Shown here in pieces: positions 1-58,550 of a stretch of DNA of 58,550 nucleotides. Below the pieces are notes generated by a model, which was not told where the DNA came from, searched no databases, and saw only the letters and a program-made list of their open reading frames with translations. The stretch covers positions 1 through 58,550 of the forward strand of contig PBQM01000038.1 in assembly GCA_002725015.1 (NCBI GenBank), in the 5' to 3' direction. The translations under genes were made by a program, and so were the position numbers. This DNA comes from Flavobacteriaceae bacterium. GTDB taxonomy: Bacteria; Bacteroidota; Bacteroidia; Flavobacteriales; Flavobacteriaceae. How positions within the stretch are numbered: the stretch's first letter is position 1; the number at the start of each line of letters is the position of its first letter.

Positions 1-245
1 ATACACTTTCTATAGGTGTAGCATATTTAAATACGTCTCCTGAGTTAATAAGTTTTGCTCAAATATTTTATGCTGGTGATTTTGAGGTTGAATTACTTAC
101 AATATCTGGTAATTTTGGTCTACAGAATAATAATTACACATATAACCTTTGTTTAGTGAATTCTGAAGATGAAAATAAAATGTTTAATAGGAGATATAAA
201 ATAAACAATAAATCACGAACTATTTTAAATAAACAAACACAATGA
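1..245 (+). CDS. 5'-truncated hypothetical protein (island gene, runs off the window start)
   Basis: Frame starting at nt 3 is open for 80 codons (TLSIGVAYLNTSPELISFAQ...NKQTQ) to TGA at 243-245; not in the ORF track because no start is visible; same strand as the next gene and 32 nt upstream of it. Confidence 0.6.
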   Translation, partial: TLSIGVAYLNTSPELISFAQIFYAGDFEVELLTISGNFGLQNNNYTYNLCLVNSEDENKMFNRRYKINNKSRTILNKQTQ

Positions 246-277
246 AAAAACTAACTTATAAGTTAAAGAATTGAATT

Positions 278-1309
278 ATGGCAAGCTTGAAGCAAATTGG
301 AAGTCTATTAGAAAGGTCATTTGAAAAATGGGATTATCAAAAAGCTATTAAGTTTAGTGGAAATGAATCTGAAACAAGAGATTATTTAATTGAACCTTTT
401 TTTGAACAACTTGGATACAACAAGATGGAACACTACTCACACGAGTTTAGTCTGTCTTTTGGTAAGGGGAAAGTTAAAAAAGTAGATATGGTTATCTCCA
501 TCAATGGTAAAAAACCTATTATGCTTATTGAGTGTAAAAAGGCAGGCGTAAAGCTTAACAAAAATCACTATAATCAACTTGCTGAATACTTTAAACATCA
601 TAAGGAATCTAAAATTGGTGTCTTAACTAATGGTGTTCAATATGAGTTTTATTCAGTTAAATGGAATGATGAAAAAAACTTGAGTAAAACACCTTTTTTA
701 ATTTTTGACTTAGAAGACTTTACACGAGCAGATTTAGAGGACATAGCTCACTTTCACATACAACACTTTGAAGTTAATAATATTCTTTCAATTTCTGATG
801 AAAAATACTTCTTAGAAGACTTTGATAAAGCCTTAGTAAACACACTTTATCCTGCAAGTAATGAATTTAGAAGGCTTGTTTATCAGAATATGGGGGGAGT
901 AAGGATGACTGAAAAAATAAGTGATAGAATTTTTAAACTTATTAATTCTATTTCTTTACAAGACGCAATTGAAAAAGTAAAAGTTTTGGAGGGTAAAAGC
1001 TCAAGCAAAGGAGTGTACACAACCTCCTTAGAGCTCAAAGCCTTTCAAATCATAAAAACAATTTTAGCATTAACATCTAAATTAAAAAATCAACTTAACA
1101 GAGTTTCATATAAAGACTACAAAGGACATTTAAAAATTATTGTTGATAATATGCCATCTAAAGAAATATGCAATTTGGTTTTAAATGAAAAAACTCAGAA
1201 AATACAATTTAATAATGACAGTTATGAGTTAGCTAAGGTTTCAGCTGAAGAAATTGCTAAACATAAAAAAAGAATTGTAGAAGAAGCAATAATTCAATTG
1301 TTAGATTAA
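278..1309 (+). CDS. HsdR N-terminal (PD-(D/E)XK) domain nuclease, COG4748-like stand-alone restriction-endonuclease-like protein
   Basis: Motifs NESETRDYLIEPFFEQLGY, KKVDMVI...PIMLIECKK, QLAEYF, GVLTNGVQYEFYS, PFLIFDL and C-terminal TTSLELKAFQIIKTIL; no helicase motifs. Confidence 0.8.
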   Translation: MASLKQIGSLLERSFEKWDYQKAIKFSGNESETRDYLIEPFFEQLGYNKMEHYSHEFSLSFGKGKVKKVDMVISINGKKPIMLIECKKAGVKLNKNHYNQLAEYFKHHKESKIGVLTNGVQYEFYSVKWNDEKNLSKTPFLIFDLEDFTRADLEDIAHFHIQHFEVNNILSISDEKYFLEDFDKALVNTLYPASNEFRRLVYQNMGGVRMTEKISDRIFKLINSISLQDAIEKVKVLEGKSSSKGVYTTSLELKAFQIIKTILALTSKLKNQLNRVSYKDYKGHLKIIVDNMPSKEICNLVLNEKTQKIQFNNDSYELAKVSAEEIAKHKKRIVEEAIIQLLD

Positions 1310-1310
1310 A

Positions 1311-1332
1311 TGTCTGTCAATTGTCTGTCAAT
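1311..1332 (+). repeat. Tandem 11-bp direct repeat TGTCTGTCAAT x2, putative integrase arm-type sites
   Basis: Exact duplication directly after the nuclease stop codon, ~97 bp from the tRNA 3' end. Confidence 0.7.
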
Positions 1333-1386
1333 TTTTGTAATTTTAAAGTGTTCTTTTGCTAATTGTATCAATCTGGATTATGTCCA

Positions 1387-1416
1387 CAAAAAAAGGCCTA
1401 CATTAATGTAAGCCTT
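1387..1416 (-). terminator. Intrinsic terminator downstream of the tRNA
   Basis: Hairpin AAGGC-C-TACAT-TA-ATGTA-A-GCCTT followed on the minus strand by a T-run. Confidence 0.7.
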
Positions 1417-1428
1417 AGATTTTGCTTG

Positions 1429-1502
1429 TGGTCCCACTTGGGCTCGAACCAAGGACCCTCTGATTATGAGTCAGATGCTCTAACCAACTGAGCTATGGGA
1501 CC
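1429..1502 (-). tRNA. tRNA with CAT anticodon, most likely tRNA-Ile2 (lysidine type); tRNA-Met not excluded
   Basis: Minus strand GGTCCCATAGCTCAGTTGGTTAGAGCATCTGACTCATAATCAGAGGGTCCTTGGTTCGAGCCCAAGTGGGACCA folds as a cloverleaf; anticodon arm TCTGA-CTCATAA-TCAGA resembles ileX-type GACTCATAATC; paired G1-C72 argues against initiator; CCA not encoded. Confidence 0.93.
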
Positions 1503-1550
1503 TAAAGAGGCTGCAATATTACGACCATTTTCGAACATCTCAAAGCCTCC

Positions 1551-1574
1551 TATAAATTTCATAAATGGTCAAGG
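1551..1574 (+). repeat. Direct repeat copy 1 (TATAAATTTCATAAATGGTCAAGG)
   Basis: Identical to 2835-2858; imperfect similarity extends over roughly 1527-1586. Confidence 0.9.
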
Positions 1575-1629
1575 GCAAAGCTATAATTACTTTTCCATAA
1601 TACTTAAGAACTCATTAAATTTACTAAAA

Positions 1630-1651
1630 ACTGACAGACTTTTGACAGATA
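1630..1651 (-). repeat. Second pair of 11-bp-period TCTGTCA repeats, inverted relative to 1311-1332
   Basis: TGACAGA at 1632-1638 and 1643-1649; minus strand reads TATCTGTCAAA/AGTCTGTCAGT. Confidence 0.65.
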
Positions 1652-1770
1652 CTGGCTTTTAGTGTTTTCCCAAAAGGCTTTTTACCAAAGCTACTGTGCT
1701 TCAAAAAGTTTATTACTTTTAATGACATATTTAACAAACTAATTTTAAATTGAACATTACAAAAAAAATC

Positions 1771-2769
1771 ATGCTCACATCGCCAATATTAAAAATTATT
1801 AGAGTTGTATTATTTTCCATCACTTTTATTTGCTTCGGGCAAACAAATAATGATGTTACAATTATTAAAAATTCTGGATTAAATCTAATAGATAAAAGCG
1901 CTAAAATTGAAGCCTTAGGAGGTTCATTTATTGTAAGTGAGGGGCCTTTGTGGGATTCCGAAAATAATGAGTTGATATTTAGCGATGTAAGACAAAATAA
2001 AATTTTTACTTGGTCAGAGTCTAATGGTATTAAAGAATATATATTACCTAGCGGATCTACTGGCTATGCTCCTTCATTTAAAAAGGGAGGTATTGGTTCT
2101 AATGGGCTAGCATTTGACAAAGATGGTGATATAATTTTATGTCAACATGGAGACAGACGAATTGCAAGTATTTCAAATACTGCTACCATTAATCCAAATT
2201 TCAAAACCATCATTGATAACTATAATGGTAAAAGATTTAACAGCCCAAATGACCTGTCAATTAGCTCAGATGGTGACATATATTTCACAGATCCCCCATA
2301 TGGGTTTTATTATAATCAAAAAACTTTTGATGATAAATTTAGAGAGTTAGATTTTAATGGTGTTTTTAAACAATCGAAAGATGGGTCATTGCATTTGATT
2401 ACCAAAGAAATGTCTTTGCCCAATGGAATAGCATTGTCTAATGATGAAAAATATGTTTATGTAAATAACTGCGGAACTGAAGACCCGAAAATCATGAAAT
2501 TTAATACCTCAACTTTTGAGGGTAAACTTTTTTTTGATGGTTCGGAGTTAAGTAAAAAACACAAAGGATGTTTTGATGGCTTAAAAGTACACAGCTCTGG
2601 AAATATATTTACAACAGCTCCAAACGGAATTCTAATAATATCTCCAGAAGGAGTTCTAATTGCAACAATAAATTATGGCAAACCAATTACCAATTGCAAC
2701 TTTGATACAAATGAACAATACTTATATGTAACGGGTTTTGATAATATATCGCGAATAAAACTAAAGTAA
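1771..2769 (+). CDS. SMP-30/gluconolactonase/LRE family protein, secreted
   Basis: SEGPLW, GSNGL, RFNSPNDL, YFTDPPYG, PNGIALS, DGLKV motifs; signal peptide; ATG at 1771 preferred over TTG at 1750. Confidence 0.9.
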   Translation: MLTSPILKIIRVVLFSITFICFGQTNNDVTIIKNSGLNLIDKSAKIEALGGSFIVSEGPLWDSENNELIFSDVRQNKIFTWSESNGIKEYILPSGSTGYAPSFKKGGIGSNGLAFDKDGDIILCQHGDRRIASISNTATINPNFKTIIDNYNGKRFNSPNDLSISSDGDIYFTDPPYGFYYNQKTFDDKFRELDFNGVFKQSKDGSLHLITKEMSLPNGIALSNDEKYVYVNNCGTEDPKIMKFNTSTFEGKLFFDGSELSKKHKGCFDGLKVHSSGNIFTTAPNGILIISPEGVLIATINYGKPITNCNFDTNEQYLYVTGFDNISRIKLK

Positions 2770-2834
2770 AATCCCGATCCATAGGGACCTCTTCTTATTT
2801 ATGCCCTGCTGTTTTTAAACAACTCAAAGCATTG

Positions 2835-2858
2835 TATAAATTTCATAAATGGTCAAGG
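2835..2858 (+). repeat. Direct repeat copy 2 (TATAAATTTCATAAATGGTCAAGG)
   Basis: Identical to 1551-1574; imperfect similarity extends over roughly 2813-2872. Confidence 0.9.
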
Positions 2859-2892
2859 TGCAAATCCATAATAAATATAGTATTTTTACCCC

Positions 2893-3285
2893 ATGGAAAG
2901 TCAACGACAAAAAAAAATCGCCTCGGTTTTACAATCGGATTTGGTAGAAGTTTTACAAGGAGCTGCCAGAGAGGGTGGACTTAGGGGGGTCATTATATCG
3001 GTTACCAAAGTCGCTGTGACCGTTGATTTATCGATTGCCAAAGTTTATCTCAGTATTTTTCCAGTTAAACAGGCTCAGTTACTGATTGAAGGCATTATTT
3101 CCAACGCCCCTATGATCAAACACGAGTTGGCCCAGCGCACCAAACACCAACTCAGGCGCATGCCAGAATTGTTGTTTTTTTTGGACGACTCTTTGGAATA
3201 TATCGATCAAATTGACCAGGCTTTAAGACAACCTGAGAGTCCCATCGAAAATCCAGATTTGCTTGACAAAAGAAAAAAAATCTAA
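2893..3285 (+). CDS. rbfA: 30S ribosome-binding factor A
   Basis: RQKKIAS...VTVDLSIAKVYLS...LRRMPELLFFLDDSLEY. Confidence 0.95.
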   Translation: MESQRQKKIASVLQSDLVEVLQGAAREGGLRGVIISVTKVAVTVDLSIAKVYLSIFPVKQAQLLIEGIISNAPMIKHELAQRTKHQLRRMPELLFFLDDSLEYIDQIDQALRQPESPIENPDLLDKRKKI

Positions 3286-4485
3286 TTGAATTTTTCGTTT
3301 TACATAGCCAAGCGGTATTTGTTTACCAAAAGTAAAAACAAAGCCATTAATTATATCACTTTGCTTGCCAGTATTGGCATTGTCGTGGGTACCGCAGCAC
3401 TTTTTATTGTCCTTTCAGGCTTCGCTGGACTAAAAGCCTTTAGTCTAGAATTTACAAACCTAACGGATCCCGATTTAAAAATCGTTCCAAAACAGTCCAA
3501 AACCTTTACTTTTTCCCAACAGCAAAAAGAAAAAATGGCTGCAATGAAAGGAGTTATTTCTTTTTCTGAGATTGTAGAAGACAAGGTTTTAATGCGCTGT
3601 GAGGACAAGTTTCTGGCGGTAAGTCTCAAAGGGGTAGACCGACAATATCCAGCACAAACAATTGATTCTATTTTGTCTTATGGTGATTGGATGCAGCCTG
3701 ATTTACCCCATGTTGTTTCTGGATGGGGCGTTAGTAACACCCTTGGTTTCAATACTTACGATATTACAAAAACCCTAAGACTCTATGCGCCCAAACCTGG
3801 AAAGGGGCAGCTCATGTCAGTCAAAGATGCTTTTAGGAATATGAAAGTGGTGAATGTGGGGCTTTTTCAAATTAACGACGCCCTTAACAATTCAAGAGTT
3901 TTTACAACTATTGAAAACGCAAAATATCTATTAGGCTTCTCAAATGAGGCTGTGACTGCGATTGAAATTACGACCAGTGAGGCGTTTAAGCAATCACAAA
4001 TGATTTCCCAGTTAGAGGCCTTATTTGACAATCAGGTTGAGGTTAAAAATAGAATTCAACTCAATGCGGCTCTTTACAAAATGCTTAACACAGAACAGAT
4101 GGCTGTCTATCTTATTTTCACCCTTATTTTGGCCATTGCATTGTTTAATATTCTGGGTTCTATTGTGATGATGATTTTAGATAAAAAGAAAGATTTGCAA
4201 ACCTTGTTTAGTTTAGGGGCCAGCAAGAAGGCTGTTCAAACCATATTTTTTGCCCAAGGTTTTTTAATGAGCTTTTTCGGGGGTTTAATGGGTATATTTT
4301 TGGGGGTGAGCGTAATTTTTCTTCAGCAACAGTTTGAAATGGTTTTGATTACACCGACTTTGGCATATCCCGTACTGCTGTCTTGGTCCAATGTTGGCAT
4401 TGCCTTTTTCACTATTTTAGTCCTAGGGACAATCGCATCCCTTTTGGCCTCTTGGCAGATTAAAAAATTAGAATTTATAAATTAA
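3286..4485 (+). CDS. LolC/LolE-family lipoprotein-releasing ABC transporter permease (FtsX-like)
   Basis: FYIAKRYLF N-terminus, GIVVGTAALFIVLSGFAG, MMILDKKKDLQTLFSLGA; TTG start. Confidence 0.85.
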   Translation: MNFSFYIAKRYLFTKSKNKAINYITLLASIGIVVGTAALFIVLSGFAGLKAFSLEFTNLTDPDLKIVPKQSKTFTFSQQQKEKMAAMKGVISFSEIVEDKVLMRCEDKFLAVSLKGVDRQYPAQTIDSILSYGDWMQPDLPHVVSGWGVSNTLGFNTYDITKTLRLYAPKPGKGQLMSVKDAFRNMKVVNVGLFQINDALNNSRVFTTIENAKYLLGFSNEAVTAIEITTSEAFKQSQMISQLEALFDNQVEVKNRIQLNAALYKMLNTEQMAVYLIFTLILAIALFNILGSIVMMILDKKKDLQTLFSLGASKKAVQTIFFAQGFLMSFFGGLMGIFLGVSVIFLQQQFEMVLITPTLAYPVLLSWSNVGIAFFTILVLGTIASLLASWQIKKLEFIN

Positions 4486-5474
4486 GCAAATTGGTGATCG
4501 CCAAAGACCTGTTCCACTTCATCGAAAGCTTTAAAGACATCAGCACTGTGGTCGCTGGTTACCATCTTGCTGCGATAGGGTTTAAAATTTGGAATTCCTT
4601 TAAAGTAATTGCTGTAATGGCGTCTGGTTTCTAATACTCCCAGAATTTCTCCTTTCCATTTAATGGCCATTTTGAGATGTCTTCTAGCGGCATCGACTCT
4701 TTCTGTCATTCCAATAGGCGCCAAGTGATTGCCTGTTTCGAAGTAGTGTTTAACTTGTTTAAAAAACCAAGGGTTTCCAATACTGGCACGACCAATCATA
4801 GCCCCGTCTAAGCCGTAAACATCTCGCATTTCCAGCGCTCGCTCCGGAGAATTTACATCGCCATTTCCGAAAATTGGGATGTGCATTCTGGGGTTGTCTT
4901 TGACCGCTGCTATGGGCGCCCAATCCGCGCAGCCTTTGTACATTTGTGCTCGAGTGCGGCCGTGTATGGACAAGGCTTTGATGCCCACATCTTGAAGTCT
5001 CTCTGCCACTTCAACAATTCGTATTGAATCGTGATCCCAACCCAAACGGGTTTTTACAGTGACCGGTAAATGGGTGCGTTTTACCATCTCGGCCGTAAGT
5101 TTTTCCATCAAGCATATGTCTTTAAGTATACCTGCCCCAGCCCCCTTACTGACCACTTTTTTTACGGGACAACCAAAATTAATATCAATTATATCGGGTT
5201 TTGATTTTTCTACAATCTCAATTGCCCTTAGCATACTGTCTATATTGGCACCAAAAATTTGAATCCCTACAGGCCGTTCTTTTTCATAAATATCCAGTTT
5301 TATGGTACTTTTGGCGGCGTCTCTGATTAAACCTTCACTCGAAATAAATTCTGTGTATACCACATCGGCCCCTTGTTCTTTACACAAGGCGCGAAAAGGC
5401 GGATCGCTAACGTCTTCCATCGGGGCAAGCAACAGCGGGAAATCAGGCAATTCTATGGGTCCAATTTTAAGCAT
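4482..5474 (-). CDS. dusB: tRNA dihydrouridine synthase B
   Basis: LAPMEDVSD, IDINFGCP, VTVKTRLGWD, IHGRTR, GNGD, MIGRASIGNPW. Confidence 0.93.
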   Translation of the reverse strand: MLKIGPIELPDFPLLLAPMEDVSDPPFRALCKEQGADVVYTEFISSEGLIRDAAKSTIKLDIYEKERPVGIQIFGANIDSMLRAIEIVEKSKPDIIDINFGCPVKKVVSKGAGAGILKDICLMEKLTAEMVKRTHLPVTVKTRLGWDHDSIRIVEVAERLQDVGIKALSIHGRTRAQMYKGCADWAPIAAVKDNPRMHIPIFGNGDVNSPERALEMRDVYGLDGAMIGRASIGNPWFFKQVKHYFETGNHLAPIGMTERVDAARRHLKMAIKWKGEILGVLETRRHYSNYFKGIPNFKPYRSKMVTSDHSADVFKAFDEVEQVFGDHQFA

Positions 5475-5475
5475 A

Positions 5476-6051
5476 TTATTTGTAAAAATTCATTTCATCT
5501 AAATATACCCAAACGGCTTCAGGCAACAAAGGCCGAATGTTTTTACCCTTTTTTATGGAGTTTCTTATAAAAGAGGACGAAATTTCAATAATAGGCGCCC
5601 CCACCTTGTGAATGCGTCCTTTGACATTGGGTTTTGGGGGTGTGGAATTGAGTTTTCTTGGATACACATAGATGGGATAACGCTGTAAGAGGACCTCAGC
5701 ATTTTTCCATTTTGGCAAAGAGATTAAATTGTCTTCCCCCATGATCAGCGCAAACTCGTGTTCTGGATATTTTTCTTCTAAATATACCAGTGTATGTATG
5801 GTATAATTTGGTTGGCTCAATCCAAACTCAATATCGCTGGGTTTAATTTTAGGGTATGCTTCTGTAGCCAGAAACACCATTTCTAGACGCTGTCTGTTGT
5901 CTAAAATACTTTGCTTCACTTTTAAGGGGTTCTGCGGAGTCACCACACACCAAACTTGATCTAAATCTGAATGTTCTGCAAAGTGGTTGGCAATGATGAG
6001 GTGGCCAACATGAATGGGATTAAAAGTGCCAAAATAGAGTCCGATTTTCAT
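5476..6051 (-). CDS. nadD: Nicotinate-nucleotide adenylyltransferase
   Basis: GTFNPIHVGH, ISSSFIR motifs. Confidence 0.95.
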   Translation of the reverse strand: MKIGLYFGTFNPIHVGHLIIANHFAEHSDLDQVWCVVTPQNPLKVKQSILDNRQRLEMVFLATEAYPKIKPSDIEFGLSQPNYTIHTLVYLEEKYPEHEFALIMGEDNLISLPKWKNAEVLLQRYPIYVYPRKLNSTPPKPNVKGRIHKVGAPIIEISSSFIRNSIKKGKNIRPLLPEAVWVYLDEMNFYK

Positions 6052-6066
6052 AGATTTATGGAGGCT

Positions 6067-6639
6067 TTAAGGTTTGATAAAGTTCAACACAGTTTGATAG
6101 GCTTCTCTTTGCGCATTTTCTAAAATTACGTTTTCAATGTTACAGTCAAACAGCCTGGCTTTTGACAATTCCTCTGAAGCTTTTGAAATTCGCATATTGA
6201 TCTTATCATCAGACTCGGTTTTTCTTTTTTTGAGTCGAATTTTTAGGGCATCAATGCTTGGGGGTTTTATAAAAACACTTAGGGTTTGATCGGGAAATTT
6301 ATTTTTAATGTGCAGACCGCCAGCAACATCAATGTCAAATATAACGTGCTTACCCACTGCCCATATACGCGCCACTTCTGAATTTAGAGTTCCGTAAAAA
6401 TTATCCTTATAGACTTCTTCCCATTCCAAAAATGCCTCCGCTTCTATCTGTGATTTAAAGGCCTCGGTTGATAAGAAATAGTAGTCTTTTCCTTCAACTT
6501 CTGCCCCTCTTTTTGGGCGCGAGGTGGCTGAAACCGAAAAGGCTAAATTTAGTTCTTTTTGCTCCAATAAATGTTTCACGATAGTGGTTTTACCAGCGCC
6601 AGAGGGGGCAGAAAATACGATGAGTTTGCCTTTAAACAT
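6067..6639 (-). CDS. gmk: Guanylate kinase
   Basis: SAPSGAGKTT P-loop, SATSRPKR, EGKDYYF, FYGT. Confidence 0.95.
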   Translation of the reverse strand: MFKGKLIVFSAPSGAGKTTIVKHLLEQKELNLAFSVSATSRPKRGAEVEGKDYYFLSTEAFKSQIEAEAFLEWEEVYKDNFYGTLNSEVARIWAVGKHVIFDIDVAGGLHIKNKFPDQTLSVFIKPPSIDALKIRLKKRKTESDDKINMRISKASEELSKARLFDCNIENVILENAQREAYQTVLNFIKP

Positions 6640-6640
6640 T

Positions 6641-7501
6641 TTAAAGTACGTTAAGGAGTTGTTCTTTTATTTTTTCAAGCTCATCTTTCATTTGAACAAC
6701 CAGTTTTTGCATGGGTGCATAGTTGGCCTTGGATCCAATCGTATTGATTTCACGTCCAATTTCTTGGCTTATAAACCCTAATTTTTTACCGTTTGATTCC
6801 TTTGAATCTAAGGTCTTTAAAAAGTAGTCCAAATGGTTTTGAAGGCGTATTTTTTCTTCTGTGATGTCTAATTTTTCTATATAGTAAATAAGCTCTTGTT
6901 CAAAGCGGTTTTGATCCAATGTTTCTCTTAACTCTGCGATGCCTTTATTGAGGCGTTCCCTTACATTTTCCAGCCGCTTGGGATCCATTTCTAAAATGGA
7001 TTTTAAAAGGGCATCAATATTATTGATACGGGCCGAAAAGTCTTTTAAAAGCGCCAGGCCTTCGTCTGTGCGGTAGCTTTGAATTCGGTCCAACACTAAA
7101 GTCACAGCGTTTAAAATTTCAGTCCATTCCTCTGCCTCAACCTCTTCCTTTTCTGTACTGATTGCATCCGGCATTTTAACCGCCATTTTAAGCAGTTCTA
7201 AATCGGAATCACTTTCGGTAAGGGTCTTGAGCTGCTGTATGTAATTTTGGACAACCGTATTGTTAATTTTTGAAGCCGCTTCGGTTTTGTTGCGTTCGAC
7301 ATAAAGGGATAAATCTACCTTACCGCGACCCAGTCGGTTGCCAATAATTTTGCGAAGCTCTAATTCTTTACTGCGATAATCGCCGGGCATCCGCATGCTT
7401 AAATCCAAGGATTTACTGTTGAGGGAGCGAATTTCAATGCGCATGGTTTTAGCGGGAAGCTCAAGAACTACTTTGCCATAACCCGTCATGGAATGTATCA
7501 T
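6641..7501 (-). CDS. yicC: YicC/YloC family endoribonuclease
   Basis: MIHSMTGYG, EKLDITEE, GKKLGFISQEIGREINTIGSK, EKIKEQLLNVL. Confidence 0.92.
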   Translation of the reverse strand: MIHSMTGYGKVVLELPAKTMRIEIRSLNSKSLDLSMRMPGDYRSKELELRKIIGNRLGRGKVDLSLYVERNKTEAASKINNTVVQNYIQQLKTLTESDSDLELLKMAVKMPDAISTEKEEVEAEEWTEILNAVTLVLDRIQSYRTDEGLALLKDFSARINNIDALLKSILEMDPKRLENVRERLNKGIAELRETLDQNRFEQELIYYIEKLDITEEKIRLQNHLDYFLKTLDSKESNGKKLGFISQEIGREINTIGSKANYAPMQKLVVQMKDELEKIKEQLLNVL

Positions 7502-7524
7502 TTTAAAGGACTTAAAATTTGTTT

Positions 7525-7532
7525 CAAAGATA
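7525..7532 (-). promoter_or_regulatory. Bacteroidota housekeeping -7 box (TATCTTTG) for yicC-gmk-nadD-dusB
   Basis: Exact TAnnTTTG ~24 nt upstream of the ATG. Confidence 0.55.
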
Positions 7533-7546
7533 CAGAAAAGCCCTTA

Positions 7547-8674
7547 CTATTTGAAAGGACTGTGTTGTTTGAAGTTTTTGATTTGAATTTTTTTAAAAAA
7601 CGGCCTGATCATGGCGTTGACAAATTTGTTTTTATGTTTGATATAACAGCTTAATTCCAGAGGAATGGCCCCTATGGTGGTCTTAATTTCAGAAGCAGTG
7701 CGACCCAAATTAATCTGTTCTACCTTCTTTTCGATGCCAAGCCGTATATAATCATTTAGAATGCGGGGGTAGATGGCGAGGGCTTTGTTTAGACGGTAAT
7801 CCAGACCTATAAAATGGGCATCCAAATGGGTTTTGTTTTTTAAAGCCGTCAAAAAGCCAACCAAGCGGTCATTTTTAAAATAACCCTTTACAATAAAGTC
7901 TTCTTTATAGCAATCTTTGAGGCTTACATAAGTGTTTAAATTTAGTACCTGGGCATTAAAATTGGCGTTGTCTATAGTATTTTGATATAAATCCTGTAAA
8001 GCTTTTTGTGACTCTTCAATGTCCTTTTTTGACATAAAACGTCCCTCTAAATCTTGACTCTTAGAGTCTGCTTTGTTGGCTTTGATTCGGTATTTTGATT
8101 TTAGTGCATTTTTATAGTCTTCAAAAGTGTTCCACTCCGGCTTTAAGGCAATCAGCATATTAGGTTCCACTACAATGTTGGTAAACCCATAAGTTTCAAA
8201 TCCCTTTGAATACTTCATGGCCTTTGTTTCAAAATCTTTGATAAATATTGCGTGGAGTGGCTTGACCGATTTAGAAATTCTATCTAAAGCAATTCCAATA
8301 TGTCTTACAGCCGCTTCTTTTTTGGCATCCACCGCAAAGCTCATACAGTACTCTCCACTTAAAAAAACATTCCCACAAAACATAATTTTAATGTGATCTT
8401 TTAGGAAAAATAGATTTAAAATACGCCTGTAAAGGGGAGACACTTTAATGTTTTTTAAAATGACGTCTACACTCAATTCAACAATTTGCACCAAGGCCAT
8501 GGCTTGGCCTTTACCACCCTTTGATATGCAAACATACCGCATGTCAATTTTGGGGTTTGAGGATTCAAAACTCCGCAGCAAGGGTTTTGAAAAGTAGAGG
8601 TTGCTGTCTGGGTTGATACTTTTTAAAAAACACCCATCAACAGCGTCAATAGATTTGTGAATCTCAGTGGTCAA
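7547..8674 (-). CDS. GNAT/FemAB-like acyltransferase-domain protein
   Basis: WNTFEDYKNALKSKYR helix, AHFIGLDY, INLGRTASEIKTTIGA typical of Acetyltransf_6/FemAB-like fold. Confidence 0.65.
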   Translation of the reverse strand: MTTEIHKSIDAVDGCFLKSINPDSNLYFSKPLLRSFESSNPKIDMRYVCISKGGKGQAMALVQIVELSVDVILKNIKVSPLYRRILNLFFLKDHIKIMFCGNVFLSGEYCMSFAVDAKKEAAVRHIGIALDRISKSVKPLHAIFIKDFETKAMKYSKGFETYGFTNIVVEPNMLIALKPEWNTFEDYKNALKSKYRIKANKADSKSQDLEGRFMSKKDIEESQKALQDLYQNTIDNANFNAQVLNLNTYVSLKDCYKEDFIVKGYFKNDRLVGFLTALKNKTHLDAHFIGLDYRLNKALAIYPRILNDYIRLGIEKKVEQINLGRTASEIKTTIGAIPLELSCYIKHKNKFVNAMIRPFFKKIQIKNFKQHSPFK

Positions 8675-8678
8675 ACTG

Positions 8679-9557
8679 TTATTTTTTAGACACTAAATAT
8701 ACACCAATAAAAATTAGAATGGCGGCGCTTATTTTTAGCATATCGAGTTGGTCACTGCCCATAGCAATGGCAAACAAGCCCGCAAAAATTGGCTGAAGAT
8801 ATATAAAGGTGCTGACGGTTGTGGCTTTTAAATTGGACAATGCTAGTGGATTTAAAAGGTAAGTTCCAAAGGTTGCAAATACAATGACGAAACTTATTGC
8901 AAACCAAATGTAGTTAGGTAGTAATGTCCAATGGATCATATTAACTTCCTGAATCCCAAAGGGAAATACCATGAGGGCACCAAATAAAAACAGCCATTTT
9001 ATAAAGTCATAGGGGTGGTATTTTGCCGTTAATTTTTTAATCAGAATTAAATAGTAACTGTAGGAAGCAGCATTGATAAAAAAAAGAAAATTACCCAATA
9101 ATATATTGGTGCCGTTTGTAGAGGATTCCCCGTAGAGGCTCAGTATCAATGCCCCAGAAAGCCCCAACCCAACCCCAAGAACTTTTATTTTCTTAATGGG
9201 CTCTCTTAAAATAATTGCAGATAAAATAAGAACGATGATGGGCACCGTAATCATAATCACAGCCCCATTGATCGGGGTGGTGTATTGTAGCCCTTTGAAA
9301 AAAGCCAGCATATTAAGCGCCACACCGAAAAAGGCGGCTGCCACCAATTTTGGGAAATCCCCGCGTTCTATTTTTTTGCTTGGGGTAAAAATGCCAAACA
9401 ACCAAAAAAGCAATCCAGCGCAAACGACTCTTAACAAAATAAATCCAAAGGGCTTGACGTGTCCACCAACAATCACGTCATTGGCAAATGTAAAGGTGAG
9501 TCCGTAAAATAATTGGACCAGTACAAGAGCGACTAGGGCAGCATAGCGGTTATTCAT
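8679..9557 (-). CDS. DMT (EamA) family transporter
   Basis: Ten hydrophobic segments in two EamA-like repeats; FIYLQPIFA. Confidence 0.88.
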   Translation of the reverse strand: MNNRYAALVALVLVQLFYGLTFTFANDVIVGGHVKPFGFILLRVVCAGLLFWLFGIFTPSKKIERGDFPKLVAAAFFGVALNMLAFFKGLQYTTPINGAVIMITVPIIVLILSAIILREPIKKIKVLGVGLGLSGALILSLYGESSTNGTNILLGNFLFFINAASYSYYLILIKKLTAKYHPYDFIKWLFLFGALMVFPFGIQEVNMIHWTLLPNYIWFAISFVIVFATFGTYLLNPLALSNLKATTVSTFIYLQPIFAGLFAIAMGSDQLDMLKISAAILIFIGVYLVSKK

Positions 9558-9906
9558 TGGTCAATGCTAATTTTGCAGCTGCTGTAGTTTTGGAGCTATT
9601 CCCAATAAAAACCTGGTCCTCAAAGACAAGGATTGGGCGTTTTAAAAACGTATAGTGATTTAAGATATAATGGCGGTAATCGCTTTCCTGTAGTATTTCG
9701 TTTTTCAATCCCATTTCCTTATACAGCCTGGCGCGTTTGCTAAAAAGGGCTTCATAACTGCCTGCTAGGGCTTTGAGACTGTCTAAATCTTCAGCGGAAA
9801 TATTGGCTTCTTTGATGTCCTGAAGTTCAAAATCAACGGGAAGATCTAATGCTTTTAGAATGCGTTGGCAGCTGTTACAAGTTTTGAGGGAATAGATTTT
9901 TTTCAT
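9550..9906 (-). CDS. ArsC/Spx/YffB family protein
   Basis: N-terminal TCNSC and LKRPIL motif. Confidence 0.85.
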   Translation of the reverse strand: MKKIYSLKTCNSCQRILKALDLPVDFELQDIKEANISAEDLDSLKALAGSYEALFSKRARLYKEMGLKNEILQESDYRHYILNHYTFLKRPILVFEDQVFIGNSSKTTAAAKLALTNE

Positions 9907-9969
9907 GGGTCTGATTCATTATTTTTACAAAGAAAATCATTTCTCTATAAATTATTAATTATTTCAACA

Positions 9970-11112
9970 ATGAAATTCAACACAAAAACCATTCATGGAG
10001 GCCAATCCCCAGATAAAGCTTATGGGTCTGTGATGCCTCCTATTTATCAAACCTCAACTTATGCTCAAACCACCCCTGGTGGCCATAAAGGTTATGAGTA
10101 TTCGCGTACACACAATCCTACCAGAGATGCTCTTGAAAAATCTTTTGCAAGCATTGAGAACGGGCATTACGGGTTGGCTTTTGGCTCTGGATTGGCCGCA
10201 ATTGATGCGGTAATTAAGTTGTTAAAGCCTGGTGACGAGGTCATTTCCACCAACGATTTATATGGAGGAACTTATCGCCTTTTTACCAAAATATTTGAGA
10301 AATTCCAAATCAAGTTTCATTTTACAGGGATGCAAGACACCCAGCAAATAGAGCGCTGTATAAATCTAAAAACTAAATTAATTTGGGTGGAAACCCCAAC
10401 CAACCCCATGCTGAACATCATTGATATAAAAGCCGTTTCTGCCCTTGCAAAAAAACACTCTGTATTGCTGGCAGTGGACAATACTTTTGCAACCCCTTAT
10501 CTTCAAAGACCTTTGGACCTAGGCGCTGACATTGTGATGCATTCGGCCACAAAGTATTTAGGAGGACACAGTGATGTTGTCATGGGGGCATTGGCGGTCA
10601 ATGATAAAACCCTGGCTGATCAGTTGTATTTTATTCAAAATGCCAGTGGTGCCGTTTGTGGACCCCAAGACAGTTTCCTTGTTTTAAGAGGAATAAAAAC
10701 ACTGCATGTTCGCATGCAACGCCATTGCGAGAACGGCCGTGCTATTGCTAATTTTTTAATGGCGCACCCCATGATTGAAAATGTGTATTGGCCTGGCTTG
10801 CCATCTCACCCCAACCATCAAATTGCAGCCGAACAAATGGAAGATTTTGGCGGGATGTTGTCTTTTACAACCAAGGGTAACAACTACCATAAGGCCCTAA
10901 AAGTAGTTGAGCGCCTAAAGGTTTTTACCTTAGCAGAATCTTTGGGAGGTGTTGAGTCGCTGGCGGGGCATCCAGCCAGTATGACACATGCCAGCATTCC
11001 CAAAGCGGAACGGGAAAAAACAGGGGTTGTGGACTCACTGATTCGTTTGAGTGTTGGTATTGAAGATATCGAAGATTTAAAGGCCGATTTAATGCAAGCG
11101 CTTGAGGGCTGA
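9970..11112 (+). CDS. Cystathionine gamma-synthase/beta- or gamma-lyase (Cys/Met metabolism PLP enzyme)
   Basis: PPIYQTSTY, YSRTHNPTR, ETPTNP, DNTFATP, HSATKYLGGHSD, LAESLGGVESL; start moved to ATG 9970. Confidence 0.92.
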   Translation: MKFNTKTIHGGQSPDKAYGSVMPPIYQTSTYAQTTPGGHKGYEYSRTHNPTRDALEKSFASIENGHYGLAFGSGLAAIDAVIKLLKPGDEVISTNDLYGGTYRLFTKIFEKFQIKFHFTGMQDTQQIERCINLKTKLIWVETPTNPMLNIIDIKAVSALAKKHSVLLAVDNTFATPYLQRPLDLGADIVMHSATKYLGGHSDVVMGALAVNDKTLADQLYFIQNASGAVCGPQDSFLVLRGIKTLHVRMQRHCENGRAIANFLMAHPMIENVYWPGLPSHPNHQIAAEQMEDFGGMLSFTTKGNNYHKALKVVERLKVFTLAESLGGVESLAGHPASMTHASIPKAEREKTGVVDSLIRLSVGIEDIEDLKADLMQALEG

Positions 11113-11204
11113 TCGGCTTTTTTGAGTTATTCGTAAAAAAAAGTCTTAAATCATAATAAAATTGCGAATTCATAAAAATATAGTTTGTTTTTTTTAAGAA
11201 ATCT

Positions 11205-11212
11205 TATATTTG
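11205..11212 (+). promoter_or_regulatory. -7 box (TATATTTG) for gdhA
   Basis: Exact TAnnTTTG 21 nt upstream of ATG 11234. Confidence 0.55.
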
Positions 11213-11233
11213 TACTATAAATTAAAGGATGCT

Positions 11234-12601
11234 ATGATTTTAAAACCCAATGAAATAAAACACAAAGTTGATGGATTTCTGGCCTTGGTACGACAGCGGA
11301 ATAATCTTGAACCAGAATTTTTACAAGCTGTAGAGGAAGTTGCTGAAACCGTGATCCCCTATATTGTCCAAAATGACATTTATCACGGTAAAAATATTTT
11401 ACTTCGAATGGTAGAACCCGAAAGAGCCCTCATGTTTAGAGTCAACTGGGTTGATGACAAAGGCGAAATCCGAGTTAACAGAGGGTATCGCATTCAGATG
11501 AACTCTGCAATTGGGCCCTACAAAGGCGGGCTGCGCTTTCATCCCTCAGTAAATATGAGTATTTTAAAGTTTTTAGCTTTCGAACAAGTCTTTAAAAACA
11601 GTTTGACTACCCTTCCAATGGGGGGCGCAAAAGGTGGTAGTGATTTTAATCCCAAAGGCAGAAGTTACAATGAAATTATGCGTTTTTGCCATGCTTTTAT
11701 GAGCGAGTTGTTCCGACACATAGGGCCCAACACAGATGTACCTGCTGGAGATATCGGCGTTGGTGGCAGAGAAATAGGCTTTTTATTCGGGATGTATAAG
11801 AAATTAAAAAATGAATTTACCGGTGTCTTAACAGGGAAAGGAGTCACTTGGGGAGGCTCCCTTATTCGACCTGAAGCCACTGGCTATGGAACGGTCTATT
11901 TTGCTCAAAAAATGCTGCAAACTAAAGGAGATGATATCAAAGGTAAAACTGTAACCATATCCGGTTCTGGAAACGTGGCTCAGTTTGCTGCAGAAAAGAT
12001 TATTCAACTCGGAGGTAAAGTGATTACTCTTTCCGATTCCTCAGGCTATATTTTAGACTCTCAAGGCATTGACAAAGAGAAGTTAAGCTTTGTTATGGAT
12101 TTAAAAAATAACAAGCGCGGCCGTATCAGTGCTTACGTTAAAGCCTATCCGAACGCTCAATTTTTTGCCCAAAAAACCCCTTGGGAACAACCTTGCGATA
12201 TTGCAATGCCATCTGCCACTCAAAATGAATTGACAGGTTCAGATGCCAAGACATTGCTCGAAAACGGCTGTATTTGCGTGAGTGAGGGCGCCAATATGCC
12301 ATCGACCAAAGAAGCCGTTGCCGTTTTTCAAAAAGCTCAAATTTTATTTGCACCCGGAAAAGCGTCCAATGCTGGCGGTGTTGCGACTTCTGGTTTGGAA
12401 ATGACTCAAAATTCACTGCGTTACAATTGGACAAGAGAAGAGGTTGATGAGAAGCTTAAAGACATCATGGGGAACATTCATGACAAATGCATTGCCTACG
12501 GAAAAGACCCGGAAACGGGCTATATAGATTATGTCAAAGGCGCCAATATTGCTGGTTTTGTCAAGGTCGCTGACGCCATGCTAGCCCAGGGAATTGTATG
12601 A
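11234..12601 (+). CDS. gdhA: NADP-specific glutamate dehydrogenase
   Basis: GPYKGGLRFHPSV, PMGGAKGG, DVPAGDIGVG, RPEATGYG, GSGNVA, EGANMP. Confidence 0.95.
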   Translation: MILKPNEIKHKVDGFLALVRQRNNLEPEFLQAVEEVAETVIPYIVQNDIYHGKNILLRMVEPERALMFRVNWVDDKGEIRVNRGYRIQMNSAIGPYKGGLRFHPSVNMSILKFLAFEQVFKNSLTTLPMGGAKGGSDFNPKGRSYNEIMRFCHAFMSELFRHIGPNTDVPAGDIGVGGREIGFLFGMYKKLKNEFTGVLTGKGVTWGGSLIRPEATGYGTVYFAQKMLQTKGDDIKGKTVTISGSGNVAQFAAEKIIQLGGKVITLSDSSGYILDSQGIDKEKLSFVMDLKNNKRGRISAYVKAYPNAQFFAQKTPWEQPCDIAMPSATQNELTGSDAKTLLENGCICVSEGANMPSTKEAVAVFQKAQILFAPGKASNAGGVATSGLEMTQNSLRYNWTREEVDEKLKDIMGNIHDKCIAYGKDPETGYIDYVKGANIAGFVKVADAMLAQGIV

Positions 12602-12622
12602 TTATTTTAGAATTGTAAAATT

Positions 12623-12653
12623 AAAGAGTTTCTAAATTTTAGAAGCTCTTTTT
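12623..12653 (+). terminator. Intrinsic terminator after gdhA
   Basis: AAAGAGTTTCTAA-ATT-TTAGAAGCTCTTT hairpin plus T-run. Confidence 0.75.
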
Positions 12654-12719
12654 CTTTACGTACAATATTGGATTGAAATGTCGTTATATATAAATATATT
12701 TGACATAAACTTTAGGCGC

Positions 12720-15083
12720 TTGAATCGAGAATTTTCCACTTTTTTATTTGTGTTTTTTACAATGTCATTTTCGTTTGGGCAAAGCGCTGTAAACGGACTT
12801 TGGGAAGGCCATTTCTCATACAATTCTATCCGGGCCATTGAGAGTGGAAACACAACTCTTTATGCGGCCAGCGAGAATGCGATTTTCTCTTTAGATCCCC
12901 TCACTCAAGAAATAACAACCCTCACGACCATTGATGGCCTTTCTGGAGATTATATAACGGCCATCAAATACAGTGAAGAATATGACCTTTTAGTTATTGG
13001 CTATGAAACGGGATTGATGGAGGTTTATAACTTCAGTTCAAAATCCGTTCTTAAAGTTGTTGACATTCTCAATAAAGTCACAATACCCCCTGAAAATAGG
13101 CGAATTAATGATTTTTACCAAAATGAAAATTTGGTTTATATCGCTACAAATTATGGTATTTCAATTTATGATTTAGAGACCTTGGAATTTGGAGACACTT
13201 ATTACATTGGATCCAATGGAGCCCAGCTTCAAGTCCGACAAATAGCCGTTTCAAATAATGATATTTATGCCGCTACTAATTTTGGTTTAAAAAGAGCCTC
13301 TCTTGACAATGAGAATTTAATTGACTTTCAGTTTTGGACTACTGAATTTTCAGGTGACTTTACAGCTCTGAGCGTTATCCAAGAGACACTCTACACCGTG
13401 AAGACAGATAACCGATTGTATCAGTTGAATGGCAGTGTATTAGATCCAGTCTTGAGTTTTTCGGAAACGATTTTAGACCTAAAACCCAATGCGTCTAATT
13501 TTTTAATTGTCACTCCTAGTGCGGTGCGCTATTATCAATCTGATTTAACGCTTATTGACACTTACAGCCCGCCCTTGGAGGGCGATGTAAATTTTACCAC
13601 GGCTCATTTTTTTAATGACAGTATGTATTTTGGGACCGAAGCTTCTGGTTTACTAATGACTTCTGAAAACACCCAAAGTAATTATACGGAAGTACAGCCT
13701 GATGGGCCACTGAGAAACAGCCCCTTTTCACTTCACTACGCCTATGAAAATCTATGGGTTACTTTTGGAGATTACGACCAATTTTTTAATCCCAGCCCTT
13801 TAAGAAGTTATGGCTTTAGCTATTTAGAGAATGATACTTGGACCAATATTAGCTATGATAGCCTACAAGAAGTAATTAATAAACCTGTATTCAACCTTAA
13901 CGCTATTGCCGTTAACCCTGTCAATTCAAATCAAGCTTTTATCAGTTCATTTCAAAACGGAATGTTAGATTTTAAAAAGAACATTAGCATAGAGTTGTTG
14001 GATGAGACCAACAGTGCTTTGCAGTCTTTGGTTTTAGCTGGGAGCCCCAATTACAAAAGCATTAGGCTTTCTGGTCTTAAATTTGACAGCCAAGGAAGTT
14101 TGTGGAGCTTGACATCTTTGGTAGAAGACCCATTAAAAAAATACAGTCCTGACACTGCTCAATGGGAAACCTACTCTTTTAACGCTATAATTGACGATCC
14201 AATTAATGACGAACTTGGTTTTGGCGCTCTGGTCATTGGCCCAGATGGGACCAAGTGGGTTGGGAGTTTTAGCAATGGGGTCATAGGATTTAATGAAAAT
14301 GGAAACCTTATAAGGCAAATAAAGGGCGAGGGAGCAGCCAATTTACCTACAGATGAAATCAGTGCCTTGGCTCTAGACAATAACAATATTTTGTGGATTG
14401 GCACTTTTAAGGGCTTGAGAATTCTTTACAATACTTCTAACTTTTTCACAGAAGACGTCATTTCAACGGCCCCTATTATCATTTTAGAGGAGGGCCTTCC
14501 AAAAGAACTTCTTGAACTTCAATTTATCACTGCCATTTTAGTTGACGGCGGTAACAACAAATGGATTTCAACTTTGGACGCCGGCGTTTTCTATTTGAGC
14601 TCCGATGGTCAAGAAACCATATACCACTTTACAGAGGACAATTCTCCACTGCCTTCAAACGCTGTTCTGACCATGGCTCAGAACCAAAACAACGGCAAAA
14701 TTTATTTTGGAACTACAAGGGGCTTGGTGGCCTTTAATGCAGGCGGCTCAAGTCCATCAACGTCGTTAGGCGAAGCCCATGTTTATCCCAATCCTGTAAG
14801 ACCAGGATTTAATTTAGAAACCGATAAAATTAAGATCAAGAATTTAAGTGAAAATGTCAATTTAAAAATTACAGATGTAGAAGGCAATTTGGTGGCTGAG
14901 GCACAGTCCAATACCAATTTGCGTTTTAAAGGTTACAATTTAGAAATTGACGGAGGAACCGCTTTTTGGAACGGTAAAAATTTAAGAAACAGAACTGTGG
15001 CTTCGGGGGTATATGTGGTGCTTGTTACCGACTTAGATAATCTAGCCACAAAAGTTTTGAAAATCATGCTCATTCGCCAATGA
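12720..15083 (+). CDS. porZ: Type IX secretion system A-LPS delivery protein PorZ
   Basis: WEGHFSY N-terminus, beta-propeller repeats (NSPLPSN), C-terminal T9SS CTD (VYPNPV...WNGKN...VASGVY...KIMLIR), adjacent to recO. TTG 12720 is favoured because it follows a TATATTTG box at 12695-12702 and yields a signal peptide (ORF track start 12678). Confidence 0.85.
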   Translation: MNREFSTFLFVFFTMSFSFGQSAVNGLWEGHFSYNSIRAIESGNTTLYAASENAIFSLDPLTQEITTLTTIDGLSGDYITAIKYSEEYDLLVIGYETGLMEVYNFSSKSVLKVVDILNKVTIPPENRRINDFYQNENLVYIATNYGISIYDLETLEFGDTYYIGSNGAQLQVRQIAVSNNDIYAATNFGLKRASLDNENLIDFQFWTTEFSGDFTALSVIQETLYTVKTDNRLYQLNGSVLDPVLSFSETILDLKPNASNFLIVTPSAVRYYQSDLTLIDTYSPPLEGDVNFTTAHFFNDSMYFGTEASGLLMTSENTQSNYTEVQPDGPLRNSPFSLHYAYENLWVTFGDYDQFFNPSPLRSYGFSYLENDTWTNISYDSLQEVINKPVFNLNAIAVNPVNSNQAFISSFQNGMLDFKKNISIELLDETNSALQSLVLAGSPNYKSIRLSGLKFDSQGSLWSLTSLVEDPLKKYSPDTAQWETYSFNAIIDDPINDELGFGALVIGPDGTKWVGSFSNGVIGFNENGNLIRQIKGEGAANLPTDEISALALDNNNILWIGTFKGLRILYNTSNFFTEDVISTAPIIILEEGLPKELLELQFITAILVDGGNNKWISTLDAGVFYLSSDGQETIYHFTEDNSPLPSNAVLTMAQNQNNGKIYFGTTRGLVAFNAGGSSPSTSLGEAHVYPNPVRPGFNLETDKIKIKNLSENVNLKITDVEGNLVAEAQSNTNLRFKGYNLEIDGGTAFWNGKNLRNRTVASGVYVVLVTDLDNLATKVLKIMLIRQ

Positions 15084-15799
15084 TCACTTCAACAAAGGCC
15101 ATTGTCCTCTCCAAGCTAAAATACAAGGATCACGATCTCATTGTCAAATGTTATACAGCCTCTAATGGCATTCTCTCCTTTTTGATACGAGGTGCATTCT
15201 CTACAAAGAAAACAAAATTAAAACCCGCTTACTTCCAGCCTCTTTCCATGCTTCGTATGGAAATTGATATCAAAAATAACAGGCAATTACACTTTATAAA
15301 AAATGTTCGTATGGAACATGTTTATCGCAGTTTGCACCTTGAAATTACAAAATCAACAGTGGCCATTTTCTTATCTGAGATTTTAAATTCTACACTTAAG
15401 GAAGAGGAACCGAATGAAGGGCTTTATGCCTATATGGAAACAGCTCTTTTATGGTTTGATACTGTTGATAAGAGCCGTATTTTTCACCACCAATTTTTGA
15501 TGGGTCTGACAAAATATATAGGGGTCTATCCAGAGATGACAAACGCCAAGGCGCCTTATTTTAATTTAGAAGCAGGAAAATACCAAGAACAAAACAGTGG
15601 CCGCCATTGTATTTCTGGAGCCAAATTAATTTTATTCAATTCAATTTTAGGAATGAAATTTGATAATCATAATGAAAACACAATGCAAGACGCCGAAAAG
15701 CGCCTGTTATTAAACATGATTTTACAGTACTTTAAATTACATTTACAGGGCTTTAAGTCTCCTAAATCTCTTCCTATTTTGAATCAGGTATTTAACTAA
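15080..15799 (+). CDS. recO: DNA repair protein RecO
   Basis: TKAIVLSKLKYKDHDLIVKCYT, FQPLS, KSLPILNQVF. Confidence 0.92.
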   Translation: MITSTKAIVLSKLKYKDHDLIVKCYTASNGILSFLIRGAFSTKKTKLKPAYFQPLSMLRMEIDIKNNRQLHFIKNVRMEHVYRSLHLEITKSTVAIFLSEILNSTLKEEEPNEGLYAYMETALLWFDTVDKSRIFHHQFLMGLTKYIGVYPEMTNAKAPYFNLEAGKYQEQNSGRHCISGAKLILFNSILGMKFDNHNENTMQDAEKRLLLNMILQYFKLHLQGFKSPKSLPILNQVFN

Positions 15800-15801
15800 G
15801 A

Positions 15802-18207
15802 ATGAAATATTTTTACAGTTGCTTTTTAGGCTTTTTTGTGTGGACTTTAGCGGCCCAAAAAATAGTTATTGTCGATGAAACGAACTCAGAACCTATCACT
15901 GGTGCGGTCGTGTATAATCTGGTTAAAACCAAAACAAATATCTCAAATTTTGATGGAGAAGTGTCTGTGATTCGCTTCCAAAGTTTTGAACGGATTTACT
16001 TTCAGCACATTCTTTACCACCGAGAGTCCCAGTTAAAATCCAAGTTGAGTGATACTATTTTTCTCTCACCAAAGTCTACCAATTTAAATGAAATTGTAAT
16101 TTCAGCTTCTAAATTTGAACAAAACAAGAAAGAGGTTCCTCAAAAAATTATCAGCCTTGATGCGCAAGCCATTGAAAGCGCAAATCCCCAGACCTCTGCA
16201 GACTTATTGGCCAGCTCGGGCCGTGTTTTTGTTCAAAAAAGTCAAATGGGAGGCGGCAGTCCTATGATCAGAGGTTTTTCAACAAATCGCGTTTTAATAA
16301 CCGTTGATGGGGTGCGTTTAAACAATGCAATTTTTAGAAGTGGAAATGCTCAAAATGTAATTTCTATCAATCCTTTTAATGTTCAAAAAACAGAGGTCAT
16401 ATTAGGTGCAGGATCTGTTATTTATGGCAGTGATGCGATTGGTGGTGTGATGAATTTTTACACCACGGTTCCCGAACTGTCTAAATCTCAGCCAGCTCAA
16501 ATTTCTACCAAAAGTAACTTGCGATATTCTTCAGCAAATAATGAAAAAACAGTTCAATTGGGAATCAATACTGGTTTTAAAAAATGGGCTTTTCACAGCA
16601 GCATGAGCTTCTCAGATTTTGGAGATTTAAGGATGGGACGTACCAGCAACGAAGCCTATCTTACGCCATTTTATGCGGGGCAGCTCAACGGACAAGACAT
16701 TCTTCTTGCCAATCACGACCCTCGTCTGCAAAAGTTTACAAATTTCAATCAATTTCATCTGGCTCAGAAGATACTACACAGACCAAATCCAAACCTCACA
16801 CTCGATTTGGGAATCCATTATGCCACGACATCTGACATTCCTAGGTATGACCGCTTGACGCTTTTGCAGTCCAACAACAACACATTAAAATTTTCTGAAT
16901 GGAATTATGGCCCTCAAAAATGGCTTTTAACCAACCTTCAGTTGACAAAGCTTAGCAGCCGTTTTAAATTCTATGACAAATTAAAGGTCGGTATGGCTTA
17001 TCAAAATTTTCAAGAAAGTCGCATCAGTCGAAAATTTGAAGCCGTCCAGCGGAAAACTAGAACGGAAACGGTTAACGCGCTCTCGTTGAATATAGATTTA
17101 GATAAATCGCTGTCCGATGTCGTTAACCTTTCTTATGGTGCCGAATTCATTTATAATAAAATTGGCTCTGTAGCGTCCTCAGAAGACATCGAAACCAACA
17201 CCTTCCAACAAATTGCGTCTCGTTATCCTGACGGAGCAGAATGGACGAGTTTGGCGAGCTACCTAAGTTTTAAATACAAACCATCCCCCTCACTGACTTT
17301 ACAATCGGGTTTTCGCTACAACGCCATTACTATTGATGCAGATTTGTCTCCCAACAGCGAATTTTACGATTGGTCGTTTACAGACTTTAACCTACAAACC
17401 AGCGCGCTCACAGGGACTGCGGGACTCAGCTGGCAACAGAGCAAAACTTTGCTATGGAAACTCAATGCTACCACCGCTTTTAGGGCTCCCAACATAGACG
17501 ATATAGGTAAGGTTTTTGATTCTGAACCAGGCAGTGTAGTGGTCCCAAACCATCAGCTTAAACCAGAATATGCTTACGGAGCAGAATTGGGACTTGTCAT
17601 GAATTTCAATGACTCTGTTCTTCTAGATCTTTCTGCTTATTATACCTATTTGGACAATGCCATGAGAAGAGATTTGTATGTCATTAATGGCGTCTCCGAA
17701 ATAAATTATGACGGGGAGATGAGTGTTGTACAAGCTGTCCAAAATACTTCTGAGGCTAGAATTTATGGCTTCGAAGCGGGTTTAAAGTTGCGATTGTCAA
17801 AAGCTTTGGAGCTCAATTCCCAGTTTACCCTCACAAAAGGCCGTCAACAAAACCTTCAAAATGAATCGGTAGCGGTACGGCATGTTGCCCCAGTTTTTGG
17901 GAATGTACATATGATTTGGAAACACAAAAAAATAACAATTGATGGTTTTTTAAATTACAGCGGTAGCTTGGCTTTTAAGGACATCTCAGAAGAACTTTCG
18001 AGCCATTTATTTGCACTTGATGCTAATGGCAACCCCTATGCACCCTCATGGGTGACTGTCAACCTTAGAACAAAATATCAATTGACCAACAGTCTTTCTT
18101 TTGTTGGGTCAATTGAGAACATTTCAAACCAAGGTTACCGGCCTTTTGCCTCTGGCATTAGTGGTCCAGGCACCAATTTAATCTTTGCCATTAGATACCA
18201 AAAATGA
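15802..18207 (+). CDS. TonB-dependent receptor (hemoglobin/heme-receptor-like family)
   Basis: Plug motifs QKSQMGGGSPMIRGF, GSVIYGSDAIGGV; barrel FRAPNIDD; LKPE. Confidence 0.85.
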   Translation: MKYFYSCFLGFFVWTLAAQKIVIVDETNSEPITGAVVYNLVKTKTNISNFDGEVSVIRFQSFERIYFQHILYHRESQLKSKLSDTIFLSPKSTNLNEIVISASKFEQNKKEVPQKIISLDAQAIESANPQTSADLLASSGRVFVQKSQMGGGSPMIRGFSTNRVLITVDGVRLNNAIFRSGNAQNVISINPFNVQKTEVILGAGSVIYGSDAIGGVMNFYTTVPELSKSQPAQISTKSNLRYSSANNEKTVQLGINTGFKKWAFHSSMSFSDFGDLRMGRTSNEAYLTPFYAGQLNGQDILLANHDPRLQKFTNFNQFHLAQKILHRPNPNLTLDLGIHYATTSDIPRYDRLTLLQSNNNTLKFSEWNYGPQKWLLTNLQLTKLSSRFKFYDKLKVGMAYQNFQESRISRKFEAVQRKTRTETVNALSLNIDLDKSLSDVVNLSYGAEFIYNKIGSVASSEDIETNTFQQIASRYPDGAEWTSLASYLSFKYKPSPSLTLQSGFRYNAITIDADLSPNSEFYDWSFTDFNLQTSALTGTAGLSWQQSKTLLWKLNATTAFRAPNIDDIGKVFDSEPGSVVVPNHQLKPEYAYGAELGLVMNFNDSVLLDLSAYYTYLDNAMRRDLYVINGVSEINYDGEMSVVQAVQNTSEARIYGFEAGLKLRLSKALELNSQFTLTKGRQQNLQNESVAVRHVAPVFGNVHMIWKHKKITIDGFLNYSGSLAFKDISEELSSHLFALDANGNPYAPSWVTVNLRTKYQLTNSLSFVGSIENISNQGYRPFASGISGPGTNLIFAIRYQK

Positions 18208-18680
18208 AATACAATTCTAAGAAGTCGTATACCGTCGAAGAAGCCTTAACTAAACTTCAAAAATATTGCAGTTACCAAGACCGCTGCCACAAAGAAGTCG
18301 AACAAAAACTAAAAGAAATGCGGATGATACCCCAAGCCGCCGATCAAATTATTATGGCCCTTATTCAAGGCAATTATTTAAATGAAGAGCGTTTTACCAT
18401 GGCTTTTGTTCGCGGTAAATTTAAAATTAAAAAATGGGGTAAACGCCGGTTGACATCGGAACTTAAACAACGAAATATTTCGTCCTACCTATTAAATAAG
18501 GCCTTAAAACAAATTTCAGAAGTAGATTACAATGCCACTTTTGAAAACCTTGCCAACAAAAAAGCAGCCTCTCTCACAGGAACATCGGCGATTGCAAAAA
18601 AGAAAAAATTAGCAGACTACCTTATTTACCGAGGATGGGAGTCTCATAGGGTGTATGACAAAGTCAACCAGTTGTTTTAG
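18204..18680 (+). CDS. recX: Regulatory protein RecX
   Basis: YCSYQDRCHKEV, YLNEERF, KKWGKRR, YLIYRGWE. Confidence 0.92.
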   Translation: MKYNSKKSYTVEEALTKLQKYCSYQDRCHKEVEQKLKEMRMIPQAADQIIMALIQGNYLNEERFTMAFVRGKFKIKKWGKRRLTSELKQRNISSYLLNKALKQISEVDYNATFENLANKKAASLTGTSAIAKKKKLADYLIYRGWESHRVYDKVNQLF

Positions 18681-18692
18681 TGATAGAACTGC

Positions 18693-20501
18693 TTAGAAAT
18701 ACCCGCGCAGACCAAACAAGACATTGCCTTTTGGCATCGGAACGATTCCAGTTTCTATATAAGAAGTATTGAAAATATTATTTCCTGTCAAAGATATTTC
18801 TAGCCCACTCAAAACCAGTTTTAGCTGCGCATCTAATACAGTATAGCTTTCGCCTGTGGCTCTTTCAGCAAATTTACAGACAAAACTGTGGGTTAAGTTT
18901 TTTGTAAATTGTGTTTTTAGCCTTGCTGTAAGGTGGTGATTTAAGGAATTTATAATATATTTTGAAAAGTTAGCACGTACGGCTTTTAAATCCTCATTTA
19001 AAAAAGTATATCCAAGATTAAAATTTTGGTTGTAGGGTCCTAATTTGAAAGGCTTCGAAAACTGAAATTCTAGGCCTTTTGTATTTAAACTTTTTAGGTT
19101 ATTGGACTGCCATTTATCGGCCTCGTTGTCTTTTGTATAATCAATCAAATTATCAGAGTCTCTATTGAAAAAAGCAACTGACGCACTTATGTTTTGACCA
19201 AAATATTTAAAACCAAATTCCTCAGAAAAAGCTTCTTCTGGCACTAAGTTCTCATTTCCTTCGTCATTATTGCCAAGATAGTAAAGATCGTTGTAGGTTG
19301 GTGTGCGATAGGTGTAACCTGCATTGGCATAGACTCTTAAGTTTTCATTTATGCTGTAACCAATGTCAATCCCAGGAAAAGCACTGGTGTCAAAGTCTGA
19401 AAAATAGCCAACAGATACACCTGGTGTTATGTCGAGCGCATTGTCTAAAAGGGAAAAGCGATGCTCTATAAACAAGGTCCCCATCCAGCGGTTTCGATTC
19501 CCCAAACGATTGCTTTCCATCTCCACTTTAGCCAGATCAATCCCTACGCCTGTTACGCCCAAATTTGAGGTATAAGCGGCATTGATTTGTCCACCTATTT
19601 TATTGGAAATATGTAAATTTCTATAAACAGATGGGTTGTTTCGAATGTAAAGATATAGGTCTTGGTTGCGCTTCCAATACAGCTGCGGACTGATTTTTAG
19701 AGCGCCCTGAGTTAGGGTTGTTGAAACTCCAACCAGACTGCTTTGCGTTTCTTCATACTGCTCTTTGGCGTCAATGGCATAAAATTGATTCCCACCAAAT
19801 TTTCGCTCTGAAAATGTAGCCATTACATCTATGGGGTTAGCCTTTGTTTTGAAGCTGCTTTTCACAAAGAAATTTTGATTGTTAAAATCCGTATTGTAAC
19901 GATATCCTTCGGAGCTGTTAACTGAAGCATGGCCTATAAGATCGGCAGATTTCAATTGTGTGCCCAAGGTTGCCGCGGCGTGCTGTTGGTTGAAAGACCC
20001 CAATTGAAAGCCAATGTTATTTTTTACAGATTCTTTTGATTTTGTCACGATATTAATGGCACCCGTAAAAGCATTTTGTCCAAAAATTCTTACTGCAGGC
20101 CCTTTGATAATTTCAACGCGTTTGATAATTTCTAAAGGCAATGCGATATTTAATGTGTGATGGCCTGTTTGTGGATCCTCAACTTTAATCCCGTCAATCA
20201 GTAAAAGAGTTTGATCAAACCCCCCTCCTCGAATGTATAAATCGGATTGCATGCCATAGATACCTTGGCGCCGGATATCGATGCCCGCCTCTTGTTGTAA
20301 CAGCTCTGCCAAGTTTGTAGCTGGACTTTCTTCAATGATCTCAGAGGTAATGATATTCAGGGTTCTTGAATTTTCTTTAAAAGGCAAATCAATTCTCGAA
20401 GATTTTATGATGATGGAGTCCAAGGACTGAACTGCTTGTCCCTGGCCATATTGCGTCGCCAAAATTATTAAAAGGATAAATGGGTTAAATTTTATTTTCA
20501 T
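18693..20501 (-). CDS. TonB-dependent receptor (short, BtuB-like architecture; substrate unknown)
   Basis: IRGGGFDQTLLLIDG, RVEIIKGP, GAINIVT plug; YRTPTYNDLYY; C-terminal F. Confidence 0.85.
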   Translation of the reverse strand: MKIKFNPFILLIILATQYGQGQAVQSLDSIIIKSSRIDLPFKENSRTLNIITSEIIEESPATNLAELLQQEAGIDIRRQGIYGMQSDLYIRGGGFDQTLLLIDGIKVEDPQTGHHTLNIALPLEIIKRVEIIKGPAVRIFGQNAFTGAINIVTKSKESVKNNIGFQLGSFNQQHAAATLGTQLKSADLIGHASVNSSEGYRYNTDFNNQNFFVKSSFKTKANPIDVMATFSERKFGGNQFYAIDAKEQYEETQSSLVGVSTTLTQGALKISPQLYWKRNQDLYLYIRNNPSVYRNLHISNKIGGQINAAYTSNLGVTGVGIDLAKVEMESNRLGNRNRWMGTLFIEHRFSLLDNALDITPGVSVGYFSDFDTSAFPGIDIGYSINENLRVYANAGYTYRTPTYNDLYYLGNNDEGNENLVPEEAFSEEFGFKYFGQNISASVAFFNRDSDNLIDYTKDNEADKWQSNNLKSLNTKGLEFQFSKPFKLGPYNQNFNLGYTFLNEDLKAVRANFSKYIINSLNHHLTARLKTQFTKNLTHSFVCKFAERATGESYTVLDAQLKLVLSGLEISLTGNNIFNTSYIETGIVPMPKGNVLFGLRGYF

Positions 20502-20526
20502 TTTAATGCAATTTTTATCTGTGCCC

Positions 20527-20534
20527 CAAAGGTA
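20527..20534 (-). promoter_or_regulatory. -7 box (TACCTTTG) for the TonB receptor
   Basis: Exact TAnnTTTG 25 nt upstream of the ATG. Confidence 0.5.
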
Positions 20535-20667
20535 TATAAATCCAAGAACGTCAGCCTACAAAACTCACATTAATTATGTTAAAAAGCACCTTTTAAAAGT
20601 GTTTTTTTGAGTTAAAATAAATTACAATTTGTACTAAAAAAAAACAGAAATACGGTACCTTTAGATC

Positions 20668-21939
20668 ATGTTTGCGTTGGTCGATTGTAATAATTTTTAT
20701 GCATCTTGTGAGCGAGTTTTTAATCCTAGCTTGCAAGGGAAACCGCTGGCTGTTTTGTCCAACAATGATGGCTGTGTTATTGCACGCAGCGATGAAGCCA
20801 AAGCTTTAGGACTTCCCATGGGTGCGCCAGCGTTCAAATACAAATCTTTTTTTAAGCAGCACAAGGTAGAGGTCTTTTCTTCAAATTATCCGTTGTATGG
20901 TGATATGAGCAATCGTGTCATGCGAATTTTAGAACAATTTACACCTGATGTTGAGGTTTACAGCATTGATGAGGCCTTTTTAGAGTTCAAGGGTTTTGAG
21001 AATTACAATATGGAGTCTTATGGGCAACTTATTCGAGAGCGGATTTTAAAATGGACTGGCATTCCAACTTGCGTGGGTATTGCCCCTACGAAAGCCCTTT
21101 CCAAAGTGGCCAATAAAATCGCTCGGAAATTTCCAGAAGAAACAGCTGGCGTTTATGTTATTGATACGGAAGTAAAGCGTCTTAAAGCACTGAAGTGGAC
21201 CCCCATTGAAAAGGTTTGGGGCATCGGCTACGCCCTTCATAAGCGTTTGGCAGAAAAACAGTGTAAAACCGCCTATGATTTCACCCAACTACCGGATCTT
21301 TGGGTGCGTCAATCGTTTTCCATTACCCAGTGGAGGCTTAAAAAAGACCTTGAAGGCATCCCTAAAATAGAGATGGAAAAAATTAAAAATAAACGCGCCA
21401 TTGCCACCACCCGAAGTTTTGAAACAACACTCACAGAACTGTCTGATTTAAAAGAGCGTATTTCAACATTTGCTAGCAGTTGTGCTGAAAAACTCCGGCG
21501 TCAAAACTCAAGTTGCCATATGTTGGTTGTGTTTTTGCGAAGCGATCGCTTTAAAACGCAGCAGCCACAGTATCGCGCTAGCAGGATGGTCAGCATTCCA
21601 TTCCCAACAAACTCGAGCTTGGTTCTCAGCTCTTGTGCCGTCAAAGCCATTACTTCTCTTTATAAAAAGGACATCCATTATAAGAAAGTAGGGGTTATCT
21701 TAACGGGGATTGTCCCGACTTACAACCGCCAAATGCAGCTATTTCATCACGAAGATGTCCGACACCAGCCCTTGATGTCTGCCATGGACCGTATCAATAA
21801 CAAATATGGCACCCCTAAATTAAAATTAGCCAATCAAGATTTAAGCCGTACCTGGAAAATGCGACAGCTGCATTTATCGCCACAGTACACCACCAATTTA
21901 AACGATATAATTACTGTTAAATGTCAAAACAACCACTAA
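20668..21939 (+). CDS. umuC: Y-family DNA polymerase V catalytic subunit UmuC
   Basis: [29 protein letters not shown]-terminal [14 protein letters not shown] (DUF4113). Confidence 0.92.
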
Positions 21940-22355
21940 CATTCTTTATCCCAAAACCTCCCGATAATAGCTTTGGTGCTATCTACTTTGACACGGGAAT
22001 CTCAGCGGGATTTCCTTCACCAGCAGATGATTTTAAACAAGAGCGCTTGTCATTAGACTCAGAATTAATCAAGAATAAAGAGGCTACTTTTTTTGCACGT
22101 GTAAGCGGCCAATCAATGATAGATGCGGGCCTTAACGATAATGATCTTTTGGTCATCGATCGCAGCCTTTCTCCCACCCACAATAGAATTGCAGTTTGTT
22201 TTTTGGATGGGGAATTTACGGTTAAACGCCTTAAAGTGGTAAGCGATGAGGTCTGGTTGCAGCCCGAAAACAAGCATTACAAGCCCATAAAAGTGACTCC
22301 AGAAAATGACTTTATTATTTGGGGTATTGTCACCAATGTCATTAAAAAAGTATAG
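21921..22355 (+). CDS. umuD: UmuD-like S24 autopeptidase (Pol V accessory subunit)
   Basis: ISAGFPSPA cleavage site, VSGQSM catalytic Ser, FTVKRL catalytic Lys; no HTH. Confidence 0.9.
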
Positions 22356-22356
22356 T

Positions 22357-23811
22357 TTAAATTTCTTTTCGCAGCCTAGCGACAGGAAAGTCTAGCTGTT
22401 CTCTGTATTTCGCTACAGTTCTTCGCGCAATGGGATAGCCTTTTTCCTTCAATATTTTAGCGAGTTTTTCATCCGTGAGCGGCTTTTTCTTATCCTCCTC
22501 TACAATGACGGTTTTTAAAATACTTTTGATTTCCCGAGTCGAAACTTCTTCACCTTGATCATTGGTCATGGACTCGCTAAAGAATTCTTTGATGAGTTTG
22601 GTTCCATAGGGGGTGTTGACGTATTTGCTGTTTGCAACCCTGGAAACCGTAGAGATATCCATTTCAATTTCATCCGCAATGTCTTTGAGAATCATTGGCC
22701 GCAACTGCTCTTCGTCCCCCGATAAAAAATAAGCTTTTTGATATTGCATAATAGCACTCATAGTCAAATAAAGCGTTTGTTGACGCTGTCGAATGGCATC
22801 AATAAACCATTTGGCAGCGTCAAGCTTTTGCTTTATAAATTGCACCGCCTCTTTTTGCGCCTTAGATTTTTCTTTTGATGCTTTATAACCCAAAAGCATT
22901 TCATTGTAGGATTTCGAAATGTGAAGTTCTGGAGCGTTTCGAGCATTGAGCGTGAGGTTGAGTTCTCCTTCAACGATTTGAATGGTAAAATCTGGCACCA
23001 CGTGCTCTACGGACCTTAAGTTGTTTGTATAAGAACTGCCGGGTTTTGGATTTAAACGTTCAATTTCTTGAATCGCATCTTTGAGTTGTGTTTCGTTTAT
23101 ATTGAATTTTTTTTGAAGCTTTAAATAATGTTTTTTAGTAAATTTTTCAAATGCATTTTCAATGATACGCGCAGCCATTTCAGTATCTGGGGATTGTGGC
23201 TTTCTTTTCAGTTGAATTAAAAGACATTCTTGAAGATCTCGTGCACCAACACCTGCTGGGTCAAGTTGTTGAACGACTTTAAGTGCTCGTTCGATGGTTT
23301 CAATATCTGTATAGATATTCTGCGTAAAGGCCAAATCGTCTGTTAAATCTAGTAGAGGCCTGCGAATATAACCGCTGTCGTCTATACTTCCAATTAGAAA
23401 CTTAGCAATTAAATAATTTTCTTCTTCTAGGGGAAATGTATTGAGTTGATCTGTGAGTTGTTCAGTAAACGAGCTTCCCGAAGCATAGGGGATGGACTTG
23501 TCGTCTTCTTCAGCGCTGTAATTGTTTGCGCGCAATCTATAATCTGGAATTTCATCATCGCTGAGATAATCATCCACATTGATATCGTCTGCATTGATTT
23601 GGTCATTGTCTTGAATATGATCATCGCCATAGTCTGTTTCAAAGTCTTCGCTTTCGCCCTCTTTACCGCGTTCTAAAGCCATATTCTCTTCCAACTCTTG
23701 TTTGATCCGCTCCTCAAACGCCTGGGTCGGCAATTGAATCAGCTTCATCAACTGAATCTGTTGTGGCGACAGTTTTTGTGAAAGCTTAAATTGTAAATAT
23801 TGCTTTAGCAT
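22357..23811 (-). CDS. rpoN: RNA polymerase sigma-54 factor
   Basis: Region I QKLSPQQIQLMKLIQL; DPAGVGAR; RpoN box ARRTVAKYRE. Confidence 0.96.
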   Translation of the reverse strand: MLKQYLQFKLSQKLSPQQIQLMKLIQLPTQAFEERIKQELEENMALERGKEGESEDFETDYGDDHIQDNDQINADDINVDDYLSDDEIPDYRLRANNYSAEEDDKSIPYASGSSFTEQLTDQLNTFPLEEENYLIAKFLIGSIDDSGYIRRPLLDLTDDLAFTQNIYTDIETIERALKVVQQLDPAGVGARDLQECLLIQLKRKPQSPDTEMAARIIENAFEKFTKKHYLKLQKKFNINETQLKDAIQEIERLNPKPGSSYTNNLRSVEHVVPDFTIQIVEGELNLTLNARNAPELHISKSYNEMLLGYKASKEKSKAQKEAVQFIKQKLDAAKWFIDAIRQRQQTLYLTMSAIMQYQKAYFLSGDEEQLRPMILKDIADEIEMDISTVSRVANSKYVNTPYGTKLIKEFFSESMTNDQGEEVSTREIKSILKTVIVEEDKKKPLTDEKLAKILKEKGYPIARRTVAKYREQLDFPVARLRKEI

Positions 23812-23903
23812 TGCTTGTTTGGGTTTTTATAAATTTAAAAAAAACAATCTAGAATATTGAAACGCAACATTGTTTAATTTTTTTAAGCGCTGCCTTTTGA
23901 ATT

Positions 23904-25346
23904 TTAAAAGTCTGCATTTTGTGGTGTTCTAGGATAGGGAATCACATCTCTGATATTATTCATTCCCGTAGCAAACATGACCAAGCGTTCAAAGCCCAAG
24001 CCAAAGCCTGAATGCACCGCGGTTCCAAAGGCTCTGAGGTCCAGATACCACCAAAGTTCTTCTTCTGGGATGTCGAGTGCTGCCATTTTTTCCTTGAGGA
24101 CTTCAAGCCTTTCTTCTCGCTGCGATCCCCCTACGATTTCACCGATTCCTGGAAATAAAATATCCATGGCCCTTACGGTCTTTTCGTCCTCATTTAACCG
24201 CATATAAAAGGCTTTGATATTGGCGGGATAATCAAATAAAATCACAGGGCATTTAAAGTGTTTTTCTACCAAGAAGCGCTCGTGTTCACTTTGCAAATCA
24301 GCCCCCCATTCGTCAATTTGAAAATTAAATTTTTTCTTTTTGTTGGGCTTGCTATTTCTTAAAATATCAATGGCTTCTGTGTAACTGACTCGTTTAAAGT
24401 TGTTTTCAATTACAAAGTTTAATTTTTCAGTTAAACGCATAGGACTGCGCTCGTTTTGGGGTTTTGTTTTTTCTTCTTGTTCTAAGCGTTCTTCTAAAAA
24501 AATCAGGTCTTCGCTGTTGTGCTCAAGTATATAGCCAATCACGGATTTTAAAAAATCTTCTGCTAAATCCATATTGCCCTCAAGGTCCATAAAAGCAACT
24601 TCTGGTTCAATCATCCAAAATTCAGCAAGATGTCTAGAAGTGTTTGAGTTTTCAGCTCTAAAGGTGGGACCGAAAGTATAGACCTTTCCCAAAGCCATTG
24701 CATAGGTCTCGGCTTCAAGCTGCCCAGAGACCGTTAAATTTGTTTCTTTTCCAAAGAAATCTTTTGAGTAATCCACAGCTCCAGACTCTGTAAGGGGTGG
24801 GTTTTTGGGGTCTAAAGTAGTCACCCGAAACATTTCTCCAGCCCCTTCCGCGTCGCTACCTGTAATGATGGGGGCATGCATATAATTAAAGCCGTTTTGA
24901 TGAAAATATTGGTGAATAGCGAACGAGAGCGAAGAACGCAAACGCATCACGGCTCCAAAAGTATTGGTTCGTGGGCGAAGGTGTGCTTGCTCTCTTAAAA
25001 ATTCAAGGGAATGTCTTTTTGGTTGTAAAATTGTTTTGGAAACTAGTTCTGGATCCGCCTCTCCTAAAACAACAATTTCGGAAACTTGTATTTCTAATGT
25101 TTGTCCCTTGCCTTGGCTTTCAACGAGATCCCCTTTGACGTGCACAGCAGCTCCAACGCTGAGGCGTTTGAGAAGCGCGGCATCCATAGTTTCAAAATCT
25201 AAAACACATTGTAGGGGCTTTAAGGTTGATCCATCGTTTAGGGCAATAAAGCGATTGGCTCTAAAAGATTTTACCCAACCTTTAACCTCGACAACAGTGT
25301 GCTTTTTGCCGGAGGAAAATAATTCTGCTACTGTGCTTAGGATCAT
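23904..25346 (-). CDS. asnS: Asparagine--tRNA ligase
   Basis: LTVSGQLEAE, FGPTFRAENSNTSRHLAEFWMIEPE, GFGLGFER. Confidence 0.96.
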   Translation of the reverse strand: MILSTVAELFSSGKKHTVVEVKGWVKSFRANRFIALNDGSTLKPLQCVLDFETMDAALLKRLSVGAAVHVKGDLVESQGKGQTLEIQVSEIVVLGEADPELVSKTILQPKRHSLEFLREQAHLRPRTNTFGAVMRLRSSLSFAIHQYFHQNGFNYMHAPIITGSDAEGAGEMFRVTTLDPKNPPLTESGAVDYSKDFFGKETNLTVSGQLEAETYAMALGKVYTFGPTFRAENSNTSRHLAEFWMIEPEVAFMDLEGNMDLAEDFLKSVIGYILEHNSEDLIFLEERLEQEEKTKPQNERSPMRLTEKLNFVIENNFKRVSYTEAIDILRNSKPNKKKKFNFQIDEWGADLQSEHERFLVEKHFKCPVILFDYPANIKAFYMRLNEDEKTVRAMDILFPGIGEIVGGSQREERLEVLKEKMAALDIPEEELWWYLDLRAFGTAVHSGFGLGFERLVMFATGMNNIRDVIPYPRTPQNADF

Positions 25347-25365
25347 TTTTCAATATAATTTGTCA

Positions 25366-25373
25366 CAAATATA
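25366..25373 (-). promoter_or_regulatory. -7 box (TATATTTG) for asnS
   Basis: Exact TAnnTTTG 19 nt upstream of the ATG. Confidence 0.5.
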
Positions 25374-25391
25374 GAACTTTAGAGGCATTGT

Positions 25392-27788
25392 TCAATCTTC
25401 TTCAATAGAATTGATTTTATCAGGAATGATTTTAAGTCGGGGTTCTTTTAAAACTTTTTTATTGGCGATGTTGCGCTCCAGCGATAGCAGAAGGACAGGA
25501 AGCAACAGTAAATTAGCCATCATGGCCAGCAATAAAGTCCCAGAAATAAGAGCCCCCAAGGCAACCGTACCTCCAAAGTTAGAGGTGATAAAAACTGAAA
25601 ATCCAAAGAACAGTACAATGGATGTATAAAACATACTGACTCCTGTTTCTCTGAGTGCTGCAAAGACAGACTTTTTAATGCTCCATCGGCTGCCCATGAG
25701 CTCTTGACGGTATTTGGCTAAAAAATGGATGGTATCATCTACAGAAATTCCAAACGCAATGCTAAAGACGAGAATTGTAGAGGGCTTTATAGACACTCCA
25801 AAATAACCCATGACGCCAGCAGTGATCAAAAGCGGTAGTAGATTGGGAACCAATGAGATCACGATCATACGGAAAGAGCGGAACATATACGCCATAAAAA
25901 GTGAAATTAGCAAAATCGCCAAAGCAAGTGATAAGATTAAATTCTTTATAAGAAAATTAGTCCCTTTTTGAAAGAGAAAGGCTTTCCCAGTAATGGAAAC
26001 CTCATAGCGGTTTTGGTCAAAAAGTTTTTTAATTTCTTTATTTAAAGTTTCTTCAATTTGATCCATCTGATCAATGCCTGAGTTTTTTATAAAGGTGGTA
26101 ATGCGGGCATATTGACCTGTGGAATCAACATAATTTTGCAGTAACCCCACATCACTAGAAGTGTTTTTTGCATAGGAAAGAATAAACCCATTTTCTTGAG
26201 CGCTGGGCAATTGGTAATATTTTGGATTTCCATTATAAAATGCTTGTTTGGAATACTTTACCAAGTTGACAACCGAAACTGGATTCGAAAGCTCAGGAAT
26301 GTCAATAATAAGCGCTTCCAAGGCATTCATTTTTTCTAAGGTAGCTGGCTTTAAAACCCCTTTTTTTCGCTTCGTATTAACTAAAATTTCAATTGGCATT
26401 ACACCCTTGAATTCAGTTTCGTAAAATTCAATGTCTTTGTAAAATTCTGCATTTTTTGGCATGTCTTCTAAAAGACTTCCCGAGGTTTTGATTTGGTAAA
26501 TTCCAATAATACTGACAACCAATAACAATATTGAAATTATATAAATAGCAATATTTTTTTGTTTGACAGTTTTTTCAATCCAGTCTCCCAGCTTATTGAT
26601 CCAGTGTTTGTTGAGGTGTTTTAAATGTTTTTCTCTTGGAATTGGCATATAACTATAAATGATCGGTATGATAAACAGACACAACACAAAAATAACCATG
26701 ATACTCAAGGATGCGACGGTCCCAAACTCGGTGAGCAAGGTGCTTTGTGTGATAACAAACGTAGCAAAACCAGATGCGGTGGTCGCATTGGTCATAAGGG
26801 TTGCGTTACCGACTTTCGCAATGACCCGCTGTAAAGATTTTGCTTTATTACCGTGCTTGTTCACTTCATGCTGGTACTTATTTATAAGGAAGATACAATT
26901 GGGAACACCAATGACAATAATTAAGGGTGGAATGAGAGCAGTGAGTACGGTAATCTCGTACTCTAAGAAGCCTAAAATACCAAAAGTCCACATCACCCCA
27001 ACAATGACCACGCACATTGAGATAAATGTCGCTCTATAAGACCTAAAAAAGAAAAAGAAGATCAAAGAGGTGACTAAAATGGCAGCAATGATAAAAATTT
27101 CAATTTCATCAATTATATTCTGTGAATTTAGAGTGCGGACATAGGGCATTCCTGACACTCTCACATCGATGCCATAGCGATTTTCAAATGCGTCTATTTT
27201 TGGAATCAGATCTTGAACGATAAAGGTTTTTCTCTCCGCGGTATTTACAATAGATTTTTTTAAAAATATGGCAGAACGTATGGCTTTACCGTCTTTATTA
27301 AAAAGCACGTTGTCATAAAAAGGAAAATCTTTTAGCAAAGAACTTTTAAGCAATCCAAGATCTTCAACTGTTCTCAATGAGTCCTTTATAAATGGGATAA
27401 AATCGAACTGTTGTTTTTGTTTATTTTTAACTAGTTTTTTTAGATCCTGAAGGGTCACGACAGTTTCAACGTAGGGGTTGTTTTCAAAAGACTTTGACAG
27501 CCGGTTCCACGCATTGAGGTTTTCCACTGAAAAGAGAAGACTGTCCTTAACGCCTAAAACAATTAAATTCCCCTCTTCTCCAAAGATTTCTAAAAAATCA
27601 TTGTACTTTAAATTTACGGGGTGGTCGTCTGGTAAAAGATTGGCCTCAGTATAGGTAAAACGCATTTTACTCCATTGCGTTGTCATCAGTAGTGTACACA
27701 ATCCAATAAGGAGTAAAATAGCCAATCGATTTCGCAGGATAATGCTTGCCAAAGCATCCCAAAAGCGGGCTGAAAAAAGTTTAAACAT
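25392..27788 (-). CDS. MMPL/RND family transporter
   Basis: Two repeats of periplasmic domain plus TM bundle; GISVDDTIHF motif. Confidence 0.88.
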   Translation of the reverse strand: MFKLFSARFWDALASIILRNRLAILLLIGLCTLLMTTQWSKMRFTYTEANLLPDDHPVNLKYNDFLEIFGEEGNLIVLGVKDSLLFSVENLNAWNRLSKSFENNPYVETVVTLQDLKKLVKNKQKQQFDFIPFIKDSLRTVEDLGLLKSSLLKDFPFYDNVLFNKDGKAIRSAIFLKKSIVNTAERKTFIVQDLIPKIDAFENRYGIDVRVSGMPYVRTLNSQNIIDEIEIFIIAAILVTSLIFFFFFRSYRATFISMCVVIVGVMWTFGILGFLEYEITVLTALIPPLIIVIGVPNCIFLINKYQHEVNKHGNKAKSLQRVIAKVGNATLMTNATTASGFATFVITQSTLLTEFGTVASLSIMVIFVLCLFIIPIIYSYMPIPREKHLKHLNKHWINKLGDWIEKTVKQKNIAIYIISILLLVVSIIGIYQIKTSGSLLEDMPKNAEFYKDIEFYETEFKGVMPIEILVNTKRKKGVLKPATLEKMNALEALIIDIPELSNPVSVVNLVKYSKQAFYNGNPKYYQLPSAQENGFILSYAKNTSSDVGLLQNYVDSTGQYARITTFIKNSGIDQMDQIEETLNKEIKKLFDQNRYEVSITGKAFLFQKGTNFLIKNLILSLALAILLISLFMAYMFRSFRMIVISLVPNLLPLLITAGVMGYFGVSIKPSTILVFSIAFGISVDDTIHFLAKYRQELMGSRWSIKKSVFAALRETGVSMFYTSIVLFFGFSVFITSNFGGTVALGALISGTLLLAMMANLLLLPVLLLSLERNIANKKVLKEPRLKIIPDKINSIEED

Positions 27789-27896
27789 ACCTAATTTTGA
27801 AGTTGCTAAAGGTAGATAAAACCATTTGATTTTAAGAACAAAAACAGCCTACAATCACAAAAAAAATAAAATGATTTGTTTTTGGCAGTTCTATTG

Positions 27897-28454
27897 TTAA
27901 ACCGTCAAAATTTCGTTTTCTTTTGTATTGAACAAGGCGTCGGCTTTTTTGATATAGCCATCGGTCATTTCTTGGATGTCAGTTTCTGTATTTTTTTTGA
28001 GATCTTCCGAAATGGTATCGAGTTTTTTCAATTCATTATTAGCCTCTTTTCGGGACCCTCTAATTGATATTTTGGCATCTTCCGCCTCTGATTTTGCTTG
28101 TTTGGCCAGCTCTTTGCGGCGCTCTTCTGTCAATGGCGGTACGTTGATAATGACGCTTTCTCCATTGTTCATAGGGTTGAACCCTAAATTTGCAGCCATG
28201 ATGGCTTGCTCAATATCTTGTAGCATACTTTTTTCCCAAGGCTGAACAGTGATGGTCCTGCCGTCGGGTGTATTGACATTGGCCACTTGCGCCAAAGGTG
28301 TTTGTGTCCCATAATACTCCACAGTAACACTCCCAAGCATTGAAGGGCTGGCTTTTCCAGCGCGAATGTTTACAAATTGTTTTTCTAAATGAATCAGCGC
28401 TTTATCCATCGCTTCTTTTGTGCTGTCAAGAATAAATTCAATCTCTTCGTTCAT
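27897..28454 (-). CDS. frr: Ribosome recycling factor
   Basis: IRAGKASP, PPLTEERRKEL. Confidence 0.96.
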   Translation of the reverse strand: MNEEIEFILDSTKEAMDKALIHLEKQFVNIRAGKASPSMLGSVTVEYYGTQTPLAQVANVNTPDGRTITVQPWEKSMLQDIEQAIMAANLGFNPMNNGESVIINVPPLTEERRKELAKQAKSEAEDAKISIRGSRKEANNELKKLDTISEDLKKNTETDIQEMTDGYIKKADALFNTKENEILTV

Positions 28455-28464
28455 ATCGTTTTGA

Positions 28465-29169
28465 TTAGCTTACGGTTGTTCCAATTGGTTCACCAGAAAT
28501 AATTTTTTTAAGATTTCCTTTTTTGTTCATGTCGAAAACGATGATGGGCAATTCGTTTTCTTGACTCAATGTAAAGGCAGTGGTATCCATAACTTTTAAA
28601 CCTTTTTTGAGCACATCGTCAAAGCTGATGTCATTATATTTACTTGCCGAAGCATCTTTTTCAGGGTCTGATGAATAAATACCATCAACACGCGTGCCCT
28701 TCAAAATAACATCTGCCTCAATCTCAATGGCTCTTAAGACGGCCGCAGAATCGGTTGTGAAGTAAGGGTTTCCAGTGCCACCACCAAAAATAACCACTCG
28801 GCCCTTTTCCAAATGCCTTAGGGCACGCCTGCGAATAAAGGGTTCTGCGACTTCATTTATTTTTATGGCAGACTGAAGTCGGGTCGCTACGCCGTTATTT
28901 TCTAAGGCACTTTGAAGTGCCAAACCATTGATAACAGTGGCCAGCATTCCCATGTGATCTCCTTGAACACGGTCCATGCCATTGCTGGCACCAGCAACCC
29001 CTCTAAAAATATTCCCGCCGCCAATCACGATGGCGACTTGAATCCCTTGAGCGACTGTTTCTTTGATTTCGTTTGCATACTCTGAAAGACGCTGCGGGTC
29101 AATCCCGTATTGGCGACTGCCCATTAAGGCTTCACCAGAGAGTTTTAATAAAATGCGTTTGTAAGCCAT
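28465..29169 (-). CDS. pyrH: UMP kinase
   Basis: [30 protein letters not shown]. Confidence 0.96.
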
Positions 29170-29188
29170 AAGTCTCTTGATTATTGAA

Positions 29189-29196
29189 CAAATATA
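29189..29196 (-). promoter_or_regulatory. -7 box (TATATTTG) for pyrH-frr
   Basis: Exact TAnnTTTG between the tsf terminator and the pyrH ATG. Confidence 0.55.
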
Positions 29197-29253
29197 AGCA
29201 ATATATCAAAAATTTTAGGTTGCAAGTTTATCATCTCATCTACAATTACAAAT

Positions 29254-29283
29254 AAAAAAACCCTGTGTCATGACACAGGGTTT
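29254..29283 (-). terminator. Intrinsic terminator after tsf
   Basis: Perfect palindrome AAACCCTGTGTCATGACACAGGGTTT (29258-29283) with a T-run on the minus strand. Confidence 0.85.
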
Positions 29284-29303
29284 GTATTTTATAGCTAAAA
29301 ATT

Positions 29304-30269
29304 TTAGCCCAGAGTCACTCTTTTGAATGCTGTTACTTGAACAGATCCATAAGAGGCCACATATTTCGCAACAGTGCTTTTTTCGTCTTTGATAAAATCT
29401 TGGTCCAACAAACACTGTTCTTTGTCTAAGGATGTATTATCAGAAATAAAACGCTCCATTTTTCCAGGTAAAATTTTGTCCCAAATTTGTTCGGGTTTTC
29501 CCTCTGCTTTTAATTGAGATTTTGCATTGGATTCTGCTTGCGCTAAGACCTCTGGAGTCAGTTGTGCCATTGAAATATACTTGGGGATGTTTTTTAGAGT
29601 TTTCCCCAACCTACCAAGCTCAATATTGTCTTTTTCAATAACAGCGATTCGCGCTTCCGTTTCAGAAGCCACGTAAGCGGCATCAAAATCTTTATAAGAC
29701 AAAGTGGTCGCTCCCATAGATGCTACTTGCATGGCTAAATCTTTAGCCAAGGTCGCTGCATTATCTACACAGTCAGAAAGCCCAACAACCGCTGCAATCT
29801 TATTGATGTGTACATAAGCACCAACAAATGGGGCTTCAACTTTTTCAAAGGATTTAATGTCAAGTTTCTCTCCAATCACCCCCGTTTGCTCAATGAGCTT
29901 TTCGGCGACGGTCATTCCTCCAAAATCTGCATTTAAAAAGGCCTCTTTGGACTCAGAATTCAAGGCGATTTCTGCAAATTCATTGGCAAGCGCTAAGAAG
30001 TTTTCATTTTTTCCAACAAAATCTGTTTCACAACCCAAAACAATTGCAACCCCCATTGTATTACCAGCATTTATTTTGGCGATAGCAGCGCCTTCTGAGG
30101 AGTCCCGGTCCGCACGTTTCGCGGCTACTTTTTGTCCTTTTTTTCTTAGAACGTCGATGGCTTTATCAAAATCGCCTTCAGCTTCAACAAGCGCTTTTTT
30201 ACAATCCATCATTCCAGCGCCAGTGGCTTTCCTGAGTTCATTTACTTCAGCAGCAGTAACTTTTATCAT
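29304..30269 (-). CDS. tsf: Elongation factor Ts
   Basis: LRKATGAGMMDCKKAL, CETDFV. Confidence 0.97.
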   Translation of the reverse strand: MIKVTAAEVNELRKATGAGMMDCKKALVEAEGDFDKAIDVLRKKGQKVAAKRADRDSSEGAAIAKINAGNTMGVAIVLGCETDFVGKNENFLALANEFAEIALNSESKEAFLNADFGGMTVAEKLIEQTGVIGEKLDIKSFEKVEAPFVGAYVHINKIAAVVGLSDCVDNAATLAKDLAMQVASMGATTLSYKDFDAAYVASETEARIAVIEKDNIELGRLGKTLKNIPKYISMAQLTPEVLAQAESNAKSQLKAEGKPEQIWDKILPGKMERFISDNTSLDKEQCLLDQDFIKDEKSTVAKYVASYGSVQVTAFKRVTLG

Positions 30270-30351
30270 GATTTTAGTTTTAAAGAAAGTCGGAAAATTT
30301 AAAGAGTAAAAATGCTACGACTTTAAAGTTTGTAATTATTTTCAGTAAAAA

Positions 30352-31149
30352 TTATTCTTCTTCTTTAGCGGCAGTCTCTGCTACAGCAGCGGTCGCCACT
30401 GCGGCTTTGGTTTGAGCTTTTGCCGTGGTTTCGGCCTCGCCTGACTTGCCTTCTTTTTCAGCTTTTCTTACTGCCAAACCTTCAATAACGGCTTCCGAGA
30501 CAGTAGACATAATTTTATTGATGGACTTCGAGGCATCGTCATTCGATGGAATGACATAGTCTACCTGTCTTGGGTCCGAATTGGTGTCCACCATTGCGAA
30601 AATTGGAATGTTCAATTTTTGAGCTTCTTTGATGGCAATGTGTTCGCGCTTTATGTCTACAACAAATAATGCGCCTGGAAGTCGTGTCATTTCTGAAATC
30701 GAACCTAGGTTTTTTTCAAGTTTTGCTCTTAATCGATCTACCTGAAGACGCTCTTTTTTTGAGAGTGTGTTAAAGGTACCGTCCTTTTTCATGCGATCGA
30801 TTGCCGCCATTTTCTTTACAGCTTTCCTGATGGTCACAAAATTTGTCAACATTCCACCGGGCCAGCGCTCAGTGATGTAAGGCATTTTTGCTTCAGAGGC
30901 TTTTTCAGCAACGATATCTTTTGCTTGTTTTTTTGTAGCTACAAAGAGAATCTTTCGTCCAGAAGCGGCAATTTTTGCAAGCGCTTTGGAAGCTTCTTCT
31001 AGTTTTGCGGCGGTTTTATATAAATTGATGATATGGATGCCGTTGCGCTCCATATATATAAATGGTGCCATATTTGGGTCCCATTTTCTTGTAAGGTGTC
31101 CGAAGTGGACACCATTGTCGAGGAGTTCTTTTACTTCTACTTGAGCCAT
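30352..31149 (-). CDS. rpsB: 30S ribosomal protein S2
   Basis: GVHFGHLTRKWDP, RWPGGMLTNF, VDTNSDP. Confidence 0.97.
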   Translation of the reverse strand: MAQVEVKELLDNGVHFGHLTRKWDPNMAPFIYMERNGIHIINLYKTAAKLEEASKALAKIAASGRKILFVATKKQAKDIVAEKASEAKMPYITERWPGGMLTNFVTIRKAVKKMAAIDRMKKDGTFNTLSKKERLQVDRLRAKLEKNLGSISEMTRLPGALFVVDIKREHIAIKEAQKLNIPIFAMVDTNSDPRQVDYVIPSNDDASKSINKIMSTVSEAVIEGLAVRKAEKEGKSGEAETTAKAQTKAAVATAAVAETAAKEEE

Positions 31150-31157
31150 TTTTGTGT

Positions 31158-31252
31158 TAGTTTACGTTCTGTTGAATTAGCAATGAACAATTGGCTAACT
31201 TAGGCCTTGTCCATTTAGATGCTAAACTATATCTTGACAACTTTAGATGTCA
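31158..31252 (-). ncRNA. Candidate structured cis-regulatory leader of rpsB (S2 autoregulatory RNA)
   Basis: Nested stems on the minus strand: TAGTTTA/TAAACTA, TTAGCA/TGCTAA, TGGACAA/TTGTTCA, GGC/GCC; upstream TGACA/TGTCA hairpin; ends 8 nt before the ATG. Confidence 0.55.
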
Positions 31253-31287
31253 TAGACAACAATAACTGGTTTATAATTAAATGTAAA

Positions 31288-31674
31288 TTAACGCTTAGAA
31301 AATTGAAATTTCTTACGCGCTTTCTTTTGTCCAAATTTCTTACGCTCTACCATTCTTGGGTCTCGAGTGAGTAAGCCTTCTGGTTTTAAAATAATTCTGT
31401 TTTCTTCGTTGAGTTCGCACATGGCTCTCGACAAAGCAAGCCTTACAGCTTCTGCTTGTCCAGTAACACCTCCACCATAAACATTGACTTTTATATCAAA
31501 ATTACCAAGGTTTTCTGTCAGGGCTAGTGGTTGATTGACCTTGTATTGAAGCGTACCAGTGGTGAAATAAGATTTAAAATCTTTATCATTAACAGTGATA
31601 TTTCCCTTGCCTTTGGAAACATAAACACGCGCTACCGCTGTTTTTCTGCGACCAATTTTGTGAATGACTTCCAT
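31288..31674 (-). CDS. rpsI: 30S ribosomal protein S9
   Basis: GRRKTAVARV, GGGVTGQAEA, QFSKR. Confidence 0.97.
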   Translation of the reverse strand: MEVIHKIGRRKTAVARVYVSKGKGNITVNDKDFKSYFTTGTLQYKVNQPLALTENLGNFDIKVNVYGGGVTGQAEAVRLALSRAMCELNEENRIILKPEGLLTRDPRMVERKKFGQKKARKKFQFSKR

Positions 31675-32129
31675 TAGTTTATAGCGTTTAGATTGATTGT
31701 TTTTGGCTGTTGAGCCTCATGAGCGTGACTGGTCCCAACAACCACACTGAGGTTGCGGAATAAACTGGCTCCTAATTTGTTTTTTGGCAGCATCCCTTTG
31801 ATAGATTTTTCAACCAAGCGGGCAGGGTCTTTAGCGAAAAGTTCAGTTGCCGTTAAAGAGCGCTGACCCCCAGGGTAACCTGTGTAACGAATATAAGTTT
31901 TATCGTCCCATTTGTTTCCAGATAATTTGATTTTCTCAGCGTTGATCACAATGACATTATCTCCACAATCCACATGGGGTGTAAAGCTCGGCTTGTGCTT
32001 TCCTCTCAACAAAATGGCGACCCTTGAAGCCAATCGGCCCAATGTTTGTCCATCAGCATCCACTAAAACCCATGTTTTTTCACGAGTTGATTTGTTGGCT
32101 GAAATTGTTTTATAACTTAAAGTGTTCAC
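31674..32129 (-). CDS. rplM: 50S ribosomal protein L13
   Basis: [33 protein letters not shown]; GTG start. Confidence 0.97.
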
Positions 32130-32176
32130 GTTAATATGTTGTATTTATTATTATTCTTCTCTCAAAAAAGAGTTTG

Positions 32177-32184
32177 CAAACTTA
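32177..32184 (-). promoter_or_regulatory. -7 box (TAAGTTTG) for rplM-rpsI-rpsB-tsf
   Basis: Exact TAnnTTTG upstream of rplM. Confidence 0.6.
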
Positions 32185-32369
32185 CAATTATAAATTGTTA
32201 TTAACAAAATCTATTTTAGCTTATTTTTTCAACCAAAATGCGATTGATTGGCATTCCATTAGATTAGAGGCCTTTTGTCGTTAAACTTTTCTAAATTGCA
32301 GCTAAGATTTGCTTAGAGTCTAATATTTTTGAGCCTGTTTTAAAATTTGTGCAGACAAGAAGAAGAAAA

Positions 32370-34985
32370 ATGAAAAAAATAGGTTGTGTAGTCTCCTTGC
32401 TTTTGTGCACGTTGTTTTCTCTGTCTTTAAACTCACAAGAAATCGCAAAGCAATATTTCACCAAACAAATTAACCCACAGCTCGCTCCAAAATTGGATGG
32501 CTTTTTAGACGATAGTATTTGGGATAAAGTAGAATGGGGTTCAAACTTTGTTGAAGTTAGCCCCGATGAAAACACCAGTCCAACCGAAGACACAAAATTT
32601 AAAATTTTATTTGATCAGAAGTATTTGTACGTCGCTTTGTTGGCTTTGGATTCTTCTCCAAATAGCATAACCCAACGGCTTTCTAGGAGGGATGGTTTTG
32701 AAGGTGACCGCATCAATGTGCTCATTGACAGCTACCACGATTTGCGGACCGCATTTTTGTTTACGGTCACTGCTGCTGGGGTACGCGGAGATGAAATTAT
32801 CACCAATAATGGAGATGATTTTGATGACAGCTGGAATCCCATTTGGAGTGCAAAGGCTCAAATTATTAAGAATGGTTGGTCTGCTGAAATGAAAATTCCC
32901 TTAAGCCAGTTGCGGTTTGGAAATGACAATGAACAGCTTTGGGGTTTGAATGTCATTCGAAATTTGTTTAAAGAAAATGAATTGTCTGCTTGGAACCGCA
33001 TCCCAGTGGGTTCAGCGGGCTGGGTCAGTCAAGCGGGAGAGTTAAGAGGATTGCGGGCATTAAAAGCCCAAAAACAGCTCGAAATTCAGCCTTTTTTAGC
33101 GGCTCAAAAAGAGACCTACAAAGCTGAAGTAGGAAATCCCTACAGAGATGGAAGTACTTCTAAATTAAATGCTGGTTTAGACGCTAAAATAGGGATCACC
33201 AACGATCTGACACTAGACCTCACTGTCAATCCAGATTTTGGACAAGTAGAGGCGGACCCTGCCGCGATTGCTTTGGATGGATTTGAAATCTTTAATAGAG
33301 AACAAAGGCCTTTTTTTGTCGAGAACAAAAACATCTTTGATTATCGCTTTGCAGACAATCGAAATAATTTGTTTTTCTCAAGACGTATCGGACGCAACCC
33401 TCAAATTTATACAGATACCCCCGATGGAGCCTATGCGGATCGCCCGACCAACACCACGATTCTTGGCGCTGCAAAATTTAGCGGTAAGACCAAAAACGGC
33501 TGGTCTATTGGCGTTTTGGAAAGTGTTACTTCTAAGGAATATGCAGAAATTAATGACAATGGCAGTATTTCAAATGCGCTTGTTGAACCCCTCACAAATT
33601 ATTTTGTTGGTCGTATTCAAAAAGACATGAACCAACGAAACACTTTTGTGGGGGGGATTTTCACTGCCACCAACCGTTCACTTTCAGATAAGGACTCTGA
33701 ACTTAGACAAGCGGCCTACACTGGAGGTTTCGATTTTAGGCACCAATGGGACAATAGAACTTATTTTTTTCAGTCTAACATTGTATTGAGTCATGTCAAA
33801 GGAAGCCCGGAAGCCATGCTTGCGACTCAAGAAAATCTAACACATTTGTTCAACAGGGTGGATGCAACCCATGTACAGGTCGATCCCAACAGAACCTCTT
33901 TGACAGGCACTGGAGGTATGGTTGAAATTGGTAAAGATGGTGGCCAAAATCTTAATTACAGTACGGGTTTTAAATGGTCTTCACCAGAGCTTGAATTGAA
34001 TGATCTAGGATTCTTAAGACGTGCCGACTCAAAACTTCAATTTTTAAACTTAGAATATAAAACAGCTAAACCAGTTTCAGTTTTTCGCAATATCAATTTA
34101 GAACTCAATCAATTCGCCTCCTATGACTTTCAAGGGAATCACAACAGATCACAATATCAATTGAGAACGAGTTTCAGGTTTTTAAACAATTCACGGATCA
34201 GTTCATGGATTACACACAAACCTAGAATCTATGACAACTCGGCCCTTAGAGGCGGGCCTCGTTGGCGTTTTTCGGAACAAAACTCTAAATCCCTTTACTA
34301 CAGATCCGACGAACGCAGAAAATTTTACACCAAGTTTGGAGTTATTCATTCAGAGTCTAAACAAAACGATATTTCTTTTTTAAAATTTGAACTAGATTTA
34401 AATTACCAATTGATGCCCGCTCTGAACTTTTCATTGTCCTCAGAGTTTTCCAAACGCCCCAACAAAACACAATATATTTCCCAAAAAGATTTTTTGAATG
34501 ACAGACGTTATATTTTGGGGAGTATTGACCAAGAAACGCTTCGCACCACGCTTCGCATCAATTACAGTTTAAACCCTAATTTAAGCATCCAATATTACGC
34601 CCAACCATTTATTTCCAAAGGGCGGTATAAAGATCTTAAATATGTCACTAATGCGACAGCCAGCCGCTTAGAAGACCGTTTCCAAATATATGATCCATCC
34701 CAAATACAATTTGATCAAAACAATTATTATTTTGACGATGATATGGACGGCCAAACAGACTATAACATTCAGAATCCAAACTTTTCAGTGGTTCAGTTCA
34801 ACTCTAATTTGGTTCTGCGCTGGGAATACATTCCTGGCTCTGAATTGTTTTTGGTGTGGTCTCAAGGGATAAGAACCAATATTTCTACAGAAACTGAACT
34901 CATTGACGGTTTTGAGACTGGTATCTTAGACCAACAACCTCAAAATATTTTTCTCGTCAAAGCAACCTACCGCTTTATCAATTAA
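32370..34985 (+). CDS. DUF5916-domain outer membrane protein with N-terminal CBM9-like domain
   Basis: PKLDGFLDDSIW, GWSAEMKIPLSQLRF, LDLTVNPDFGQVEAD, EQRPFFVE, FFSRRIG; signal peptide from ATG 32370. Confidence 0.82.
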   Translation: MKKIGCVVSLLLCTLFSLSLNSQEIAKQYFTKQINPQLAPKLDGFLDDSIWDKVEWGSNFVEVSPDENTSPTEDTKFKILFDQKYLYVALLALDSSPNSITQRLSRRDGFEGDRINVLIDSYHDLRTAFLFTVTAAGVRGDEIITNNGDDFDDSWNPIWSAKAQIIKNGWSAEMKIPLSQLRFGNDNEQLWGLNVIRNLFKENELSAWNRIPVGSAGWVSQAGELRGLRALKAQKQLEIQPFLAAQKETYKAEVGNPYRDGSTSKLNAGLDAKIGITNDLTLDLTVNPDFGQVEADPAAIALDGFEIFNREQRPFFVENKNIFDYRFADNRNNLFFSRRIGRNPQIYTDTPDGAYADRPTNTTILGAAKFSGKTKNGWSIGVLESVTSKEYAEINDNGSISNALVEPLTNYFVGRIQKDMNQRNTFVGGIFTATNRSLSDKDSELRQAAYTGGFDFRHQWDNRTYFFQSNIVLSHVKGSPEAMLATQENLTHLFNRVDATHVQVDPNRTSLTGTGGMVEIGKDGGQNLNYSTGFKWSSPELELNDLGFLRRADSKLQFLNLEYKTAKPVSVFRNINLELNQFASYDFQGNHNRSQYQLRTSFRFLNNSRISSWITHKPRIYDNSALRGGPRWRFSEQNSKSLYYRSDERRKFYTKFGVIHSESKQNDISFLKFELDLNYQLMPALNFSLSSEFSKRPNKTQYISQKDFLNDRRYILGSIDQETLRTTLRINYSLNPNLSIQYYAQPFISKGRYKDLKYVTNATASRLEDRFQIYDPSQIQFDQNNYYFDDDMDGQTDYNIQNPNFSVVQFNSNLVLRWEYIPGSELFLVWSQGIRTNISTETELIDGFETGILDQQPQNIFLVKATYRFIN

Positions 34986-35048
34986 AGGTTTGCCTAATTG
35001 TTCAATTTTTTCTTAATGTTTTATATTGATTTAGATAGAATTAAGAAT

Positions 35049-35056
35049 TATCTTTG
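35049..35056 (+). promoter_or_regulatory. -7 box (TATCTTTG) for the ctaB-cox3 cluster
   Basis: Exact TAnnTTTG upstream of ctaB. Confidence 0.55.
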
Positions 35057-35083
35057 TGAATCTAAAAATTGGATTTCAACGCT

Positions 35084-35977
35084 ATGGCCCAAAATGTTGT
35101 CACTTCTAAAGTTTCTATAAGTCTTTTGAGCGATTTCAAAACAATTACAAAAATGGGCTTGTCCCTAAGTGTTGTTTTCTCTTGTCTGGCCGGTTATTTA
35201 TTGGCTGCAGATACCATTAATTATTCTGTTCTTTCTTTACTCGCCATTGGAGGGTATTGCATGGTAGGCGCTTCCAATGTATTTAATCAAATTATTGAAA
35301 GAGATTTAGACGCCCTCATGGATCGCACCAAAAATAGGCCCCTTCCAATGGGTAGAATTTCAGTTACAAACGCATTTATCCTAGGGACACTACTCACAAT
35401 TATTGGGTTGACTATTTTATACAACATTAATCCTCGCACCGCCATGTTTGCGGCCGTTTCAATTTTTATTTATACAAGCATATACACCCCCTTAAAACAA
35501 AAAACAGCACTTTCTGTTTTGGCTGGCGCCATCCCTGGCGCCATCCCTTTTATGCTGGGCTGGGTCGCCTTTACAGGTCGTTTTGATTTGGAACCTGGGA
35601 TCTTATTTATGATGCAGTTTTTTTGGCAATTCCCTCATTTTTGGGCTATCGCCTGGATGCTAGACGAAGATTATAAAAGAGCGGGTTTTAAAATGTTACC
35701 AACAGGAGCTAAGGACAAAGGGACAGCGCTTCAAATTATTGGTTATATATGCTGGACACTTATAATTTCTTTGGTTCCTATTTTTAGTTTTACAGGAAGT
35801 TTAGAACTTTCGCTTTATGCTGCACTGCCAATTTTACTCATTGGCATGGGATTTTTATATTATGGATTTAAGCTTTTTAAAAATCAAACAAATATCGCTG
35901 CAAAAAAACTGATGGCGGTTAGTATTGTATATTTAATGAGCATGCAACTCATTTATGTTTTAGATAAATTTATTTAA
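35084..35977 (+). CDS. cyoE: Protoheme IX farnesyltransferase (heme O synthase)
   Basis: NQIIERDLDALMDRTKNRPLP, YTPLK, GAIPGAIP, WQFPHFWAI; ATG 35084 (alternative TTG 35069). Confidence 0.94.
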   Translation: MAQNVVTSKVSISLLSDFKTITKMGLSLSVVFSCLAGYLLAADTINYSVLSLLAIGGYCMVGASNVFNQIIERDLDALMDRTKNRPLPMGRISVTNAFILGTLLTIIGLTILYNINPRTAMFAAVSIFIYTSIYTPLKQKTALSVLAGAIPGAIPFMLGWVAFTGRFDLEPGILFMMQFFWQFPHFWAIAWMLDEDYKRAGFKMLPTGAKDKGTALQIIGYICWTLIISLVPIFSFTGSLELSLYAALPILLIGMGFLYYGFKLFKNQTNIAAKKLMAVSIVYLMSMQLIYVLDKFI

Positions 35978-35982
35978 AAGTT

Positions 35983-36573
35983 ATGGATTTAACTCAAGGA
36001 ACTACAAAAGAAAAAAAAGGCCGTGCAAAAAAGATGATGTTGTGGTTTGGCATTGCATCTCTTATCATGTCATTTGGGGGCTTGACAAGTGCTTTTATTG
36101 TAAGCAGTACGCGTGAAGATTGGCTCTTCAATTTTAAATTACCTGAATCTTTCACTTACAGTACACTCATTATTTTCTCTAGCAGTATCGTACTTTTTAT
36201 ATCCAAAAAGGCTCTAAAAAAAGAACAGTATTTTTTAAGTTTAGCCACACTAATAGGAACTTTTATATTGGGTCTTGCATTTATATTTACTCAGTTTTCT
36301 GGGTTTAATGAACTCATTGCATCGGGTTACAATTTTACGGGCCCAACCAGCAATATAACGATGTCTTATATTTATGTCATTGCGGTGGTCCATATCTTGC
36401 ATGTTGTAGCGGGTTTGATCAGCCTCAGCGTGACAATAATTAACCACTTACAAAGCCGCTATAGCCCATCAAAAATACTAGGTTTTGAACTCGCGGCAAC
36501 CTTTTGGCATTTCATTGATATTTTATGGTTGTATCTCTTTTTCTTTTTATATTTCTTTAACAAAATAAATTGA
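35983..36573 (+). CDS. Cytochrome c oxidase subunit III family protein (first paralog)
   Basis: MMLWFGIASLIMSFGGLTSAF, HILHV, FWHFIDILW. Confidence 0.9.
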   Translation: MDLTQGTTKEKKGRAKKMMLWFGIASLIMSFGGLTSAFIVSSTREDWLFNFKLPESFTYSTLIIFSSSIVLFISKKALKKEQYFLSLATLIGTFILGLAFIFTQFSGFNELIASGYNFTGPTSNITMSYIYVIAVVHILHVVAGLISLSVTIINHLQSRYSPSKILGFELAATFWHFIDILWLYLFFFLYFFNKIN

Positions 36574-36607
36574 TTATTTTTGCGGAACTCAAAACAACTT
36601 TTCACCT

Positions 36608-37609
36608 ATGAATTCTACAACAGTTAGTACAGGTACAGAGGAAACTACTTGGGGTGGTGGCAACCGACCACTCAAAGCGAGTTATGGGAAAATGATGATG
36701 TGGTTCTTCATTGTTTCGGATGCCTTGACTTTTTCTGGTTTTTTGGCCGCTTACGGTTTTTCTAGATTTAAATTTATTGACTATTGGCCTATTGCAGATG
36801 AGGTCTTTACTCACGTGCCGTTTCTTCACGGTCAAGAATTGCCCATGATTTACGTGGCATTTATGACCTTTGTTTTGATCATGTCTTCTGTCACTATGGT
36901 ATTGGCCGTTGATGCGGGACATCAAATGAAAAAAACCAAAGTGATTTGGTATATGTTTTTTACCATCATAGGTGGGGCTATTTTTGTGGGCTCTCAAGCT
37001 TGGGAGTGGGCCACCTTTATTCAAGGCGACTACGGAGCGGTCCAGACCAAAGGCGGAAATATTTTACAATTTGGGACCTATAAAACAATTGGTGGCGAAG
37101 ATGTCTTTAAAAGAGTTTCTGTTGAAGAATTTGCGGTAGCTGCTTACACGGATCGCACTCAACACGAGAGCAAAACTGGAGTTTGGTTCACTAGCGAAGG
37201 AAGTTTACCAACCTATACCGTAAACGATGTTTATAAAGGACTGGAATCCAATCCCAATATTCTTGTTCGCACTCAAACCATCAATGCTGAGGGAGAAAAA
37301 ACGGTCTTATCTAGAGAAGAGTCTTTGAGGCAGCTAAAAACAAATGGAAAACGCTATGTTAAGGGCGCCAATTTAGAGGCCAATGAATATGGCGCACCAC
37401 TATTTGCAGATTTCTTCTTTTTTATAACAGGTTTCCACGGTTTTCACGTCTTGTCTGGTGTGGTGATTAATATTATTATCTTTTTTAATGTAATTATTGG
37501 TACTTATGAGCGTCGGAAAAACTATGAAATGGTTGAAAAAGTAGGCCTTTACTGGCACTTTGTAGATTTAGTTTGGGTTTTTGTATTTACTTTCTTTTAC
37601 CTTGTTTAA
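36608..37609 (+). CDS. Cytochrome c oxidase subunit III family protein (second paralog, large soluble insertion)
   Basis: MMWFFIVSDALTF, ITGFHGFHV, GLYWHFVDLVW. Confidence 0.9.
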   Translation: MNSTTVSTGTEETTWGGGNRPLKASYGKMMMWFFIVSDALTFSGFLAAYGFSRFKFIDYWPIADEVFTHVPFLHGQELPMIYVAFMTFVLIMSSVTMVLAVDAGHQMKKTKVIWYMFFTIIGGAIFVGSQAWEWATFIQGDYGAVQTKGGNILQFGTYKTIGGEDVFKRVSVEEFAVAAYTDRTQHESKTGVWFTSEGSLPTYTVNDVYKGLESNPNILVRTQTINAEGEKTVLSREESLRQLKTNGKRYVKGANLEANEYGAPLFADFFFFITGFHGFHVLSGVVINIIIFFNVIIGTYERRKNYEMVEKVGLYWHFVDLVWVFVFTFFYLV

Positions 37610-37624
37610 ACATAACTTTTAAAA

Positions 37625-38068
37625 ATGGCAGAACACGCACACAAATTAGAAATTTTTAGGGGCTTGATTAAATTCAAATCCAATACCCAGAAAATATGGG
37701 GCGTTCTTTTGTTGCTTTCAGTTATCACTGCAGTCGAAGTGGTTTTAGGGATCTACAAGCCTGATATTTTAATGGTGCCTTCAATCCAAGCTTTTGAAGG
37801 CGGGCTTGGTGCAACGCTTCTAAATATTATTTTATCTCCATTTATTTACACAAAAAGTCTGAACCTGATCTTTATTGTTCTGACTGTTGTTAAAGCCTAT
37901 TATATCACTTGGGATTTTATGCACATGCGCGATGAAACAAAATCTCTTAGGCGCTTGGTCGTCTGGACTGCTGTTTTTTTGATTTGTTATCTAGTGTTTA
38001 TTTTACTTCAAGAAGGCGGTTATATCGAATCGGTCTATACTGAGGGTTTTATCAAAAGAGACTTTTAA
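37625..38068 (+). CDS. Cytochrome c oxidase subunit IV family protein
   Basis: LSVITAVEV, KAYYITWDFMHMRDE; position after the cox3 genes. Confidence 0.85.
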   Translation: MAEHAHKLEIFRGLIKFKSNTQKIWGVLLLLSVITAVEVVLGIYKPDILMVPSIQAFEGGLGATLLNIILSPFIYTKSLNLIFIVLTVVKAYYITWDFMHMRDETKSLRRLVVWTAVFLICYLVFILLQEGGYIESVYTEGFIKRDF

Positions 38069-38200
38069 AGCCAGCCACTTTTTTAAAACCCATTATCAGC
38101 ATTCTTAATTTTAGCTACTTATAAAAAAAGTGTTAAAACTAGTTAATGAGTTTATAGGCTCGCCCTTATTAGTTAATTTTACATTCTAAATCCAATACCA

Positions 38201-38905
38201 ATGTTCGATTTAAATCTCCAAAATACCCTAAGAAAAGACAGAGATAAGCACATTAGCAGTGAAGATCTGAAAGATATGATCCAAGCTATTTTTGACCAGA
38301 AAGAAGCAATTAAGTCTCGAGTCAAATCTACCCTTGAGACCCCCAACAACTCTTATGTTAATACCCTAACTTTTGATGCCTTAGATCTCGATAAAATATT
38401 TCATATAGATTCTATCAAAAAGTTATGTATCAACTATCGCCTTCGGTTTTTGGATACCCATTTATTCAAAGGGGAATATCCCAAAGAGCTCTACAGCATC
38501 ATTCCAAACCTTGAAAACGACCACAAGATTCAATTGAAAGATTTTAAAATCATGGCACCTTCCAAACTTTTCAGATTAAAAACCAAAGAGGACCCCTTAT
38601 TGTTTGTGCCCATTGGCAATGGTTATTATTATTTAGTCCACAAATGGGGAGAAGATTTAAAATCTTACAGGAAGATATTGGTTTGGCCATTTAAAAATAT
38701 CAATACTTTAATTTTTACATCCATCATTTTAAGTTTATTATCGACGGCTATAGGCTCTGCCTTTTTTAATGATTTTTCTGACACTCAGTTATTGGTGATT
38801 TTTATTTTTAACATCAAAACATTTGTCTTCGTTACATTCTATCTACTGTTTATGATGCGCAAGAACTTTAATGAGTCCATTTGGAACAGCAAGTATAAAA
38901 ATTAA
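38201..38905 (+). CDS. Hypothetical protein with two C-terminal TM helices
   Basis: 234-aa ORF; CINYRLRFLD, DPLLFVPIGNGYYYLVHKWG; no function recognised. Confidence 0.75.
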   Translation: MFDLNLQNTLRKDRDKHISSEDLKDMIQAIFDQKEAIKSRVKSTLETPNNSYVNTLTFDALDLDKIFHIDSIKKLCINYRLRFLDTHLFKGEYPKELYSIIPNLENDHKIQLKDFKIMAPSKLFRLKTKEDPLLFVPIGNGYYYLVHKWGEDLKSYRKILVWPFKNINTLIFTSIILSLLSTAIGSAFFNDFSDTQLLVIFIFNIKTFVFVTFYLLFMMRKNFNESIWNSKYKN

Positions 38906-38922
38906 GAATATATTATAATTTG

Positions 38923-38950
38923 AAGACGGACGTTTAAGTCCGTCTTTTTT
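38923..38950 (+). terminator. Intrinsic terminator
   Basis: AAGACGGAC-GTTTAA-GTCCGTCTT plus T-run. Confidence 0.85.
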
Positions 38951-38961
38951 ATTTTTGCCAA

Positions 38962-39669
38962 ATGTCAATATCTAAAATTAAAAAGCCGCTGGTATTATCA
39001 ATCCTGTTTTTTTTACCGGTACTCTTTCTTTTGTTCTTATATCCCTCCAAGCACAATTATGAAACTTTGGACGTTGTCAGGGAAAATATTCCAGAACTCT
39101 ATAATTTCAAAACATTGGAAGGCGACAGTGTTCGTTTGGAAAATCATCTCACAGTTCTTGCATTTTTTGGCAAGACGCCCATGGAAGATGCTACAAATGC
39201 CCTTAACTTAAAGGAACTTATTTATGATAAATTCTTGGGATTTAAACGCTTTCAGGTATTGGCTTTGGTCCCCCACTCCGCCAAGCGCCAATCTATGGAT
39301 TTAAATAAAGAACTCAATGCCTATCTGCCATTGGAATATTGGAAATTTGCTTTTGGGTCTGATGATGCCATAAACGAAGCCTACAAAAGCCTTCAAATAG
39401 AAAGCCCTCTTAGTACAAACCTAGCTTCAGCTAGTGTATTTGTTGTTGATAGAGAAAGGCATCAAAGAGGCAGACTAGACGATCGTACAAAATCTGAGAT
39501 TGAAGCTGGCTCAGCGGTTTACTCCATGGCTGCTTACAATGTTCTAGATGTTTCTGATTTAAAAAATAAAATGAGTGACGATATCCGTATTTTATTTACT
39601 GAGTACCGTCAAAAACGAAAGGGAAATTTCAGTTCAACGACGCGAAGAGCCAACGATTTAAAGCAATGA
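38962..39669 (+). CDS. Membrane-anchored SCO-like (thioredoxin-fold) protein lacking the CxxxC motif
   Basis: N-terminal TM; segments align by eye with the adjacent SCO (WKFAFGSDDAI vs WHFLTGDQEAI; VFVVDRERHQR vs FALIDKLGYIR); no Cys. Confidence 0.65.
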   Translation: MSISKIKKPLVLSILFFLPVLFLLFLYPSKHNYETLDVVRENIPELYNFKTLEGDSVRLENHLTVLAFFGKTPMEDATNALNLKELIYDKFLGFKRFQVLALVPHSAKRQSMDLNKELNAYLPLEYWKFAFGSDDAINEAYKSLQIESPLSTNLASASVFVVDRERHQRGRLDDRTKSEIEAGSAVYSMAAYNVLDVSDLKNKMSDDIRILFTEYRQKRKGNFSSTTRRANDLKQ

Positions 39670-40412
39670 AAAAGACAGAATATTCATATGTTGGTATTGC
39701 CTTTATCATATTGGTATTTGGGATGATTTTTATTCCTAAAATTGTTGACCGCATTAGCGAGGGTGATATTGAGAGAACAGAAAGTCGCAGTCAAAACTTA
39801 ATGCTTCAACCCAAAGACATCGCCCCACTTTCCTATTTAATTATCAATGGCGAGCGCAAAAAGGTTATGCCGTTTCGCTTCACCAATCAAGCAGGAGACA
39901 TCATATCCAATAAAGATTTTGAGGGGAAGGTTTATTTGGTTGAATTTTTTTTTACGACATGCCCAACAATTTGTCCAATAATGAACCAAAACTTGGCAGA
40001 CATTCAAAACACTTTTCCCAAACGCTCTGATTTTGGCATTGCTTCCATCACCATCAATCCAGATTACGATACTGTTGAGGTGCTAAAGAAATACGCCAAC
40101 GAATACGGCGTTACCCATCCAAATTGGCATTTTTTAACCGGAGATCAAGAAGCCATTTATGACTTTGCCAATGATGGGTTTAATCTTTACGCCGCAGCAG
40201 TTGAAGGCGCCCCAGGCGGCTTTGAACACTCCGGGAATTTTGCCTTGATTGATAAATTGGGCTATATTCGTTCACGTACAGATGCCTTTGGAAATCCGAA
40301 GATATATTACAAGGGTACCATTGGGCAAAAAGAACAGCTGAATGATGAAGGGGAGCTGGAGGAAATTTCAGCACTTAAAGAAGATATTTTAAAACTACTT
40401 GATTATGAGTAA
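39666..40412 (+). CDS. SCO1/SenC family copper chaperone
   Basis: FFFTTCPTICP CxxxC motif and conserved His in FEHSG. Confidence 0.93.
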   Translation: MKKTEYSYVGIAFIILVFGMIFIPKIVDRISEGDIERTESRSQNLMLQPKDIAPLSYLIINGERKKVMPFRFTNQAGDIISNKDFEGKVYLVEFFFTTCPTICPIMNQNLADIQNTFPKRSDFGIASITINPDYDTVEVLKKYANEYGVTHPNWHFLTGDQEAIYDFANDGFNLYAAAVEGAPGGFEHSGNFALIDKLGYIRSRTDAFGNPKIYYKGTIGQKEQLNDEGELEEISALKEDILKLLDYE

Positions 40413-40938
40413 AACAACAAAATTAAATCCAAAGCAATTAAAACTCTGGGCCAATATTGTCAGCATTGCAATTCCGATTGTTGTAGCCATCCTTTTTACC
40501 GTAAGGCTTCCCAATGTTGAGCCACTCTCTTTTTTACCCCCCATTTACGCTGCTATCAATGGAATTACTGCGCTTAAGCTAATTGCTGCCTTAATTTCTA
40601 TAAAAAGCAAAAAAATATTATTGCACGAAATTCTTATGAAAACCGCCATTTGTTGCTCGGTTGTATTTCTTCTGATGTACGTGGCCTACCACATGACGAG
40701 TGATCCAACGCCCTATGGTGGTGAGGGAGCTTCAAGACTCATTTATTACGTTATTTTAATCTCACATATACTCCTTTCAATCATTGTTATTCCTTTGGTG
40801 TTGCACAGCTATTTAAGAGCTTATTTAGGAGACTATAAGGCGCATAAAAAAATTGTGAAATACGCTTATCCAGTATGGCTTTATGTCGCGATTACAGGTG
40901 TGATTGTTTATTGTATGATTTACCCTTACTACACCTAA
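40405..40938 (+). CDS. DUF420 (CtaM/YozB-like) membrane protein
   Basis: FLLMYVAYH, ILISHILLS, HKKI, PVWLYVAITGV. Confidence 0.88.
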   Translation: MSKTTKLNPKQLKLWANIVSIAIPIVVAILFTVRLPNVEPLSFLPPIYAAINGITALKLIAALISIKSKKILLHEILMKTAICCSVVFLLMYVAYHMTSDPTPYGGEGASRLIYYVILISHILLSIIVIPLVLHSYLRAYLGDYKAHKKIVKYAYPVWLYVAITGVIVYCMIYPYYT

Positions 40939-40943
40939 ATAAT

Positions 40944-41174
40944 TTGACACGTTTTACTACATATTTATTTTTGCTTTTTTGGGGGTTTTACAGCTATGGT
41001 CAATGTGCCATGTGTAGGGCTGTTTTAGAAAATGAGGCAGGCCAAACAACTGCAAAGGGCGTTAATGATGGCATTGTTTATCTCATGTTAATTCCCTATG
41101 TTTTGATAGGCGGCCTGGCTTTTTTTACCTATCGCCATTTTAAGAAACTTTCAAAAAAGTCTAAAACCCCTTGA
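40944..41174 (+). CDS. Small exported membrane-anchored protein with CxxC (QCAMCRAVLE)
   Basis: TTG 5 nt after the DUF420 stop; signal-peptide-like stretch, QCAMC, GVNDGIVYLMLIPY TM helix, basic tail. Confidence 0.75.
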   Translation: MTRFTTYLFLLFWGFYSYGQCAMCRAVLENEAGQTTAKGVNDGIVYLMLIPYVLIGGLAFFTYRHFKKLSKKSKTP

Positions 41175-41397
41175 AATTAAAAAAATCTTTAAAACCAACA
41201 TTTAAGGCTTTTAATATTTTTTGAAGCGTTAGCAATGTGATGTTTCTCTTGCCATTTTCGATATTTGTATAACTTCCAAAATCCATCTTGCAGCGTGCAG
41301 CGACGGCTTTTTGGGATAAATTTTTATTTTTTCTTAGATATTTTAAACGGCGACTTGTAGAGTTAAGCAGTTGTTGTTTTGATTTTATAGAGCTCAT
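41161..41397 (-). CDS. XRE/Cro-C1 family helix-turn-helix protein
   Basis: LKYLRKNKNLSQKAVA...YTNIENGKRNITLLTLQKILKALNV. Confidence 0.85.
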   Translation of the reverse strand: MSSIKSKQQLLNSTSRRLKYLRKNKNLSQKAVAARCKMDFGSYTNIENGKRNITLLTLQKILKALNVGFKDFFNFKGF

Positions 41398-41532
41398 AAG
41401 CAGGAATTTAGTTTAGAAAATTCATTGAATGGCCTTAAGTTTGGGACAAACACTTATGCACATATTTAAATATAGATAAAAATCATTAATAATGGAGCAA
41501 TAAAATATTGATATCAATTCTCTTGCCAAAAT

Positions 41533-41558
41533 TGTAACAAAAAGAAATTTTCACCGTC
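41533..41558 (+). promoter_or_regulatory. Putative ECF-sigma promoter (TGTAAC-N16-CGTC) for the ABC exporter operon
   Basis: Matches the general ECF -35 AAC / -10 CGT consensus, 28 nt upstream of ATG 41587. Confidence 0.5.
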
Positions 41559-41586
41559 CTAAACATACACTTAAATAAAGTTAGAA

Positions 41587-42288
41587 ATGCTCAAAATTGA
41601 AAAGCTCCATAAATCTTATCCCATAGGCGATTCCAGTCTTCATGTTTTAAAGGGGATTGATTTGTCCGTTGAAAAAGGTGAAATGGTGGCGATCATGGGA
41701 TCTTCTGGTTCAGGGAAATCTACGCTTCTCAACATTATAGGAATGTTAGACGAAGCGGATCGCGGGGACTATACTTTAGATGAAGTGCCCATTGAAAATC
41801 TAAGTGAAAAAAAAGCGGCAATATACCGAAACAAGTTTTTGGGATTTATATTCCAATCCTTCAACCTAATCAATTATAAAAATGCCCTCGAAAATGTTTC
41901 TTTGCCTTTATACTACCAAGGTTTAAAAAGGAAACTCAGACAAGAAAAGGCTAAGTTTCATTTAGAAAAGGTTGGTCTTTTAGATTGGGCTTCACATTTG
42001 CCAAGTGAGCTTTCAGGAGGCCAAAAACAGCGTGTGGCGATTGCCAGAGCCCTGGCTTCTGAGCCTAAACTTTTATTGGCTGATGAGCCCACAGGGGCCT
42101 TGGACAGCAATACGTCTTGTGACATCATGGCCTTTCTTCAGCAGCTCAACGATGAAGGCAAAACAATTTTAATCGTAACACATGAACAAGATATTGCGAA
42201 TATGTGCAAGCGAATTATTCGCTTAAAAGATGGGATTATTATGGAAGATAATTTAATAAAACAACACAGAGTGATTGCCGATGTTTGA
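41587..42288 (+). CDS. ABC transporter ATP-binding protein (MacB/LolD-like)
   Basis: GSSGSGKST, LSGGQKQRVAIARAL, LLADEPTGALD. Confidence 0.93.
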   Translation: MLKIEKLHKSYPIGDSSLHVLKGIDLSVEKGEMVAIMGSSGSGKSTLLNIIGMLDEADRGDYTLDEVPIENLSEKKAAIYRNKFLGFIFQSFNLINYKNALENVSLPLYYQGLKRKLRQEKAKFHLEKVGLLDWASHLPSELSGGQKQRVAIARALASEPKLLLADEPTGALDSNTSCDIMAFLQQLNDEGKTILIVTHEQDIANMCKRIIRLKDGIIMEDNLIKQHRVIADV

Positions 42289-43513
42289 TGTAGATTTTTG
42301 GCGAGAAATATTTCAAAGTATCGACAAAAACCGAACCCGAAGTTTACTTTCTGGTTTTACGGTTGCCTTTGCGATATTACTGTTTACAGTCCTTTTTGGA
42401 TTGGCCAATGGGCTTAATAATTTTTTTTCTGAGGCTTTTGTTGACGACGCTGCCAATTCTATTTTTATTCGAAGTGGTCGTACCACCAAAGCGCATAAAG
42501 GGCTTCAGTCAGGCCGCCGCATTCAGTTTAAAAACAAAGATTATGATTATATCAAATCAGATTTTGATCCCAGTGTAGAGTTTATAACTGCGAGAATTTA
42601 CCGCAATGTTGCTGCGAGCTATAAAAATGAAAAAAACAGCTATTTATTAAGAGCCGTTCATCCAGATCACCAGTATTTGGAAAAAACAAGAATGACACAA
42701 GGACGCTATCTTAACCAGCGCGATATGCAAAGTCGCACCAAGGCCATTGTCATTGGCGACTTGGTACGACAAGATTTATTTCTCAAGGATGAGAATGTCA
42801 TTGGCGAATACATCAATTTAAGTGGAATATTGTATAAAGTGGTAGGTGTCTTTAAAGATGATGGAGGCGATGATGAAGAGCGCATTATTTATATGTCGCT
42901 TACAACCGCACAACAAATCTATGGGAACAATGATTATGTCGATCAAATTAATCTTACATACAATCCCGAAATGGATTACAATCAAGCAATTGATTTTGGT
43001 CTGGATTTAGAACAACAACTGAAAGAACGCTTTACGGTCGCCAAAAATGACCAAAGAGCGATTCGGGTCTTTAATATGGCCATGCAAAATAAGGGGATTA
43101 ACCAAATGACCTCGGTCCTTGGGATACTCATTTTAATCATTGGATCTGGTACTTTAATAGCGGGCATAGTCGGCATCAGCAATATTATGATATTTATTGT
43201 CAAAGAAAGGACTAAAGAAATTGGCATTCGAAAAGCGCTTGGTGCTTCGCCCAAGGCCATTGTGGCACTCATCATAACAGAATCTATTTTAATCACAACT
43301 TTAGCAGGTTATTTTGGGCTGGTGCTTGGCGTCGGTTTTTTGGAGTGGATCGGTCCCAGTTTAAAACAATACTTTATAACGGACCCTGGGGTGAGTCAAA
43401 GCTTGGTCATAACCGCCACAATCACTCTTATTACCGCAGGTGGAATCGCAGGCTATTTACCAGCCAAAAAGGCCTCAAAAATCAAACCTATAGTCGCTTT
43501 AAGAGATGAATAA
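42281..43513 (+). CDS. ABC transporter permease (MacB/FtsX-like)
   Basis: GISNIMIFIVKERTKEIGIRKALGA, PAKKASKIKPIVALRDE. Confidence 0.92.
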   Translation: MFDVDFWREIFQSIDKNRTRSLLSGFTVAFAILLFTVLFGLANGLNNFFSEAFVDDAANSIFIRSGRTTKAHKGLQSGRRIQFKNKDYDYIKSDFDPSVEFITARIYRNVAASYKNEKNSYLLRAVHPDHQYLEKTRMTQGRYLNQRDMQSRTKAIVIGDLVRQDLFLKDENVIGEYINLSGILYKVVGVFKDDGGDDEERIIYMSLTTAQQIYGNNDYVDQINLTYNPEMDYNQAIDFGLDLEQQLKERFTVAKNDQRAIRVFNMAMQNKGINQMTSVLGILILIIGSGTLIAGIVGISNIMIFIVKERTKEIGIRKALGASPKAIVALIITESILITTLAGYFGLVLGVGFLEWIGPSLKQYFITDPGVSQSLVITATITLITAGGIAGYLPAKKASKIKPIVALRDE

Positions 43514-44759
43514 CCCTATTAAATTTTTATTTGAAAGCGATACCTGGAAAGAGGTTTATGAAAGTGTGACTAAAAACAAGGTTCGCACTGCCATTACAAT
43601 GATTGGTGTGTGGTGGGGAATTTTATTGCTTATTGCTCTTTTGGGTGCTGCAAGAGGTATGGAAAATTCATTCAATAGAATTTTTGGTGATTTTGCGACC
43701 AACAGTGTCTTTATTTGGGGCCAGAGCACCAGCATGCCTTTTAAGGGATATCAAGAGGGTAAAGCCGTTCGGCTTAAATTGTCTCATGTACATAAAATTG
43801 AAGAGAATATCGAGGGTGTAGAACTCGTAGTCCCTAGAAGCCGCCGTCAAGCCTTCGTCGTTCGCAATTTTCTTTCTGGCAACTATGGAGTGAATGGCGA
43901 TTATCCCATGCTAGATCAAATACAAAAGAAAAAGATGATGAATGGGCGATTTATCAATCAAAACGACATCAATTTAAAGCGAAAGGTGGCGGTGATTTCA
44001 GAAGATGTATATAAACAGCTTTTCGAAAAAGATGAAGACCCCGTTGGCGGTTACATTCAAATGAACAGCATTAATTTTACGGTGGTTGGTGTTTTCCAAA
44101 ATGAAAATGTTGACATGGGGCCTTCCAGCGACATTCACATTCCTTTTACCACTTTTCAACAAATTTATAACCAAGGAGATCGGATTGGATGGATGGTTGT
44201 TACTGGCAAAGCGGAGAACAATATCAAGCAAATTGAGGAAGATATCAAATTGCTGCTGCGCAACTTAAATAAAATACATCCTCGCGATAAAAGAGCCTTG
44301 GGAAGTTTTAACCTCGGTAAAGAATTTGCAAAGGTCACGGGTTTTTTAACAGGAATGCAATTTTTAACATGGTTTGTTGGGATTGCAACCCTAATTGCAG
44401 GAGTTTTCGCTATCGGCAATATATTATTGATTACAGTCAAAGAGCGCACCAAAGAAATTGGGGTTCGTCGCGCTCTGGGTGCCACCCCTTTTGAAATAAA
44501 GCGGCAGATTGTCGTAGAAGCGGTGTTTTTAACCATGATCTCAGGTATATTGGGCATCATTACAGGGGGATGGATTCTAATTGTGATCGATAAAACTTGG
44601 GGTCAAGGCGATGATGCCATGCTAGTCAATGCATCAGTTTCCATTGGGGTTGTATTTATAGCCTTGGCAGTACTGGTGTTTTTAGGGACTTTGATAGGCT
44701 TGATCCCCGCCTTTAAAGCAACCAGCGTTAAACCTATTGAAGCATTAAGAGAAGAATAA
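43506..44759 (+). CDS. ABC transporter permease (MacB/FtsX-like), second paralog
   Basis: IGNILLITVKERTKEIGVRRALGA, KPIEALREE. Confidence 0.92.
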   Translation: MNNPIKFLFESDTWKEVYESVTKNKVRTAITMIGVWWGILLLIALLGAARGMENSFNRIFGDFATNSVFIWGQSTSMPFKGYQEGKAVRLKLSHVHKIEENIEGVELVVPRSRRQAFVVRNFLSGNYGVNGDYPMLDQIQKKKMMNGRFINQNDINLKRKVAVISEDVYKQLFEKDEDPVGGYIQMNSINFTVVGVFQNENVDMGPSSDIHIPFTTFQQIYNQGDRIGWMVVTGKAENNIKQIEEDIKLLLRNLNKIHPRDKRALGSFNLGKEFAKVTGFLTGMQFLTWFVGIATLIAGVFAIGNILLITVKERTKEIGVRRALGATPFEIKRQIVVEAVFLTMISGILGIITGGWILIVIDKTWGQGDDAMLVNASVSIGVVFIALAVLVFLGTLIGLIPAFKATSVKPIEALREE

Positions 44760-44772
44760 TTAAATTTAAACA

Positions 44773-45903
44773 ATGAATAAAACAATAAAAATTATATTGG
44801 GAATCGTCTTGCTAATCCTCTTTGTATTTGTATTAAAATACTTTAAGGATTCCAATGCAAAAGACATCATAGATTATAAAACAGAGTCACCTTTTTACAC
44901 CTCTTTGGATACAAAAATCGTTGCCACAGGAAAGTTAAATCCAGAGGAGGAAATTGAGCTTAAACCTCAAATTTCTGGTATTGTCGATAAGATTTTAGTG
45001 GAAGAGGGAGATCTGGTTCAGAAAGGGGATTTAATTGCTAAAATCCGAGTGGTTCCCAACGAACAAGCATTGGTCAGTGCACAAAGCCGTATCAAAACTA
45101 CAAAATTCACATATGACAATGCCAAAACCCTTTTTAACCGCAATAAAGCACTTTATGAAAAAGGCGTCATTTCAAGACAAGATTTTGAAAACAACGAGCT
45201 GAGTTTAAATCAAGCTGAAGAAGGCTATCTACAAGCTCAAAACGACTATCAAATTATCAAGCAAGGATCAATTTCTGGTGGGGGATCTGCCAATACCAAT
45301 ATCGTTGCACAAATATCGGGAACGATTTTACAAATTCCCGTCAGAGAAGGGGATCAAGTGATTCAAAGTAATAATTTTAATGCAGGAACGACCATCGCCA
45401 CTATCGCCGATATGCGTCAAATGATTTTTGAGGGTAAGGTCGATGAATCTGAGGTCGGTAAGCTAGAGGAAGGCAAAGCGATTAGCGTTGTTCTCGGCGC
45501 TTTGGATGAGAAGGAGTTTCCTGCTAAATTAACATTTGTAGCCCCCAAAGGCATTGAGGAAAATGGCGCTGTTCAATTTGTAGTCAAAGCCGATGTAGCG
45601 GTTGAATCTAGCAGTATGATTCGCGCTGGTTACAGTGCCAACGCAGAGATAGAGGTTGCCAGTAAAGACAGTGTTTTGGTGGTTAAGGAGGCCTTGCTTC
45701 AGTTCAACAGAATTACCGAAAAGCCTTATGTTGAAATATTAAAAACCGATGGAGACTTTGTAATAAAAAATGTTGAGATTGGTATTTCAGACGGAGTCAA
45801 CGTAGAAATTATTGAAGGTGTACTGCTGTCTGACGAAATAAAAGTTTGGAACAAAGCCATTGACGAAAACAATGAAGACGAAGAAAATAACGATGAAGAA
45901 TAA
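44773..45903 (+). CDS. Efflux periplasmic adaptor (MacA/HlyD family)
   Basis: Lipoyl-like KPQISGIVDKILVEEGDLVQKGD, AQISGTIL..PVREGDQV; VDESEVG. Confidence 0.9.
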   Translation: MNKTIKIILGIVLLILFVFVLKYFKDSNAKDIIDYKTESPFYTSLDTKIVATGKLNPEEEIELKPQISGIVDKILVEEGDLVQKGDLIAKIRVVPNEQALVSAQSRIKTTKFTYDNAKTLFNRNKALYEKGVISRQDFENNELSLNQAEEGYLQAQNDYQIIKQGSISGGGSANTNIVAQISGTILQIPVREGDQVIQSNNFNAGTTIATIADMRQMIFEGKVDESEVGKLEEGKAISVVLGALDEKEFPAKLTFVAPKGIEENGAVQFVVKADVAVESSSMIRAGYSANAEIEVASKDSVLVVKEALLQFNRITEKPYVEILKTDGDFVIKNVEIGISDGVNVEIIEGVLLSDEIKVWNKAIDENNEDEENNDEE

Positions 45904-45916
45904 CCCTCACAAACCC

Positions 45917-47230
45917 ATGAAAAATTTATTTACAATTCTTTTTCTTTTAGGAACTTTAAACAGTTTTGCTCAAAAAAAATGGAGCCTAGAGGCCTGTATC
46001 AATCACGCACTTGAAAATAATATCAGTGTGAGGCAAAGTCAAAATACACTGCTGAGCAACGATCAAGATATACAGGCAGCCAAGGGGAATTTCTTGCCAT
46101 TATTGGGCATTAATGGCTCTCAGCGTTTGAACTTAGGGAACGTACAGGTTTTCGATGGACAGTTTTTAGATCGAACTTTCCATTCAACCAACTTTGGTGT
46201 AAATATTTCTCAAACAGTTTTTAACGGTTTTCGAAACACCAATATTTACAAGCAGTCAATTATTAACAAGGCGGCCAACGAAGAGGCCTATAAACGCATC
46301 CGGGACAATGTTTCACTCAATGTTGTTAACTCCTATTTAAATGTGTTGCTCAACAAAGAGAATTTGAGAATAGCAGAGACACAGTATAATTTTTCGTTGG
46401 AGCAGCTTGAACGCGTTAAAGAATTGGTGGCGGCTGGGACACAACCAGAGGCCAATGTGTTTGATGCAGAGGCAACTTTGGCAAATGATGCACAGCTCCT
46501 AACAGTTGCTCAAAACAACGATGCTTTATCACTCTTATCTTTGTCTCAAGTTTTACAAGTACCCTTTGAAGGTTTTGAAGTACAACTCATCGCCCTTGAC
46601 ACTCCCTCTGAATTGCTGATGTACAACGATGTTAAACCTATATTAGAATACGCTTTTGATAACAGAAGTGAGATTAAGTTGGCAGAAAAAAATATTGAAG
46701 CCGCTAAGTTGGGAGAGGAAATTTCAAAAAGTGGATTTTACCCCACACTAAGCTTGAGTTATGGCCTGAATACGGGGGCTAATTTTTCCAATCTCAGCAA
46801 TGATAATTCTTTTTTTCAGCAAATCAATGACAATAGAGGGCATACCTTTGCGTTGAATCTAAACATCCCTATTTTTTCTAGATATCAAAACAAGACCGCT
46901 GCCGCTAAAGCCAACATTCAAGTTGAAAATAACAATTTGGCACTCGAACAAGCAAAAGTTGATCTAGAAAGCAACATTCAACGTGCTTTCACAGACGCTA
47001 AAGCCGCTTTAAAAACCTATGTTTCATCTCAAAAATCAGTTGCAGCGCGTCAACTCTCTTTTGACAATGCCCAGGAACGTTACAATATTGGAGCGCTAAA
47101 TACTTTAGATCTGGAACAAAACAGAACCCAATTGGTCAATGCCCAATCCACATTGATTCGCGCCAAATATGATTTTCTTTTTAAAACCAAAGTCCTTGAT
47201 TTTTATCTCGGTAAACCTTTAAATTTGTAA
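45917..47230 (+). CDS. TolC family outer membrane protein
   Basis: WSLEACINHALENN, LNIPIF, ERYNIG, AKYDFLFK; signal peptide from ATG 45917. Confidence 0.92.
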   Translation: MKNLFTILFLLGTLNSFAQKKWSLEACINHALENNISVRQSQNTLLSNDQDIQAAKGNFLPLLGINGSQRLNLGNVQVFDGQFLDRTFHSTNFGVNISQTVFNGFRNTNIYKQSIINKAANEEAYKRIRDNVSLNVVNSYLNVLLNKENLRIAETQYNFSLEQLERVKELVAAGTQPEANVFDAEATLANDAQLLTVAQNNDALSLLSLSQVLQVPFEGFEVQLIALDTPSELLMYNDVKPILEYAFDNRSEIKLAEKNIEAAKLGEEISKSGFYPTLSLSYGLNTGANFSNLSNDNSFFQQINDNRGHTFALNLNIPIFSRYQNKTAAAKANIQVENNNLALEQAKVDLESNIQRAFTDAKAALKTYVSSQKSVAARQLSFDNAQERYNIGALNTLDLEQNRTQLVNAQSTLIRAKYDFLFKTKVLDFYLGKPLNL

Positions 47231-47902
47231 ATGGCTTGTATTTTAAATATTGAGACTTCAACAACCAACTGTTCTGTGGCCCTTTCACAAGATGGGGAGC
47301 TCATCGCTTTAAAAGAGGACAATAATCTGCAATATTCTCACTCTGAGCGGCTTCACCTTTATATTGATGAGGTTATCAATATAGCGCAGGTTTACCAACA
47401 TAAAATAGATGCCGTTGCCGTTAGTATGGGGCCTGGGTCTTACACGGGATTGCGCATTGGTGTTTCTGCGGCTAAAGGCCTTTGTTTTGCATTGGACCTT
47501 CCTTTGATTGCGGTTCCTACTTTAGAGGTATTGGCACGGAAAATAAATGTCAATGCTGGCTGTATTATTCCTATGCTTGACGCCCGACGTATGGAAGTTT
47601 ACTCCCAAGTTTTTGACGCTAAACACCATCCTATTGAAGCCCTATCTGCTCAAATTTTACAACCTGATTCCTATTTGAATTTCCTAAACGGACAAGCGGT
47701 GTATTTTGTTGGAAATGCCAATAACAAAGCCAAAACACTTATCAACCATCCGAATGCAAATTTTGAAAGCCAGCTGCCCTCTGCTGAACAAATGTGTGGT
47801 TTGTCACACAAGAAATTTATAAATCATGACTTTGAAGATCTGGCATATTTTGAACCTTTTTATCTAAAAGATTTTATTGCCACCCCCCCTGGGAAAATAT
47901 AA
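47231..47902 (+). CDS. tsaB: tRNA threonylcarbamoyladenosine biosynthesis protein TsaB
   Basis: ILNIETST, GPGSYTGLRIG, DARRMEVY. Confidence 0.94.
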   Translation: MACILNIETSTTNCSVALSQDGELIALKEDNNLQYSHSERLHLYIDEVINIAQVYQHKIDAVAVSMGPGSYTGLRIGVSAAKGLCFALDLPLIAVPTLEVLARKINVNAGCIIPMLDARRMEVYSQVFDAKHHPIEALSAQILQPDSYLNFLNGQAVYFVGNANNKAKTLINHPNANFESQLPSAEQMCGLSHKKFINHDFEDLAYFEPFYLKDFIATPPGKI

Positions 47903-47939
47903 AGCGAAAGATTGTACCTTTGGGGTTTAAAATTTATGT

Positions 47940-48614
47940 ATGAAGCTCGTTATTGTACCAACGCCGATTGGAAATCTTGAGGACATGACAATGCGTGGGA
48001 TTTCGACATTAAAATCAGTGGATTTGATTCTTGCAGAAGACACTCGAACTTCCGCCAAGCTTCTCAAGTATTTTGACATTTCTACCCCCATGAAATCCTA
48101 CCATATGCACAACGAGCATAAAATTTTAAAGGGCATCATTGAAAAATTAAAAAGTGGCCTGCAAATCGCCCTTATTAGTGATGCGGGAACTCCTGCCATT
48201 TCTGACCCCGGGTTTTTACTCGTTAGAGCCTGTGTAGCGGAGGGAATTGCATTGGAATGTCTGCCTGGAGCGACGGCTTTTGTTCCTGCGCTTGTTAATT
48301 CTGGTCTCCCTAACGACCGCTTTGTCTTTGAAGGATTTTTACCCTTAAAAAAGGGCCGCCAAACGCGGCTTAAGTTACTCGCCAATGAGCCTCGAACAAC
48401 CGTACTTTACGTAAGCCCTCATAAACTCCAAAAGACACTGCAAGACATTGCTTTATACTTTGGGCCAGAGCGCCGTATTTCTATTTCTCGTGAGCTAAGC
48501 AAAGTCTATGAAGAAACAAGACGAGGTTCGGTTCAATCTATTTTAGAACACTATACAAAGCACCCAGCCAAAGGAGAAATTGTGGTTGTAATATCAGCCG
48601 CATCAGAAGCTTAA
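47940..48614 (+). CDS. rsmI: 16S rRNA (cytidine1402-2'-O)-methyltransferase
   Basis: PTPIGNLED, AEDTR, SDAGTPAISDPG, FEGFLP, RELSK. Confidence 0.95.
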   Translation: MKLVIVPTPIGNLEDMTMRGISTLKSVDLILAEDTRTSAKLLKYFDISTPMKSYHMHNEHKILKGIIEKLKSGLQIALISDAGTPAISDPGFLLVRACVAEGIALECLPGATAFVPALVNSGLPNDRFVFEGFLPLKKGRQTRLKLLANEPRTTVLYVSPHKLQKTLQDIALYFGPERRISISRELSKVYEETRRGSVQSILEHYTKHPAKGEIVVVISAASEA

Positions 48615-49207
48615 GATTCACTGTGCTTTCCCTTGTCCCAACCCTGTTTTGCCAAGTAGGTATTTCCACTTTCTATCGCTCCTTCTTCAATGCTTGTGCC
48701 CATAGAATCATTCCAGCGGTTTAGGTATCCAAAAAGTGAAATGACGCCCAGCATTTCAACTATTTCCCCTTCATTCCAATAGGTGTACAATTGTTCCTTT
48801 AGAGACTCGTCTACCGCATTGGGAATAACGGAGGCTGCCAGACTAAAATCTAATGCGACACGCTCTGCCTCACTAAATGCCGCATGTGTTTTATATTCCC
48901 ATAGGTGGTTAAGTTTTTCTTTTTCTGCGCCATAGCGTGCGGCAGCTCGTATGGCGTGGGCTTGGCAATAACGACAACCACTGGCATTGCTGCCAACCCA
49001 AGCCATCATCCGTTTCAAAGCGGATGTAACACGCCCTTTGTTGGACATGACTGCTTTATTCAAGTTAATAAAGGCCTTGCTGATTTCTGGGCGGTGTTGC
49101 ATTGTAAGCACTGAATTTGGGCAAAAACCCAAAGTTTCATTAAAAAAATTCGCCAGTGCTTTTGTTTCTGTATCATGATCGGGTTTTAAAGGTTTGACGA
49201 GTGGCAT
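48611..49207 (-). CDS. AhpD/carboxymuconolactone decarboxylase family peroxidase-like protein
   Basis: GFCPNS, GCRYCQAH motif, FSEAERVALDF, GYLNRWND; start moved to ATG 49207. Confidence 0.87.
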   Translation of the reverse strand: MPLVKPLKPDHDTETKALANFFNETLGFCPNSVLTMQHRPEISKAFINLNKAVMSNKGRVTSALKRMMAWVGSNASGCRYCQAHAIRAAARYGAEKEKLNHLWEYKTHAAFSEAERVALDFSLAASVIPNAVDESLKEQLYTYWNEGEIVEMLGVISLFGYLNRWNDSMGTSIEEGAIESGNTYLAKQGWDKGKHSES

Positions 49208-49262
49208 TTTTAAAATTTTTAATAGTATTTTTGAGTGAACAAGAAACAAAAATATTTTTATT

Positions 49263-49685
49263 ATGGCCCATAAAACCACCACCCATTGGAGAGGGGGTAT
49301 GCTCTTTGAGTCTGACAATCCAAGCGGCAACAACGTTTTGATGGACACAAAACAAACAGCCGGACCTTTACAAAAGGGCCTATCTCCCAAAGCAATGATG
49401 TTGTCTTCGCTGGCAGGATGTTCTGGAATCGATATTGTTGACATTCTAAAAAAAATGAAGATAACAGAATACAATTTAAAAATTGTTGCAGAAGGAGAAT
49501 TGACAGGCGAACATCCAAAATACTACCATACTGTGGCTGTTGATTATTTTTTTTCTGGGCCTAAACTCGATAAAAAAAAATGCCGACGCGCGGTACAACT
49601 CTCCGTAGAAAAATACTGTGGCGTGATGGAAATGTTTCGAAAATTTGCAAATGTCAAGACTCAAACTCATTTTAATTCTAATTGA
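49263..49685 (+). CDS. OsmC family protein (YhfA-like)
   Basis: SPKAMMLSSLAGCSGID and LSVEKYCGV two-Cys motifs. Confidence 0.9.
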   Translation: MAHKTTTHWRGGMLFESDNPSGNNVLMDTKQTAGPLQKGLSPKAMMLSSLAGCSGIDIVDILKKMKITEYNLKIVAEGELTGEHPKYYHTVAVDYFFSGPKLDKKKCRRAVQLSVEKYCGVMEMFRKFANVKTQTHFNSN

Positions 49686-49687
49686 GC

Positions 49688-51379
49688 ATGCGTTGGACAC
49701 TCAAACCCAATCCTGAAAAAAGTCGCGTCCAGCAGTTGGCAGTGGCATTGGGTGTAGATCTTCCCATTGCCCGTCTTTTGGTTCAACGTGGTATAGAAAA
49801 TTTTGATCAAGCCAAGGATTTTTTTCGCCCACAGTTGCGAGACTTGCACGACCCATTTTTAATGAAGGATATGGACAAGGCGGTGGCGAGGATTCAGCGT
49901 GCATTGTCCAATAAAGAAAGGATTTTAGTTTATGGAGATTACGACGTAGATGGCACCACTTCAGTGGCTTTGCTAGCTTCTTATTTGGAAGGCAAAACTT
50001 CTGAAATTACCACCTACATCCCTGACCGATTTACGGAAGGATACGGTGTCTCGCAGCAGGGAATTGACTATGCTTTTGACAATGATTTAAGTCTTATTAT
50101 TGCTTTGGATTGCGGGGTTAAGGCCATTGAAAAAGTACAGTACGCCAAAGACAAAGGAATTGATTTTATTATCTGTGACCACCACCGCCCTGCAGATAAA
50201 TTACCGGCTGCCGTTGCGGTATTAGACCCCAAACGCTCAGACTGTGATTATCCGTTTAAAGAACTTTGTGGTTGTGGTGTCGGCTTTAAACTAATTCAAG
50301 CCCTTGGGCAAAAATATAATGAATCCATTGAAGATTTAATGCCTTATTTAGATCTAGTTGCCACTGCTATTGGCGCCGATATTGTACCAGTGGTTGCTGA
50401 GAATCGCATCTTGTCTTATTATGGGCTAAAAGTATTGAATTCAAATCCCAGACCTGGATTTCAAGCACTCATAGAAGAGTTAAAAAAATCTGTTTTAACA
50501 CTCACAGATGTGGTCTTTGTGATTGCACCACGCATCAATGCAGCGGGGCGAATGAAGCATGGAAATTATGCGGTTTCTTTATTAAAAGAAACAGATTTAA
50601 AACAAGCCAAATTGGCGGCGCAGGAGATTGAAACATTTAATTCTAACCGCCGTACTTTGGATCAAGAAATCACCAAACAAGCGCTTATACAAATTGAAAA
50701 GGACGATGCGATTAACAAGGCTACGACCGTTGTTTACAACCCCAATTGGAATAAAGGTGTGATTGGAATCGTTGCTTCAAGACTCATTGAAACGCATTAC
50801 CGTCCAACGCTTGTTTTCACCAAAAGCGGCGATTTACTCACGGCCTCAGCCCGATCCGTTCGCGGCTTTGATGTATATACAGCATTGCAAAATTGTGCGG
50901 CCTTTATTGAACAATTTGGAGGTCATAAATACGCGGCTGGATTGAGTATTAAGGAAAGTAATTATACCGCCTTTAAAGCTGCTTTTGAATCGGAGGTGGC
51001 AAAAACCCTACCAACTCAATTAAAAACGCCAGAACTTTTAATTGATGCTGAACTGGAGTTGGTTGATATTACCCCCAAATTTTATAGAATTTTAAAACAA
51101 TTCGCTCCTTTTGGCCCTCTAAATATGTCACCCGTTTTTACAACTAATGCCGTCTGCGATTCTGGCTATGGGAAATGCGTTGGTCAAGACAACAAACACT
51201 TAAAAATAAGTGTCCAACAAAACAATTCAAGACCGGTCAATAGTATTGGTTTTGGACTGGGAAGTAAACTTAATCTGGTTAAAAATAGCGCCCTTTTCAA
51301 CATTGCGTATTCAATAGAGGAGAATTCGTGGAATGACCGTGTAAGCCTTCAATTAAAACTCAAAGATCTCAAACCGTAA
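49688..51379 (+). CDS. recJ: Single-stranded DNA exonuclease RecJ
   Basis: YGDYDVDG, DCG, CDHH, APRINAAGR, GGHKYAAG. Confidence 0.96.
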   Translation: MRWTLKPNPEKSRVQQLAVALGVDLPIARLLVQRGIENFDQAKDFFRPQLRDLHDPFLMKDMDKAVARIQRALSNKERILVYGDYDVDGTTSVALLASYLEGKTSEITTYIPDRFTEGYGVSQQGIDYAFDNDLSLIIALDCGVKAIEKVQYAKDKGIDFIICDHHRPADKLPAAVAVLDPKRSDCDYPFKELCGCGVGFKLIQALGQKYNESIEDLMPYLDLVATAIGADIVPVVAENRILSYYGLKVLNSNPRPGFQALIEELKKSVLTLTDVVFVIAPRINAAGRMKHGNYAVSLLKETDLKQAKLAAQEIETFNSNRRTLDQEITKQALIQIEKDDAINKATTVVYNPNWNKGVIGIVASRLIETHYRPTLVFTKSGDLLTASARSVRGFDVYTALQNCAAFIEQFGGHKYAAGLSIKESNYTAFKAAFESEVAKTLPTQLKTPELLIDAELELVDITPKFYRILKQFAPFGPLNMSPVFTTNAVCDSGYGKCVGQDNKHLKISVQQNNSRPVNSIGFGLGSKLNLVKNSALFNIAYSIEENSWNDRVSLQLKLKDLKP

Positions 51380-51382
51380 TTT

Positions 51383-52645
51383 ATGCCTAGAAAAGATCCT
51401 TATGCGGCCTTGAGATTTAAAGAGTTTAATATTTTTTTGTTGCTTCGATTTGTATTGGTGTTTGCCTGGTCCATGCAGTTTATAGTTATTGAGTGGCAAG
51501 TCTACTCTTTGACGAAAGACCCCTTGTCTCTTGGAATTATTGGTCTTATGGAAATCATACCCGCCCTGAGCATGGCCTTATTTGCTGGGCATATAGTGGA
51601 TCAACGCGAAAAGCGAAATTTGTTCTTGTGGTGTATTGGGTTGTTTTCATTGATTAGTTTGGGACTGTTTTTTCTTTCTAAAGACTCTGTAATGACCCTT
51701 TGGAATCAAAAATCTATTTTGTACTGTATTTATGGGTTTGTGTTTTTTGGGGGCTTGTTACGGGCCTTTTTTGGGCCTACAATCTTTTCTTTGGTGGCGC
51801 TTATTGTGCCCAAAAAAATATATCCAAATGCCGCTACATGGAGCAGTTCAACTTGGCAAATGGCCTCTATTTTAGGCCCAGCTGTGGCTGGGCTTACCAT
51901 CAATTGGATGGGTGTACACTGGTCGTTATGTGTTGTTTTTATTCTTGTGGTATTGTCTTTTTTATTGGGATTGTTAATAAGTAGAAAACCGGTACTGAAT
52001 CCAAAAATTGGAGAGCCTGTTATTCAAAGTTTAAAAGAAGGGGTGCGCTTTGTGTTCCAAACCAAGGCAATTTTAGGCGCTTTGAGCTTGGATATGATCG
52101 CTGTACTTTTTGGGGGCGCTGTAGCGCTTTTACCAGTTTTTGCACAAGACATTCTAAAAGTTGGTCCAGAGGGCTTTGGGGTTCTAAGAGCGGCTCCTGC
52201 GGTAGGGGCCTTTTTAACCATGCTCACCACTGCCTATATTCCAATCAGTCGCAGGGCTGGAATGAAATTGCTGATAGCCGTCTTTGGATTTGGTATTTCT
52301 ATCATTGTTTTTGGACTTTCCTCTGTGTTTTGGATTTCGGTTGTTGCACTGTTTTTTAGTGGGGTTACCGACGGGGTTTCTATGGTCATTAGACAAACAA
52401 TTTTACAACTTAAAACCCCAGATCATATGCGAGGTCGAGTTTCATCCGTAAATTCAATGTTTGTAGGATCTTCAAATGAGTTGGGGGCTTTTGAGAGTGG
52501 TTTGACTGCCAAATTGATGGGAACTGTAAGGGCCGTTGTTTTTGGGGGAACCATGACTTTGATAACAGTTTTCACCACTGGAATTGTATCTCCAAGCTTT
52601 AGAAATTTAGATTTAGAAAAAGATTTTAATGCAGATGAAGGCTAA
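51383..52645 (+). CDS. MFS transporter (EntS/MFS_3-like)
   Basis: 12 TM; AGHIVDQ; TPDHMRGRVSSVNSMF. Confidence 0.9.
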   Translation: MPRKDPYAALRFKEFNIFLLLRFVLVFAWSMQFIVIEWQVYSLTKDPLSLGIIGLMEIIPALSMALFAGHIVDQREKRNLFLWCIGLFSLISLGLFFLSKDSVMTLWNQKSILYCIYGFVFFGGLLRAFFGPTIFSLVALIVPKKIYPNAATWSSSTWQMASILGPAVAGLTINWMGVHWSLCVVFILVVLSFLLGLLISRKPVLNPKIGEPVIQSLKEGVRFVFQTKAILGALSLDMIAVLFGGAVALLPVFAQDILKVGPEGFGVLRAAPAVGAFLTMLTTAYIPISRRAGMKLLIAVFGFGISIIVFGLSSVFWISVVALFFSGVTDGVSMVIRQTILQLKTPDHMRGRVSSVNSMFVGSSNELGAFESGLTAKLMGTVRAVVFGGTMTLITVFTTGIVSPSFRNLDLEKDFNADEG

Positions 52646-52649
52646 TAAA

Positions 52650-52966
52650 GTAAAACGGGGAGTTTTATGTGGAGCAGGCTTTGAAACACCTTCTGAAGCT
52701 TTGTATTTAAAAAAGAAACTGATTGTCATACCAATGAAAAACCAGTATGAACAACAATGTAATGCGTCGGCTTTAAAAAACCTAGGTATTCCTGTTTTAT
52801 ATGATTTTAATGAGACTGCTGTTGAAGATTTAAATCTTGGGTCAGTTCAAAGAAAATAGTTAAGGTAGATTACTCAGAATCGCCTCAAAAAATAGTAAAT
52901 CAAGTCTTTTTAGATTTTATAAAAAATAAATCTATGGCAAACAGACTGGCAGGGACCGATAGTTAG
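52650..52966 (+). pseudogene. C-terminal remnant of an MJ1255/VC2487-type (GT1/GT28-like) glycosyltransferase, 5'-deleted and frameshifted
   Basis: GVLCGAGFETPSEALYLKKKLIVIPMKNQYEQQCNASAL is a GT-B nucleotide-sugar-binding segment; after a shift near 52832 another frame continues SWVSSKKIVKVDYSESPQKIV... to TAG 52964-52966. Confidence 0.75.
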
Positions 52967-53733
52967 TCTGTATTATATTTCTCTAGCTTGAATTCTCGCC
53001 CATCAAACACCCCATAAGAGAAATGGGTGATCCAATCCCCTAAGTTAAAATAGGTTGATTTTTGGTTTAGTGGCACCTCTAGCGGCAAGTGGCGGTGGCC
53101 AAACAAGAAGTAATCATAATGCCTATGCTCTAATTTTCTGCGGGCATATTGGGTAAGCCATTCGCTTTCATTTCCTTTAAACTTCAAATCATTGTTCCCA
53201 GAAATAAGTTTATTTTTTAAGGAAAGATATTGGGCAAAGCGCACTCCAAAATCTGGATGTATCCAGCGGTAAAGCCATTTAAAAAAGGAATTCGAAAAAA
53301 CTTTTTTTAGGCGTTTATAGCCTTTGTCGTGCGGTCCCAAGCCATCACCATGTCCAATAAAAAATAGTTTTTCATTTAATTCAAATTCCTGTGGCTTATT
53401 GTAAACCACAATACTAAATTCCTCCTCAAAATAGTTGCGCATCCACATATCGTGATTTCCTGCGAAAAAGTGAATTTCAATCCCGTGATCACTCAACTCA
53501 GCCAATTTCCCCAACACTCTGGTAAAGCCTTTTGGGATGACCTGTTTATATTCAAACCAAAAGTCAAAAAGATCACCAAGAATAAATAGAACTTCTGCAT
53601 CTTTTTTTATCTTATCTAACCAAGCGACGAACTTTTCCTCTCTAGGTTTGGAAGCCTTTTTTGAGGGGGCTCCAAAATGATGGTCTGAGGTAAAATAAAT
53701 CTTTTTCCCCTTAGGAATTTGGATGGTTTTCAT
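52963..53733 (-). CDS. lpxH: UDP-2,3-diacylglucosamine diphosphatase (LpxH-like metallophosphoesterase)
   Basis: SDHHFG, GDLFDFW, GNHD, GHGDG, FGHRH, NLGDW. Confidence 0.88.
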   Translation of the reverse strand: MKTIQIPKGKKIYFTSDHHFGAPSKKASKPREEKFVAWLDKIKKDAEVLFILGDLFDFWFEYKQVIPKGFTRVLGKLAELSDHGIEIHFFAGNHDMWMRNYFEEEFSIVVYNKPQEFELNEKLFFIGHGDGLGPHDKGYKRLKKVFSNSFFKWLYRWIHPDFGVRFAQYLSLKNKLISGNNDLKFKGNESEWLTQYARRKLEHRHYDYFLFGHRHLPLEVPLNQKSTYFNLGDWITHFSYGVFDGREFKLEKYNTD

Positions 53734-53738
53734 ACACT

Positions 53739-54191
53739 TTATTCATTATCACTTGCATACCACTCTGCAAAACAGCTGGCAGTTTCTCGAAGTTTAAGGG
53801 CGTGTAAATGGATGTTGTTTGGGAGGCGTTTTTTAATTTTTTCTGCAAAATCAATGACCAACATTTCACTGGTTGGTTGATAGTCTACAAGTACAACTTT
53901 ATGGCCACTGCACTGTAAGTCTTTTGCCAATTTTAAATGCGGGCTGTTTTTGTTAAAAATTGTGGCGTGGTCTAGGGGATCTACAATTTCTTTTTTGACT
54001 ATTTTCTTTAAATCAGAAAAGTCCATAATCATTCCAAATTTTGGGCTTGCAGCGTCAGTAACAGGACTGCCACACAAGCTAACGTCTAGTCTGTAGCTGT
54101 GCCCGTGAATGTTTTTGCATTTACCGTCGTGGCCATATAAAGCATGACCAGTTTCAAAGGTGAATTGTTTGGTGATTCTTATTTTAGTCAT
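53739..54191 (-). CDS. queD: 6-carboxytetrahydropterin synthase (PTPS family)
   Basis: FETGHAL, CKNIHGHSY, DFSDLK, LDH, PTSE, LRET; ATG 54191. Confidence 0.87.
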   Translation of the reverse strand: MTKIRITKQFTFETGHALYGHDGKCKNIHGHSYRLDVSLCGSPVTDAASPKFGMIMDFSDLKKIVKKEIVDPLDHATIFNKNSPHLKLAKDLQCSGHKVVLVDYQPTSEMLVIDFAEKIKKRLPNNIHLHALKLRETASCFAEWYASDNE

Positions 54192-54226
54192 TATGAAAAT
54201 TATATTTAACAATAACCCAAGCAAAG

Positions 54227-55567
54227 TTAGTGTTTTCGAACTTGCGGTAAAAATTGTTTTCTAAATTTCAATATCAATGGCAGACCTCTTGCGATGATCC
54301 AAAACGTAAAAGCCCATAAGATCCCATGTAATTTTAGGCCTAAATAATGCCCTAATAAAAGGGCGGGTATAAATATAAAAAATGTTGCCCCTAACAATAC
54401 ATTTCTCAGTACTTTCATTTTCCCAAGTCCCTTAAACATACCATCATAAACAAAGGTGATGGCGCAAAGTGGCTGCATGACCAATACAATCCAAAACACA
54501 CTGTAAAATGTTGCCAAAACCAAAGGATCTGAAGTGAAAATTCCACCAATATATTTATAAAAAAGACCTCCCAAGCCGGCCATGATAAATCCAACCACCA
54601 ATGCCTTTTTGGTAAGGCGATGACTCAGTTCAATTAGGCTGTCAAACTGTTTAGCACCCAATAATTTTCCTGACAAAATATTCCCCGCACTGGCGTATCC
54701 GTCTACCGCAAAGGCAGCAAAAAACCATAAATTAATAGCAACGGTGTAAGCAGCAATATAATTGGTTCCATATGCGGTTGCAAAACTTGTCGCAAAATAC
54801 AGGGCCAGGTTAAGGGCCAGGGTTCTTAGAATGAGATTCCCTATCATGGCTAAAAATTTTGGCAACTCTTTGTTCATTGGCGTCTTAATTTTTAAAGAAA
54901 TCGCCGTGTTTTTTAAAATGAGGATTGTAGACAGCAGTGCCATAATCATTTGGGCGAATACACTGGCCAAAGCCGCCCCTTTTAGATTCATTGGATCCAT
55001 GACGCCCGTAATTCCATAAACCAAAATAAAGTCTAAAATAATATTAGAAAAGGCTCCAATAATGGCAACGATCATTGGGTGGTAAGTGTTTTGCAGCCCC
55101 CTAAACACGCCAAAGACCGCAAAGGTATAAAGTGTAAAAGGAAATCCAATGATGCGTATTTTATAATAGTCTACGCTATAATCGAGGAGTATACCAGAGG
55201 CATTATAAAATTTAAAAATGGCTTCACTAAAAGGAACGGTTGCCCCGCAAATTAAAAGACTTAAAACAATTATAATACCAATGGCTTGTGCGGGAAGGTT
55301 TTGAACATCTTTGAGTTTGTCAGCTCCAAGATACTGAGATATGATGGCTGATATGGCCGATCGGGATTGCCCTAAGACCCATATGAGCATGGATAAAAAG
55401 GAGGAAACAATGCCAACGGCTGCAAGAGACTCAGTCGCATTTGAGGAAATATGGCCTACAATGGCTGCATCTGTTAAAGACAGTATAGGCTCTGAAATAC
55501 CTGCAATAATGGCTGGGATGGCCAGCCGGTTGATTTGTTGGTTGCTGAGCGTTGTCTTTAAAGTCAT
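54227..55567 (-). CDS. MATE family efflux transporter (DinF-like)
   Basis: LAIPAII, LTDAAIVGH, FRGLQNT, NIILD, GAALAS. Confidence 0.9.
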   Translation of the reverse strand: MTLKTTLSNQQINRLAIPAIIAGISEPILSLTDAAIVGHISSNATESLAAVGIVSSFLSMLIWVLGQSRSAISAIISQYLGADKLKDVQNLPAQAIGIIIVLSLLICGATVPFSEAIFKFYNASGILLDYSVDYYKIRIIGFPFTLYTFAVFGVFRGLQNTYHPMIVAIIGAFSNIILDFILVYGITGVMDPMNLKGAALASVFAQMIMALLSTILILKNTAISLKIKTPMNKELPKFLAMIGNLILRTLALNLALYFATSFATAYGTNYIAAYTVAINLWFFAAFAVDGYASAGNILSGKLLGAKQFDSLIELSHRLTKKALVVGFIMAGLGGLFYKYIGGIFTSDPLVLATFYSVFWIVLVMQPLCAITFVYDGMFKGLGKMKVLRNVLLGATFFIFIPALLLGHYLGLKLHGILWAFTFWIIARGLPLILKFRKQFLPQVRKH

Positions 55568-55654
55568 TGTAATAAAATCAAAAATTTTCTAAATACCATA
55601 TGGTTTTATTGACATGTGAATCTGTACTGAAAATTTATTAGAGGATCAGTTGTT

Positions 55655-56044
55655 TTAGTTTGACCCCGCAGCTGGGGTTGTAAAACTAATTTCGTTTCCG
55701 TAAAAAGCCCCAGCGCTATTGGCGATAAAAGTTCTGACATAATATGAGGTTTCGGGGCTTAAATTGTTTGCTGTCGCGCTGATCATTGTACCATTGGCGA
55801 GAATCACAGCATCGTTGACAGTCGGGAAATTATTGGTGTCAAAAACAAAGCCTTGTTGGGCACCTTCCGGAATGGGGCAGTCCAAAGAAATGATCGCAAT
55901 GCTCCCCGAAAACCGCGCTGAATCTGCATTGATATTAGTGGCTTCATCGGTTTCCAGGCTGTGTTCTGAGTTGCAGGGGTCGGCGCCCTGATCGACGCTG
56001 CAGGAAAATCCTAGTAAAATTAAAATTATAAAGCGTTTTTTCAT
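55655..56044 (-). CDS. Lipoprotein with a single FN3-like domain
   Basis: Lipobox LGFSC; NLSPETSYYVRTFIANSAGAFYGNEISFTT. Confidence 0.75.
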   Translation of the reverse strand: MKKRFIILILLGFSCSVDQGADPCNSEHSLETDEATNINADSARFSGSIAIISLDCPIPEGAQQGFVFDTNNFPTVNDAVILANGTMISATANNLSPETSYYVRTFIANSAGAFYGNEISFTTPAAGSN

Positions 56045-56081
56045 GGCAGTATTTTATTTAAGCAGCGGCTTTGTTTTACGG

Positions 56082-56882
56082 TTATTTATTTAAAGCATTT
56101 AAGAAGTCAATAGATTTTGTAAAGATTTCTTTAAAATAAGCGTCTTTTTTGTTCTGCATCCAAAAGCCATGTCCTTTACCTTCAAATAAAACAAATTCAG
56201 CGGGTCTATTGTTTTCAAGCATTTTTTTATGGAAGTTTTTTGCAATTTGTAAAAGATAATCTTTGTCTCCAATAAAAATGAGGGCGGCAGGTGTCTCTTT
56301 ATTTATATTATCAACAGGAGAAATTGGACTGAGATCTGAGGTGCCTAACCAACGAGTCGTTCTGTATTTTGTTGGATTTCCCATCGCCAGTAAAATCATG
56401 GAATTAGGCTTGGAAGTGGCCCCATGGATTGGATCCTCTAAAGTTCCCAGCGCACTGGCCAAATAACCTCCAGAAGAATATCCAAAAGCGGTTATTTTAC
56501 TATCGTCTAGCGCAAACCGATCGGCATTTTTCCTTACAAAAGCGAAAGCATCTCTTGCATCACTGATACAGTCTAAAGCGGTCACATTTTCACGGCTTTT
56601 AACTCGGTAATCTGCCAAAAATGCAACATACCCATTTTCAGAGAATTCTTGAGCAATGTTTTCCAGTTGGTTTAAATTTCGTTTGATAAGTGCCCCACCA
56701 AAGTAGAAAACAATTGAGGGGTATTGTTTTGTTTTTTCCCATGTGGGGGGTTTAAAACTGTAAATTTTTAAGTTTCTGTCGGCAGTCTCTTTATAGGTAA
56801 AATGATCGGTTGCTTTGGTTACTGCTCTTTGGCTAAAGGCAACCAATGGAATAATAAATAAACAAATCATTAATTTTTTCAT
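56082..56882 (-). CDS. Secreted alpha/beta hydrolase (esterase/lipase, BD-FAE-like)
   Basis: FGGA oxyanion motif, DYRV, GYSSGG nucleophile, GDKD, GHGF. Confidence 0.87.
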   Translation of the reverse strand: MKKLMICLFIIPLVAFSQRAVTKATDHFTYKETADRNLKIYSFKPPTWEKTKQYPSIVFYFGGALIKRNLNQLENIAQEFSENGYVAFLADYRVKSRENVTALDCISDARDAFAFVRKNADRFALDDSKITAFGYSSGGYLASALGTLEDPIHGATSKPNSMILLAMGNPTKYRTTRWLGTSDLSPISPVDNINKETPAALIFIGDKDYLLQIAKNFHKKMLENNRPAEFVLFEGKGHGFWMQNKKDAYFKEIFTKSIDFLNALNK

Positions 56883-56958
56883 CTTGTGTGATTTTATTTT
56901 TCAAATTTACCTATTTATATAAGGACTAAATATTAAATTTATAACAATTTAAGGATCT

Positions 56959-57525
56959 ATGGATATCAATACACTCATTGCTTCAAGAAGGGCAGTCTAC
57001 CCCAGCCAATTTAACTCAGGCGATATAGAAACAGCCACACTGCTTCAATTGTTTAAAAACGCCAATATGGCCCCCACCCACAAAATGACACAGCCTTGGT
57101 TTTTTAAGGTCTATAAAAACCAACCCAAGAAGCATTTAGCTGCGGCCATGGTCCAAGCCATGAAAAAACAGAAGCTTGGTGATTTAAGGAATGGTTTTAA
57201 AGAAAAAAAGATTTTAGATAAATGTCAAATGAGCAATTGTATTGTTGGGATTTTTATGAAAAGGGCCACAGCGGTATCCATCCCCGAATGGGAGGAAATT
57301 GCAGCCGTTGCCATGGCCGTTCAAAACATTTGGCTAAGCTGTACAGACCAAAAAATTGGCTGCTATTGGAGCAGTCCTAAGTATGTAGAAACCATGCATT
57401 CTTTTTTCGATTTAGAGCCCAATGAGCGCTGCTTGGGTTTTATGTACCTTGGAAAGTTTGACCACCGCACACTGCCAGTCAAAGAACGGGGAAGTATCGA
57501 ATCTAGGCTTGAGTGGCGGGTTTAA
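56959..57525 (+). CDS. Nitroreductase family protein (YdjA-like)
   Basis: SRRAVYP, APTHKMTQPW, AMAVQNIWL, IGCYWSS, GFMYLG. Confidence 0.88.
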   Translation: MDINTLIASRRAVYPSQFNSGDIETATLLQLFKNANMAPTHKMTQPWFFKVYKNQPKKHLAAAMVQAMKKQKLGDLRNGFKEKKILDKCQMSNCIVGIFMKRATAVSIPEWEEIAAVAMAVQNIWLSCTDQKIGCYWSSPKYVETMHSFFDLEPNERCLGFMYLGKFDHRTLPVKERGSIESRLEWRV

Positions 57526-58037
57526 AACTTAAATTCTTCGTAGTTTTTCCCAACTTCTCTTTTGTATTGAACAATGGTTTGAATTTTGCCATCAACAATC
57601 CAAAAACGTTCAAACAATAAAGCCTTTTCAACGGTTCCATCTTTAAAATAACGGCTGTCATCAGAAGGAATGGATACTACTGCAATGGAGTCGTCCTCAA
57701 GGGTTTGTGTGGAGATGCCTTTAGGGTCCCAAAACAAGGAATCTAGACTTGCAAAGTAGTCGTTATAAAGCCCTTCGTTTACTTCCAGCATCTCTCCGGT
57801 ATGGGCATATATTTTGGCAGTCTCAGTAAACATGGCCGCAAGATTCTTGGCGTCCATTGCGTTGTAATATGTTCCTGCTTGTTTTATCAAATCAATGTTT
57901 TTTTGATCCCCTAATTTAAAAGATTTTCCAGCCATTTCAGTGGCATACCATTCGCCCACTGTGGTGGGTTCTGTTGTATTGTTTTTGCTGCAAGCCGCCA
58001 CAAGGATGACAGTAAAAGTAAGAACCAGTTTTTTCAT
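57522..58037 (-). CDS. Lipoprotein, NTF2/SnoaL-like fold
   Basis: Lipobox VAAC; YNAMDAKNLAAMFTETA and WIVDGKIQTIVQY resemble SnoaL/NTF2. Confidence 0.65.
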   Translation of the reverse strand: MKKLVLTFTVILVAACSKNNTTEPTTVGEWYATEMAGKSFKLGDQKNIDLIKQAGTYYNAMDAKNLAAMFTETAKIYAHTGEMLEVNEGLYNDYFASLDSLFWDPKGISTQTLEDDSIAVVSIPSDDSRYFKDGTVEKALLFERFWIVDGKIQTIVQYKREVGKNYEEFKF

Positions 58038-58123
58038 TTTATAAAAGATTTAAATTGTTTTACACAATTTAAAAAACCCCCATAAACTTAATTACTTTTG
58101 TAATAAAATTTAAATCATTTTTT

Positions 58124-58550
58124 ATGTCAAATTCTGAAATCATTAGAAACTCCAAACATTTGCTAAAGAATAAGTATAATTTGGTGATGGGCCCTTATTT
58201 TGTGGGATTTTGGATACTCCAACTTATTCAAACACCAACAAATAGCAATAACTTCAATGTTAGTGAAGTTGACTTGTATTCTAATTTTGGCGTGTCTCTC
58301 CTAGTAATTCTAATTACTGGGCCTATGACGCTTGGGCTTTATATTTTTACTTTGGCTTTTTTAAACGAAGAGTCGTTAGAATTTAAAAAGATATTCAGCG
58401 GGTTTAAATTTTATTTTAAAGCCCTGTTTGCCTCAGTTATCTATTTAGTTGTTGTACTAATTGGATTTGTACTTTTTATCATTCCAGGAATTGTGTTTGC
58501 CATGATGTTTTCTCAAGTTTATTTCATTATCGCCGACAATCCAGAAGTTG
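58124..58550 (+). CDS. DUF975-family membrane protein, 3'-truncated by the window end
   Basis: Open from ATG 58124 to the end (MSNSEIIRNSKHLLKN...ITGPMTLG...IFSGF...LFIIPGIVFAMMFSQVYFIIADNPE); TACTTTTG -7 box at 58093-58100; not in the ORF track. Confidence 0.8.
   Translation, partial: MSNSEIIRNSKHLLKNKYNLVMGPYFVGFWILQLIQTPTNSNNFNVSEVDLYSNFGVSLLVILITGPMTLGLYIFTLAFLNEESLEFKKIFSGFKFYFKALFASVIYLVVVLIGFVLFIIPGIVFAMMFSQVYFIIADNPEV

What the first reader, a model, noticed from the sequence alone, without database searches (positions are those of the whole stretch)
1311..1651. Two inverted pairs of 11-bp-period TCTGTCA repeats bracket the whole tRNA, giving an attP-like geometry in the chromosome
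Seen: TGTCTGTCAAT x2 at 1311-1332 and, on the opposite strand, TATCTGTCAAA/AGTCTGTCAGT at 1630-1651. Both pairs have the same core and the same 11-bp period. Known: lambda-type integrases bind tandem ~10-11-bp arm sites; an integrated attL or attR has arm sites on one side only, whereas attP has them on both. Inference: either two units using one integrase specificity sit on each side of the tRNA (island on the left, cassette on the right), or the intact tRNA plus its promoter is itself part of the mobile unit. Either would link the island and the cassette into one recombination system.
Basis: partly seen in the sequence, partly recalled or inferred. Interest (0 to 1): 0.7.

Follow-up and report, generated by a model that had tools for sequence, protein, structure and literature searches.

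The report
Two islands back-to-back on one tRNA
The two repeat pairs are likely integrase landing pads at the inner ends of two related mobile DNA islands that sit back-to-back on either side of one tRNA gene; each kind of island is known, but one enzyme family colonising both sides of a gene, with the gene found flipped in some relatives, is unusual.

Summary
The repeats are real and unique in the genome, but they are not an attP. They match the arm-type repeat of a tyrosine-integrase family of small-genome marine Flavobacteriaceae that crosses over in tRNA anticodon loops. In relatives the integrase-side (P) pair points towards the loop at 61 bp (27 of 29 sites). The cargo-side (P') pair points away at 110-194 bp. 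Both window pairs are P'-type (133 and 161 bp). The left pair is an ordinary 3'-side island end. The right pair heads a decayed upstream unit: duplicated promoter, P' arm, gluconolactonase gene and integrase tail. The same integrase makes complete upstream (5'-type) islands at tRNA-Ala, including a circular contig showing the true attP with direct pairs. Arms on both sides recur (4 of 18 genomes at this tRNA, 2 of 17 at tRNA-Ala), and the tRNA is flipped in two relatives. No P arm, 5' fragment or family integrase was found in this genome, so how the right unit arrived is inferred. This scan met the family before on other DNA (e1-3866773, e1-5268736). New variant of a known kind.

The parts
278..1309 (+). 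Cargo gene of the left island, 343 aa, with an HSDR_N (type I restriction R N-terminal) domain; its stop codon abuts the left pair
   Evidence: Pfam PF13588 E=1.3e-15; no PADLOC hit; contigs of runs X2, X3 and X5 match up to 1309 and continue with other sequence
1311..1332 (-). Left arm-type pair (P' type), pointing away from the tRNA, 133 bp from the anticodon loop: inner end of a 3'-side island
   Evidence: 18 of 18 match to the P-arm motif of the main integrase subfamily
1313..1355 (-). Left arm of the 44-bp inverted repeat (divergent P' arm)
   Evidence: 84% to 1606-1649; 90% homologue beside the same tRNA in metagenome locus L136
1393..1416 (-). Terminator-like hairpin after the tRNA
   Evidence: 1 found, 0.2 in shuffles
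1428..1502 (-). tRNA with anticodon CAT, probably Ile2 (inferred by elimination: two other CAT types appear among relatives); anticodon loop 1464-1470 is the inferred crossover core
1514..1544 (-). Putative tRNA promoter: TTTG, 19 nt, TAATATTG (Bacteroidota -33/-7 consensus, recalled); the TTTG part resembles an older decayed P' arm
   Evidence: sequence; comparison with G003 and the glyoxalase-type loci
1528..1587 (+). First copy of the 61-bp direct repeat (tRNA/rbfA promoter region)
   Evidence: 85% to 2812-2872; single copy at empty sites G016 and G021
1590..1700 (+). P' arm of the right (upstream) unit; conserved family sequence normally found downstream of tRNA 3' ends
   Evidence: matches in 18 of 21 other genus genomes; contexts
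1630..1651 (+). Right arm-type pair (P' type), pointing away from the tRNA, 161 bp from the anticodon loop
   Evidence: 16 of 18 match to the P-arm motif
1750..2769 (+). Cargo of the right unit: SMP-30/gluconolactonase-family gene
   Evidence: Pfam PF08450 E=1.3e-32; absent at empty sites
2779..2826 (-). Decayed 3' tail of the family integrase gene (about 16 codons, one stop), convergent with the cargo
   Evidence: 33-36 of 55 nt, same register in 4 of 4 integrases; 0 of 200 shuffles reach the score; same tail in G015
2812..2872 (+). Second copy of the direct repeat, beside rbfA (inferred displaced host promoter region)
2893..3285 (+). rbfA, the core-genome neighbour
   Evidence: Pfam PF02033; divergent from the tRNA in 16 of 17 genomes

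Best explanation
The two inverted repeat pairs are likely integrase arm-binding sites at the cargo-side (P') ends of two related islands that lie in opposite orientations on either side of one tRNA gene, and they do not form an attP. How it works: a lambda-type tyrosine integrase is inferred to cut at the 7-bp anticodon loop, and because the anticodon stem is symmetric its attP can be built either way round. The usual form carries the tRNA 3' half plus terminator and sits downstream; this is the left unit with the HsdR-N cargo. The reversed form carries the promoter plus 5' half and sits upstream; this is shown for tRNA-Ala in relatives and inferred for the right unit here. The right unit has since lost its P arm, most of any integrase and the displaced tRNA piece, probably by a deletion between look-alike sequences in the integrase tail and the displaced promoter (inferred). 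It should therefore be stuck. With related units facing outward on both sides, the tRNA block is flanked by inverted homology and can be flipped, most likely by homologous recombination between conserved arms or integrase tails (flips are seen in relatives; the mechanism is inferred).
For: (1) 1590-1720 recurs in 18 of 21 other genus genomes, mostly downstream of tRNA-His, -Asn, -Ala or -CAT. (2) Complete elements have a PF00589 integrase whose start overlaps a second pair. Its model's best hits are full-length lambda integrase (E=8.5e-9, 367 columns), with a predicted N-terminal three-strand-plus-helix domain. (3) P pair to loop is 61 bp at 27 of 29 distinct sites (60-62 at all 29), across five tRNAs and both orientations. 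P' pairs lie at 110-194 bp (31 sites, including the window's two). (4) In 8 of 12 elements with both ends, the P' pair matches that element's own P motif at 17-18 of 18; 0 of 20000 shuffled pairings reach the total. (5) Integrases 95-98% identical to the 3'-type ones sit beside a reversed tRNA-Ala 5' half (L077, L085). L092 is a complete upstream island and L099 a 5167-bp contig with a 123-bp terminal overlap holding integrase and a direct-oriented attP. (6) The right unit has family architecture: duplicated promoter, P' arm, cargo, convergent integrase tail; G016 and G021 are empty. (7) Pairs on both sides: 4 of 18 genomes at tRNA-CAT, 2 of 17 at tRNA-Ala. The tRNA is flipped in G015 (1 of 17 relative to rbfA) and in G019 (relative to the OsmC cluster). 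L101 shows the matching inverted layout at tRNA-Ala.
Against: No binding or recombination was tested. No family integrase was found with this query in the window's own genome (74% complete), only tails. The left island's far end is off the contig. No reversed-type P arm or lone 5' half exists for tRNA-CAT in 22 genus genomes or in a genome contigs pattern scan (0 hits). All 4 reversed P sites are tRNA-Ala, whose loop CTGGCAG is nearly palindromic, while the CAT loop is not. The four upstream arms at tRNA-CAT share one promoter type and may be one event. The integrase tail is also a common cassette boundary in this family, so it does not prove that a whole integrase lay here. 4 of 12 elements had no matching P' pair, and 6 of the 12 share one motif, so that test overstates. 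The isolated N-terminal domain gave only a weak fold match (Z 5.1). L099's circularity could come from tandem copies.
Confidence: 0.78

Rival explanations
1. The pairs are family arm sites, but the right unit never integrated through the anticodon loop of this tRNA. A P'-arm-plus-cassette piece was pasted into the promoter region by homologous or microhomology recombination at an AT-rich motif shared by P' arms, integrase tails and this promoter, or by the cassette-capture reaction proposed in e1-5268736.
For: Upstream arms at both tRNAs join foreign DNA at about the same point of the arm. No reversed attR for tRNA-CAT was found. Isolated tails are frequent: 163 partial hits in 93 of 123 sequences, 43 of them starting 70-79 nt before the stop.
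Against: The unit is flanked by a 61-bp duplication of the promoter region, so the incoming DNA already carried a promoter-P' junction, which is what a reversed-type attP carries (L099). The end product is the same either way.
Confidence: 0.3
2. The site is a chromosomal attP, or a mobile unit that contains the whole tRNA and its promoter.
For: Arms lie on both sides of a known core. A second full copy of the tRNA ends contig C50 of the same genome and overlaps window 1454-1508 by 55 bp; this could be a whole-gene duplication at the far end of the left island.
Against: True attP and tandem junctions of this family have direct pairs with a P pair at 61 bp (L099; tandem junctions L096, L126, L143). 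Here both pairs point outward and neither overlaps an integrase start. Displaced pieces beside 29 P arms are tRNA halves. The complete genome G010 has one exact copy. C50 is as easily an allele without the left island.
Confidence: 0.07
3. The inverted arms form a dedicated, integrase-driven inversion switch that flips the tRNA.
For: The tRNA is flipped in G015 and G019 and L101 shows an inverted layout. IntDOT integrates in both orientations when the overlap is symmetric (PMC2817482, passages).
Against: There is one core between the arms, not two inverted cores. The CAT loop is not palindromic. No strand-changing joint was listed in 8 runs laid (six were contig sets, two raw-read runs had almost no cover here). 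The tRNA takes its promoter and terminator with it, so a flip need not change expression.
Confidence: 0.08
4. The pairs are operators of a host transcription factor.
For: Tandem repeats near promoters are typical operators (general knowledge), and the right pair lies upstream of a cargo gene.
Against: Only 2 pairs in the genome. Absent at empty sites. Fixed 61-bp spacing to the crossover loop. The motif differs between integrase subfamilies. The left pair follows a stop codon.
Confidence: 0.03

Closest known systems
tRNA-targeting genomic islands with tyrosine integrases and anticodon-centred ('A') crossover, as catalogued by Islander (PMC4383910; parts 1-2 of 3 read)
   Same: Restored tRNA at one end, displaced fragment and integrase at the other, anticodon-loop crossover (2083 of 3919 islands), tandem arrays.
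   Different: Here near-identical integrases target several tRNAs and both orientations, and both sides of one gene are occupied. The window's right unit lacks integrase and fragment and would not pass Islander's filters.
Islands with a 5' tDNA fragment (reversed target orientation): 159 of 3919 in Islander; Zhao and Williams 2002 (title and one citing sentence seen in PMC6563490; paper not held); pTN3-like integrases (PMC8371274 passages)
   Same: The element supplies promoter and 5' half and lies upstream of the gene, as shown here for tRNA-Ala relatives.
   Different: In the passages seen this is a rare property of particular elements. Here it coexists with the 3' form in one integrase subfamily (95-98% identity) and on one gene.
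Tycheposons and cryptic integrase-only elements of Prochlorococcus (bioRxiv 10.1101/2020.12.28.424599; passages)
   Same: Small marine cargo elements with an inward-facing integrase that seed islands at tRNAs and leave decayed pieces.
   Different: There each integrase clade is tRNA-specific and islands grow on one side. This family is multi-target and two-sided. Relationship of the integrases was not tested.
IntDOT of Bacteroides CTnDOT (PMC2817482; passages)
   Same: Bacteroidota tyrosine integrase with arm-type sites whose orientation of integration is set by the overlap; a symmetric overlap gives both orientations.
   Different: CTnDOT is a large conjugative element with mismatched overlaps. 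Mismatch tolerance was not shown for this family.

Membership tests
tRNA-targeting tyrosine-integrase island (Islander type) | Tyrosine integrase encoded in the element | tested here: inconclusive
   Met in relatives (PF00589; invariant R217, K245, R308, Y340 and near-invariant H331, with Y305 in place of the first His). In the window only a decayed tail; none found with this query in the 74%-complete genome.
tRNA-targeting tyrosine-integrase island (Islander type) | Restored tRNA plus displaced fragment at the far end | tested here: inconclusive
   Met in relatives L037, L039, L089, L092, L100. Left unit: far end off the contig. Right unit: duplicated promoter present, no tRNA fragment.
tRNA-targeting tyrosine-integrase island (Islander type) | Crossover in the anticodon loop | tested here: met
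   P pair 61 bp from the loop at 27 of 29 sites in both orientations; in L092 and L101 homology starts at the anticodon stem. Inferred from sequence, not from cleavage mapping.
lambda-type integrase with arm-type sites | N-terminal arm-binding domain and tandem ~11-bp arm repeats at both ends | tested here: inconclusive
   Repeats at both ends match in 8 of 12 elements; top fold hits are full-length lambda Int; the isolated domain gives only a weak AP2-like match, Z 5.1, rmsd 3.2, 55 aligned. Binding untested.
attP of this family | P and P' pairs in direct orientation, P pair 61 bp from the loop and overlapping the integrase start | tested here: not met
   Window pairs are inverted, at 133 and 161 bp, both pointing away; true attP seen in L099.
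5'-fragment (reversed-orientation) island | Element arm and cargo upstream of the tRNA, with a duplicated promoter region | tested here: met
5'-fragment (reversed-orientation) island | Displaced tRNA 5' half next to a P arm at the far end | tested here: not met
   Not in the window, nor for tRNA-CAT in 22 genus genomes or genome contigs; met for tRNA-Ala in relatives.
Tycheposon | Tycheposon-lineage integrase and replication hallmark genes | not tested
   No comparison with tycheposon profiles was run.
Site-specific inversion switch | Two inverted crossover cores and both orientations within one population | tested here: not met
   One core only; no strand-changing joint listed in 8 runs (weak test). 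Flips seen only between species.

The most novel reading that the evidence does not exclude
One integrase family keeps two interconvertible attP designs, born at the nearly palindromic tRNA-Ala(GGC) loop and spread to other tRNAs. It can stack islands on both sides of an essential tRNA gene, making the gene a chimera with element-supplied promoter and terminator inside an invertible block whose flips shuffle arms, cargo and integrases between the two islands: a two-sided island-building system in streamlined marine flavobacteria.
Probability: 0.4. Interest if true: 0.65.

Novelty: new variant of a known kind. Interest (0 to 1): 0.45.

Why it matters
It shows that a single tRNA gene can seed islands in both directions, and it gives a natural pair of attP designs for one enzyme. 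That makes it directly testable how reversed-orientation (5'-type) islands, about 4% of those in Islander, arise from ordinary ones. It also warns that arms on both sides of a tRNA need not mean attP. An integrase that accepts several anticodon loops in either orientation could be a tool for marine Bacteroidota.

Tried and rejected
Dif/Xer-like or secondary-att reading of the 61-bp direct repeat: dropped once it proved to be the promoter region, single at empty sites. D-loop crossover (suggested by 3'-type fragments starting there): dropped because reversed fragments start on the other side of the anticodon arm at the same 61-bp spacing. Reading 2779-2822 as a decayed tRNA 5' end: dropped; it matches the integrase tail (the first alignment was out of register). 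Phage or satellite link: no relative in viral contigs. Reversed attR at tRNA-CAT: 0 hits. The loose 15-base scan of genome contigs returned mostly unrelated taxa and was not analysed. One search returned nothing because of a pattern error and was redone. PADLOC: no hit. Fold search of the isolated N-terminal domain (single-sequence model, pLDDT 58): no integrase arm domain listed. PDB sequence search: one XerC-like hit. Read depth: left-island contigs were shallower than cassette and rbfA contigs in X1, X5, X6 and X9, similar in X3 and deeper in X2; the tool says depth is no share of cells, so I draw nothing from it. No joint skipping the cassette was listed; contigs drop rare variants. Literature: 8 searches found no description of this family or of two-sided occupancy; subscription papers are not covered. 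PMC10865867 (passages) and PMC1635311 (passages) added nothing. No supplements were read.

Full report
Observation. The four 11-mers are at the stated places. They are the only TCTGTCA pairs in the 1.44-Mb, 84-contig genome at any spacing from 7 to 24 bp (2 pairs among 184 heptamers). They are the core of a 44-bp inverted repeat (84%) around a tRNA with anticodon CAT at 1428-1502 and its terminator-like hairpin. To the left is an HSDR_N-domain gene. To the right is a gluconolactonase gene between 61-bp direct repeats (1528-1587, 2812-2872), then rbfA.

What the repeat belongs to. The right-hand segment 1590-1720 matches 41 places in 18 of 21 other genomes of the genus. I fetched 40 regions around these and related matches. 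Most copies lie just downstream of the 3' end of tRNA-His, -Asn, -Ala(GGC) or this tRNA and head a run of small cargo genes. Where the far end is assembled there is an inward-facing 348-357-aa PF00589 protein. A second pair overlaps its start codon, and a tRNA fragment follows. An alignment of 47 homologues keeps the catalytic residues and has a nearly invariant C-terminus and a variable N-terminus. The model (pLDDT 82.7) best matches full-length lambda integrase. The isolated N-terminal domain gave only a weak match, so arm binding is inferred. The family occurs in 9 of 21 other genus genomes, in 11 of 401 family genomes searched, all 1.4-2.7 Mb, and in at least 527 metagenome stretches, of which 79 loci were kept. 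It was not found in viral contigs or, with this query, in the window's own incomplete genome.

Geometry. I scanned the window and 148 loci for TGACAGA-type pairs near five anticodon loops (other subfamilies' motifs are not caught). Pairs pointing towards a loop lie 61 bp from it at 27 of 29 distinct sites (60 and 62 once each). Pairs pointing away lie 110-194 bp from it (31 sites). The fixed distance places the crossover in the anticodon loop and defines P (integrase side) and P' (cargo side). In 8 of 12 elements with both ends on one contig the P' pair repeats the element's own P motif (17-18 of 18); 4 did not, and relatedness inflates the shuffle test. Both window pairs are P'-type: 133 bp downstream and 161 bp upstream. 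A real attP looks different. Metagenome contig L099 (5167 bp, 123-bp terminal overlap) has P pair, loop, tRNA half and P' pair in direct orientation beside an integrase. The window is therefore not attP-like.

Why there is an arm upstream. Four of the 29 P sites are joined to the reverse complement of the tRNA-Ala 5' half; L077 and L085 show this beside integrases 95-98% identical to the 3'-type enzyme, and one search shows further cases in other subfamilies (L144, L167). L092 is a complete upstream island and L099 is the matching attP. The Ala loop CTGGCAG is one base from a palindrome, which offers a route between the two designs (inferred; IntDOT integrates both ways at symmetric overlaps, PMC2817482). 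Upstream P' pairs are present at tRNA-Ala in 5 of 17 genomes (two of the 17 have under 40 bp of upstream flank) and at tRNA-CAT in 4 of 18. Pairs on both sides occur in 2 and 4 genomes respectively.

The right unit here. It reads: promoter copy, P' arm, cargo, decayed integrase tail on the opposite strand (2779-2826; 33-36 of 55 nt in register with 4 of 4 integrases, 0 of 200 shuffles), second promoter copy, rbfA. G015 has the same tail and repeat; G016 and G021 are empty. This is what a reversed-type element gives after a deletion from the integrase tail to the displaced promoter, which share a similar AT-rich stretch. Against certainty: no reversed P arm or lone 5' half of tRNA-CAT was found in 22 genus genomes or by pattern in genome contigs, and the CAT loop is not palindromic. 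The route of arrival is thus open, but family membership of the arm is not. Contigs covering arm, cargo and tail occur in six runs from six studies, in two pieces in X1 and X9, with no joint skipping the unit listed (X1 may be the source sample).

The left unit. Its far end is off the contig. Its cargo gene matches up to exactly 1309 in contigs of three runs that then continue differently, so the pair sits at the cargo boundary. Contig C50 carries the conserved left-hand neighbours and ends in a second full copy of the tRNA that overlaps window 1454-1508. It is either an allele without the left island or a duplicate at its far end; I could not tell which.

Consequence. Two related units facing outward put inverted homology around the tRNA. 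The gene is divergent from rbfA in 16 of 17 genomes and flipped in G015, with arms on both sides and the integrase tail still beside rbfA. It is flipped relative to the OsmC cluster in G019, and L101 shows the equivalent layout at tRNA-Ala. Homologous recombination is the simplest cause (inferred; inversions between oppositely oriented related elements are described in PMC8371274). These are draft assemblies, so misassembly is not excluded.

Comparison and verdict. Anticodon-centred islands and 5'-fragment islands are known (2083 and 159 of 3919 in Islander; Zhao and Williams 2002, title only), and tycheposons are an ecological parallel. In 8 literature searches I did not find this family, one integrase using both designs, or two-sided occupancy. 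Earlier notes of this scan describe the family's tRNA hopping and its tail-bounded cassettes. Shown: the repeats, their uniqueness, their P' position, the reversed design at tRNA-Ala, the tail, the empty sites and the flips. Inferred: protein binding, crossover point, the history of the right unit and the flipping mechanism. New variant of a known kind; interest 0.45.

Noticed in passing
G000 contig C50:10271-11221 (own genome): Second full tRNA-CAT copy at the contig end (4 differences in the T arm) plus a 55-bp 3' fragment at 10271; overlaps window 1454-1508 by exactly 55 bp. Alternative left flank or duplicate.
   Followed up: partly
window 1528-1570; L070 (G003) upstream of the tRNA: In this clade the glyoxalase-like gene (label recalled from its sequence) between tRNA and rbfA is replaced by a short decayed P'-arm piece that supplies a TTTG 19 nt upstream of the putative -7 box: an older upstream insertion may have been domesticated as the tRNA promoter.
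   Followed up: partly
own genome C73 (714-779, 1324-1403), C11 (170-220), C50 (8517-8600); many loci: Isolated copies of the integrase 3' tail separate cargo genes; 43 partial hits start 70-79 nt before the stop.
   Followed up: partly
L099 (5167 bp): Apparently circular integrase element with a reversed-type attP for tRNA-Ala, three small cargo genes, and 117-aa and 446-aa unknown ORFs.
   Followed up: partly
L101:9600-10060 and 13400-13889: P arm joined to a tRNA-Ala 3' half at one end and P' arm joined to promoter plus full tRNA in the opposite orientation at the other: an inverted att pair.
   Followed up: partly
window 1672-1692 and homologues (for example L063: 5367, 7208, 16459): A short palindromic box downstream of P' pairs is shared by arms of different integrase subfamilies and recurs alone between cargo genes; role unknown.
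   Followed up: no
own genome C47:190-370: tRNA-Asn is followed by what looks like a P' arm of another subfamily (GGCAGT-type repeats), similar to L145.
   Followed up: no
window 1769: Contigs of five runs carry one extra base here, which would change the start of the gluconolactonase ORF.
   Followed up: no
L062:2917-4464, L072:2685-4232, L040:1084-2685: Serine-recombinase elements (Resolvase plus Recombinase domains for L040) occupy the same tRNA 3' ends and push the tyrosine-integrase arms outward.
   Followed up: no
own genome C53:7823-7993: 53-aa C-terminal fragment of an unrelated tyrosine recombinase between two core genes.
   Followed up: no

What the first reader, a model, noticed from the sequence alone, without database searches (positions are those of the whole stretch)
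1527..2872. Integrase-less 1284-bp gene cassette inserted on the 5' (promoter) side of a tRNA, flanked by a 24-bp direct repeat
Seen: TATAAATTTCATAAATGGTCAAGG occurs exactly at 1551-1574 and 2835-2858, with imperfect similarity over ~60 bp (CTCAAAGC...GCAAA.C.ATAAT). Between the copies lie only an arm-like repeat pair and one AT-rich secreted gluconolactonase gene. The duplicated stretch includes the likely -33 TTTG of the tRNA promoter (1541-1544, minus strand). Known: tyrosine-integrase elements duplicate a core att sequence, usually the tRNA 3' end rather than the upstream region. Inference: this is a minimal cargo cassette with no enzyme of its own, inserted at a non-tRNA att site in the tRNA/rbfA divergent promoter region, possibly by the neighbouring island's integrase acting in trans.
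Basis: partly seen in the sequence, partly recalled or inferred. Interest (0 to 1): 0.72.

Follow-up and report, generated by a model that had tools for sequence, protein, structure and literature searches.

The report
Worn tRNA island keeps integrase tail
The repeat-flanked gluconolactonase-family gene beside this tRNA is real extra DNA, but it is likely the worn remains of a small integrase island that entered on the tRNA's upstream side and kept only the last 45 bases of its own integrase gene, a tail that in related marine bacteria separates gene cassettes that are likely swappable.

Summary
In detail: the 24-mer occurs exactly twice, 1284 bp apart, inside a 61-bp 85% repeat. Independent sequencing runs confirm the junctions, and relatives have single-copy and other-cargo alleles. 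The interpretation needs changing. The 24-mer is host tRNA/rbfA intergenic DNA, not an att core. Bases 2777-2821 are the decayed 3' tail of a tyrosine integrase (rank 4 of 2,880,698 genome positions). That family forms 4-7 kb tRNA islands in marine Flavobacteriaceae and has the same TGACAGAC arm end as 1588-1721. In 6 of 41 such islands the element lies upstream of the tRNA, and the complete one (L131) duplicates upstream DNA, as here. The cassette is therefore most likely such an island after deletion of its integrase. Against the closest relative, cargo changes at the arm end and at the tail edge, not at the 24-mer. In relatives, tail copies separate units that recur with different neighbours (16 of 19 pairs); this scan noted that system before on other DNA (e1-5268736). 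Not in those notes: near-identical integrases switch side of the tRNA, and the tRNA is inverted between its arm ends in two relatives. No empty site or circle appeared in 8 runs.

The parts
278..1309 (+). HsdR_N-domain gene; cargo of a separate island on the 3' side of the tRNA, patchy among strains
   Evidence: PF13588 E 1.3e-15; covered in pieces or not at all in 4 DNA runs; another strain has the native-type terminator here (X15)
1311..1355 (-). Downstream arm end (tandem TGTCTGTCAA at 1311-1320 and 1322-1331), inverted copy of the arm part of 1588-1721
   Evidence: 84% over 44 nt to 1606-1649
1393..1416 (-). Terminator-like hairpin after the tRNA
1428..1502 (-). tRNA(CAT), likely Ile2 (by elimination among three CAT types; inferred)
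1514..1544 (-). Predicted tRNA promoter (-7 at 1514-1521, -33 at 1541-1544)
   Evidence: sequence; consensus recalled
1528..1587 (+). Left copy of the 61-bp repeat (exact 24-mer at 1551-1574): tRNA/rbfA intergenic DNA, present once in empty relatives
1588..1721 (+). Element end E: tandem TGACAGAC arm-like sites (1630-1651) and a likely outward promoter for the cargo
   Evidence: matches in 19 of 22 genus genomes, next to tRNA-Ile2, Asn, His, Ala; same motif just before integrase start codons
1771..2769 (+). SMP-30/gluconolactonase-family gene, the present cargo; N-terminus looks like a signal peptide (read by eye)
2777..2821 (-). Decayed 3' tail (last 15 codons) of a tyrosine-integrase gene of the P0001 family
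   Evidence: 32 of 45 bases equal to the profile of 26 intact tails; rank 4 of 2,880,698 positions; G015 orthologue E 4e-4
2812..2872 (+). Right copy of the 61-bp repeat (exact 24-mer at 2835-2858), joined to the tail through a shared TTTyTAAAC motif and continuing into the rbfA upstream region
2893..3285 (+). rbfA (host core gene)
   Evidence: PF02033

Best explanation
The segment is likely the remnant of a small tyrosine-integrase island that integrated on the upstream side of the tRNA and then likely lost its integrase by deletion, leaving the arm end at 1588-1721, one cargo gene and the 45-base integrase tail at 2777-2821. Steps: (1, shown in relatives) islands of this family are built as tRNA - arm end E - cargo - opposing integrase - arm - tRNA fragment, and a minority lie upstream of the tRNA and duplicate the tRNA 5' part plus upstream DNA. 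(2, inferred) such an element, carrying about 85 bp of this clade's tRNA upstream DNA, recombined in the tRNA, probably at the anticodon arm. (3, inferred) a deletion from the integrase tail to the host copy of the upstream DNA, at a shared TTTyTAAAC motif, removed most of the integrase and the old tRNA 5' fragment; the 61-bp repeat is what is left of the duplication. (4, boundaries shown, enzyme inferred) the gene between E and the tail was later exchanged; different lineages hold different genes there. (5, orientation shown, mechanism inferred) the tRNA, now between two inverted arm ends, has flipped in G015 and G019. In this species the cassette appears fixed.
For: Tail vestige. Same E-cargo-integrase order in complete islands L041 (G010) and L131. 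40 of 41 integrase loci have tRNA sequence just upstream; 6 of 41 have a 5' fragment. L131 duplicates 34 bp of upstream DNA plus 43 nt of tRNA, 4045 bp apart, with E upstream of the intact tRNA. E lies upstream of an intact tRNA-Ile2 at the same junction in G000, G009, G015, G019 and L046, with five different cargo genes; in G019 the cargo is also followed by a tail (E 5e-8). G009 looks like a further-deleted state with only a 9-bp duplicate. G000/G015 homology ends at 1721 and resumes at 2779. Integrases 91-97% identical sit on opposite sides of different tRNAs, including Ile2, so the enzyme does not fix the side.
Against: No complete upstream-side island at tRNA-Ile2 was found: all 6 are at tRNA-Ala(GGC), whose anticodon arm is nearly palindromic, unlike that of Ile2. 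No tRNA fragment remains at the right end of the window cassette. On its own the window tail is weak by nhmmer (E 0.18 in the window, 4.4 in the genome) and is clear only with the 45-nt profile and the G015 orthologue. The order of events (insertion before inversion) is not resolved; the host tree puts E-bearing alleles in two clades with the empty alleles inside one of them, key node support 0.38. Whether step 3 was made by the integrase or by an ordinary deletion cannot be told.
Confidence: 0.68

Rival explanations
1. Same parts, other order: the arrangement began with an inversion or inverted duplication of the tRNA and its upstream DNA next to an ordinary downstream-side island (the G015/G019 state), and the window state arose by flipping the tRNA back between the inverted arm ends. 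No upstream-side integration at Ile2 ever took place.
For: G015 and G019 have the tRNA inverted relative to the host flanks, with arm pairs on both sides. In G015 the run terminator - arms - ORF - tail is what a decayed downstream-side island looks like. No complete upstream-side Ile2 island among 41 loci.
Against: A plain inversion does not duplicate the 61 bp; an extra step is needed. The window and G009 have the tRNA orientation seen in the other genus members read. Upstream duplication is directly seen in L131.
Confidence: 0.19
2. One reading: a 1284-bp enzyme-free cassette was inserted at a non-tRNA att core (the 24-mer or the 61-mer) by an integrase acting in trans, and can leave again.
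For: Exact direct repeat, single-copy alleles in related species, other cargo after the same left end. The right junction falls on the left arm of a core-like inverted repeat in the integrase tail (seen in the site consensus), so an integrase-made junction is possible.
Against: The cassette holds its own integrase tail; cargo boundaries are E and the tail, not the 24-mer; the copies are inverted in G015; arm sites lie at the left end only; no empty-site or circle joint in 8 runs (contigs drop rare variants); no family integrase in the own genome (73.7% complete).
Confidence: 0.09
3. An ordinary local duplication plus illegitimate gene insertion with no link to integrases; the tail and arm matches are chance in AT-rich DNA.
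For: AT-rich region; weak nhmmer score for the window tail alone; the idea that the 24-mer itself derives from E did not pass a shuffle control clearly.
Against: Tail profile score 12.1 bits against -1.8 for the best background position, in the expected place and strand; E is conserved in 19 of 22 genus genomes and tied to integrase loci.
Confidence: 0.04

Closest known systems
Tyrosine-integrase genomic islands in tRNA genes (Islander; PMC4383910, passages read), especially the rare class with a 5' tRNA fragment (159 of 3919 islands)
   Same: Intact tRNA at one end, displaced fragment and integrase at the other in complete relatives (L041, L131); arm-like sites at both ends; tandem arrays.
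   Different: The window copy has lost the fragment and all but 45 bases of the integrase and is under 2 kb, so Islander's filters would reject it. Near-identical integrases use four tRNAs and both sides. Cargo units are separated by integrase-tail copies.
Tycheposons and additive flexible islands at tRNAs of marine bacteria (10.1101/2020.12.28.424599 and PMC7771536, passages read)
   Same: Small cargo elements at tRNAs, with fragmented integrases and partial tRNAs left as remnants; a transient integrase and long-lived cargo.
   Different: Those integrases are described as tRNA-specific; these are not. No replication or packaging module was apparent in the ORF lists of L041 and L131 (read by eye, not searched). 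Remnant tails here have a preferred length and bound recurring units.
Integrons and integrase-less cassette clusters (CALIN) (recalled; PMC8618304 seen as a search listing only)
   Same: In relatives: arrays of mostly one-gene units between repeated sites next to a tyrosine recombinase, units recurring with new neighbours, cargo stop codon often inside the site edge.
   Different: The integrase is not IntI (22 bits against a cut-off of 265); the site does not fold as an attC hairpin; the site is the integrase gene's own 3' end; many units carry their own -7 promoter motif.
Archaeal pTN3-like integrases, whose attB is the 5' half of a tRNA and which cause inversions (PMC8371274, passages read)
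   Same: 5'-side tRNA targeting; inversions linked to integrase elements.
   Different: Archaeal, with the integrase gene split on integration; here the gene is intact in complete islands and no relationship between the enzymes was tested.

Membership tests
tRNA-targeting tyrosine-integrase island (Islander definition) | Intact tRNA at one end | tested here: met
tRNA-targeting tyrosine-integrase island (Islander definition) | Integrase gene inside the island | tested here: not met
   Only a 45-base tail in the window; intact PF00589 genes in relatives L041, L131. Filed as a remnant, not as a current member.
tRNA-targeting tyrosine-integrase island (Islander definition) | Displaced tRNA fragment at the far end | tested here: not met
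   No tRNA match between 1503 and 3300; present in L131 and L041
tRNA-targeting tyrosine-integrase island (Islander definition) | Arm-type sites at element ends | tested here: inconclusive
   Tandem motif conserved at both ends of complete islands and at 1630-1651; binding not testable here
tRNA-targeting tyrosine-integrase island (Islander definition) | Crossover in the anticodon loop | tested here: inconclusive
   3' fragments start at nt 5-32 and 5' fragments end at nt 43-51, so both cover the anticodon loop; the cut site itself was not mapped
Integron / CALIN | IntI-type integrase | tested here: not met
   TIGR02249 22 bits against a cut-off of 265 for two family members
Integron / CALIN | attC sites folding as single-strand hairpins | tested here: not met
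   z from -1.06 to +0.50 for both strands of three tail stretches
Integron / CALIN | Site-bounded units that recur in new neighbourhoods | tested here: met
   16 of 19 homologous unit pairs differ on both sides; shown in relatives and in own contig C73, not for the SGL unit itself
Integron / CALIN | Integrase-catalysed excision and insertion of cassettes | not testable with these tools
   needs an assay
   G000/G015 boundaries at 1721 and 2779; copies inverted in G015
   G016, G021, L045, L047, L048, L049, L052; all in a sister clade, none in the same species
   none listed in 8 runs, but all were contigs, which drop rare variants
Tycheposon | Tycheposon hallmark integrase and replication genes | not tested
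   no profiles on hand; ORF lists of L041 and L131 show only an integrase and cargo

The most novel reading that the evidence does not exclude
Marine Flavobacteriaceae have a two-site gene-capture platform. One integrase docks small islands on either side of several tRNAs, switching target and side without changing its sequence, and also recombines at a second site inside its own 3' end, so that cargo genes are stacked and swapped as tail-bounded cassettes. The window shows the end state: a one-slot cassette on a tRNA that has become an invertible hub between two arm ends, with hub inversion as the route that turns downstream-side islands into upstream-side ones.
Probability: 0.4. Interest if true: 0.8.

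Novelty: new variant of a known kind. Interest (0 to 1): 0.56.

Why it matters
The locus itself is a fixed, decayed remnant. Its value is as a readable case of how streamlined marine flavobacteria gain and swap single genes at tRNAs. Standard island finders need an integrase, a tRNA fragment and 2 kb, so they miss these remnants. The arm end and the integrase tail are two short markers that would let this flexible gene pool be mapped. If the tail is a true recombination site, this is an integron-like system built from a different integrase with a different kind of site, and it can be tested with one small enzyme and short DNA substrates. Integrases 91-97% identical on different tRNAs and on opposite sides also give a direct way to test how att specificity and direction change.

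Tried and rejected
Dispersed repeat or assembly artefact: rejected. My first idea that the bases before the right repeat are a decayed tRNA 5' end: dropped, they match the integrase tail. The idea that the 24-mer region is itself an older relic of E: only suggestive, alignment score 77.5 against a shuffle maximum of 72 for G003 and 52.5 against 54.5 for G016; not claimed. Phage origin: no exact match of the arm pattern and no integrase relative in viral contigs. Helper in the own genome: three PF00589 matches (two Xer-sized genes of 302-303 aa and one weak 57-aa frame), none related to P0001 at E 1e-4; the genome is 73.7% complete. PF13102 integrases of the genus (14 loci, XerC-like genes included) showed no tandem arm next to them. 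attC-like folding: not found. Rfam gave only the tRNA and overlapping or sub-threshold matches. SGL relatives in 5 of 21 genus genomes are 48-51% identical; 1 of 5 loci has a tail nearby and none has E, so mobility of this gene as a unit was not shown. Depths were not used as shares of cells, and the RNA runs do not show transcription. The G015 identity figures printed are invalid (wrong strand; off by one base) and are not used. The integrase tree is the quick tree, and tRNA-His loci are mislabelled there as Asn or Ala; only pairwise identities are relied on. Tail conservation at protein level is partly built in, because one search pattern was the C-terminal peptide. Literature: searches found no description of this family or of tail-bounded arrays in the held library; most subscription papers and bioRxiv supplements are not covered, and Williams 2002 could not be read (recalled only).

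Full report
Observation. The 24-mer is at 1551-1574 and 2835-2858 and has no further match in the window at up to 3 mismatches (chance mean 0.01). It lies in a 61-column repeat, 1528-1587 / 2812-2872, 85% identical. In the own genome (G000, 1.44 Mb, 73.7% complete; the window is contig C38) nothing else matches with fewer than 5 mismatches. A tRNA(CAT) lies at 1428-1502 minus, an SGL-family gene at 1771-2769 and rbfA at 2893-3285. Contigs from other runs bridge both repeat copies (X4 2710-2918; X15 1428-1875 and 2333-2918, X6 1478-1649).

Alleles. rbfA was found in 18 of 21 other genus genomes; 17 had readable upstream DNA. Eleven have another gene between tRNA and rbfA. G016 and G021 have one copy of the 24-mer (1-2 mismatches) and no insert; G002 and G003 have short spacers without it; G009 has one copy followed by the same arm end and a truncated gene; G015, the closest relative, has two copies. 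A metagenome pattern scan returned 7 contigs: 5 single-copy, 1 (L046) with the arm end and another gene, and 1 with the window's allele. So the 24-mer is host intergenic DNA of this clade. In G015 the block matching window 1428-1721 is inverted relative to rbfA and leads into another gene, while 2779-3000 is 95% identical and preceded by a third gene. The exchanged part therefore runs from about 1722 to 2778, not from repeat to repeat.

The arm end. The 140-bp stretch after the left repeat (E) has matches in 19 of 22 genus genomes. It usually lies just downstream of tRNA-Ile2, Asn, His or Ala(GGC) and reads into small cargo genes. It lies upstream of an intact tRNA at Ile2 in G000, G009, G015 and G019, and at Ala in G009, G011 and G015. 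In all four Ile2 genomes an inverted arm pair also lies downstream.

The enzyme. In the complete genome G010 the Ile2 array ends in an opposing 348-aa tyrosine integrase (P0001, PF00589), followed by a tRNA 3' fragment. The genome collection holds 246 related stretches; 76 loci were returned, mostly marine Flavobacteriaceae by title. Among 41 distinct loci whose alignment starts near the integrase N-terminus and spans over 200 residues, 30 have a tRNA 3' fragment just upstream in the opposite direction, 2 a whole tRNA in that direction, 6 a 5' fragment in the same direction, 2 a whole tRNA in the same direction and 1 none (a looser count gave 5 of 44 with a 5' fragment). The arm motif also occurs right before many integrase start codons. 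L131 is a complete upstream-side island: 34 bp of upstream DNA plus 43 nt of tRNA-Ala are duplicated 4045 bp apart, with an intact integrase at one end and E upstream of the intact tRNA at the other. Islander lists 159 of 3919 islands with 5' fragments (PMC4383910, passages), so the class is known but rare. Integrases on opposite sides of different tRNAs are 91-97% identical: L131 (5', Ala) against L213 (3', Ile2) 259 of 284; L215 (5', Ala) against L212 (3', Asn) 242 of 250.

The vestige. A profile of the last 45 bases of 26 intact integrase genes scores window 2777-2821 at 12.1 bits, rank 4 of 2,880,698 positions in the own genome. The three higher scores are other tails and the next background score is -1.8; 32 of 45 bases match without gaps. 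The place and strand are those of the integrase in complete islands. A broader nhmmer model scored it weakly (E 0.18 in the window) and its G015 orthologue at E 4e-4. The tail ends where a TTTyTAAAC motif is shared with the start of the right repeat. G019 likewise has E, one gene and a tail upstream of its tRNA.

Mechanism. Shown: the parts, their order, the allele series, the cargo boundaries, and the existence of upstream-side islands that duplicate upstream DNA. Inferred: an upstream-side island carrying about 85 bp of host upstream DNA entered tRNA-Ile2; a deletion from the tail to the host copy removed the integrase and the tRNA fragment and left the 61-bp repeat; cargo was exchanged between E and the tail; the tRNA flipped between inverted arm ends in G015 and G019. 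I give this 0.68. The main gap is that no complete upstream-side island at Ile2 was found; all six are at Ala(GGC), whose anticodon arm is nearly palindromic. An inversion-first history (0.19) uses the same parts. No empty-site or circle joint was listed in 6 DNA and 2 RNA runs from 8 studies, but these are contigs and drop rare variants. No family integrase was found in the own genome; 11 of 22 genus genomes have a match, many only tails.

The wider system. Integrase tails recur between cargo genes: 219 distinct sites in the loci held, in arrays of up to 14. Their inner boundary peaks about 70 bases from the stop (52 sites at profile positions 49-52) with a wide spread around it. A cargo ORF ends at the TAA of the outer edge in 53 of 213 sites; 25 run on in a second frame and none in the third. 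Of 91 tail-to-tail units, 21 pairs are homologous over their length; 2 lacked context, and of the other 19, 16 differ in both neighbours (the pairs share units and are not independent). This works like an integron array, but the family fails the integron tests: TIGR02249 22 bits against 265 and no attC-like fold. Tandem insertion followed by deletion and homologous exchange could also give such arrays; only an assay can decide. I reached this reading, and the look-up then showed that the scan had noted the tail system (e1-5268736) and the tRNA hopping (e1-3866773) on other genomes. Those notes are not independent support. The other cassette notes listed describe, by their short text, attC-like systems of another kind and were not used.

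Known systems and novelty. The closest kinds are tRNA islands of tyrosine integrases (PMC4383910, passages), tycheposons and additive islands, which also leave fragmented integrases (10.1101/2020.12.28.424599 and PMC7771536, passages), and, for 5' targeting and inversions, archaeal pTN3-like integrases (PMC8371274, passages). Eight searches found no description of this family in the held library, which lacks most subscription papers. Verdict: a real feature and a new variant of a known kind. The locus is a decayed, apparently fixed remnant; the family behind it is the interesting part. Interest 0.56; novel case 0.4 likely, 0.8 if true.

Noticed in passing
G000:C50:10236-11221: A second full tRNA(CAT) with the native-type terminator ends this contig, with a 3' tRNA fragment 870 bp further on and one gene between. 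It is probably the alternative left flank of the window's tRNA in another strain (X15 shows such a flank).
   Followed up: partly
window 1428-1502: The window tRNA differs from the C50 copy at two bases in the 3' half and equals the G010 type there, as expected for a hybrid made by a downstream-side insertion.
   Followed up: partly
G000:C73:707-1446 (L198); also C11:171-231 and C50:8532-8589: The own genome holds further integrase tails. The C73 tail-to-tail unit (536 bp) is 93% identical to units in two different tRNA arrays of G010, which are 99.6% identical to each other and have different neighbours.
   Followed up: yes
window 1769: A 1-base insertion relative to the window in 6 of 8 runs; it moves TTG 1750 out of frame and points to ATG 1771 as the start.
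   Followed up: partly
L009, L010, L012-L020 (upstream of rbfA): 11 of 17 genus genomes with readable upstream DNA have a gene that looks like methylmalonyl-CoA epimerase (label recalled) between the tRNA and rbfA. It is missing from this position in the window's clade, perhaps lost through island activity.
   Followed up: no
L131:7876-7918 and 11921-11995: The tRNA-Ala(GGC) anticodon arm is palindromic except for its central base, which may let islands enter in either direction; all 6 upstream-side islands found are at this tRNA.
   Followed up: partly
L202:4997-5438 (G009); L201:1-468 (G011): tRNA-Ala(GGC) also sits between two inverted arm ends; in G009 cargo genes read away from it on both sides, and in G011 the contig ends inside the upstream arm end.
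   Followed up: partly
26 intact integrases: The last codons D, P and V use one codon in 26, 25 and 26 of 26 genes, unlike synonymous sites elsewhere, which suggests a DNA-level role for the last 16 bp. A cargo ORF stops at the TAA of this edge in 53 of 213 sites, in 25 protein families.
   Followed up: partly
L062:1878-3087 (G010): A second, unrelated integrase (Arm-DNA-bind_5 domain) sits at a tRNA-Ala 3' fragment with its own GGTCCC repeats, ahead of an arm end of the family described here.
   Followed up: no
L041:6706-6760 (G010): The displaced tRNA fragment is preceded by a D-arm-like stretch interrupted by about 20 extra bases; the exact duplication is 196 bp and runs through the terminator and promoter into the first cargo codons.
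   Followed up: no
many cargo genes, e.g. L048, L122, L131: Unrelated cargo lipoproteins share a nearly identical N-terminal signal sequence, a possible further point of exchange.
   Followed up: no
L162, L178: Records titled as Rokubacteria and Paceibacteria carry this flavobacterial integrase or its tail; binning error or transfer.
   Followed up: no
L163, L174: Arrays with 12 and 14 tail sites, including two tails only 41 bp apart.
   Followed up: partly
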